Source of the DNA: Alphaproteobacteria bacterium
GTDB lineage: Bacteria > Pseudomonadota > Alphaproteobacteria > Rs-D84
DNA length: 32,000 bases
Reading direction: 5' to 3'
Assembly: GCA_017475605.1 (NCBI GenBank)
Contig: JAFVFD010000004.1
Coordinates: 90,001-122,000 of the forward strand
Shown: positions 1 to 32,000 of the stretch, in pieces
Layout: each line of letters opens with the position of its first letter
Position numbering within the stretch: the stretch's first letter is position 1
Notes under the pieces: generated by a model
The model's database searches: none
What the model saw: the letters and a program-made list of their open reading frames with translations, nothing else
Told to the model about the DNA's origin: nothing
Program-made: the position numbers and the translations under genes

Positions 1-1366
1 TTTCGTACCGATGCCGATGGCGTTCCGATATATGTTCCGCGCCCCAGATTTTGTGCGCAAGTGTCCCCGGTGTAATATCGCATGGGTACGCGCCCAACCG
101 CAGTGTTCCGCCCATATTTTCCGCATCGTGCGCCGCCATAATATCAATTACCGGTTTTGCGCTTTTATTAAATTCGGTTGAATCTGCATCCGTCCAGCCC
201 AACACATTACGCGCAAAGTCAATCACTGCAACCTGCATCCCCAGGCATATTCCCATATATGGTGTACCTGTTTCACGCGCGTATCCAGCCGCCGCGATTT
301 TACCCGCAACACCGCGTACACCAAAACCGCCCGGCACCAATATTCCATCAACATCCGTACACGCGTCCGGCGTAAATTCTTCGGCGTTTATCTTTTTAAT
401 TTTCACATGTACATTGTTTTGAATACCGGCATGGAATAATGCCTCGTTTAATGATTTATATGCGTCCGGCACATGAAAATATTTCCCAACAACACCAATA
501 GTAACCGCTGGTAAATCAGCCGCCAAATAGTGTTCAATCTTTTTAAACTTGTCCATATTGCCAGCCGCATTTGGCAACCCAAAGTGGTCGGCGATAATAT
601 CAAACACGTGTTGCGCATCGTATGCCAATGGAATCTTGTAAATATTATCAACATCAATACCACTTATTACATTTTGTGCCGGCATATTACAGAACATACC
701 AATTTTTGCGCGTTCGTCCGCATCCAGCATACGCGGTGTTCGCACAATCAACATATCCGCCTGGATTCCGTTTTCAAGCAAGTGGCGCACCGACATTTGT
801 GTTGGCTTGGTTTTTAATTCGCCACTTTTATCCAAATAAGGTGCCAATGTTAAATGAATAAACATCACATTACGGCGACCAACATCGTTCGCAAATTGCC
901 GCGCCGATTCAAGAAAGATTTTCCCCTCGATATCGCCAACGGTGCCGCCTATTTCGCACACAACAAAGTCGGTATTTGTTGGGGCGGCAATATATTCTTT
1001 TATTTTATTACTGACGTGCGGAATCATCTGAACCGTCGCGCCCAAATAATCACCGCGCCGTTCCGCATTCAACACGTCCCAATATATGCGCCCGCCCGAC
1101 ACCGAATCGGCACGCCCCAGTTGCGCACCCAAGAATCGTTCGTAATAGCCCAGGTCCAGGTCCGTTTCAAAACCGTCATTTGTAACATAAACCTCGCCAT
1201 GCTGGAACGGGGACATTGTACCCGGATCTATATTTAAATATGGGTCAAATTTGCGTGCATGAACGGTATATCCACGCGATTGTAAAAGGGCGCCACAACT
1301 TGCCGCCGCGACGCCCTTGCCTAAACTTGAAACAACACCACCGGTAATAAATATATATTTTGCCAT
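1..1366 (-). CDS. pyrG: CTP synthase, N-terminal ~455 codons (3' end runs off the window start)
   Basis: Absent from the ORF track because there is no stop in the window. Reverse-strand translation from the ATG at 1366 reads MAKYIFITGGVVSSLGKGVAAASCGALLQSRGYTVHARKFDPYLNIDPGTMSPFQHGEVYVTNDGFETDLDLGYYERF, a canonical PyrG N-terminus. The frame at the window edge reads ERHRHRYE, a GATase-domain motif. SD AAGGAAGG (1373-1380) lies 6 nt upstream. Confidence 0.93.
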   Translation of the reverse strand, partial: MAKYIFITGGVVSSLGKGVAAASCGALLQSRGYTVHARKFDPYLNIDPGTMSPFQHGEVYVTNDGFETDLDLGYYERFLGAQLGRADSVSGGRIYWDVLNAERRGDYLGATVQMIPHVSNKIKEYIAAPTNTDFVVCEIGGTVGDIEGKIFLESARQFANDVGRRNVMFIHLTLAPYLDKSGELKTKPTQMSVRHLLENGIQADMLIVRTPRMLDADERAKIGMFCNMPAQNVISGIDVDNIYKIPLAYDAQHVFDIIADHFGLPNAAGNMDKFKKIEHYLAADLPAVTIGVVGKYFHVPDAYKSLNEALFHAGIQNNVHVKIKKINAEEFTPDACTDVDGILVPGGFGVRGVAGKIAAAGYARETGTPYMGICLGMQVAVIDFARNVLGWTDADSTEFNKSAKPVIDIMAAHDAENMGGTLRLGAYPCDITPGTLAHKIWGAEHISERHRHRYE

Positions 1367-1406
1367 AAGACACCTTCCTTATGGACTTTTATCATAGAAA
1401 AAATAT

Positions 1407-1438
1407 CGTTGCGATGCAACGAAATAAAATCCTATACT
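1407..1438 (+). promoter_or_regulatory. Inverted repeat plus candidate comEC promoter in the pyrG/comEC divergent region
   Basis: Perfect inverted repeat CGTTGC-GAT-GCAACG (1407-1421). It overlaps TTGCGA (1409-1414)-N18-TATACT (1433-1438). The -10 ends 6 nt before the ATG at 1445 and there is no SD, so a leaderless comEC transcript is possible. Confidence 0.3.
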
Positions 1439-1444
1439 GTGGTC

Positions 1445-3379
1445 ATGCAGGAATTATGGAAAAATCAGCGTGAAAATCTGTTTCTTTATGTGCCGTTTAT
1501 AATGGCGGCTGGGGCTGCGCTTTATTTCACAATGGCGACCGAGCCAAATATTCCATATTGTTGGCTGGTGGCGGCGGTAACATTTGTCGCGGCAATCTTG
1601 ATTCGCATACCTGTTATTCGCGCAATACTGCTATTTATCTTTGGTTTTACATTCGCGAACACATATACAAACATTCTTGACACACCAACCATTACGCGTG
1701 ATTTACAAGATGTAAATGTTCATGGTCGCGTTGAACAAATAGATTATACGACCAATCGGGCGCGAATCTTTATTCGTGTGCCGGCACGCGAATTAAAAAT
1801 AAAGTCAGACGATGACACAATAATTCGGGTTTCTATTTCTGCGGACCAATTGCCGAATATAAACGATGAAATTACAACAAGTGCAACATTGTTCCAACCA
1901 AACACACCCGATATCTGGGGCGGTTTTGATTTTGCGCGCTGGGCATATTTTAATGGCATCGGCGCAACTGGATTCATAGACGATTTCCAAATAACGCATC
2001 ATGCGACCATTGGCACCACCAACAACATACGCGATTGGTTACATACCAGGGCTGAATCTAAACTGGTCGATGGGCTGGTATTGGGTTATAAAAACAGTTT
2101 GCCCGCCGATGAACGCAACACATGGGTTGCAGCCGGTGTTGGCCACATTTGGTCAATAAGTGGTTTTCATATGACCTTGGTTGTGGGGTGGCTGTTTGCG
2201 ATATTTTATTTTCTGTTCCGGTGTATTCCATTTATTGTGCGGCGCATACCGGCACGCAATATGGCATTTATTTTCGCATGGATTGGTGTGATGATGTACC
2301 TTGGGCTATCGGGTATGGGTGTTGCAACAACACGCGCATTTTTAATGACAACATTGTTACTTGCGGCGGCTATTATGGGCCGGTCCGCGTTTTCATTAAG
2401 AAATGTATGTATGGTGTTTTGTATAATATTTCTTGCCAATCCCTATTATATTATGACCGCCGGATTCCAATTATCATTCAGTGCTATATTTGGTCTGATT
2501 TGGTTTTGGACGATTATTAAACCGCGCGTACCACAAAACAAAATATTGCGCGCGATATATACCGCAATATTAACAGCAATTGTTGCGTCCACATTTACCG
2601 CGCCATTTGTCGCAATGCATTTTTATTCGCTGCCGCTGTACAGCATTCTGGGCAACCTGATTTTATTGCCGATATTTTCTTTTGTTATTATGCCACTTGT
2701 TATGCTTGGCACGATATGTGCCGCGGTGGGCATTCATTTTCCATTACATATCGCAGATATAATTTATAATTGGACACTTGGTATTGCGAACCAGATTTCT
2801 TTGCTGCCATTCGCAACGGTTACAACGGGTGCCGTTTCTAATACCGCGATATGCTTTTTCATTGTTGGCATGATGGCGATTGTATTTATAAAACCGGTTA
2901 AATTACACATTAATTATATAATCGGTGCGGCATTTATATTTATTGGAACAATAACCGCATACTTTGCACCGATGCCTATATTCTTTGCAACACCGGATCA
3001 CGAATTGGTCGGGACTGTTAAAAATGACGAAATTATATTTAATAAAATACGCGCATCAAACCACTATTTTATTTTTGACACATGGAAACAGATGACGGGA
3101 CACACCGTCGATACACCGCACATCCGCGCCACACACGAACGCGGATTATATATATTTGAAACCCAAAAATATAAAATCGCATATATGCAACGTTTTCTGC
3201 CATTATTGCGAAATCTGGTAAAATTGTGTAATGATGATTCTGTGGATTATATTGTTTCATATATGAATATTCGCGCGCCCGCATGCGAACACAAGATATT
3301 ACAAGGCGGCTTTACAATATATGATTCGGGAAAAATTATTTATCTGCCGGCGACGCATCGTTGGAATAATCGGCACTAA
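1445..3379 (+). CDS. comEC: ComEC/Rec2-family DNA internalisation channel protein without a recognisable metallo-beta-lactamase domain
   Basis: Polytopic membrane protein carrying the competence-domain signature AAGVGHIWSISGFHMTLV. The track start at 1409 is TTG; the first ATG is at 1445 (MQELWKNQ). The C-terminal ~130 aa shows no HxHxDH motif. Confidence 0.8.
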   Translation: MQELWKNQRENLFLYVPFIMAAGAALYFTMATEPNIPYCWLVAAVTFVAAILIRIPVIRAILLFIFGFTFANTYTNILDTPTITRDLQDVNVHGRVEQIDYTTNRARIFIRVPARELKIKSDDDTIIRVSISADQLPNINDEITTSATLFQPNTPDIWGGFDFARWAYFNGIGATGFIDDFQITHHATIGTTNNIRDWLHTRAESKLVDGLVLGYKNSLPADERNTWVAAGVGHIWSISGFHMTLVVGWLFAIFYFLFRCIPFIVRRIPARNMAFIFAWIGVMMYLGLSGMGVATTRAFLMTTLLLAAAIMGRSAFSLRNVCMVFCIIFLANPYYIMTAGFQLSFSAIFGLIWFWTIIKPRVPQNKILRAIYTAILTAIVASTFTAPFVAMHFYSLPLYSILGNLILLPIFSFVIMPLVMLGTICAAVGIHFPLHIADIIYNWTLGIANQISLLPFATVTTGAVSNTAICFFIVGMMAIVFIKPVKLHINYIIGAAFIFIGTITAYFAPMPIFFATPDHELVGTVKNDEIIFNKIRASNHYFIFDTWKQMTGHTVDTPHIRATHERGLYIFETQKYKIAYMQRFLPLLRNLVKLCNDDSVDYIVSYMNIRAPACEHKILQGGFTIYDSGKIIYLPATHRWNNRH

Positions 3380-4094
3380 CGAAATAAAGCCCCGCCGCCG
3401 GTGCGGTTGGACCCGCTGCGCTGCGATTTTTTGCACGCAATATTTCATCAATATCGTATGGTTTCCCAACACCGATTTCAACCAATGTACCAACAATATT
3501 GCGCACCATGTGATGTAAAAAAGACCGCGCCGATAATTCAAAAATAATTTCATCGCCGCGTTTTGTAATACGGCATTCATCCAGTGTTTTTATCGGGGAC
3601 TTTGCCTGACATTCAGACGCGCGAAAACTGGTAAAATCATGTTTGCCAATTAAGTGTTCCGCGGCGCGTTTCATCGCACTTACATTTAGTTTACGTGGCA
3701 CCCACCAAACGCGGTTTTTATCCAGCACCGGCATTGCCGACCGATTTAACACAATATAAATATAGTGGCGTGCCGTACAATCAAAACGCGCATTAAAATC
3801 GTTCGCTACAATTTCACAACCTATAACCGACACCGGCTTGTTTGTTAAATAAAAGTTCAACGCACGCATAACAGTGTCCGCGGGTGTGTCGCCCGGCAAA
3901 TCAAAATGCGCCGGCATCGCCACCGCATGCACCCCCGCATCCGTCCGACCACAGCCAGTAATATCAACACGCGCCCCACAGAACGAAAAAATCGCATCAG
4001 ATAAAATTGATTGTACAGACGGGCCTTGGCGGTTCTCTTGCCACCCAATAAGGTCTGTACCATCATATTCTAAAATTACTTTATATCTTGTCAT
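3336..4094 (-). CDS. truA: tRNA pseudouridine(38-40) synthase
   Basis: MTRYKVILEYDGTDLIGWQ...GCGRTDAGVHA contains the catalytic Asp motif. The track start at 4118 is TTG. The ATG at 4094 overlaps the upstream stop as ATGA. The 3' end overlaps the comEC 3' end by 44 nt (convergent). Confidence 0.9.
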   Translation of the reverse strand: MTRYKVILEYDGTDLIGWQENRQGPSVQSILSDAIFSFCGARVDITGCGRTDAGVHAVAMPAHFDLPGDTPADTVMRALNFYLTNKPVSVIGCEIVANDFNARFDCTARHYIYIVLNRSAMPVLDKNRVWWVPRKLNVSAMKRAAEHLIGKHDFTSFRASECQAKSPIKTLDECRITKRGDEIIFELSARSFLHHMVRNIVGTLVEIGVGKPYDIDEILRAKNRSAAGPTAPAAGLYFVSADYSNDASPADK

Positions 4095-4312
4095 TTTTGT
4101 TTCATACAATTTATACAACGTTCAAGGCGCAACCAACCGTTTCTGTCTGCTTCGTCCAACAAGTCTTGATATTGGGTACAACTTTGACACCGCAGACCCG
4201 CACAACCCAAACACTTACACTTGCCGTCTTGGTTATATTCTGTTATCGCAACATTACACGCATGCAGGCCACACATTGGATGATAAAAAAGATTGTTTTC
4301 AATCATGCCCAT
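4091..4312 (-). CDS. Small cysteine-rich (9 Cys / 73 aa) putative metal-binding protein, paralog of the adjacent ORF
   Basis: The ORF exactly fills the gap in the operon. Its ATG at 4312 lies 2 nt after the upstream stop, and its TGA overlaps the truA ATG (ATGA). Pattern: H-x-C-N...Y...CxCxxCxxxxCxxC...CxxC. Confidence 0.6.
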   Translation of the reverse strand: MGMIENNLFYHPMCGLHACNVAITEYNQDGKCKCLGCAGLRCQSCTQYQDLLDEADRNGWLRLERCINCMKQK

Positions 4313-4314
4313 TA

Positions 4315-4509
4315 TTACCGTCCCGAATGAAATTTACAACCCATGCATATCGCAGATTTTGTAAAACTGTTTTTGACTACTTCATTCCATACAGTACATG
4401 TATCACACCCCGTACCAAAACAATTCATACAGGGACAGTAGTTTTTGATTTTATCATAATCGGACACAACCGCATTACAATGCTTGATTCCAAATTGTGT
4501 GTTTGCCAT
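4315..4509 (-). CDS. Small cysteine-rich (8 Cys / 64 aa) putative metal-binding protein, paralog of the adjacent ORF
   Basis: The ATG at 4509 (MANTQFGIKHCNAVVSDYD...) lies 2 nt after the fmt stop (4512-4514). It contains CPCMNCFGTGCDTC, which includes a DnaJ-type CxxCxGxG knuckle, and CMGC. The Cys spacing matches the ORF at 4091-4312. Confidence 0.6.
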   Translation of the reverse strand: MANTQFGIKHCNAVVSDYDKIKNYCPCMNCFGTGCDTCTVWNEVVKNSFTKSAICMGCKFHSGR

Positions 4510-4511
4510 AT

Positions 4512-5318
4512 TTATTCCCCATATTTTATTTCCGCACCACGCAGGCCGTTTACAAAACTTTTCCAATCCATTGGTTTTTTGCCCGCCGGTTGAATTCTAA
4601 CAATTTTTAATTCACCGTTTTCAATGCGCGTTTCCAAAATCTTGACATCCATACCATTGATTTTTGTGCGTCCCGCACCAAGTGCACGAATCTGGTTATG
4701 TATCGCGGTTGCACCACGCGACCAATCAATTATTTCATCATCGCCGGTAAATTTGCGTGTAAATGTTGGTTCGCCACTTTGCGCCACCGGTTTATATTTT
4801 TCCGGCGCACTTAAATATTCAACCAACATTTTTGAACCTATTTCCGACACGCGTTTTTCAATTGTTTCATTTGTATCATTTTCACCAATTTCAAATGGTT
4901 CGCGCATATATACATCGCCCGCATCCATTTCAGCGGTGATTTGCATTAAACAGACCGCACTTTGTTTGTCGCCGTTAAATATTGCTGTTCGTATTGGCGA
5001 CGGCCCACGATATTTTGGTAAATCACTTGGGTGAATATTGATAACTGGCGCAGAATTCAAAACATTATCGCGTAAAATCACACCATAGGATACAACCACC
5101 ACCATATCGGGCGCATAGTTATATTCTTTGATACTGGTGTGTACCGGCAACCCATGTTCGTTTGCCCAGGTATGCACCGGCGATGGTGTCAAAACCTGTT
5201 TACGACCCATCGGTTTTGGTGCGCGTGTAAATACCGCGACAATTTCATGTCCCGCAACACGCACTGCATCAAAGATTGGGACTACAAAATCATTTGTTCC
5301 CATTAAAACTATTTTCAT
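4512..5318 (-). CDS. fmt: Methionyl-tRNA formyltransferase (short, 268 aa)
   Basis: MKIVLMGTNDFVVPIFDAV...VFTRAPKPMGRKQVLTPSPV...INIHPSDLPKYRGPSPI. The ATG overlaps the def stop as ATGA (5315-5318). Confidence 0.9.
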   Translation of the reverse strand: MKIVLMGTNDFVVPIFDAVRVAGHEIVAVFTRAPKPMGRKQVLTPSPVHTWANEHGLPVHTSIKEYNYAPDMVVVVSYGVILRDNVLNSAPVINIHPSDLPKYRGPSPIRTAIFNGDKQSAVCLMQITAEMDAGDVYMREPFEIGENDTNETIEKRVSEIGSKMLVEYLSAPEKYKPVAQSGEPTFTRKFTGDDEIIDWSRGATAIHNQIRALGAGRTKINGMDVKILETRIENGELKIVRIQPAGKKPMDWKSFVNGLRGAEIKYGE

Positions 5319-5824
5319 TTTTTGTGTTTCCGCACTTTTCTCATAACCATTTCACGATGCACCGGCGACAAATAGTCAATAAACAACACACCGTCCAGGT
5401 GGTCTGTTTCATGTTGCACAATTCGCGCAGGCAACCCAGACATTTTTGCCGCCATCGGTTTGCCATTTTCATCTGTCCATTCAACTTCGACCGATTCAGG
5501 TCGCGACACATCTGCAAACACCGGCAAATCGTCCGGCCCCAGCACCGACAGGCACCCTTCTTCCATGGTACAAAGTTTATCGCTTTTCTTGGTAATGACC
5601 GGGTTTATCATTTTGAAAACCTCATCTGTGTCCGGATTCATCATAACCAAGAAACGTTTTGTAATGTTCACCTGGGGCGCGGCCAAACCCACACCGTTTT
5701 GATCGCGCATCATCTGCACCATTTCGTCCAATGTGTGTAAAATGTCCGGTGTGATATTTTCCACCACATCGCACTTTTCGCGCAACACCAAATCGCCACA
5801 AAGTTTCATTTCCAAATTACTCAT
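5315..5824 (-). CDS. def: Peptide deformylase
   Basis: The three Def motifs are present: GVGLAAPQV, EGCLSV, HETDHLDG. I chose the start at MSNLEMKLCGDLVLRE (5824) by its spacing to the LR motif; it overlaps the rmuC stop by 8 nt. Upstream in-frame ATGs up to 5836 are also possible. Confidence 0.9.
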   Translation of the reverse strand: MSNLEMKLCGDLVLREKCDVVENITPDILHTLDEMVQMMRDQNGVGLAAPQVNITKRFLVMMNPDTDEVFKMINPVITKKSDKLCTMEEGCLSVLGPDDLPVFADVSRPESVEVEWTDENGKPMAAKMSGLPARIVQHETDHLDGVLFIDYLSPVHREMVMRKVRKHKK

Positions 5825-7049
5825 CATCATCACCATCGTCCGTTTCCGCGGTTATTGCCAGATTTTTTGTAACCGACAAACCACCCTGCTTTTTAATTTT
5901 TTCAAACCATGTTGATATATTGCCACGCCCGGTTGTTAATTTTTTCATACCTTCGTCGTATGTTCCACGCAACGATTCCAGCGCATTACCAATCTTTTTA
6001 TAATCTTCGGTAAAGCCTGCATATTTGTCATAAAGTTTTTCAGCATATTCGACAATTTTACCGACATTTTCGCTTTGCTTTTCAACTTTCATCAATGTAT
6101 CAATCGTGCGCAGCATCGGCAACAGCAACGACGGTGTCGCGATTGTAACACCGTTATCGTATGCGTATTTATAAATATCTTCCTGGTCGCGATTCATCAA
6201 TTCAATATATGCGTGTTCCAGCGGCATAAACATACACACATAGTCAAACTTTCTGTCCACAACCTTGTTATAATTTTTGTCGCCCAGTTCTTTGATATGC
6301 GCCTTGGTTGCATCAACAAATGCGCGCCAAAGGTGTTTCTTTTCTGTTTCATCCTCGGCTGCAAGATAGTCCATATAACTGTTAAGCGAAACCTTGGCAT
6401 CAACGACAAAATGTTTGTTGCCCGGCATATGCACGATATAGTCCGGAATGTCGCGCCCACCAGACAGGTGCTTTTGCGCCTCGTACTGAACCCCCGGTTG
6501 CCAACCCAACAATTCGAACAAACGTTCCACCTGAATTTCGCCCCAGTTGCCCTGAATCTTTTTCTTGCCACGCAGGGCATCTGTTAAATCGGCTGCCTCT
6601 TTCTTTAATGCGCCACTGGCATCGACCATGCTTTTAATCTGACCTTCTAGTTGTGCGCGATTATCAACCGATGTTTTAAGCATATCCTTGATTTGTTTAT
6701 CAAAGTCAGTTTTTAATTGTGCGATTTGCTCTTTGAATGGGTTAATTGTTCGGTTAAGGGTTTCAGTGTGTTCCTCGGTCGCACTTTTGCGTGTCTGGGC
6801 CAACAATTCCGCCGACACATTTTTAAAGTCGCGCATCATTTCACCGCGGACATTTTCCAGGGTCTGAATTTTGGCATCAGCGGCGGCGATTTTACCAATC
6901 ATTGCCGAATTATCGCGCTGTAATTTATCAATCTGCTGTTTAAGCAATTCAACCGATGCATCGCGTGGACGCATTATGTGCGCAACAACGGCACCAAAAA
7001 TGGCGCCAATAACAAAGCCTAAAATCCCAAATACAGTCGAATCCATCAT
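5817..7049 (-). CDS. rmuC: DNA recombination protein RmuC
   Basis: N-terminal TM helix, a long coiled coil, then KIQGNWGEIQVERLFE and a nuclease-like C-terminal part. The track start at 7109 is GTG and lies inside a terminator hairpin. The ATGATG at 7049 is preceded by SD GGGGGCGGG. Confidence 0.88.
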   Translation of the reverse strand: MMDSTVFGILGFVIGAIFGAVVAHIMRPRDASVELLKQQIDKLQRDNSAMIGKIAAADAKIQTLENVRGEMMRDFKNVSAELLAQTRKSATEEHTETLNRTINPFKEQIAQLKTDFDKQIKDMLKTSVDNRAQLEGQIKSMVDASGALKKEAADLTDALRGKKKIQGNWGEIQVERLFELLGWQPGVQYEAQKHLSGGRDIPDYIVHMPGNKHFVVDAKVSLNSYMDYLAAEDETEKKHLWRAFVDATKAHIKELGDKNYNKVVDRKFDYVCMFMPLEHAYIELMNRDQEDIYKYAYDNGVTIATPSLLLPMLRTIDTLMKVEKQSENVGKIVEYAEKLYDKYAGFTEDYKKIGNALESLRGTYDEGMKKLTTGRGNISTWFEKIKKQGGLSVTKNLAITAETDDGDDDE

Positions 7050-7070
7050 AGTACCCGCCCCCATACAATG

Positions 7071-7098
7071 ATTATAGAATAAAAAAGCGGCTTTGCAA
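7071..7098 (-). promoter_or_regulatory. Candidate rmuC operon promoter
   Basis: Minus strand reads TTGCAA (7098-7093)-N16-TATAAT (7076-7071). The -35 hexamer sits in the loop and stem of the upstream terminator hairpin. Confidence 0.4.
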
Positions 7099-7103
7099 GC
7101 CGC
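7081..7103 (-). terminator. Rho-independent terminator after the HAD hydrolase gene
   Basis: 7-bp stem GCGGCTT/AAGCCGC with a 3-nt loop (7087-7103), followed on the minus strand by TTTTTT (7086-7081). It starts 5 nt after the TAG at 7109-7111. Confidence 0.6.
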
Positions 7104-7108
7104 CATCA

Positions 7109-7720
7109 CTATTTTTCAACACGTCCACCGGTGCGCCGATTTATCCACACCTGTTCCGCTGCAAGATTCATTATTGGCAAATCAGATTTACTGTCGGAAT
7201 AGGCACGCACAATGTTTGGCACAATTTTATTCTTTGCTGCCCATTTATTAAGTGCCACAACCTTGTTTTTATTATAACAAAAGAACTTATATTTCCATGG
7301 TCTGTCCGCATACATTTCGGAACAGATAACATCGTCAAAGCCCATATCGCGCACCAATGGTTTCAACAGGTAATTTGCCGATGCAGAAATAAGAATAACA
7401 ATATTGCCCGCCACGCGTTCGGCCACCACGCGTTCGGCCGCCCAACCAAAGCGATTTAATTTATGTTCGGCAATAAAACCGGGGGCATATTTTTTCACCA
7501 TTTTCGCATTTATAAAACGCCGGCCGATTTCGCGCCACCAAATGCCATTTGGTTGTAATTTACGAAACGACATACCGAACAATGTTATTGGCAAAAACAG
7601 CCACGCGCGCAACGAATGGCGAAAACAATATTTTCCAAATTCATAATTCGCGTCGTGCGCCGACAGTGTCCCGTCAAAATCAAACACAACGACATTAACT
7701 TTTTTGGGTTTCTTTTGCAT
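7109..7720 (-). CDS. HAD-IB family hydrolase (phosphoserine-phosphatase-like)
   Basis: Motif I VVVFDFDGTLS, motif II ILISASANY, and the C-terminal YSDSKSDLPIM. SD AAAGGAA lies upstream of the ATG at 7720. Confidence 0.8.
   Translation of the reverse strand: MQKKPKKVNVVVFDFDGTLSAHDANYEFGKYCFRHSLRAWLFLPITLFGMSFRKLQPNGIWWREIGRRFINAKMVKKYAPGFIAEHKLNRFGWAAERVVAERVAGNIVILISASANYLLKPLVRDMGFDDVICSEMYADRPWKYKFFCYNKNKVVALNKWAAKNKIVPNIVRAYSDSKSDLPIMNLAAEQVWINRRTGGRVEK
7411..7440. repeat. 15-nt in-frame tandem duplication inside the HAD gene
   Basis: CCACGCGTTCGGCC occurs at 7411-7424 and again at 7426-7439. On the minus strand it encodes the duplicated AERVVAERVA. Confidence 0.9.
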
Positions 7721-7740
7721 GTGGGGTTCCTTTTGGGGTG

Positions 7741-7768
7741 ATTATAACAAGAACCGACTAACTTTCAA
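7741..7768 (-). promoter_or_regulatory. Candidate promoter of the HAD hydrolase gene
   Basis: Minus strand reads TTGAAA (7768-7763)-N16-TATAAT (7746-7741), about 20 nt upstream of the ATG at 7720. Confidence 0.4.
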
Positions 7769-7775
7769 ATAGAAA

Positions 7776-7808
7776 TAAAAAACACCGGCAGATGCCGGTG
7801 TTTTTTTT
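7776..7808 (-). terminator. Rho-independent (bidirectional-looking) terminator of the efflux operon
   Basis: 8-bp stem ACACCGGC/GCCGGTGT (7782-7789 / 7794-7801) flanked by an A-run and a T-run. It begins immediately after the RND stop (7807-7809). Confidence 0.7.
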
Positions 7809-10800
7809 ACTTTTCACGGAACACAATTTTACGCAATTTTGCACGCAGGTGTTCCATCACCATAAACAATGCCGGTGTTAATGTAAATGTCCATATCATT
7901 GATGCCAACATACCACCAATCATAACCGCCGCCATTGCGGTCTTCATTCCGTCCCCACCAAATAACTGGGGTGCCATACCGGCGACAACCGCAATTGATG
8001 TCATCAACACCATATTCTTTTTCAAATTCAATTCCGTCCACAATGCATCTGCAATTTTTTCGCCCGCACGAATACGGTTGATTGCCGGTTCCAGAACCAA
8101 AATACTGTTATTCACAACCAGACCCACCAACATAACGAATGCCAACATCGCGCCCACGTTCATTGATGCGCCCGACAAGAATAACACAATAAACACGCCG
8201 GCGAAACTGTTGATAATAGATGTCGCCATTGTTAATGGGTGCGTCAGTGAATTCAAAATTGCCGCCAGCAACATAAATGTCAAAATGGATGCCAGGAAGA
8301 ATGCCTGACCGATTTCACCTGTGGTATCGCCCTGAATTTCCGACATACCGCCGAATTGATAGCGATAGCCCGTTTGCCAATCCATCTTTTTCAAGACATT
8401 TTCAATTTTTGCCTGGACCGGTCCCAGTGTTGATTTACCCAAATTGATATCAATTTCAGTAATTCTGTTTTTATCCAAACGGCGAATATCCGGTGTTGCC
8501 GGTACAACGCGTGTTTCGCCCAACTGCGACAACGCAACCATACCCTTGTTCGAATTGGCATAGACCACATCAAACAAGTTCTGTGTTTTGAACGGCTTGG
8601 CAAATTCAACAACTATCGGGTATTCATCGCCATTTTCCTTGTATTTATAACTGTCGTTTCCATACAACGCATAACGCAGCACCGTTCCAGCATAACTGTT
8701 TTTTATGCCCCAGAAATCCATTTTTTCGGCATCCGGCATAAAGCGCACTTCGTTGGCTGGTGCCTGTTGGGCCAGGACCGCCGATTGAATTTCCTCGATT
8801 TTATTTATTTCATCGATAATCTGACGCGCATATGCCTCGCGAATATTATCGTCTTCGCCATAGATATTAAGCACAATATCAGAAGATATTGATGACATGG
8901 CCATCCCAGCACGAATCTGAATTTCGGCATCTGGAATATCGTTTAACAATGGCAACATTTCCTGGACCAACTTTTTATCAGATTTACGGCGTTCGCCCTT
9001 GTCCACCAATTCAACACGAACCTGGATATTCTGTAAACCCTGGTCGCCGATTTTCGCGGTTAAAGATTTTACTTCGGGCAAATCAGACAACCGCTGTTCA
9101 ATAGCCTGTGTTACCGCCAGTGATTTTTCATATGTCGCCCCCATTGGCGCACGTGCGGTAATTGTTATTTCGTTCATATCGGTTGATGGTGAAAACTCAT
9201 TCCCGACAAAGCGCATCAACATACTTGACCCAACAAGCACCAAAAATGCCAAGCCCACAACGCGTCCCGCATGCAGCATCTGGTAATCGAACCAACGGCG
9301 CAACCATGATGCGTGTTCGGTCTTTTTATTTTGTTTTTCGCGTGCGGCGATTTCGCGTTTGTTTTCATCACTTAACCGCAGGAATTGCGCAATCATCATT
9401 GGTGTAAGGGTAAAACTGAACATCAACGACAACACCGTCAAATACACAACGGTAAGTCCAAACTGAATCATAAACTTGCCAACAATACCGCCCATAAATG
9501 CCAACGGTAAAAACACCACGACGTTGGTACCGACACCCGCCAAAACGGAAACCGCAACCTTTTTAGTACCATCAATTGCGGCATCTTCGGAACTTTTACC
9601 GGCACGCATTTCCTGTAATGCGGCTTCAATCAAAATAATCGCGTTTGACACCAATGTCCCCAGTGCAGATGAATATGCCAACAATGTAATTGCGTTAATG
9701 GTAAAACCACTTGCACTCATAAATTCAAAACCTGCGATTAAAGATGCCGGAATCACGACACCCGCAATAATTGTTGAACGCCAGTTGCGTGTGAATGCCA
9801 ACAAAACCAAAACGGTAAATATAACCCCCAATATAATACCGTTGATTGTATCGTTTGTGTCATCTGCGATGGTTGTTGATGAATCAGAAATGATTTCCAT
9901 TGTCGCATTTGCATCCGGAAAGTGCGCCGCAAAATCAGCGGTCAATTCCGGCATCTTTTTGCGCAGTGCCTGTGAAATCTTAATCGCGTTACCGTCATTT
10001 GCCTTTTCCACCGATGCGATAACAACGTCCGCACCATTATAGCGCGCACCCTTTTCAATATCACGCGCCGCGTCTGTTACACTTGCCACATCGGACAGTT
10101 TGAAACGAATACCTTCGGCGGTTGATATGGGCAGATTTGCGATTTCATCAACTGAATCAAATTCACCAATAAAGCGCACATTTTCAGATGCCGCACCATA
10201 TTCAATTTTACCGCCCGGCACGTTCAGGTTTTTATTTCCCAATGCCGTTATAACATCCATAATCGTAACACCACGCGCCGCCATTAAATCTGGATCCATG
10301 GCAATACGAATTGCGCGTTCGCGGCCCCCGAATGTTGAAACCTTGGCCACACCATCAATAGCGGTAATTTTATTTGCCAAAACATCATCTATATATTGCT
10401 GAATCTGTGTTGCGGATGGCCCGGTTAAAACGATATCAACAACGGCTTCCTGAAGCGGATTTAATTTTTCAACAACAGGCTGTTTCAAATCGTCTGGAAA
10501 TTCAGATGCCAACGCATCTATTTTTGTTTTAACCTCGGCCGCCTTGTCATTGGCATTAATACCCAGATTAAATTCGGTCATAATGAATCCGCCGTTTTCA
10601 AAAATGCGCGATGTAATATGCTTAATACCCGGAACTTCGGAAATAGCATCTTCGGCCTTTTTAATAACCTGTGATTCGATTTCGTCGCTTGATGCACCTG
10701 GATATACAAATGTCGCCGTCACCATTGGAAAGTCCAACGACGGTGTGCGTTCAATATTCATTTTTGGATATGCCACCAACCCCAGCAATACCCATACCAA

Positions 10801-10848
10801 AACAAACATTAATGTAGTAATAGGACGACGAACAAAAAACTTTAACAT
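7807..10848 (-). CDS. RND (AcrB/HAE1-type) efflux transporter permease
   Basis: 1013 aa with typical 12-TM RND architecture and two large periplasmic loops. The N-terminus is MLKFFVRRPITTLMFVLVWVLLG. It is the last gene after tolC and the adaptor. Confidence 0.93.
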   Translation of the reverse strand: MLKFFVRRPITTLMFVLVWVLLGLVAYPKMNIERTPSLDFPMVTATFVYPGASSDEIESQVIKKAEDAISEVPGIKHITSRIFENGGFIMTEFNLGINANDKAAEVKTKIDALASEFPDDLKQPVVEKLNPLQEAVVDIVLTGPSATQIQQYIDDVLANKITAIDGVAKVSTFGGRERAIRIAMDPDLMAARGVTIMDVITALGNKNLNVPGGKIEYGAASENVRFIGEFDSVDEIANLPISTAEGIRFKLSDVASVTDAARDIEKGARYNGADVVIASVEKANDGNAIKISQALRKKMPELTADFAAHFPDANATMEIISDSSTTIADDTNDTINGIILGVIFTVLVLLAFTRNWRSTIIAGVVIPASLIAGFEFMSASGFTINAITLLAYSSALGTLVSNAIILIEAALQEMRAGKSSEDAAIDGTKKVAVSVLAGVGTNVVVFLPLAFMGGIVGKFMIQFGLTVVYLTVLSLMFSFTLTPMMIAQFLRLSDENKREIAAREKQNKKTEHASWLRRWFDYQMLHAGRVVGLAFLVLVGSSMLMRFVGNEFSPSTDMNEITITARAPMGATYEKSLAVTQAIEQRLSDLPEVKSLTAKIGDQGLQNIQVRVELVDKGERRKSDKKLVQEMLPLLNDIPDAEIQIRAGMAMSSISSDIVLNIYGEDDNIREAYARQIIDEINKIEEIQSAVLAQQAPANEVRFMPDAEKMDFWGIKNSYAGTVLRYALYGNDSYKYKENGDEYPIVVEFAKPFKTQNLFDVVYANSNKGMVALSQLGETRVVPATPDIRRLDKNRITEIDINLGKSTLGPVQAKIENVLKKMDWQTGYRYQFGGMSEIQGDTTGEIGQAFFLASILTFMLLAAILNSLTHPLTMATSIINSFAGVFIVLFLSGASMNVGAMLAFVMLVGLVVNNSILVLEPAINRIRAGEKIADALWTELNLKKNMVLMTSIAVVAGMAPQLFGGDGMKTAMAAVMIGGMLASMIWTFTLTPALFMVMEHLRAKLRKIVFREK

Positions 10849-10863
10849 TTTATAACCCTGCCA

Positions 10864-11472
10864 TTATTTAATAATCTTAACCAATGCACCATCTGTAATA
10901 TTTGATGTAATAACAACATCGCCATTTGCGACACCAGTTATCATCGCATTATCTAAATCAGAACGTACAACCGAAACCGGAATCGATTTTGCCACACCAT
11001 CGCGCACGACAAAAACATTTCCATTATGCACCGCGTATGTCGGCACATAGAAACCCTTTTCGCGTATTTCAACCGTATGCGCACCGTCCGCCGCACCACG
11101 CGTATGAACAACGTACATACCAGTATCTAAATCAACCGATTGCGCGACCGAAGTAATCACACCACCATCGGTAATTTTTTGCCCAGTACGAAAACGGCCA
11201 ACGCGCATACCGGACACATACCCACGATTAGCCTTGATAAACAACGGTTCATAAATCACACCATCTGTTTGTGCCATTTCTATAACACTTACCGGCGCAC
11301 CATTTTGGTTCGCATCGCGGGTCAGGTTTACAACAGACCGATTCTGCATCATAAAAAATGACACAAAACGATACACAACCAGCAACGCGAAAATAGTTAC
11401 CGCAATCCGCATCAAAATATGATGCAGACGATGTGAATCCATTCCTTTAATTTTTTCGATAATTTTACGCAT
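10864..11472 (-). CDS. Putative RND periplasmic adaptor (membrane fusion protein), drastically shortened (202 aa)
   Basis: It lies between tolC and the RND permease. It has an N-terminal TM anchor and an adaptor-like beta-barrel/membrane-proximal tail (VPTYAVHNGNVFVVRDGVAKSIPVSVVRSDLDNAMITGVANGDVVITSN). There is no room for an alpha-hairpin. The ATG at 11472 lies 1 nt after the tolC stop; the track start at 11481 is GTG. Confidence 0.6.
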   Translation of the reverse strand: MRKIIEKIKGMDSHRLHHILMRIAVTIFALLVVYRFVSFFMMQNRSVVNLTRDANQNGAPVSVIEMAQTDGVIYEPLFIKANRGYVSGMRVGRFRTGQKITDGGVITSVAQSVDLDTGMYVVHTRGAADGAHTVEIREKGFYVPTYAVHNGNVFVVRDGVAKSIPVSVVRSDLDNAMITGVANGDVVITSNITDGALVKIIK

Positions 11473-11473
11473 T

Positions 11474-12814
11474 TTATTCACCCAACTTTTTAACAGATTC
11501 CGCAGCCATTAATATTTTGTATTTAGAATTAAGCAATGCCATATCTAACTGGTACAGGCCACTTGATACCTCGGCCAATTCAATCGCGGATGTTTGCCCG
11601 GCGATAAAGCGTTGGCGCGAAAAATCATATGCCTTGGCGGCCAAATCGCGCGCATTTTGTAATGTCCCCAGGTTTTCGCGCAAATGGTTATATTGCGCAA
11701 TCGCATTGTCGTATTTTTCAGTTGTGATTTTTTTAGATTTATCCAGGTCTTGACGTGCGGCTTCGGCATTCATGGCTTCGACCGTTGCGTTGGCACGATT
11801 TACACCACCGGACAAAATTGGCATTTTGAATGCCAGTCCCCAATATGCCGACTGATTACCCTTTTTATCAAACAAATCGTCCGCAGAGTTTGCAACGGCG
11901 GAATAATTATACGATGCAGTTGCCGCCAATGTTGGCAACGCACCATCACGTTTTGACCGCGCAGATTTTTCATACATGCGAATCTGCTGATTCAAAATAT
12001 CCCATTCGGGTGTTGATGTTAATTTTTTCGCATTCATTTCGGCAAAACTTTCCGGAAATTCGGTGGTAAGTGTTAAATCTTCGTTTACATCGATTCCCGC
12101 CAAAATCTTTAACATACGATGCGCCGTATCGCGATTGAATTTTGCATCGGAAAGGTTGATTTCCTTGGTCGCAATATCAGATTCAATTTTGACCAGGTTT
12201 CCGCGGCTGACCCGCCCCGCACTTGTTAAATTGCGGCGCGCATCACGCGCAGTTTTCAAATCTTGTTCCGCCAATTTCACAATTTCATCTGTCATTTTTG
12301 CGGTCCAGTATAAATCAACCGCGCTGTATTTCACTTCGCGACGAACCATTTCTTTACTTGATTCAGACATTTTGATTGCGCTGCGCACAGATTCAACCGC
12401 ATTACCGATTTTACCAAATGTATAAATCGGCTGGGTAAAGGTTAAACCCGCCATAAACACATTGTCCGGCATTTCCAGTTTTTCGACTGGTTCCGATTGA
12501 TGATACATTTGTGCCAATATACCACCCAACTGCGGTGGCAAATCAACATTCATTGAACCACTGAACGGACGTGCAACATCGACCATATTCATATATGTTG
12601 CGGTACCTTCTATCTGTAACCAGCGATTAGAATTCGCCGCGTCCAACGAAGCCTTGGCCTTTTTAACATTGGCATCGGCCTTTTTAATGTCGTTTGATTC
12701 CGCCAATATTTTAGACACCGCATCGTCCAGCGATAAATCCATCGCAAATGCCGGCACGCACACAAATGCCGCAAAGACCCCCATAAAGATATGCGCAAAC
12801 ACCCGCATTTTCAT
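11474..12814 (-). CDS. TolC-family outer membrane efflux protein
   Basis: Signal peptide MKMRVFAHIFMGVFAAFVCVPAFA, then a two-repeat TolC-like sequence (LSLDDAV..., QQIRMYE...). The ATG at 12814 lies 1 nt after the marR stop, with SD GGAGG at 12828-12824. The track start at 12823 is TTG. Confidence 0.85.
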   Translation of the reverse strand: MKMRVFAHIFMGVFAAFVCVPAFAMDLSLDDAVSKILAESNDIKKADANVKKAKASLDAANSNRWLQIEGTATYMNMVDVARPFSGSMNVDLPPQLGGILAQMYHQSEPVEKLEMPDNVFMAGLTFTQPIYTFGKIGNAVESVRSAIKMSESSKEMVRREVKYSAVDLYWTAKMTDEIVKLAEQDLKTARDARRNLTSAGRVSRGNLVKIESDIATKEINLSDAKFNRDTAHRMLKILAGIDVNEDLTLTTEFPESFAEMNAKKLTSTPEWDILNQQIRMYEKSARSKRDGALPTLAATASYNYSAVANSADDLFDKKGNQSAYWGLAFKMPILSGGVNRANATVEAMNAEAARQDLDKSKKITTEKYDNAIAQYNHLRENLGTLQNARDLAAKAYDFSRQRFIAGQTSAIELAEVSSGLYQLDMALLNSKYKILMAAESVKKLGE

Positions 12815-12815
12815 T

Positions 12816-13259
12816 TTATGCAACCTCCATATTTTTCAAGACACCGTTAATAGTCGTCATTGCCGCAATCAATTTATCTTCGTTTTCGCGCGACAGGCCG
12901 GAAAAGACTTCGCCAATAATATTTTCAAAATCTGTAATCATTTTTTTTGCGACATCTGCACCGGCGGCGGTTACGCTGTACCACGTATTGCGACGGTCTT
13001 TATCATCTACTTCGCGCAAAACCAGGCCCCGCGATTCCAAAATCTTGAAAGTCGCACAAAGGTTCGGTGTCGTTGTAAATTCGCGATATGCGATATCTTT
13101 TAACAGTGCGCGTCCCCCGACATAAAGTCGTACCAAAACACTTATTTGCGCCCGCGTATACGCGACATCGCGTATCATTCTGGACTTTACGCGGTCCATC
13201 AATCGATCCATTGTCGTCATATTATCTTCTATTAAACGAACAAATTCCTTGCGTGCCAT
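12816..13259 (-). CDS. MarR-family transcriptional regulator
   Basis: 147 aa with a winged-helix core: LVRLYVGGRALLKDIAYREFTTTPNLCATFKILESRGLVLREVDDKDRRNTWYSVTAAG. It is the first gene of the efflux operon. SD AAGGAG lies upstream. Confidence 0.85.
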   Translation of the reverse strand: MARKEFVRLIEDNMTTMDRLMDRVKSRMIRDVAYTRAQISVLVRLYVGGRALLKDIAYREFTTTPNLCATFKILESRGLVLREVDDKDRRNTWYSVTAAGADVAKKMITDFENIIGEVFSGLSRENEDKLIAAMTTINGVLKNMEVA

Positions 13260-13291
13260 TTGATTCTCCTTTATAGTAAGAATACAGGTTG

Positions 13292-13339
13292 AATTATTAA
13301 AACCGCCAATAATTATATATTTTAATAAAACAATTTCAA
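13292..13339 (-). promoter_or_regulatory. Candidate marR-efflux operon promoter with an overlapping inverted repeat (possible MarR operator)
   Basis: Minus strand reads TTGAAA (13339-13334)-N16-TATAAT (13317-13312). The inverted repeat AATTATT-N9-AATAATT (13292-13314) overlaps the -10 and the start region. The arms are AT-rich, so the statistical weight is low. Confidence 0.4.
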
Positions 13340-13391
13340 GCCCTATTTTGTGAAAAAATGCGTATTTTTTGTTGGGAACGAAAAAATATTA

Positions 13392-13419
13392 TTGCAAATC
13401 GGGCAAAGATTATTATAAT
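13392..13419 (+). promoter_or_regulatory. Candidate tRNA-Gln promoter
   Basis: TTGCAA (13392-13397)-N16-TATAAT (13414-13419). The -10 ends 12 nt before the mature tRNA 5' end. Confidence 0.5.
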
Positions 13420-13431
13420 TCGCTATGCTTT

Positions 13432-13505
13432 TGGGGTGTCGTCTAATGGTAGGACAAGAGATTTTGGTTCTCTTTATCATGGTTCGAATCCGTGCGCCCC
13501 AACCA
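13432..13505 (+). tRNA. tRNA-Gln (anticodon UUG), CCA encoded
   Basis: Hand-folded cloverleaf. Acceptor TGGGGTG/CGCCCCA with the U1:A72 typical of bacterial tRNA-Gln. D stem GTCT/GGAC. Anticodon stem AGAGA/TCTCT with loop TTTTGGT. T arm CATGG-TTCGAAT-CCGTG. Discriminator A followed by CCA. Confidence 0.92.
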
Positions 13506-13511
13506 GAATAA

Positions 13512-13544
13512 ATAAAACCGCCCTTTTGGGCGGTTTCTTTATTT
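13512..13544. terminator. Bidirectional Rho-independent terminator (tRNA-Gln / flavodoxin gene)
   Basis: 9-bp stem AAACCGCCC/GGGCGGTTT with a TTTT loop (13515-13536). T-rich tract downstream on the plus strand and A-rich tract upstream. It sits between convergent genes. Confidence 0.7.
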
Positions 13545-13553
13545 AACACCTGA

Positions 13554-14120
13554 TTATTTCAGCCATTCGCCGGCCCAGGTTTTTAATTCGTCCGCCGACA
13601 CATCGTTTGGAAAACGTGCACCGTTCATAACATTTGCCCCCGGGACGATTGCACGAATTGATTCTGCGGCTTCGTCTGTCGATGGTGTGGAACCAGATGT
13701 TGCAAATGGAACAATCGTTTTGCCATTGAAATCATAACTTTCCAGGAAAGTATCAATTATCGATGGTTCGCGGCCCCACCAAATTGGGAATCCAACGAAT
13801 ACGATGTTGTATTGATCCATATTTTCAACACGCGATGCGATTTCTGGACGGCTGCTGCGGTCATTCATTTCAACGGATGCGCGGCTTTTGTCGTTGCGCC
13901 AATCTAAATCTTCGGCTGTATATGCCGCCATTGGTTGAATTTCAAACAAATCGGCACCTGTTGCCGCGGCCAGGTTTTGTGCCACACCCGCGGTATTGCC
14001 GGTTGCACTAAAATACGCAATCAACGCGTTGTTTTTCGTGGCATTTGATTTGCCCGAAAATGCCCAGACCACCGCCACAACGGCGACAATCGCAACAACA
14101 ATGTATAAAAGTTTTTTCAT
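13554..14120 (-). CDS. Flavodoxin-family protein with an N-terminal signal/anchor helix
   Basis: MKKLLYIVVAIVAVVAVVWAFSG is followed by the FMN-loop-like YFSATGNTAGVAQ and VGFPIWWG. The ATG at 14120 has SD AAGGAAG. The longer track ORF (to 14192) would overlap the tRNA-Glu promoter region. Confidence 0.8.
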   Translation of the reverse strand: MKKLLYIVVAIVAVVAVVWAFSGKSNATKNNALIAYFSATGNTAGVAQNLAAATGADLFEIQPMAAYTAEDLDWRNDKSRASVEMNDRSSRPEIASRVENMDQYNIVFVGFPIWWGREPSIIDTFLESYDFNGKTIVPFATSGSTPSTDEAAESIRAIVPGANVMNGARFPNDVSADELKTWAGEWLK

Positions 14121-14192
14121 TTTTTCTTCCTTTTGGTTTTTTTGTATATTTTCTTTATAGCAAATTGCCCCGCAACCACGCAAGAAAAACAA

Positions 14193-14220
14193 TTGAAAAA
14201 AATGATAAACAATGTAAAAT
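14193..14220 (+). promoter_or_regulatory. Candidate tRNA-Glu promoter
   Basis: TTGAAA (14193-14198)-N16-TAAAAT (14215-14220). The -10 ends 14 nt before the tRNA 5' end. Confidence 0.45.
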
Positions 14221-14234
14221 AGCCACGCATTGAT

Positions 14235-14309
14235 GCTCCCATCGTCTAGCGGTCAGGACACCGGATTCTCATTCCGATAACACGGGTTCGATTCCCGTTG
14301 GGAGTGCCA
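14235..14309 (+). tRNA. tRNA-Glu (anticodon CUC), CCA encoded
   Basis: GCTCCCA TC GTCT AGCGGTCA GGAC A CCGGA TTCTCAT TCCGA TAAC ACGGG TTCGATT CCCGT TGGGAGT G CCA. The D arm is Glu-like (TCGTCTAG.GG..AGGACA). The fold has a G1-U72 wobble and a C27-A43 mismatch. Confidence 0.85.
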
Positions 14310-14384
14310 AAAAAATGAAACACATTTATTATTTAAAATTATCACCAATTTTCCCGGTGTTTTTTAAGAAAAAGCCGGTATATT

Positions 14385-14412
14385 TGAACTTTGCACTCTG
14401 CACTTTGAACTT
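14385..14412. repeat. Four tandem heptamers TGAACTT TGCACTC TGCACTT TGAACTT
   Basis: Read directly from the sequence. The tract lies in the non-coding gap between tRNA-Glu and the merR terminator. Confidence 0.8.
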
Positions 14413-14415
14413 TAT

Positions 14416-14448
14416 AAAAAAAACACCGGCATTTGCCGGTGTTTTTTT
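14416..14448 (-). terminator. Rho-independent (bidirectional-looking) terminator after merR
   Basis: Stem ACACCGGC/GCCGGTGT (14423-14430 / 14435-14442) with loop ATTT, flanked by an A-run and a T-run. The stem is identical to that of the terminator at 7782-7801. Confidence 0.7.
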
Positions 14449-14454
14449 AATTTT

Positions 14455-14850
14455 TTATTGTCCCGATGTTAAAATCGCGCGCGCGGTATTAAGTAATGAA
14501 ATCGCAGTTGCAATATCGTCGGACACTTCAGACGACATTGTTGTTTTTTGCTGTGTCGCAACCGATGCCTTTTCGTGTTTGGAAATTGCAAAATCATCGG
14601 CACTTTTTGGCAAATCGCCATCGTGTATTAACTTTTTAACACCGGCAATTGTCATACCATGGTTATACAACAACGATTTGATTGTTTCCAAGCGCGCCAC
14701 TGTTTCGGCACGATAATACCGGCGACCACCCGCCCCGGTTGTTGGACGAATTGCGGTTGGGAATTGCTTTTCCCAATAGCGCAACGTGTGCGCCGGTATG
14801 GATAACCGTTTTGACACTTCATTGATAGATGCAAAATATTCGTTATCCAT
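14455..14850 (-). CDS. MerR-family transcriptional regulator
   Basis: N-terminal HTH ASINEVSKRLSIPAHTLRYWEKQF...GGRRYY. The ATG at 14850 lies 14 nt after the gyrA stop with SD GGGGGCG, so it is likely co-transcribed with gyrA. Confidence 0.85.
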   Translation of the reverse strand: MDNEYFASINEVSKRLSIPAHTLRYWEKQFPTAIRPTTGAGGRRYYRAETVARLETIKSLLYNHGMTIAGVKKLIHDGDLPKSADDFAISKHEKASVATQQKTTMSSEVSDDIATAISLLNTARAILTSGQ

Positions 14851-14864
14851 ATCGCCCCCACATA

Positions 14865-17609
14865 TTATTCCGCAACCGGTGTATCGGCGGATACATTTTC
14901 ATCGGTGTTTTCTTCTTCGTTGCGTTCAATCGCAATTGCAGACATAACCTTTTCGTTTTCAGCCGTTCTGAACAATGTTACACCCGCGGTTGCGCGGCCC
15001 GCAATACGAACGTCCGCAACCGGTGTTCTGATAATCTTGCCACCGTCGGTAACCATCATAATATCATGGTTGTCATCAACCGGGAATGAACCTGCAACGG
15101 CGGTATTTTTACCACCCAGTTTGATGTTCGCAAATCCCGAACCGCCACGATGGGTGATACGATATTCATACGACGATGTGCGTTTTCCAAAACCGTTTTC
15201 AGATACGGTTAAAATAAACTGCTCGTTCGCCGCCATTTGTGCCATTTTCGCATCGTCCAAGACCAAGTCGGTTGCTTCTTCTTCTGCGTCTGCTTCTTCT
15301 TCGATACCGGTTGCGGCACGACGTGCGGCGCGACTTTGTTTAATATACGCGGCACGAACAGCGGAATCAGTTTCCCCATGGTTAAGCATCGCCATACCGA
15401 TAATACGGTCGTCTTTACCAAGGCTTAATCCACGAACACCTGTTGAATTGCGCCCCGAAAAGATACGAATTTCAGATACTGGGAATCGGATACAGCGGCC
15501 ACGATATGTAGCAAGGAATACATCTTGGTCTTCGTTACATGGCAATACAGAAATCAGACTGTCGCCTTCGTCTAATTTCATCGCAATCTTTCCATTTGCA
15601 CGAATCGAATCAAAGTCCGACATGCGATTGCGGCGCACCGTTCCAGACGCGGTCGCAAACATAAGGAAGTGTTCCTTGCCACTTTCCGCCACGCGTTTAA
15701 CATCTTCTTCGGGTACCGGCAAAATTGCGGTAATTGTTTCGCCGTTTTCCAGTGGCAAAAGGTTCACCAATGGGCGACCCTTGGCCGCGGCGGCGGCTTC
15801 TGGTAATTTGTATGTTTTTAATTTATAGCACAAACCTTTTGAACTAAAGAACAACAACGGTGTATGCGTATTCGCAACGAATACCTGGACCACATAGTCG
15901 TCATCCTTGGTCGTCATGGCATTGCGTCCCTTGCCACCGCGTTTTTGTGCGCGGTATGTATCCAGTGCAACACGTTTGATATACCCAGTATTCGAAACAG
16001 TTACAACCATATCTTCGCGGGCAATCAAATCTTCCATATCAATATCGATTTCCGCATCAGATATTTCAGTACGACGTTTTGACGACCAGTTGTCGCGTTC
16101 ATCAATTGTTTCATCGCGAATAATTTGAACAATACGTTCGTGGCTGCCCAAAATATCCAGCAAATCTTTAATCTGCGCCCCAAGGTCAACAAGGTCATTA
16201 TGTAATTTGTCGCGTTCCAGGCCGGTTAAACGATGCAATTGCAATTCCAAAATTGCGCGCGCCTGGTCATCGGACATGCGGAACATACCGTTTTCATATT
16301 CGGTGTTCGGGTCATCAATCAATTTGATATAGTTTTCAATATCCGCCGCATGCCATGTGCGCGCAACCAACTGTTCGCGGGCCGCATCTGGATTCGGACT
16401 GGACTTAATCAATTCGATAACCTCGTCCAAATTGCCAACCGCCACCGACAGCCCCAACAAAGTGTGCGCACGATTACGCGCCTTGTTCAAATCAAAGATT
16501 GTGCGACGACGGATAACTTCTTCGCGGAATTCAATAAACGCGTCCAACACACCACGCACACTGAACAGCATTGGTCGCCCACGATTCAACGCCATCAAAT
16601 TGACCGGGAAATTAGCCTGCATTTCGGTATATTGGAACAACTGATTCAATACCACATCCGGTATCGCATCACGTTTCAATTCGATTACGACACGCAAACC
16701 TTCCTTGGACGATTCATCGCGAATTTCGGCAATACCCTCGATTCTTTTATCCTTGGACAGTTCGGCGATTTTAATAATCATCTGCGCCTTGTTCACCTGA
16801 TACGGTATTTCATCAACGACGATAGCCGGATGATCGTGGAATGTTTCCATGTGCGTTTTCGCACGAACAATTATCGAACCACGACCGGTGGTGTGCGCCT
16901 TGTACGCGCCGGTGCGCCCCATAATTATTGCGCCCGTTGGAAAATCTGGCCCCGGTATAATTTCAAACAATTCATCATCGGAAATATTCGGGTTATCTAA
17001 AATTGCCAAAATACCGTTACAAAGTTCACCCAGATTATATGTCGGAACATTTGTCGCCATACCAACGGCAATACCCGAACCACCATTTACCAAAAAGTTT
17101 GGAAACTTGGTCGGCAAAACAACCGGTTCCTGTAGTGTTCCGTCAAAGTTCGGCTGCCAATCAACAGTATCTTTGTCCAAATCATCCATCATTGACGCGC
17201 CCAGTTTGGACAGGCGCGCTTCGGTATAACGCATGGCCGCGGCCTTGTCCCCGTCGCGCGAACCAAAGTTACCCTGGCCCTGGACCAGCATTTCACCCAT
17301 GGAAAAGTCCTGGCCCATACGAACCATAGCCTCGTATATAGAACTGTCGCCATGCGGGTGATATTTACCCATAACGTCCCCGACAATACGCGCCGATTTA
17401 ACGGTCGATTTCGTTGCCGGCGCAACATCGTTCATAACATACAAAATCCGGCGATGCACCGGTTTACAACCATCGCGCACATCGGGCAACGCACGATCGA
17501 CAATAACGGACATTGCATAGTCCAAAAAACTTGTCCGCATTTCGTGTTCCAACGACGATTGTGGAATTTTAATTTCGTTTATTTCATTTGATTCAATTAT
17601 TTCAGACAT
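14865..17609 (-). CDS. gyrA: DNA gyrase subunit A
   Basis: [38 protein letters not shown], the quinolone-region [27 protein letters not shown], and the active-site [11 protein letters not shown] chose the start at MSEIIES (17609). The 27-codon upstream extension in the track is hydrophobic and unlike GyrA. Confidence 0.95.
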
Positions 17610-17691
17610 ACCAGTTTTCCCCTGTTTTTTAGCATAGTAAGCATAGCAAAAAATTAACAGTTCGGTCAAGACATAAAGCCTAAAAATCACA

Positions 17692-17719
17692 TTGACAAAT
17701 CAAGAGTTTGTAGTATAAT
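17692..17719 (+). promoter_or_regulatory. Consensus sigma70-type promoter upstream of the 41-codon ORF and rpmH
   Basis: Both hexamers are perfect: TTGACA (17692-17697)-N16-TATAAT (17714-17719). Confidence 0.55.
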
Positions 17720-17748
17720 AAACCGCAGAAATACGGGAAAAACGCAAA

Positions 17749-17874
17749 ATGAACACATCACCAAAAATATTTTTACCCCTTTGGCCAATTTTCGGGCAAT
17801 TTCTTGCCGCGATTTTTGTGTATTATTTGACATTAGAGGGGCTAAAAAAATTAGGTTTAATAAAATCTAAATAA
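17749..17874 (+). CDS. Speculative 41-aa hydrophobic peptide (single TM helix plus basic tail)
   Basis: ATG..TAA ORF below the track cutoff: MNTSPKIFLPLWPIFGQFLAAIFVYYLTLEGLKKLGLIKSK. It begins about 23 nt after the predicted start of the consensus promoter. It has only a weak SD (GGGAAA). Confidence 0.3.
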   Translation: MNTSPKIFLPLWPIFGQFLAAIFVYYLTLEGLKKLGLIKSK

Positions 17875-17879
17875 AAAGG

Positions 17880-17908
17880 TTGCGTTTTATAAAAACCTGT
17901 GATTAAAT
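17880..17908 (+). promoter_or_regulatory. Candidate proximal rpmH promoter (extended -10)
   Basis: TTGCGT (17880-17885)-N17 ending in TGa-TTAAAT (17903-17908), 22 nt upstream of the rpmH ATG. Confidence 0.35.
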
Positions 17909-17930
17909 AGGTGCGCAAAAGGATTTAGTT

Positions 17931-18083
17931 ATGGCAACAAAAAGAACATATCAACCGTCAAAAACCCGTCGTGTAAAAACACATGGGTTCCGCGAAAAAA
18001 TGGCAACAAAAAGTGGTCGCGATGTTTTGAATCGTCGTCGGGCGAAGGGTCGCGCACGCATCGCGGTATCTGCGATTAACTAA
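17931..18083 (+). CDS. rpmH: 50S ribosomal protein L34
   Basis: Below the track cutoff. [50 protein letters not shown] matches the L34 consensus (KRT.QPS...R..HGFR.RM.T..GR.VL..RR.KGR..L). SD AAGGA lies 8 nt upstream. Confidence 0.93.
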
Positions 18084-18104
18084 TATATCGCAACGGCAAT
18101 TAAT

Positions 18105-18131
18105 AAAAAATCCGGCCATCGCCGGTTTTTT
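18105..18131 (+). terminator. Rho-independent terminator after rpmH
   Basis: A-run, stem CCGGC/GCCGG with loop CATC (18112-18125), then TTTTTT. Confidence 0.65.
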
Positions 18132-18145
18132 ATTTTACAAAAACA

Positions 18146-18175
18146 CAAACAAAAACCGGGGCGATTGCCCCGGTT
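18146..18175 (-). terminator. Rho-independent terminator after the thioesterase gene
   Basis: Stem CCGGGGC/GCCCCGG with a 4-nt loop (18156-18173), followed on the minus strand by TTTTTGTTTG. It starts 3 nt after the TAG at 18177-18179. Confidence 0.7.
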
Positions 18176-18176
18176 C

Positions 18177-18908
18177 CTATTCCCGATTTGCCCAACGACA
18201 AACAACCACCGCATGTTCGGCGGCATCGGTATAAATCTTGTGATACGATGTATCGCCGTCGATTTTAACATCAACATGAACTTCGGGTACCTCGGGGTTA
18301 ATTTCTTTTTTATAGTTTAATTCGATACCACAGAGTTTATGTTCGTTGCGATATGTATATCCAACACTTTCCGTTGCCCACACCGCATAGACCGCATTGT
18401 TAATATGCTGATTCACATCAATATCATCAAAACGGCATTTCATAATATGTGTTTTGTCTGCATCAAATGTTGGGAACTTGTCAAAAGTCCGATCCCACGC
18501 ACGCACCCCCAATAAAGATTCGGTTGGTAATTTCCCATCCAACGAAATCGGACGGCGGCGTTCCATATCAATCAACACCCATTGTGATGTCGCGCGAACC
18601 ATCAAACGACCATCGGACCCGCGCACTTCGAAATCACGCGCGGTGCGTAATGTGTCGGCAATTGACGGCCATGTGATAAATTGTAAATCTTCGTTTTCGT
18701 GTGGCAATTCGATTATATCAACCAAATAGTGTGTAACAACCCATGCCAAATTGTTAGCCAACAAAAATGTACGACCAACACCGATTTTTTCCGCGTGCGT
18801 GTCCGCCATTGATTGTAATTCATTCATTAAAATCAGCGGGCGCACATTACCGTATCTATCGCATTGATAGGCCTGTAACTTTCGTATTTCGGTGTATTTT
18901 TCTGCCAT
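18177..18908 (-). CDS. Acyl-ACP thioesterase family protein (FatA/FatB-like double hotdog)
   Basis: YQCDRYGNVRPLILMNELQSMADTHAEKIGVG...LAWVVTHYLVDI...DIDVNQHINNAVYAVWATE. The ATG overlaps the valS stop as TAATG (18906-18910). Confidence 0.85.
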   Translation of the reverse strand: MAEKYTEIRKLQAYQCDRYGNVRPLILMNELQSMADTHAEKIGVGRTFLLANNLAWVVTHYLVDIIELPHENEDLQFITWPSIADTLRTARDFEVRGSDGRLMVRATSQWVLIDMERRRPISLDGKLPTESLLGVRAWDRTFDKFPTFDADKTHIMKCRFDDIDVNQHINNAVYAVWATESVGYTYRNEHKLCGIELNYKKEINPEVPEVHVDVKIDGDTSYHKIYTDAAEHAVVVCRWANRE

Positions 18909-21313
18909 TATTTCCCCTCGCTATTTTCGGCAACAACAAAATCAACTGTATCACCCAACACTATTTCATTTGCGCGTGCGGCGGACTTAATCACCCCATG
19001 CAAGGCGGACGGTGTATTTGATGGAATTGTAAGTGTTTCCAATTTTGCGCCGTTGCCAACCTTGCGTTCCGTACGCAAACCACGCACCGTTTTTAATATA
19101 TCCAGCGCAATCTGCATTTCTGATACATCCGTTTCACGCGCGGCATCCACAACTGGATATGCTGTCCTGTGTAATGTTTCGCCACCCTCGATATCCTTAT
19201 AAATCTTTTGCCATAATTCTTCGGTTAAAAATGGTATAAATGGCGCATACATGCCGATAATGGCACGCAAAACTTCCCACAAAGTCCATTGGGCAGAAAG
19301 TTTTGATTCCGCAGAATATTTTTCAGGGCTCCAGAAACGATCCTTGATGAATTCCAGGTATTGATCACAGAACACTTCATAAAAGAATGTATCAATTGCC
19401 GCACGCGAATTTTGGTTATCGTATTTGTCCAAATATTTACGCACATCGGCGATTGTCTTGTTTAATTCTGACAATACCCACCTGTCTTCGATAAAGCGGT
19501 TTTCAATTTCAACCTTTTGTGCCGACTTTGGTTCAAACCCTTCCAGGTTCATTAATACATAACGCGCCGCATTCCAAATTTTTGTTAACAATTTAGAACC
19601 GCGTTTAACCTCGTCATCACTGTATCGCAGGTCTGTTCCGATTGGTGCCGTTGCCACCCAATAACGCAACGCATCGGCCCCAAACTTGTCCACAGTTGTC
19701 AATGGGTCGGTACCATTACCTTTGGTCTTGGACATCTTTTGCCCCTTGGCATCACGCACAAGTCCATGGAAATTAACTGTTTTGAACGGAACATCGCCCA
19801 TAACATAAATGCCCATCATAATCATACGCGCAACCCAGAAGAATATAATATCGGCCGCGGTATATAACAAATCGGTTGGATAATATTTCTTTAATTCATC
19901 TGTATCATCCGGCCAACCCAATGTTGAAAATGGCCACAGCCCAGATGAAAACCATGTATCCAGCACATCAGGGTCGCGAGTAAGTTGTTTACCACCCGAT
20001 TGTTTGATTGCATCTTCTTCGGTTTCGGCGACATATACATTACCATCCGCGTCATACCATGCCGGTATATGATGCCCCCACCACAATTGACGCGATATTG
20101 CCCATGGACGAATTTCGCGCATCCATGCCATAAACAGATTATAACGGTGTTCCGGCATAAACTTTATTTTGCCCTCTTCCACAGCCTTTATCGCAGGCAC
20201 CGCCAATTTTGGTGCATCAACAAACCACTGGTCAGAAAGCCATGGTTCCACGACCACGCCACCGCGTTCGGAATATGGTGTTGGAATAACTTTGTCTTCA
20301 ACTTTGACTAACAATCCCGCGGCCGCTATATCTTCCATAACCGCCTTGCGCGCATCATAACGGTCCATGCCCCAATACTTTTCAGGCACCGGCGCGGCAC
20401 TTATCATTTTTGCGGTTGGGGTTAAAATACAAACTGGTGTTAAATTATGGCGCAGACCAACCTCGTAATCGTCAAAGTCATGCGCAGGTGTAATTTTCAC
20501 CGCGCCAGTCCCCTTTTCTGGGTCGGCGTGTTCATCTGCGATAACCGGTATTTCAATGTTGGTAAGCGGAATAATCGCACGTTTACCAATAAGGTGTTTT
20601 AACTTTTCGTTTTCAGGATGCACCGCAATTGCCTGGTCGCCAAAAAGTGTTTCTGGACGCGTTGTTGCGATTTCAATAAAGCCCCCGTCAACCAATGGAT
20701 AGTTAAAATAATAAAACTTTCCGTTTTCTTCGCGTGTATCTATTTCCAAATCAGAAACCGTTGTTTGCTGTTTTGGGCACCAATTCACCATGCGTTTAGC
20801 GCGGTAAATTAATCCTTCGTTATACATTTTCACAAACAGTTTTGTAACGGCGCGCGACAACCCATCGTCCATGGTAAATCTTTCACGATGCCAAACCGGT
20901 GTAACGCCCAAAATATGTAACTGATTTATAATCTGACCGCCCTTGTCATTTTTCCATTTCCACGCACAGTCCAGTTTTTCTGCGACAGACAAACTGTGCG
21001 GATTTATACCGCGCTTTGATAAATCGCGTTCCACCAACAACTGTGTTGCGATTGATGCGTGGTCGGTACCAGGTTGCCATAAAACATCAAAGCCGTTCAT
21101 ACGCTTATAACGGCAAATAATATCGGTCAAAACATTATCCAACGCATGCCCCAGATGTAAATTACCCGTAACATTTGGTGGCGGCATCATCATACAGAAT
21201 GATTTTTTCGCGGATTTTACATCGTTATCCCAGAAATTATTATTATCCCAAAACTCTTGAATTTTGGTCTCAATTTCACGCGGATTTATGTTTTTACCTA
21301 ATTCAATATTCAT
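18908..21313 (-). CDS. valS: Valine--tRNA ligase, short form (801 aa) without the C-terminal coiled-coil
   Basis: MMMPPPNVTGNLHLGHALDN (HIGH region), WQPGTDHASIATQ, and KMSKTKGN (KMSKS). The protein ends soon after the anticodon-binding region. Confidence 0.93.
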   Translation of the reverse strand: MNIELGKNINPREIETKIQEFWDNNNFWDNDVKSAKKSFCMMMPPPNVTGNLHLGHALDNVLTDIICRYKRMNGFDVLWQPGTDHASIATQLLVERDLSKRGINPHSLSVAEKLDCAWKWKNDKGGQIINQLHILGVTPVWHRERFTMDDGLSRAVTKLFVKMYNEGLIYRAKRMVNWCPKQQTTVSDLEIDTREENGKFYYFNYPLVDGGFIEIATTRPETLFGDQAIAVHPENEKLKHLIGKRAIIPLTNIEIPVIADEHADPEKGTGAVKITPAHDFDDYEVGLRHNLTPVCILTPTAKMISAAPVPEKYWGMDRYDARKAVMEDIAAAGLLVKVEDKVIPTPYSERGGVVVEPWLSDQWFVDAPKLAVPAIKAVEEGKIKFMPEHRYNLFMAWMREIRPWAISRQLWWGHHIPAWYDADGNVYVAETEEDAIKQSGGKQLTRDPDVLDTWFSSGLWPFSTLGWPDDTDELKKYYPTDLLYTAADIIFFWVARMIMMGIYVMGDVPFKTVNFHGLVRDAKGQKMSKTKGNGTDPLTTVDKFGADALRYWVATAPIGTDLRYSDDEVKRGSKLLTKIWNAARYVLMNLEGFEPKSAQKVEIENRFIEDRWVLSELNKTIADVRKYLDKYDNQNSRAAIDTFFYEVFCDQYLEFIKDRFWSPEKYSAESKLSAQWTLWEVLRAIIGMYAPFIPFLTEELWQKIYKDIEGGETLHRTAYPVVDAARETDVSEMQIALDILKTVRGLRTERKVGNGAKLETLTIPSNTPSALHGVIKSAARANEIVLGDTVDFVVAENSEGK

Positions 21314-21343
21314 ATTTTTGGCCTTTTTATACTATTCCGCGCA

Positions 21344-21371
21344 ATTCTAGCAAATAAAATTGAAAATTCAA
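21344..21371 (-). promoter_or_regulatory. Candidate valS promoter
   Basis: Minus strand reads TTGAAT (21371-21366)-N16-TAGAAT (21349-21344). It is arranged back-to-back with the cassette promoter. Confidence 0.4.
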
Positions 21372-21398
21372 GCCACAAACCATACATTCCCCCAAGAC

Positions 21399-21426
21399 TT
21401 GACAAAGCCCTATTATGTGCGATAAT
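21399..21426 (+). promoter_or_regulatory. Candidate promoter of the three-gene ORFan cassette (extended -10)
   Basis: TTGACA (21399-21404)-N16 ending in TGc-GATAAT (21421-21426). Only 8 nt separate the -10 from the ATG at 21435 and there is no SD, so the first gene may be leaderless or nearly so. Confidence 0.5.
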
Positions 21427-21434
21427 ACCCTAAA

Positions 21435-21851
21435 ATGATTCAGGATACTATAACCACTTTGAAAGATATTGCAAAAGAGCAAACCGTATCCGTTGAGTAT
21501 TACCAAAACGGAAAATGCTATCGTATTCCGATGGCGGCATTTTTCTTGGATATATCATATGACCCATTTGATGACGAAGACGAAGATATGTCGTTGTACA
21601 TAAATTGCGACTATATTATGGTTCTTGGTACACCATACATGCGATTTTCAGTATCAGATATTGACCACAAATTGATTATCGCACCAATAATTGTACCGTT
21701 CGACAAAAAGAAGCAAAACCGGGTTCATCGCGAAATACTATCTTTGGTAAATATTTGTTCTAAACGAATTATAGCCCAGGAAATATCCCGGAACAAATAT
21801 GCCGTAGCAAGCGCAATAAACAGCATCGTTATGAATCAGGAGTACAGTTAA
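21435..21851 (+). CDS. Hypothetical protein P1 (138 aa, acidic), paralog of P3
   Basis: Uninterrupted ORF directly behind a strong promoter. It shares an N-terminal motif (TLKDIAKEQTVSVEYY..YRIP) and a C-terminal motif (ILSLVNICSKRIIAQE) with P3. It has the acidic insert DPFDDEDEDM. I recognise no known domain. Confidence 0.6.
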   Translation: MIQDTITTLKDIAKEQTVSVEYYQNGKCYRIPMAAFFLDISYDPFDDEDEDMSLYINCDYIMVLGTPYMRFSVSDIDHKLIIAPIIVPFDKKKQNRVHREILSLVNICSKRIIAQEISRNKYAVASAINSIVMNQEYS

Positions 21852-21867
21852 AAAAAAGGAGCATAAA

Positions 21868-22275
21868 ATGCGTCAAATCGTGTATAAAAACATTTTAAAA
21901 CTTATTGAAGAAAATGAACCCATCGTGGAAGCAACTAAAACAGGAACAAAATATACCTTATATGGTCGTCGTGGCGAAGTAATTTTAAGTACATATCACA
22001 ACAATCGCAAAATTGAATTATTTATCGGTGGTAGATTATTTGCATCTGCGGCGGCTGAAAGTTTTGATGGCACCGCAACCCCACATGCCAATCAATTATA
22101 CAACATAGAACGCAAATTACGTGGCGCAACACCAAAATGGCTTAGCAAAGACATCCATGCCGCAAAAAGCAACAAGGGCGCAACACCATCGCAGACGGCA
22201 ATTTTACAAAACGCATGGTGGAAATCACGCGTAATGAAACAGGCAATGTGTAACGCATTAGGCAATCAAAAATAA
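21868..22275 (+). CDS. Hypothetical protein P2 (135 aa, basic), N-terminally related to P1/P3
   Basis: Strong SD AGGAG (21857-21861) 6 nt before the ATG. The N-terminus NILKLIEENEPIVEATKTGTKYTLY parallels P1 and P3. It has an internal GATPKW / GATPSQ duplication. I recognise no known domain. Confidence 0.6.
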   Translation: MRQIVYKNILKLIEENEPIVEATKTGTKYTLYGRRGEVILSTYHNNRKIELFIGGRLFASAAAESFDGTATPHANQLYNIERKLRGATPKWLSKDIHAAKSNKGATPSQTAILQNAWWKSRVMKQAMCNALGNQK

Positions 22276-22287
22276 TCGCGACTTGTT

Positions 22288-22797
22288 ATGAAAAAATATC
22301 TAGAAACTTATTTAAGAAAAGTTATTCGTCAAGAATATGTTTCTGTGCATCACGATTATGATTCAGCAGAAACAACGTACATCATTCCATACAATGCATC
22401 GCTGGCATCACCAAAAATAAAATTATTGTTGTTGCAAAGCGCAGGTATCATAGAAGACGATGAAACTATTGACGATTACACCACATCAGAAATAGAAGAA
22501 ACATCAAAAAATCTTATCGATATTACGACACCAGAATTCGAAATATCTACATCACACTATATAAATAATCGTGGTGTATTGATGACACATTATATATTAA
22601 ATTTTGATGGGGATATATTGTTCCAAAAATCTTATCCATCAAATAAAATAAGCACGAAAAACCAAATGTTGCGATTGATAAAATTATGTTCAAATAAAAT
22701 CATTGATCAGGAACGTGCCGCACAAAAATTCAAAATGGAAAAAATGCTTATATCAACAAATATGTTTAATCTACGTGTGACACGCGACAAAAGGTAA
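22288..22797 (+). CDS. Hypothetical protein P3 (169 aa, acidic), paralog of P1
   Basis: YLRKVIRQEYVSVHHDY..TTYIIP and MLRLIKLCSNKIIDQE match P1. It has the acidic insert IIEDDETIDDYTTSEIEETS. It is very AT-rich with many ATA/AAA/TTA codons. Its 3' end overlaps the comF 3' end by 32 nt. No SD is visible. Confidence 0.55.
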   Translation: MKKYLETYLRKVIRQEYVSVHHDYDSAETTYIIPYNASLASPKIKLLLLQSAGIIEDDETIDDYTTSEIEETSKNLIDITTPEFEISTSHYINNRGVLMTHYILNFDGDILFQKSYPSNKISTKNQMLRLIKLCSNKIIDQERAAQKFKMEKMLISTNMFNLRVTRDKR

Positions 22798-23497
22798 CAC
22801 CGTAAACCGCCGCAGCACCTGCGGCGGTTAAAACTTTATACAGTTCATTAAATGTCGCACCAGTTGTCATAACATCATCAACCAGCAATATTTTCTTGCC
22901 ACGAATTTTATCTGGGTTGCGTACAGAAAACACATTATGAATATTGCGTGCGCGTTCCGCAGATGTTTTATGCCCCATATTTTCACGATAAACACGCGCA
23001 ACCGTATCTAAATCTAGTTTTACACCATACGCATGCGCAATTGGTCGCGCCAATAATGTCGCCTGATTATATCCGCGTTGGAACAAACGCCGGTTTGCCA
23101 ACGGCACAGGCATAACAATATCGGGTGTAATATCAACATCGCGCAATGCCCATATCATTGCGCGCGACATAAAACGCGCATATTGTGTACGGCCACCATG
23201 TTTATATGGTAACATCGCAGCGCGGGATGCATCATCATATACACATGCCGAACGAATTATATCCAATTCTGATTTTCCCGCCGCACATGTCGGGCACAGC
23301 ATATTCGGCGACAAATCAAAACTGGATGCGAATGGAAAACCACAACGCGCACATTTTGCACCATCAATCCAATTAAAAGATGTCCAACAATCGCCACATA
23401 ATTCGCCATGCGTTTCCACACGCGCATTACACAGCGGACACGATGGTGGGAATATAAAATCGATTAAACGCGATAAATACTTTCGCACAAATTCCAT
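22766..23497 (-). CDS. comF: ComF-family protein (ComFC-like phosphoribosyltransferase-fold)
   Basis: N-terminal zinc-finger cysteines FPPSCPLCNA...CGDCW...CARCGFPF...CPTC, and the PRTase motif KILLVDDVMTTGAT. I chose the ATG at 23497; the track start at 23512 is TTG. Confidence 0.85.
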   Translation of the reverse strand: MEFVRKYLSRLIDFIFPPSCPLCNARVETHGELCGDCWTSFNWIDGAKCARCGFPFASSFDLSPNMLCPTCAAGKSELDIIRSACVYDDASRAAMLPYKHGGRTQYARFMSRAMIWALRDVDITPDIVMPVPLANRRLFQRGYNQATLLARPIAHAYGVKLDLDTVARVYRENMGHKTSAERARNIHNVFSVRNPDKIRGKKILLVDDVMTTGATFNELYKVLTAAGAAAVYGVTFCRVSHVD

Positions 23498-23505
23498 TAC
23501 GAAAA

Positions 23506-24789
23506 TTACCAAGACATACTTTTATATGTTTTCTTGTTAACACTGTCGCCGAACATATTGCGTTGCTGCTGGGTCATGGTTTCATATTGTTCATTGGAAA
23601 TAATACGCAACACAAAATCTTCGTCCGCGCGCGATGTTAGAACCGGCAACACACGTTGTTCCGCAACCCCTGTATCACGCAAAACCTGTTCTATGATGGC
23701 AAGGCGACGCGCCGCCAATTTGCGACCATCGGCACTTGTTGTAACAGATTCTGGAATACCGACCTGGATTGCACGTTTTGGGTTACTTACCACAATGGAC
23801 GCATATTCGGTCAACAATGTATAGTTATCGCGCGACAACGCGGAATCTTCGTTACGAAAACGAATTTTGATTTCCAGTGGGCGAATACCACCAGTTTCAG
23901 ACAAATCACGAACAGCGGTGAAACCCTCAATATTAGAAGTCATATCGCTTGCCACATCAAAACGGTCATCTATTTGGAATGTGGAAAGATGCTTGTTTTC
24001 CGACAAAAATGTTTTACGAAACGCGCGGCGCAATTCAGATGGCGACATTTTAGTCATATCATTACGCACCGCGGCAATTGTTGGTGACGTTTTCTTTTCA
24101 ACTGTACGCACAACAACATCCTGGGCATCCATTGGCACAACCAGGCGCGACAATTTCACCGGTGTACTTTCATCAGATTTTGTTTCACGCGCGACAACAT
24201 TGTTTGTTTGCGGTGTTAAAATCGGTGCAGATACTATTTGTGATGGCTGTGCGGAAACACTTTCGTCCGCGCGACGTTGTAATTCCATCAATTTTGCGAT
24301 TTGATTATCAATCTCACTCATTGAATCACGTATTTCGTCAACAGGTTCCGCATTACGCGCAACCATTGTACGTGTCGATGTGGTCGAATCTAAACTTTCT
24401 TCTGGTAAACTAAAATCAGATTCAAGTACGGAAAACTCACTCGGTCGTGGCATACGCAATGGTGCATCGGCCCGCGCCCATAAATCAGCACTTGGGCGAT
24501 GTGGAATTAACACATCGGCAACCCTTGCGATATGTTCACCATTATCAACCGATGTTGTCGCCGCACGCGGTGCAACATTACGCGTTGATGTATTTGTTTT
24601 TTGTGTTGTCGCAACACGAGTTTTTGCCACAGGTGCAACAGACACCGGCGCAGGCGTATAAACATTTTCGCCGAATGCGGCACGCGCCGAAACCCCGGCG
24701 GCCCCAACATTTACAACCGGCAAACGGACACCCCCCCATGCCGAACCAACCACAAAAATCGAGAGTATTGACGTGGTAATACGATGCAT
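23506..24789 (-). CDS. Secreted hypothetical protein: low-complexity N-terminal half, short coiled coil, C-terminal region faintly OmpA_C-like
   Basis: The start MHRITTSILSIFVVGSAWG (a signal peptide) is preceded by SD GGAAGGAAAGGAAA. The N-terminal half is rich in A/P/T/S/V. The C-terminal stretch LEIKIRFRNEDSALS...GRKLAARRLAIIEQVLRDTGVAEQRV resembles the OmpA/MotB C-terminal fold pattern but lacks the GHTD-type motif. Confidence 0.65.
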   Translation of the reverse strand: MHRITTSILSIFVVGSAWGGVRLPVVNVGAAGVSARAAFGENVYTPAPVSVAPVAKTRVATTQKTNTSTRNVAPRAATTSVDNGEHIARVADVLIPHRPSADLWARADAPLRMPRPSEFSVLESDFSLPEESLDSTTSTRTMVARNAEPVDEIRDSMSEIDNQIAKLMELQRRADESVSAQPSQIVSAPILTPQTNNVVARETKSDESTPVKLSRLVVPMDAQDVVVRTVEKKTSPTIAAVRNDMTKMSPSELRRAFRKTFLSENKHLSTFQIDDRFDVASDMTSNIEGFTAVRDLSETGGIRPLEIKIRFRNEDSALSRDNYTLLTEYASIVVSNPKRAIQVGIPESVTTSADGRKLAARRLAIIEQVLRDTGVAEQRVLPVLTSRADEDFVLRIISNEQYETMTQQQRNMFGDSVNKKTYKSMSW

Positions 24790-24862
24790 TTTCCTTTCCT
24801 TCCAATTCAATCATAGAACAAATGACGAATCGGGGGCAAGTGGAAAATGATATTATTTGCTA

Positions 24863-25909
24863 TTATTTTTCAACTGTATCAGCAATAAGTTCAACAGCCG
24901 TATTTTCGACCAATGATTTTTTTGCCATTTTTTCCAATCGCGATGGATTATCAAATAATTCGTCCAGGGTTGCCGTTAGCCATTTCGGTGTGAACTTGCT
25001 TTGTTCAATCGCGAAACCGCCACCACGACGCGCATATGACGCCGCATTTGCCGCCTGGTCTGGATTAATTCCCAGTGGCACAATAATTGCCGGGCGGCCG
25101 ATTGTTTCCAATTCAATAACAGTACTGGCCCCGCCACGTGAAATTACTAAATCGGCATCAACAATTGCCCCCGCCATATCGTGTACAAACGACAACACAT
25201 TTGCGTGAATCTTGTGTCGCGCATAGAACATCTGTAATTTTTCAACATTTTCAGGTCGTGTCTGATGCGTTACAAAAATCTTTTTATTTTTCATCGCCGC
25301 AACCGCGCCCGGCACAACATCGTCCAATATTTGCGCCCCCAGCGACCCACCCGTTACCAACAAATGCGATTTGCCCGGCAATTTTTCGCCTGCGCGTTCA
25401 ATAAAATCATGTCGCACCGGCAGACCAGTATAAATAATTTTCGCGGATGATTTTTTCGGCATTCCATCAACGGTTGGAAAACTTGTCATCAATGTTTTGA
25501 CCCAGCGCATAGTAAACTTGTTCGCACGACCAATTGCCGCATTTTGTTCATGTAAAAATGTTGGAATATGCCATACATGCGCGGCAAACACCGCCGGCAC
25601 AGATGCATACCCACCAAACGCAACAACGCGCGCCGGACGCGAAACCACAAAACGCAATGTTAACGCCGCCGCCGACACCGCGATTTTAAACAATGCCCAG
25701 ACTTGATTTAAACGGCTTTTTGCACCAACACCCGATGCCCAAATATGAATCTTTTTTGCACCAGCCGGCATTCCATCACGCACCATTTTATCAACGCGAC
25801 CATCACAGGATATAATTATCTTATGCCCGCGTGATGCCAATTCCGTTGCCACCGCCAATGCCGGATACACATGCCCCCCTGTTCCGCCCGTCGCAATAAG
25901 TATTTTCAT
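24863..25909 (-). CDS. murG: Undecaprenyldiphospho-muramoylpentapeptide beta-N-acetylglucosaminyltransferase
   Basis: MKILIATGGTGGHVYPALAVATEL, with later LLVTGGSLGAQ and RGGASTVIELE. The ATG at 25909 has SD AAGGGGG. The in-frame ATG at 25933 would overlap ftsW. Confidence 0.92.
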   Translation of the reverse strand: MKILIATGGTGGHVYPALAVATELASRGHKIIISCDGRVDKMVRDGMPAGAKKIHIWASGVGAKSRLNQVWALFKIAVSAAALTLRFVVSRPARVVAFGGYASVPAVFAAHVWHIPTFLHEQNAAIGRANKFTMRWVKTLMTSFPTVDGMPKKSSAKIIYTGLPVRHDFIERAGEKLPGKSHLLVTGGSLGAQILDDVVPGAVAAMKNKKIFVTHQTRPENVEKLQMFYARHKIHANVLSFVHDMAGAIVDADLVISRGGASTVIELETIGRPAIIVPLGINPDQAANAASYARRGGGFAIEQSKFTPKWLTATLDELFDNPSRLEKMAKKSLVENTAVELIADTVEK

Positions 25910-25923
25910 ATCCGCCCCCTTTG

Positions 25924-27090
25924 TTATCGCCATTTATCTTCGCGTATTAGTGCCAATACCATTCCAAACAACAAACAATACGCAACAAACGAACTGCCCC
26001 CATGGGAAACGAATGGTAATGTCATACCCTTGGCCGGCATTAAACGCAAAGTCGATGCCAGGTTGATACACACCTGGATACCAAACATAGCCGCCGTACC
26101 AACAATAGCATTAGAAATAAAATCATCGCGCGCGTACTTTGATTGATGGAAAAGTCGCCAAAACACAAACCCCATTACTAAAATCAACCCACACGATGCA
26201 ATCGCACCAAAGTTTTCACATATACCAGATAACACGAAATCGCTTTCCGCCATGGGCAGATTTTCAACAATATATGCCTTGTCCCCGGCACCAAAAAGGC
26301 CACCATTACGAATCGCACGCAACGCAAAACCAATCTGACTGCGTGGGTCAACCGGCCCAAAAAGGTCCAGCGTTCTGTTACGGACGTGGGGCAAAAATGT
26401 AATCCCAAGTATCAACAGACCAATTCCACCACCAATCAAACTTAATGTCCATTTTGCCGGTAACCCCGCCATAACAAGCATTACCCCCAATGTTCCCACA
26501 TACAACAACATTGTTCCAAAATCTGGGTGCCAAAACTGAATTGCCAACACCAACATCAATGGCACCAAATACCAAACCCATGACCATGTTTTTACCTGGA
26601 ATGCGGTGCGTTTAAGATTGAACATATCATCGCCATATATTTCACGCATTTTCGCAATAAACCATGCGGTAATCATAACGAAACCAGGCTTCATCAAATC
26701 GGACGGCATCACATGCGGCAACCCCGGTATCACAAACCAACGATGTGAATTATTCATACTGTGTGGGAAAACAACTGTTCCAATAAGCAATATAAAAAAC
26801 ACACCCAAATCAAGCCAAGCTAATGTAAGTACTGTTTTTTTATCCCTCATGCTGACCCAAAACAGTGTTAATACCCCAATCAAATAATACGGTATCATAC
26901 GCAGAAAGAAATCATACCATTGTATGCTGTGTGCCAAATTCACCGTTCGCACAAACATCGCAGAACCACTTGATATCGCCATAAGCATCGCAACCAGCAT
27001 CAGAAACAGCACCAACCCCAACAATGTACGGTCTGTTTCAAAATACCAACTGGTTAACTTACTTTCTTCGGTCCTGTTTAATTTGAACAT
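25924..27090 (-). CDS. ftsW: SEDS-family peptidoglycan glycosyltransferase (FtsW by dcw context)
   Basis: Ten-TM FtsW/RodA-like protein with the C-terminal signature LMPAKGMTLPFVSHGGSSFVA. SD AGGTGGG. It lies between mraY and murG. Confidence 0.88.
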   Translation of the reverse strand: MFKLNRTEESKLTSWYFETDRTLLGLVLFLMLVAMLMAISSGSAMFVRTVNLAHSIQWYDFFLRMIPYYLIGVLTLFWVSMRDKKTVLTLAWLDLGVFFILLIGTVVFPHSMNNSHRWFVIPGLPHVMPSDLMKPGFVMITAWFIAKMREIYGDDMFNLKRTAFQVKTWSWVWYLVPLMLVLAIQFWHPDFGTMLLYVGTLGVMLVMAGLPAKWTLSLIGGGIGLLILGITFLPHVRNRTLDLFGPVDPRSQIGFALRAIRNGGLFGAGDKAYIVENLPMAESDFVLSGICENFGAIASCGLILVMGFVFWRLFHQSKYARDDFISNAIVGTAAMFGIQVCINLASTLRLMPAKGMTLPFVSHGGSSFVAYCLLFGMVLALIREDKWR

Positions 27091-27110
27091 TTAATAACCC
27101 ACCTGAATGC

Positions 27111-28199
27111 CTATGCGAATTTAAGAATCACCAATGCCAGCCCTGCAAACATCACAGACAAGATAAAGAATCTGTCCACGATTTTTGTTTCGGCCCAACC
27201 CAATTCTTCAAAATGATGATGTAATGGGGCACGCAAAAACACTCGACGGCCCGTTCCGGTTGCAATACGTGTAACCTTGAACACCATTGTTTGAATAAAC
27301 GAAGACAACAAAATCAAAACCATCATACCGGCGGCAACACCCATGATAATTTCAGATTTTAACAACATCGCAACCGTTCCCATAAAGCCGCCCAATGCCA
27401 ACGAACCAACATCGCCCATAAATATTGATGCAGGTTTCGCATTGAACCACAGGAACCCCAGCACTGCGCCAAATGCCGCGCCCAAAACCGCATACAGACC
27501 ACTTGCATCTGGTAAAAACACAACAGTATCCATAAAACCGATTCGTGTTGCGCCATACAATGCCACGACAAGTACTACCAACACCGGCAAATAGAGTTTC
27601 GACAACATACCGTCCAGACCATCAGTTATATTTGTCGCATTTGCCGAACCACATATCACAAAATAAGCAAACACATAATACAGCAACCCCAGCGGCCACG
27701 CAATCCATGAACCAAAAGCCAATGACAAATCTGGCACATAGGCAGGCATAGTTTTATTTATCAGATATGTCAAAATAATCACAAAAACCGCTTCTACCGC
27801 TAAACGTGTTGACGGCTTCAATCCATTTGAAGCCTTGACCGACTGGGAAGAAACTTTTTTATAATCATCAACAAAACCCAACATTGAAAACATCACCAAC
27901 GCCAACAACGCAATCCAGCCTGTTGGATTAGCCATTGGCATAAACAAAACAGACGATACAACAATTGCCAGCACCAGCAAAATACCGCCCATTGTTGGTG
28001 TTCCAGCCTTGGCCCGATGCGATTCTGGGACATTTTCACTTATCGGCTGGCCCCGCTTTTGCCACGCATGCATCGCGCGTATAAACGGGCGACCCAAAAT
28101 CAGCATTATTAAAAATGCCAACCCAAATCCACCTGCAAATTGTGTCCAACCACTTGCGAAAAAAGAATAACCGGAATTCAAGAAAAAATCAGTCAGCAT
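27111..28199 (-). CDS. mraY: Phospho-N-acetylmuramoyl-pentapeptide transferase
   Basis: KAGTPTMGGIL, NATNITDGLDGM, FMGDVGSLALGG, and APLHHHFEELGW. The ATG at 28199 is preceded by SD AAGGAG. Confidence 0.93.
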   Translation of the reverse strand: MLTDFFLNSGYSFFASGWTQFAGGFGLAFLIMLILGRPFIRAMHAWQKRGQPISENVPESHRAKAGTPTMGGILLVLAIVVSSVLFMPMANPTGWIALLALVMFSMLGFVDDYKKVSSQSVKASNGLKPSTRLAVEAVFVIILTYLINKTMPAYVPDLSLAFGSWIAWPLGLLYYVFAYFVICGSANATNITDGLDGMLSKLYLPVLVVLVVALYGATRIGFMDTVVFLPDASGLYAVLGAAFGAVLGFLWFNAKPASIFMGDVGSLALGGFMGTVAMLLKSEIIMGVAAGMMVLILLSSFIQTMVFKVTRIATGTGRRVFLRAPLHHHFEELGWAETKIVDRFFILSVMFAGLALVILKFA

Positions 28200-28253
28200 A
28201 AAAATCTCCTTCTTATGCTGACATTTTATCACAAAGTTAGTGGAAAATAAATC

Positions 28254-28553
28254 TTATTTGCCGGAACAATCAATAATTGTGTCATCGTCTAAAATAAGGG
28301 TCCATTTTTCGCCCTGATTCCACAAAACCACAATCGTATCGTTCAATATTCCGGCATATTTAGCACCCGATGCCGAAACAACATGCGACAATTCCAGTTC
28401 ATCACCGTTTATATTGGCCGTCATTGTGTCGCCCTCTTCTGAAAAGGTCATTTCCACGTCGTATCCGCCACATTTTTGGATTTCATTATTATCTTCGTGA
28501 TTACACGCAACCAGTGGCAACACACAAACCAACATATACAGTAATTTTTTCAT
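28254..28553 (-). CDS. mliC: MliC-family lipoprotein (membrane-bound inhibitor of C-type lysozyme)
   Basis: Lipobox LPLVAC, the family motif SASGAKY, LWNQGEKW, and the conserved Cys pair (QKCGG...IIDCSGK). The ATG at 28553 has SD GGGGGAA. Confidence 0.75.
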   Translation of the reverse strand: MKKLLYMLVCVLPLVACNHEDNNEIQKCGGYDVEMTFSEEGDTMTANINGDELELSHVVSASGAKYAGILNDTIVVLWNQGEKWTLILDDDTIIDCSGK

Positions 28554-28578
28554 ATATTCCCCCATAAACATACGACTA

Positions 28579-28606
28579 ATTATATCACAATTTCTTGTGA
28601 TGTAAA
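28579..28606 (-). promoter_or_regulatory. Candidate mliC-mraY-ftsW-murG promoter with an inverted repeat in the spacer
   Basis: Minus strand reads TTTACA (28606-28601)-N16-TGaTATAAT (-10 at 28584-28579). The perfect inverted repeat ATCACAA-N4-TTGTGAT (28584-28601) fills the spacer. It could also act as a hairpin after the PBP gene. Confidence 0.45.
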
Positions 28607-28610
28607 ATTG

Positions 28611-30650
28611 TTAAAACACCCCACCAACAACCGGGCTGGTATCCATTGTACTGCGGCGAGGTGCCGGATTTGGTTTTTGCCCGATCTTGAATGCTTCGGT
28701 AATAATAGTACCGTCTGGATCATCTGTTGCGGCGGCCCCACTGCGACGATTAACCCGAACAAAAGTCAACCCATCTGGTACAGGGAACGGTTGGTTCTTT
28801 TCGTTTTCCAACGCAACACGCATAAAGTCCGCAAACACACGCGCGGCCATATGGCTGCCTGCGCCCTTGCCCAACGGTTTTGGTGTGTCGTACCCCAGGT
28901 ACACCCCCGCAATAAGATTTTTGGTAAATCCTATAAACCAAATATCTTTTACTTCATTTGTTGTTCCTGTTTTACCGGCAATGGTATGTCCTTCGACACG
29001 CGCCTGGCGACCGGTACCGCGTTCAACGGCCCCTTGTAATATAGAAACTATTTGATATAAACTCTGTGCATCGGCCAACGGTTCCGCATCGATTACGGTT
29101 TCTGGTGGCGTGGCATCTGGGGTCCATTGTTCTATTTCCGTTTTATTACCACCAATCGTACGACCATAACGATCCTGGATATAATCAACCAATTGCGGTT
29201 TTATCACATGTCCACCATTAACGAATGCCGAATACCCCAGTACCAATTTTTCTAATGTTGTTTCACCCGCACCCAAAGCCATCGCAACATTTATATTTTG
29301 CAGGTTTTCTGGATAAACACCGAATCGCTGGGCCATTTCAATTGCGTTTTCCGGACCAATATCCTGGGCCAAACGAACGGTTGTAACATTACGCGATGTT
29401 TCAAGTGATAAACGCAACGGAATATCACCCAAAAACTTTTTATCATAATTTTCAGGCTTCCATTCCATACCGCCTTCGCGAATACCAACAATAGGCGCAT
29501 CAAGCAATAATGTTTCCGGCGAATACCCGCGTTCCAATGCCGCCAAATACACAAAAGGTTTAATCGTACTGCCAATCTGGCGATATGCCTGGGTTGCACG
29601 ATTAAATGAACTTTCCGCAAAACTGCGTCCACCAGTCATCGCCAATACGCGCCCAGTATGCGGATTCATCGCAATTATTGCACCCTGTAATTTATCAGTG
29701 CGACCCGCATTATACGCATCCAATTCCTTGTTCAAAGCATCGGCCGCCGCACGTTGTAATTTTGGATTAATTGTTGTTTTGATATAAAGCCCCTGGTTAT
29801 ATAACACTTCACGTCCAAGGCTGTTTAATAATTGACGGCGTACATCTTCGGCAAAATACTGAAATGCCGCATCCATTTGCGCGGTAAACCCACTGTTAAT
29901 GTTTAATTCTTCGGCCGCCGCGGCATTCATTTCTTCGCGGGTGATATAGCCTTCTTCCATCATACGACGCAATACATAATTACGACGTTCAACCGCACGC
30001 GCACGATCATTTGGTGCCTTGGGCAGTGATGCCAAAAACGCACATTCAGATAATGTTAATTCGGATACAGGCTTATTAAAATACATTAATGCCGCGGAAC
30101 CAACCCCGTACGCACGCGCCCCCAGGAATATTTCATTCATATAAAGGGTCAAAATATGCTTCTTGGAAAAAGTGCGTTCAAGGCGCAATGCTAAAATAGC
30201 CTCTTTTATTTTTCGCGAGATACTCCGTTCCGATGTCAGAAAGAAGTTTTTGGCCACCTGTTGTGTAATTGTGGACGCACCCGAAAAATTCGCATTAAAT
30301 CCCAACGCGCGCGCACCATTATTTATAACCGCACGCAAAATACCCTGGACATCGATACCGGGGTGGGTCCAGAAATTCTGATCTTCGGCCGCGACAAAGG
30401 CATTAACCAACTGCGCCGGCATATCGGCATAATCGATAAAGACGCGTCTTTCTTCGGCATATTCAATAAGTAACGAACCATCCGCCGCATAAAGTCGGGT
30501 CGCAACCGGTGGCGCATAGGTCGCCAATTTGCGATAGTCCGGTAAATCGTTTCCATAAATAAAGATTAACGCCGCCAATGCCGCAATTCCGGCGGTAAAC
30601 GCCCAAAACACGATGTGTAATAAAATGCGTAAGAATCTTTTGAATTTCAT
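28611..30650 (-). CDS. Class A penicillin-binding protein (glycosyltransferase GT51 + transpeptidase; PBP1A family)
   Basis: AAEDQNFWTHPGIDVQG and GASTITQQVAKN (GT51). STIKPFVY (SxxK) and AGKTGTTNE (KTG). I chose the ATG at 30650 (MKFKRFLRILL); the track start at 30689 is TTG. Confidence 0.9.
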   Translation of the reverse strand: MKFKRFLRILLHIVFWAFTAGIAALAALIFIYGNDLPDYRKLATYAPPVATRLYAADGSLLIEYAEERRVFIDYADMPAQLVNAFVAAEDQNFWTHPGIDVQGILRAVINNGARALGFNANFSGASTITQQVAKNFFLTSERSISRKIKEAILALRLERTFSKKHILTLYMNEIFLGARAYGVGSAALMYFNKPVSELTLSECAFLASLPKAPNDRARAVERRNYVLRRMMEEGYITREEMNAAAAEELNINSGFTAQMDAAFQYFAEDVRRQLLNSLGREVLYNQGLYIKTTINPKLQRAAADALNKELDAYNAGRTDKLQGAIIAMNPHTGRVLAMTGGRSFAESSFNRATQAYRQIGSTIKPFVYLAALERGYSPETLLLDAPIVGIREGGMEWKPENYDKKFLGDIPLRLSLETSRNVTTVRLAQDIGPENAIEMAQRFGVYPENLQNINVAMALGAGETTLEKLVLGYSAFVNGGHVIKPQLVDYIQDRYGRTIGGNKTEIEQWTPDATPPETVIDAEPLADAQSLYQIVSILQGAVERGTGRQARVEGHTIAGKTGTTNEVKDIWFIGFTKNLIAGVYLGYDTPKPLGKGAGSHMAARVFADFMRVALENEKNQPFPVPDGLTFVRVNRRSGAAATDDPDGTIITEAFKIGQKPNPAPRRSTMDTSPVVGGVF

Positions 30651-30690
30651 AACGAAACAAAGTGTAAGATATTTATTTATTATTTTCAAT

Positions 30691-30722
30691 AAAAAGAAAA
30701 TCGCCCATTGGGCGATTTTTTA
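30691..30722 (-). terminator. Rho-independent terminator after the suhB-like gene
   Basis: Stem ATCGCCC/GGGCGAT (30700-30716), followed on the minus strand by TTTCTTTTT. Confidence 0.65.
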
Positions 30723-30738
30723 CAAAAAAACAAAAAAC

Positions 30739-31443
30739 TTATAATTCAATCAAACCGTTTGTCGCGACCAAATCCGCAGACATTTCGATTTTACCACCCG
30801 CCTCGCGTACCAATAAATCACCGGCGGCAATTTCTGCGAAATCCAATGTTTCGGATACAAAGCCATCAAATTTGCCCGATGCAACCCATGCCAAATCCAG
30901 TGCCGGACAACCGGTACGGCGCACATCGCCCACCGTTTTACGATTATCAGTTGTGTTATAGGCAATTGTTAAATCGGCCGCATCTTTGATATTGGAAACA
31001 CGTGTACGCGCGGAATGAAATGCGGAAAACACATATGCACCGCGTTCGCGTTCGGCATAATATAACCGTTCGTCAATTGGGGAATAAACCAGCGCAATCT
31101 GCGTTTCATCATTCGTACGCAACGCCAATGAAATCGCAAAATGCGGATTTGCGCGAACAAAATTCGCCGCCCCAGACAATGCCAACACAAATTCATCGCG
31201 TCCATCACCTGCGCGGGACACATTCGGGGTAAGCAAACCAGCATTCGGCCGCACCAGCATCAAATCAGACAAAATGCTTTCTTCGATTCTTGCCTCGGCC
31301 TTACTTACGAAATCACGCGCACCACGCAATGATTGTTGCAGGTTTTCCACTTCGCCGAAATCGTGGCGCAAACCGGTTGCCGTACGTTGCAACGCCATAA
31401 ACATCTTGTTTAATTCCGTTGAACCTTTGATCAGCAATTCCAT
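30739..31443 (-). CDS. suhB: SuhB/inositol-monophosphatase-family protein with a degenerate active site (likely non-catalytic)
   Basis: Clear family matches: HDFGEVENLQ, NFVRANPHFAISLAL, RRTGCPALDLAWVASGKFDGF, AAGDLLVREAGG. The metal-binding motifs are replaced: EE.G becomes TPNVS, DP.DGT becomes LALSGAA, and WD.AAG becomes FAEIAAG. It starts 23 nt after the rpmE stop. Confidence 0.8.
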   Translation of the reverse strand: MELLIKGSTELNKMFMALQRTATGLRHDFGEVENLQQSLRGARDFVSKAEARIEESILSDLMLVRPNAGLLTPNVSRAGDGRDEFVLALSGAANFVRANPHFAISLALRTNDETQIALVYSPIDERLYYAERERGAYVFSAFHSARTRVSNIKDAADLTIAYNTTDNRKTVGDVRRTGCPALDLAWVASGKFDGFVSETLDFAEIAAGDLLVREAGGKIEMSADLVATNGLIEL

Positions 31444-31466
31444 TTCGCGACCCCGATTTTATTTTA

Positions 31467-31679
31467 TTAGAAATTGAACCCAGCGAATTTGCTTTTGAAT
31501 TCCGCAGCGCGTTGGCCCTTGTCCCCGGTGTTTGCACGTTGACCGGTCCACGCAGAATGGTTCAAGTTATCGGTTGATAAAACCAAATCTTTTTTAACCG
31601 AAGAATACATTTTCACAGTCTTACCGTCAGTCATTGTGACGTTAATTTCGTGGTATTCTGGATGAATTCCTTTTTTCAT
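31467..31679 (-). CDS. rpmE: 50S ribosomal protein L31 (Cys-less type)
   Basis: MKKGIHPEYHEINVTMTDGKTVKMYSS...HSAWTGQ...FKSKFAGF. There is no CxxC zinc motif. SD AAGGG lies upstream. Confidence 0.92.
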   Translation of the reverse strand: MKKGIHPEYHEINVTMTDGKTVKMYSSVKKDLVLSTDNLNHSAWTGQRANTGDKGQRAAEFKSKFAGFNF

Positions 31680-31711
31680 AATATAACCCTTTTGATTTTA
31701 AAAGCCCCGTA

Positions 31712-31739
31712 ATTATACATGGGTTTTTCGATAAATCAA
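31712..31739 (-). promoter_or_regulatory. Candidate rpmE-suhB promoter
   Basis: Minus strand reads TTGATT (31739-31734)-N16-TATAAT (31717-31712), about 32 nt upstream of the rpmE ATG. Confidence 0.45.
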
Positions 31740-31753
31740 GCGATATTCGCGAA

Positions 31754-32000
31754 TTAATAGCGACCAATGCACCCCAAATATGAATTGCCGGTCGATTCGA
31801 GTATATTTATAAACTGATTTTGATTTTTGCCCGAAAACAGTGCCAAAATCGTTCCTGCATCGGTCGCCAACATATCCGCAACCGTCGCAATAGACGAATT
31901 CATTTTCTTGAAAAAGCCACTTGTTGGGTATATTTCCGCCGCAAATAACTGGTGTCCACCACGCATTGTTGCGGACGTTTCCGCCCGAATAACCATTAAC
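31754..32000 (-). CDS. 3' end of an unidentified ORF (the frame stays open to the window edge)
   Basis: The frame ends at the stop at 31754-31756. The codon upstream of the track's ATG (31996) is TTA, so the ORF probably continues beyond 32000. I recognise no motif in ...ATVADMLATDAGTILALFSGKNQNQFINILESTGNSYLGCIGRY. Confidence 0.35.
   Translation of the reverse strand, partial: LMVIRAETSATMRGGHQLFAAEIYPTSGFFKKMNSSIATVADMLATDAGTILALFSGKNQNQFINILESTGNSYLGCIGRY

Follow-up and report, generated by a model that had tools for sequence, protein, structure and literature searches.

The junction between fmt and truA is best explained as a gene-turnover slot that takes up 0 to 3 head-to-tail mini-genes, i.e., its content is not a fixed part of the formylation or pseudouridylation machinery. 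With moderate confidence, we consider the encoded mini-proteins to be exchangeable, translationally coupled accessories with predicted metal binding that would be swapped by homologous recombination within the conserved ends of fmt and truA. In the window, i.e., the whole analysed stretch of 32,000 nucleotides from genome G000, the slot holds two Cys-rich mini-genes on the minus strand, whose translations are assigned to the same family (type 1). ORF-A (4315..4509, 64 aa) represents its fast-evolving upstream subtype and ORF-B (4091..4312, 73 aa) its better conserved truA-adjacent subtype.

Both genes are part of an operon on the minus strand. The 3' end of fmt (4512..5318; 268 aa; Pfam Formyl_trans_N, E 8e-30) forms the left anchor of the slot and the 5' end of truA (3336..4094; PseudoU_synth_1, E 5e-37) the right one. 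The C-terminal domain of fmt is short, since Pfam's Formyl_trans_C is matched only at positions 4-49 of 100. The upstream operon member def (5315..5836; Pep_deformylase, E 2e-43) shares an ATGA overlap with fmt; rmuC, def, fmt, truA and comEC are the neighbours of the slot. The fmt stop (TAA, 4514-4512) is followed by 2 nt and the ATG of ORF-A (4509), and the ORF-A stop (4317-4315) by again 2 nt and the ATG of ORF-B (4312). The ORF-B stop and the truA start overlap as ATGA (4091..4094, minus strand, read from the sequence), a putative site of translational restart that is also found at the loci L016, L023, L032, L033 and L048. These coordinates and junctions agree with the original prediction, in which the two ORFs exactly fill the fmt-truA gap and are tightly coupled within a def-fmt-truA operon; the operon is rmuC-def-fmt-truA.

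Shine-Dalgarno-like purines are located in the last codons of the respective preceding cistron. That is, GGGGAA (4515..4520, minus strand) covers the last two sense codons of fmt and GGGACGG (4318..4324, minus strand) the last codons of ORF-A, each ending 5 nt upstream of the following ATG. We infer that both act as ribosome-binding sites (in the contexts GGGGAA-TAA and GGGACGG-TAA), with truA being restarted at its ATGA. At almost every locus, fmt ends in GGNGAA-TAA irrespective of the gene that follows, and cassettes typically show a purine-rich R-codon plus TAA at their 3' end. The ending ACA CGA TAA, shared by many cassettes, is similar to the truA start ATG ACA CGA TAT. Two observations speak against a target-site duplication: the 5' boundary shows no matching repeat, and mini-genes at other loci likewise end in R.

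With regard to transcription, the best promoter-like site of the region is located upstream of rmuC (7071..7098, minus strand; 10/12 consensus match) and is likely the single promoter of rmuC-def-fmt-A-B-truA. The respective evidence is weak, because the promoter-like site total is not above that of shuffled sequences. No convincing minus-strand terminator was found from this site to truA, and no RNA family of Rfam is matched within positions 3300-5900. We ascribe the tight coupling to the slot as such and do not take it as evidence of co-function.

Sequence comparison argues that both ORFs are real and encode small proteins, predicted to be cytoplasmic. In 44 fmt-truA spacers that are occupied in related genomes, Cys-rich frames on the same strand fill a median of 98% of the spacer vs. 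61% for the longest antisense frame. The antisense ORF of the window (239 aa, plus strand, 3874-4593) was discarded because it is not conserved in relatives. Compared with the closest genome (G010), dN/dS is 0.31 for ORF-A, whose ortholog is 42% identical, and 0.15 for ORF-B. Furthermore, in conspecific strains (independent sheep and other gut metagenomes) the whole stretch is indel-free at ~3% divergence with both ORFs intact. Chance open frames or decaying remnants that are carried along in the operon without coding for functional proteins are thus extremely unlikely. This reading can point to truncated or frameshifted cassettes in some relatives (one truncated and one frameshifted type-2 copy), but it conflicts with the unbroken frames, the high spacer coverage, dN/dS values far under 1 and six invariant Cys across 35 sequences of low identity (see below).

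ORF-A and ORF-B are indeed paralogs, as proposed from the sequence alone (BLASTP E 3e-8, 25% identity over 56 residues), and ORF-A matches the type-1 profile at E 5e-14. Among 35 type-1 members with a mean identity of 23%, six Cys are invariant (C32, C34, C37, C45, C66 and C69 in ORF-B numbering), C14 and N27 are near-invariant, and the eighth Cys (C42) is common but shifts in position. The consensus of the knuckle region reads C.C..C.G..C..C. Thus, from the earlier claim of eight conserved His/Cys positions, the Cys ligand pattern stands while the His is not conserved. The conserved Cys suffice for two putative Cys4 sites, in line with the two metal sites suggested before. With 8-9 Cys in 64-73 residues (about 12%), each protein most likely forms two such sites from its ~8 Cys, judging from the pattern, and these would hold zinc or possibly iron-sulfur. 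The supposed likeness to the DnaJ-type CxxCxGxG motif (PF00684) was not confirmed, given no Pfam match at E <= 1; just a single knuckle resembles the motif.

Neither ORF matches any Pfam (E <= 1) or NCBIfam family, which includes the zinc-ribbon ribosomal proteins (paralogs of L31, L32, L33, L36, S14 and S18), and a type-1 profile search of PDB sequences yields at best E 0.74. The AF2 model of ORF-B (pLDDT 81.6) shows a defined helical core, for which fold searches provide no usable match (Foldseek/PDB, best E 9.6; VIA-align against 48,161 chains, best Z 2.3; BFVD, best E 2.8). A well-known family, which would have removed the novelty, was thus found neither in Pfam, NCBIfam, PHROG, PADLOC and PDB nor by fold. 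A profile search of 1.84 billion cluster-representative proteins identified 75 relatives, all of them small except for the 818-aa P0065 (a weak partial match), and 73/75 retain the core Cys pattern. Metagenome contigs scanned with ORF-B contain no relative; the scan of genome contigs gave one relative and one chance match. Type 1 is an undescribed 8-Cys family that has so far been found only in one genus of tiny-genome gut Alphaproteobacteria, which is probably Candidatus Enterousia. Within the family, the truA-proximal subtype (including ORF-B, the homologs of which are 62-92% identical) is conserved over its full length, covering many non-Cys residues and an acidic helix. Such conservation would fit a stable in-house partner better than an arms race.

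The content of the slot varies strongly within the genus. Among 57 genomes, the slot is empty in 12, while 25 hold one gene, 14 two and 6 three. The original expectation of nothing between fmt and truA therefore applies to 12/57 genomes of the genus and fails for the remainder. Beside type 1, the slot can harbour types 2 and 3, which make up an unrelated HiPIP-like family with four Cys, and some of the genes are fused (type 2 + type 1, type 1 + type 1, type 2 + type 2); the hhalign probability of type 1 vs. type 2 is 1.9%. Profile searches of 101 genomes of the genus found type 1 in 39 and type 2 in 50, nearly always at the fmt-truA slot, and no member of either family elsewhere in the empty-slot genomes among them (the MAGs being incomplete). 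Outside the genus, type 2 was found in 0/44 genomes, which represent 21 further genera of the same order. The window's genome holds type 1 only. In 7 arrays type 1 comes after type 2 or 3, vs. 2 arrays with the opposite order, such that the gene adjoining truA is usually of type 1. Cassettes measure 170-300 nt with cistron junctions of mostly -4 to +20 nt. Both fmt and truA show the same length and ends with or without a cassette, and in a genome of the sister genus (G026) fmt directly abuts truA. Some genomes carry related mini-genes upstream of metG.

Cassettes change 3-7 times faster than their flanks, with dN of 0.28-0.60 vs. 0.08-0.11 (G000 vs. G010). Despite this fast change they are under purifying selection (dN/dS 0.1-0.35). 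Exchange is most evident for L024 and L049, two loci from different species, where the cassettes are 98.3% identical on the nucleotide level compared to 74.5% for fmt. Identity changes in sharp steps ~20 nt before the fmt stop and ~30 nt into truA. We read these steps as recombination breakpoints, by which the cassette has moved between species. It is the only clear recent transfer among the 57 loci. The loci L039 and L040 differ by presence/absence of a cassette within flanks that are 98% identical, and for contigs of other species the point of divergence is exactly 4511/4512.

From these observations, the slot would work as follows. Through translational coupling, the cassettes would draw their expression from the constitutive rmuC-def-fmt-truA operon. 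For gain, loss and interspecies exchange of cassettes, homologous recombination would use the final ~20 nt of fmt and the initial ~30 nt of truA, as observed for the one species pair, and natural transformation may serve as the route, given that comEC and comF are present. The proteins would be dispensable accessories, in which purifying selection holds the putative metal ligands while the rest changes faster than the flanks. Concerning function, they may be small metal-stabilised binding modules whose partners vary and which take part in interactions or conflicts with mobile elements or other cells. In hetero-oligomers, ORF-A could pair with ORF-B, and type 2 with type 1. The slot neighbourhood shows no adjoining toxin, defence or phage gene; PADLOC and PHROGs provide only isolated matches at E > 0.004, and neither tblastn against 50,697 phage genome records nor the BFVD fold search gave a match.

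A bolder version of this scheme, to which we assign a low probability, treats the slot as a plug-in expression site similar to an integrase-less integron. Here, stacked promoterless mini-genes would each carry the ribosome-binding site of the next and be swapped between species by transformation and flanking homology. The encoded products would make up a new class of cytoplasmic proteins with Cys4 clusters (a HiPIP-derived family plus the new 8-Cys family) that form hetero-oligomers and mediate the interactions of an obligate symbiont with partner cells or mobile elements. Hetero-oligomer assembly would account for the frequent fusions of type 2 and type 1.

The original prediction had instead favoured an accessory factor of N-terminal Met processing, tRNA modification or the ribosome, i.e., a zinc- or redox-linked subunit of Def, Fmt, TruA or the ribosome (in one version a Nop10-like partner of TruA). 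In its favour, the genes are strictly coupled within a translation-related operon, type 1 is usually next to truA (7 arrays vs. 2), the truA-proximal subtype is the better conserved one, and metG, downstream of related mini-genes, is a translation gene as well. However, an obligate partner of Fmt or TruA should co-occur with them in all genomes of the lineage, while 12/57 searched genomes combine an empty slot and intact fmt and truA with no profile match elsewhere. Unrelated families replace one another in the slot, a cassette was transferred between species, content differs between 98%-identical flanks, fmt abuts truA in the sister genus, and length and ends of both enzyme genes are the same with or without cassette. 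We thus abandon this claim as very unlikely. Metallothionein-like metal buffers, whose copy number (0-3), tandem duplication and fusion track zinc or metal exposure in the gut, are unlikely too. Like SmtA/BmtA, the mini-proteins are small, with conservation restricted to Cys/His ligands, tandem duplication and domain fusion. Amplification, fusion, copy-number variation and horizontal exchange are common in metal-handling genes, conservation is confined to the cysteines, and the single L31 is of the Cys-less form, as had been noted originally, which fits zinc economy. They differ from SmtA/BmtA in their lower Cys density (~12% rather than ~30%), the predicted helical core (pLDDT about 82), the lack of a Pfam metallothionein match at E <= 1 (nor is there one in NCBIfam) and the many non-Cys residues kept in the truA-proximal subtype.

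Iron-sulfur proteins are an improbable alternative that is mainly motivated by types 2 and 3, i.e., not by the genes of the window. Here, the slot would encode cytoplasmic HiPIP-derived [4Fe-4S] redox modules, with type 1 as a two-cluster partner, that supply Fe-S or radical-SAM enzymes with electrons in an organism that has neither a respiratory nor a photosynthetic chain (PMC12306168). Types 2 and 3 resemble HiPIP (PF01355) and the small subunits of glycyl-radical enzymes (benzylsuccinate synthase beta, 4-hydroxyphenylacetate decarboxylase gamma) in their four Cys (C-x2-C ... C ... C) within 55-70 aa. HiPIPs show Cys spacings of C-x2-C, ~15 and ~14 and an aromatic residue after the last Cys. 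The spacing of the four invariant Cys is 3/17/22 (type 2) or 3/18/16 (type 3), and the aromatic residue is shared by these families, notably type 2. The nine best VIA-align 2 fold matches of the type-2 model are all of HiPIP fold (Z 2.2-3.7, the top ones at 3.1-3.7), among them benzylsuccinate synthase beta (4pkf_B; Z 3.7, rmsd 2.6, 49 aligned), the 4-HPAD small subunit (2y8n_B; Z 3.7) and HiPIP itself (3h31; Z 3.5, 28% identity). One type-2 subgroup scores 17-21.2 bits with Pfam HIPIP (profile positions 25-65 of 66), fusions of type 2 and type 1 exist, and G000 encodes six radical-SAM enzymes. Nevertheless, the fold matches are weak throughout (Z < 4), and no score reaches the curated Pfam cut-off of 22 bits, above which PF01355 is found in 0/101 genomes; 1/25 members reaches E 0.002. 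A PF01355 match on contig 42 of G024 was discarded as spurious, since it falls within a large autotransporter-like gene but in another reading frame, and among PDB sequences type 2 matches only L36 (E 0.12). In contrast to HiPIP, a periplasmic electron carrier, types 2 and 3 leave no room for a Tat/Sec signal peptide, since their first Cys is 5-15 residues from the start. For type 1, the only type present in G000, the searches gave no HiPIP or ferredoxin similarity (no Pfam match, nothing above Z 2.3 in the fold searches). A role as small subunit of a glycyl-radical enzyme was rejected because no such enzyme (PF01228) was found in G000. Finally, one would not expect a core electron carrier to be missing in a fifth of the species or to be swapped among them.

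The exchangeable-accessory interpretation bears on the least charted part of bacterial genomes, i.e., small proteins. Reduced genomes are expected to shed accessory genes, and yet a genome of 0.8 Mb keeps a site of continual mini-gene gain, loss, fusion and exchange within a housekeeping operon. If the products are Fe-S or zinc modules on variable partners, the slot would allow the recruitment and expression of new micro-proteins to be studied in a compact natural setting, and the proteins would give a handle on the partner-dependent lifestyle of Candidatus Enterousia. For annotation, it cautions that tight coupling to housekeeping genes does not mean a common function.

Further candidate classes were rejected. 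RiPP precursors do not fit the conserved folded core, and the slot has no adjoining maturase or transporter; the six radical-SAM genes are of housekeeping size and located elsewhere. Leads from the ESM Atlas (unnamed, partly viral clusters, and DUF6472 for type 2) were dropped since the DUF6472 model has no match in the slot and the phage tblastn search was empty. Integron gene cassettes were discarded as well: the junctions (mostly -4 to +20 nt) leave no room for attC-like sites and an integrase is not found nearby.

With regard to known systems, the C(P)XCG proteins of Haloferax volcanii come close to type 1. These are lineage-specific micro-proteins of 50-90 aa with CxxC knuckles that are missed by annotation and mostly without assigned function so far. 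Type 1 is likewise small and lineage-specific with CxxC-type knuckles, but has the pattern C ... CxCxxC ... C ... CxxC and no sequence or fold match; furthermore, the mini-genes differ from C(P)XCG genes in sharing one chromosomal slot and being exchanged as cassettes. The slot itself deviates from integron arrays by its single mini-genes, the lack of a nearby integrase and the coupling inside a housekeeping operon. As an analogy for the exchange mechanism, both integron arrays and the pneumococcal capsule locus, which is hypervariable between dexB and aliA and exchanged by flanking homology, resemble the slot with its fixed site, conserved flanks, variable content, breakpoints in the flanks and promoterless cassettes.

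The gap between fmt and truA (hereafter the slot) holds two Cys-rich mini-genes, ORF-A (4509-4315, 64 aa) and ORF-B (4312-4091, 73 aa), which share the minus strand with the Pfam-confirmed genes def (5836-5315), fmt (5318-4512) and truA (4094-3336). Our reading of the junctions agrees with the original prediction, i.e., 2 nt separate the fmt stop TAA from the ORF-A ATG and likewise the ORF-A stop TAA from the ORF-B ATG, while ORF-B and truA share the sequence ATGA, in which the stop of the former overlaps the ATG of the latter. The two proteins had also been proposed to be paralogs, which BLASTP supports (E 3e-8, 25% identity), and they are the only copies of the mini-gene in this genome (817 kb, 5 contigs, 94% complete). 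The neighboring Fmt is short in this genus (268 aa, window 4512-5318), irrespective of whether the slot is occupied or empty, and matches the Pfam C-terminal (tRNA-binding) domain at positions 4-49 of 100 only; the open frame of fmt in a sister-genus genome (G026) spans about 310 codons from stop to stop. A plus-strand open frame of 239 aa (3874-4593) lies antisense across truA, ORF-B, ORF-A and the fmt end. We rejected it as a conserved gene, since it is not kept in relatives (median antisense openness of spacers 61%). Elsewhere in the window, valS and comF are separated by three small ORFs (138, 135 and 169 aa; 21435-22797, plus strand), none of them rich in Cys, and the genome's only L31 gene (31482-31679, minus strand) encodes the Cys-less form, as had been stated.

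ORF-A and ORF-B are real genes of a new family. Compared to the nearest genome (G010), dN/dS is 0.31 for ORF-A and 0.15 for ORF-B, with dN values (0.60 and 0.28) above those of the flanking fmt and truA (0.08-0.11). That is, both are fast-evolving genes under purifying selection. Sense Cys-rich frames fill a median of 98% of the spacer in 44 occupied spacers of relatives, and independent gut-metagenome contigs, one labelled sheep gut, cover the whole stretch with about 3% divergence and without indels. A contig from one gut-metagenome run (X4) matches on both sides, with window 4285-4414 (128 nt), i.e., the ORF-A C-terminus and the ORF-B N-terminus, replaced by 130 unlike letters; it represents either a strain whose A/B junction is mosaic or a chimera.

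Neither protein has a match in Pfam, NCBIfam, PHROG or PADLOC, nor does the family in a PDB sequence search. Homologs of ORF-B in public protein collections (62-92% identity) are all unnamed, and searching 1.84 billion representative proteins with the family profile gave only 75 relatives. All but one have 61-145 aa, the exception being a weak partial match of 818 aa (P0065); the core Cys pattern is present in 73/75 and the full 8-Cys pattern in 55/75. Eight conserved His/Cys positions had been claimed. Within an alignment of 35 members (mean identity 23%), six Cys are indeed invariant (C32, C34, C37, C45, C66, C69; ORF-B numbering) and C14 is nearly so, as is N27, while the eighth Cys (C42) is common with shifting position, and conservation does not extend to the His. 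The suggested DnaJ-like zinc motif in one knuckle found no support. An AF2 model of ORF-B (pLDDT 81.6) predicts three helices preceded by a hairpin region at the N-terminus, for which no fold match was found in PDB and BFVD.

Next, fmt and truA were mapped in 57 congeneric genomes. Their distance ranges from overlap up to 735 nt, and the slot holds no gene in 12 genomes, one in 25, two in 14 and three in 6, i.e., about a fifth of the species lack a cassette. ORF-A and ORF-B belong to type 1. Type 2 (55-78 aa) shows four invariant Cys (C5, C8, C25, C47) followed by Phe, and type 3 (91-107 aa) combines the type-2 core with a conserved C-terminal tail. Profile comparison with hhalign relates type 3 to type 2 (probability 92.8%) and leaves type 1 unrelated to type 2 (1.9%). 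Mixed arrays place type 2 or 3 ahead of type 1 in 7 cases and the reverse in 2; fused forms (1+2, 2+2, 2+1 and 1+1) also occur. Of 101 genus genomes (0.7-1.1 Mb for relatives) searched with profiles, 39 contain type 1, 50 contain type 2 and about 13 contain type 3, with nearly all hits at the slot. No type 2 was found in 44 genomes of 21 other genera of the order. Among five sister-genus genomes, fmt abuts truA within def-fmt-truA in one, a 570-nt gap without Cys-rich ORFs separates them in another, and truA lies elsewhere in three. Given these sister-genus arrangements, the cassettes are an innovation of this genus. Where a source is recorded, runs with the locus are metagenomes from the gut, and some of them carry a sheep or bovine label.

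Type-3-like mini-genes of 101-107 aa with the same 4-Cys core and conserved tail were also seen outside the slot (L075:889-1212, L077:375-698, L076:964-1269; genomes G052 and G069). In two genomes, such a gene lies directly upstream of metG and is preceded by an unassigned 70-aa ORF. The window's own genome has only a gap of about 350 nt between mreB and metG, so that this region may be a second slot of variable content, again adjoining a translation gene.

Slot states are scattered across a genus tree based on fmt and the truA start, and contents differ between near-identical flanks. Flanks are 98% identical between G049, whose slot is empty (12-nt spacer), and G065, which carries one type-2 gene; the two differ by exactly the cassette, between fmt TAA and truA ATG. 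For G023 and G053, flanks are 92-94% identical (nt; fmt and truA 94-97% in amino acids) vs. 43% for their cassettes, which are unequal in number. One cassette has moved between species, and its flanks show the breakpoints: the type-1 cassettes of G042 and G051 are 98.3% identical vs. 74.5% for their fmt genes, and identity jumps to about 100% roughly 20 nt ahead of the fmt stop and drops again about 30 nt into truA. In metagenome contigs of other species, the match to fmt runs up to the stop (4512) and breaks off there, with other ORFs starting directly behind the TAA. Decayed cassettes are found as well (type 2, truncated in G024 and frameshifted in G057). Within the genus, identity at third codon positions peaks in the last full fmt window (0.67) and the first truA window (0.61) compared to 0.34-0.58 inside the genes, a modest signal that is consistent with recombination anchors or with an embedded ribosome-binding site. 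Exchange may proceed via transformation, given comEC and comF within the window.

The best promoter-like site (7098-7071) is upstream of rmuC, with no convincing terminator between it and truA. In both fmt and ORF-A, the last sense codons (GGGGAA and GGGACGG, each followed by TAA) lie 5 nt ahead of the next ATG, while truA lacks such an element, with restart at ATGA. Across loci, fmt ends in GGNGAA-TAA regardless of the gene behind it, and a purine-rich Arg codon plus TAA is the typical cassette ending. This arrangement suggests translational coupling via ribosome-binding sites that lie within the gene upstream. Among the 75 relatives, the C-terminal residue is R in 69% and K in 23% (genome-wide 7% and 32%); this bias probably reflects in part the ribosome-binding site that serves the following cistron. 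Lysine ends 32% of about 590 long ORFs in the window's genome (5.9% overall), and this strong A-rich bias just before stops fits widespread cistron abutment. A frequent cassette ending, ...ACA CGA TAA, mirrors truA codons 2-4. Many cassettes (e.g., L018, L034, L036, L040) end ...AAA ACA CGA TAA, which matches the truA start ATG ACA CGA TAT in frame and almost letter for letter; no matching repeat is present at the cassette 5' boundary. The ending could be a junction-duplication scar or a restart-site constraint.

Concerning function, the Cys pattern suggests that cassette proteins bind metal, and the existence of fused forms that they may assemble into hetero-oligomers. Our guess is that they act in interactions or conflicts with partners that vary. 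The truA-proximal subtype, which includes ORF-B, is well conserved, and this argues for a stable partner of that subtype. The same conservation leaves a low probability for a role in redox, in metal handling or as partner of TruA itself.

Finally, types 2 and 3 were compared to known systems. For a type-2 model (pLDDT 77.9), the nine best VIA-align 2 fold matches are all HiPIP-fold proteins, including benzylsuccinate synthase beta (4pkf_B; Z 3.7, rmsd 2.6, 49 aligned), the 4-HPAD small subunit (2y8n_B; Z 3.7), HiPIP 3h31 (Z 3.5, 28% identity) and the further HiPIPs 1isu, 8z82, 1pih and 1hpi. Pfam HIPIP scores one type-2 subgroup at 17-21.2 bits, just under the 22-bit cut-off. Another Pfam HIPIP match, in G024 (contig 42), is spurious: it lies in an alternative frame of a gene of about 800 aa (L097:785-3181) with resemblance to autotransporters or polymorphic membrane proteins. 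A classical HiPIP role is unlikely, since no glycyl-radical enzyme was found in the window's genome and published work on the lineage, probably Candidatus Enterousia, portrays it as fermentative with respiratory chains absent (PMC12306168). The fold and Pfam signals are weak, if consistent, and we class type 2 as HiPIP-like rather than as a HiPIP member, a likeness that does not extend to the window's type-1 genes.

Follow-up and report, generated by a model that had tools for sequence, protein, structure and literature searches.

Paralogous small-protein genes at the valS-comF site of gut Alphaproteobacteria: a predicted operon that evolves fast and is inherited in place

Between valS and comF, in a 32,000-nucleotide stretch of DNA from an alphaproteobacterium of the order Rs-D84 (the whole stretch is henceforth referred to as the window), lie three short genes, here called P1, P2 and P3, which we read as one operon for small, soluble proteins that are paralogues of one another. 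Comparison with related contigs indicates that the family is inherited vertically at this one chromosomal site, with tandem duplication, loss and reordering, and with zero to three copies per genome; the cassette reads as a birth-and-death locus rather than a recently acquired island. The explanation that we prefer as a whole, to which we give a probability of about one half, is that of a vertically inherited, fast-evolving paralogue operon whose products may serve as binding proteins at a conflict-type interface. Judged by its ValS protein, the window belongs with uncultured Alphaproteobacteria of the gut and rumen that are related to Candidatus Enterousia. Genomes of the order Rs-D84 are smaller than 1 Mb, with no respiration and an incomplete glycolysis, and these bacteria have been proposed to depend on a partner organism (PMC12306168).

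The coordinates of the cassette and of its surroundings are collected in Table 1. Rechecking the open reading frames reproduced exactly the three plus-strand frames, with their sizes and spacing, that an earlier note on this DNA had placed between valS and comF: the intergenic gaps are 16 nt (P1 to P2) and 12 nt (P2 to P3), and the coordinates bear out that the last gene runs 32 nt into comF, whose 3' end is antisense to the last 32 nt of P3, the cassette and comF being convergent. From 18.2 kb to the end of the window the other long open reading frames with a family assignment (thioesterase, valS, comF, a 434-aa protein, murG, ftsW, mraY and a class A PBP) are all on the minus strand, in agreement with the view that the cassette holds the sole plus-strand protein genes from there rightward; comEC also lies within the window. 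The nearest tRNAs are ~7 kb from the cassette. No flanking repeats or IS elements were found around it, no toxin, secretion or defence gene adjoins it, and a search of the window for toxin, T6SS, CDI and Rhs genes and for marks of mobile elements found none. An Rfam scan of the region from 17 to 24 kb gave no match except one sub-threshold Leu-leader.

Table 1. Features of the valS-comF region, in window coordinates
Feature	Position	Strand	Description
valS	18908-21313	-	Cassette neighbour on one side
Predicted valS promoter	21344-21371	-	TTGAAT, 16-nt spacer, TG-extended TAGAAT (consensus scan)
Cassette promoter	21399-21426	+	TTGACA (21399-21404), 16-nt spacer, TGcGATAAT (-10 at 21421-21426)
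P1	21435-21851	+	ORF, 138 aa, pI 5.1
Shine-Dalgarno (SD) of P2	21857-21861	+	AGGAG, 6 nt before ATG
P2	21868-22275	+	ORF, 135 aa, pI 10.0
P3	22288-22797	+	ORF, 169 aa, pI 6.9
comF (ComF family)	22766-23512	-	NCBIfam TIGR00201, E 1e-31
GC-rich hairpin	22805-22829	+	Just 3' of the P3 stop, within the comF coding sequence; -21.7 kcal/mol, z -4.3

Sequence comparison indicates that P1, P2 and P3 are real genes under purifying selection. A search of 5.8 billion protein clusters returned a handful of full-length homologues per protein, at 50-100% identity, and a profile search of 1.84 billion cluster representatives gave only 17 matches, 15 of them to small proteins of 95-177 aa. Homologues of P1 are 38-100% identical to it. 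Intact homologues, at 38-99% identity, are present in more than 20 related contigs, all from Candidatus Enterousia-like (order Rs-D84) gut Alphaproteobacteria, and a locus scan with a narrower alignment added only two more metagenome loci. The genes had been described as ORFans, which does not hold in the strict sense, since homologues exist in related MAGs, although the family is indeed tiny; that it is lineage-specific is borne out by its restriction to this group. Against the closest relative, L090, dN/dS was 0.30 for P1, 0.16 for P2 and 0.13 for P3 (flanking genes, 0.06-0.17); with L001, L004 and L089 the cassette values were 0.12-0.44. In more distant relatives the cassette dN was 0.36-0.76; in these genome pairs the flanking genes, namely valS, comF, murG, the thioesterase gene and that of the 434-aa protein, had 0.04-0.18. 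The cassette genes are thus under purifying selection and yet fast-changing: dN/dS is below 1 everywhere (with synonymous sites saturated in most pairs), and at the protein level they change about 2-12 times as fast as the flanking genes. We rejected the possibility of a non-coding spacer with spurious frames, as many relatives have intact frames and dN/dS values below 1. Between the window and L090, dS was 0.21 for P1 and 0.02 for P3, an inequality that hints at recombination within the cassette.

Mutual paralogy had been claimed for all three genes; the claim is sound for P1 and P3 and probable, as a remote relationship, for P2, even though pairwise BLASTP among the three proteins gave no support (E 20, 4.5 and 1.1). 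The profiles of the P1 and P3 families aligned in hhalign over 122 columns, essentially full length, with an E-value of 7.4e-5, and two intermediate genes are matched by both proteins in plain tblastn: L094:276-704 (P1, 3e-9; P3, 1e-9) and a gene of L097 (P1, 8e-16; P3, 2e-4). These results identify P1 and P3 as paralogues. An enlarged P2-like alignment, which takes in the single valS-comF-site genes of more distant relatives, matched the P1/P3 superfamily profile with an E-value of 3.1e-6 and a probability of 88% (94 columns, 11% identity), and HMM cross-matches between the P2-like and P1/P3 families were found in both directions. P2 is therefore probably a remote paralogue of P1 and P3, and it shares the N-terminal module, a helix plus a sheet, as the earlier note had proposed. 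The 5' parts of P2 and P3 have in common a direct repeat of 29 nt, which falls in different reading frames in the two genes; we rejected it as a trace of duplication and read it as chance similarity of AT-rich sequence.

The content of the valS-comF site varies across relatives. The arrangement P1-P2-P3 occurs in the window, L090 and L001; L088 has P1-P3-P2, L089 and L094 (and probably L099/L100) have P1-P3, and L004 has P1-P2. P1 stands alone in L095/L096, L097 and L098. A single P2-like gene is found in L008, L009 and L013, a single P1/P3-like gene in L010 and two genes in L011 and L012, and L015 has nothing at the site, its intact comF and valS being separated by an 87-bp gap. In every contig with readable context the family members lie between valS and comF, bar one extra P2-like copy in L010 (L010:6463-6927), beside two signal-peptide proteins; where synteny is broken, in L007 and L016, no family member was found near valS. 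In a neighbour-joining tree of ValS, L015 joins L095 within the clade that bears the cassette, and we take its empty site to be a loss because it is nested among cassette-bearing lineages. A relative without the cassette at this junction thus exists, but as a nested loss, and the three genes do not co-occur as a fixed triplet. Taken together, the occupation of the same site clade-wide, the want of repeats and IS elements, the loss in L015 and the outcome of searches for mobile relatives, in which neither phage and plasmid collections (tblastn) nor a scan of viral contigs gave a match, speak against the earlier view of the cassette as an acquired accessory module.

That view had drawn on base composition, and the compositional observations themselves were confirmed. 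The GC content is 0.369 in P1, 0.395 in P2 and 0.306 in P3, against 0.43-0.47 in valS, comF, murG and gyrA, and the cassette is enriched 1.5- to 3-fold in ATA (43 per 1000 codons versus 14.5 in the flanks), AAA (77 versus 36) and TTA (29 versus 19). However, low GC is common to the equivalent region of the relatives, and weakly constrained, fast-evolving genes fit this composition equally well as a foreign origin.

A consensus scan confirmed the near-consensus extended -10 promoter ahead of P1. It outscores every other site in the region, agreeing with the consensus at 11 of the 12 hexamer positions and having an extended -10; the 8 nt from the end of the -10 to the P1 ATG contain no SD. The promoter elements TTGACAAAG, TGTG and A.AAT do not vary among six loci, although P1 identity across them is only 38-88%. 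Where a P1-type gene leads the cassette, in nine loci, 7-8 nt lie between the end of the -10 and the ATG and there is no SD, whereas loci with a P2-like or other gene first have longer leaders and an SD. P1 thus shows the layout of leaderless genes, in which about 6-8 nt, free of an SD, separate the -10 from the ATG, and its mRNA, with a predicted start, is probably leaderless or near-leaderless; conservation of the promoter layout across the related loci supports this suggestion of the earlier note. The strong AGGAG ascribed to P2 was read in the sequence at the expected place, and P3 is without an SD. Judged from the promoter sequence, transcription of the cassette looks strong and constitutive. 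The predicted valS promoter is divergent and stands back to back with the cassette promoter, with 27 bp between them; in a six-locus alignment of the valS-P1 intergenic region its block is nearly invariant, so that both promoters are conserved. At the other end, the cassette reaches or runs past the comF stop in all loci but L098, where its last gene falls 2 nt short, and transcription must therefore enter comF antisense. The hairpin just downstream of P3 is a possible terminator of the cassette transcript; it is kept in L090 and L004 and missing in L001, L088 and L094, which makes its role uncertain.

The P1-P3 family is uncharacterised and matches no known family, fold or system among those searched, in keeping with the earlier note, which had recognised no known domain. 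In Pfam-A, P1-P3 and all family members stayed below cut-off (best E 0.03, 14.6 bits against gathering cut-offs of 24-27), with no Imm-family match and, at E-values up to 10, no ComFB or other competence family in P1-P3. NCBIfam gave no match for P1-P3. The best PHROGs match, at an E-value of 0.008, was among families of unknown function, and no family recurred across members. PADLOC-DB v2 gave no match to P1-P3 at E-values up to 10 and none to 24 P1/P3-like members, and nine P2-like members yielded one stray match (E 0.027). Sequence-profile searches of the PDB gave no match, and Foldseek searches with the AF2 models gave none of significance against the PDB and BFVD, with no PDB match better than an E-value of 0.047 and a TM score of 0.35. 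The insignificant top Foldseek matches, to Atg10, Atg3 (E2-like), Whirly/PC4, ChuX and Crl, had TM scores of 0.2-0.3, and we read nothing into them.

The models nonetheless describe a common architecture, although they rest on shallow alignments of 13 and 5 sequences. In the AF2 model of P1 (pLDDT 83.8, pTM 0.75) an N-terminal helix is followed by a five-stranded sheet with an acidic loop and by a 42-residue C-terminal helix bearing the motif LxNxCSKRIIAQE; the model of P2 (pLDDT 70) has the same N-terminal helix and five-stranded sheet, followed by helices that bear the conserved GATPxQTxxLQNAWWKS...MCNALGN. Both are thus alike in the succession of N-terminal helix, two-strand hairpin, three more strands and C-terminal helices, and P3 differs from P1 by an extra helix and an acidic insert. 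Only L9, Y29 and C108 (P1 numbering) are invariant in the superfamily, with V20, I113, Q115 and E116 nearly so, and the superfamily motif is L-x-N-x-C-S-K-K-I-I-A-Q-E; in P2 a W replaces the Cys and the QE is absent. The strongest conservation scores fall on beta1-beta2 and the C-terminal helix (0.57-0.63), the weakest on beta3-beta5 (0.37) and the acidic loop (0.44), and no conserved catalytic constellation was seen in the P1/P2/P3 superfamily. The distal half of the P1 C-terminal helix shows a small-residue pattern (A123/A127 and S126/S130). In a Kyte-Doolittle plot with a 19-residue window the maximum for P1-P3 was 1.2, which, with the family-profile searches, agrees with the earlier reading that the proteins have neither a transmembrane segment nor a known domain. 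The description of P1 and P3 as acidic and P2 as basic is right for P1 and for P2, whose orthologues are consistently basic (pI 9.4-10), but not for P3, which is neutral overall despite an acidic insert at about residues 38-86. Both GATP motifs of the internal duplication noted in P2 are present, but only the second is conserved among P2 homologues.

From these observations we propose the following course of events. The operon would be transcribed from its conserved promoter, running antisense into the 3' end of comF, with P1 translated from a leaderless or near-leaderless mRNA, P2 by way of its strong SD and P3 perhaps by coupling or re-initiation. The three products would be non-enzymatic binding modules, a proposal of low certainty, in which the better-conserved beta1-beta2 hairpin and the long amphipathic C-terminal helix might form the core and a surface for docking to themselves or to a partner. 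The C-terminal helix would probably pack on the sheet and mediate this self- or partner-association, and the fast-changing beta3-beta5 sheet and acidic loop might set specificity; we advance both points tentatively. Candidate targets are phage proteins, foreign toxins or factors of a partner organism. The dispensability of the genes, their independent occurrence and their turnover would fit a conflict-type interface, a reading of low confidence that rests on their mode of evolution only.

Other explanations account for parts of the same evidence. An orphan immunity-type array, in which each paralogue would neutralise a different interbacterial toxin of gut competitors with no toxin nearby, is in our estimate unlikely: small cytoplasmic proteins, encoded in tandem, that evolve fast, vary in copy number and can each be dispensed with, in a dense gut community and with transcription that looks strong and constitutive, are what such an array would have, yet none of them matches an immunity or defence profile. 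The window bears no toxin, T6SS, CDI, Rhs or mobile-element marks, the neighbours being valS, comF, murG, ftsW and the thioesterase gene rather than a cognate toxin, and the family keeps to a single core-genome site in a single clade, unlike immunity islands, which typically spread by horizontal transfer. Strict linkage to the valS-comF gap would be accounted for if the proteins were endogenous regulators or adaptors of their neighbours, acting for instance on DNA uptake (ComF/ComEC) or through the convergent transcription into comF. The near-constant antisense entry into comF, the closely spaced and conserved cassette and valS promoters and the presence of comEC in the window speak in the same direction. 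We nevertheless doubt this, as L015 has lost the cassette and kept comF and valS intact, no family member accompanies valS in the synteny-broken L007 and L016, and such fast sequence change would be unusual for the partner of a conserved housekeeping machine. Pfam found no competence family in P1-P3, and small competence proteins of the ComFB type were rejected on that ground and because the cassette is convergent, not co-directional, with comF.

Two further alternatives concern the origin of the genes. The speculative reading of the earlier note, taken as an obligate, horizontally acquired complex in which two acidic decoys flank a basic nucleic-acid binder, is very improbable and already largely refuted by the comparative data: low GC, skewed codon usage, the basic P2 family and the acidic P1 are what it would predict, but the chromosomal site is fixed clade-wide behind a conserved promoter, neither phage, plasmid or viral homologues nor flanking repeats were found, the components occur singly and in other orders, and P3 is not acidic overall. 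De novo birth from the AT-rich valS-comF spacer in an Rs-D84 ancestor, followed by duplication and with a marginal or emerging function, would account for the want of any sequence or fold relative outside the clade in the databases searched, for a GC content at the intergenic level, for a first gene that needs no SD and for the frequent losses. We think it improbable, since the predicted folds are well ordered (P1 pLDDT 84), the conserved motifs and dN/dS values of 0.1-0.4 persist across lineages with saturated synonymous sites, and genomes below 1 Mb, stripped of much of their metabolism, still retain the genes; moreover, the present data would look the same had the genes diverged extremely from an ancestor that is no longer recognised.

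The preferred reading, of binding proteins encoded by a vertically inherited paralogue operon, can be taken one step further. The valS-comF site of the Rs-D84/Enterousia group could be a dedicated diversification locus for a fold not seen before, possibly born there, whose paralogues would act as specificity-variable neutralisers or adaptors towards phages, competitors or a partner; this is speculative and rather unlikely as it stands, and, if true, it would mean that genomes below 1 Mb have kept a new class of small module for conflict or symbiosis. Genes that are kept and actively diversified in Rs-D84 genomes are good candidates for the biology of partner dependence, or for defence. The locus is a compact case, in which a family without relatives outside its clade among 1.84 billion protein clusters is joined to a conserved strong promoter, a probable leaderless start and a copy number and order that differ between close relatives, and its value at present is that of a new protein family with a comparative framework rather than of a mechanism.

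The likenesses of the cassette to known systems are partial. P1 residues 6-31 resemble PF24591 (Phage YunG-like; E 0.03, 14.6 bits against a cut-off of 27), a likeness seen in 1 of 24 members, and residues 92-132, a helical segment only, resemble PF02108 (FliH; E 0.03, 14.6 bits against a cut-off of 24), seen in 5 of 24. Profilin-like and roadblock domains and type III secretion chaperones are small alpha-beta-alpha binding folds, and our proteins share with them a length of ~120-170 aa, an N-terminal helix, an antiparallel sheet, a C-terminal helix and, in some members, mild acidity; this likeness, drawn from general knowledge, is one of secondary-structure order only, and it differs in that neither Foldseek against the PDB nor Pfam gave a significant match and no secretion system is evident in the window. 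Leaderless genes are common in Caulobacter crescentus, also of the Alphaproteobacteria, and the nine related loci have the same arrangement of a -10 placed 7-8 nt before an ATG with no SD; the differences are that the start is here a predicted one and that relatives with a P2-like gene first use leaders with an SD. Finally, the acquired interbacterial defence clusters of gut Bacteroidales are arrays of orphan or acquired immunity genes against toxins, and they resemble the cassette in their tandem arrangement and variable copy number and in small cytoplasmic products that are non-enzymatic and diverge rapidly. In contrast to these arrays, P1-P3 show no sequence or profile similarity to them, have no toxin, secretion or mobile neighbours, and belong to one clade and one core site, behind a conserved promoter.

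Comparison of the cassette between valS and comF (P1 to P3; window 21435-22797) with its counterpart in the closest relative, L090 (6001-7366), showed that these two close relatives have diverged in a mosaic fashion. Identity in P1 is 88% and its dS 0.21; in P3, identity reaches 99% with a dS of 0.02, and the dS of valS is 0.12. This uneven divergence of P1 and P3 suggests allele replacement or recombination inside the cassette. A 29-nt direct repeat (83% identity) is found in the 5' regions of P2 (21886-21914) and P3 (22292-22320). The two copies lie in different reading frames, and the repeat is therefore probably an AT-rich chance similarity rather than a trace of duplication.

Directly 3' of the P3 stop codon lies a GC-rich hairpin, in the part of comF that encodes AAGAAA. 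It is present in L090 and in a second related locus, L004, and missing from three others (L001, L088 and L094).

Features in and around the cassette and its flanks
Feature	Position	Strand	Remarks
ComEC	window 1409-3379	+	Pfam Competence, E 1e-49
rpmH	window 17931-18083		sole gene of the window's gyrA-thioesterase variable spot; low-GC stretch, 0.336
Hairpin, GC-rich	window 22805-22829	+	11-bp stem; -21.7 kcal/mol, z -4.3
ComF	window 22766-23512	-
434-aa clade-specific protein	window 23506-24810	-	downstream of comF
First gene at valS-comF site of two relatives	L011:5078-5566; L012:5152-5610	-	152-162 aa, basic, pI 9.6

The protein encoded first at this site in L011 and L012 was matched by neither of the two family HMMs (P1/P3-like and P2-like). 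One stretch of it is rich in lysine, its 'LKKILDICKTK' motif at the C-terminal end is similar to the helix of the family, and it may represent a fourth, more divergent member.

A second variable spot was observed between gyrA/rpmH and the thioesterase gene (window 17700-18180; L001:2877-3787; L090:2198-2527; L010:4739-6927). An extra 109-aa ORF occupies it in L001 and L090, accompanied in L001 by a DUF559 gene; in the related contig L010 it holds an additional P2-like protein of the family (154 aa; E 5e-8 with the HMM) and two proteins that bear a signal peptide and an 'IAST(Q/E)YV' motif. Directly after rpmH, a sub-threshold Rfam Leu_leader match (18056-18134, +) scores 22 bits where the gathering score is 50, with an E of 0.42, and is most likely due to chance.

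On the other side of the cassette, there is a 7-nt overlap between the stop of the gene for the 434-aa protein and the start of comF. This protein has a hydrophobic N-terminus and a weak C-terminal OmpA-like match (E 0.003); its synteny is conserved and it evolves faster than its neighbours, with 48-97% identity among relatives. Both ComEC and ComF are kept in this reduced genome, and their retention is consistent with a capacity for DNA uptake, in which the organism would resemble other ultra-small bacteria.
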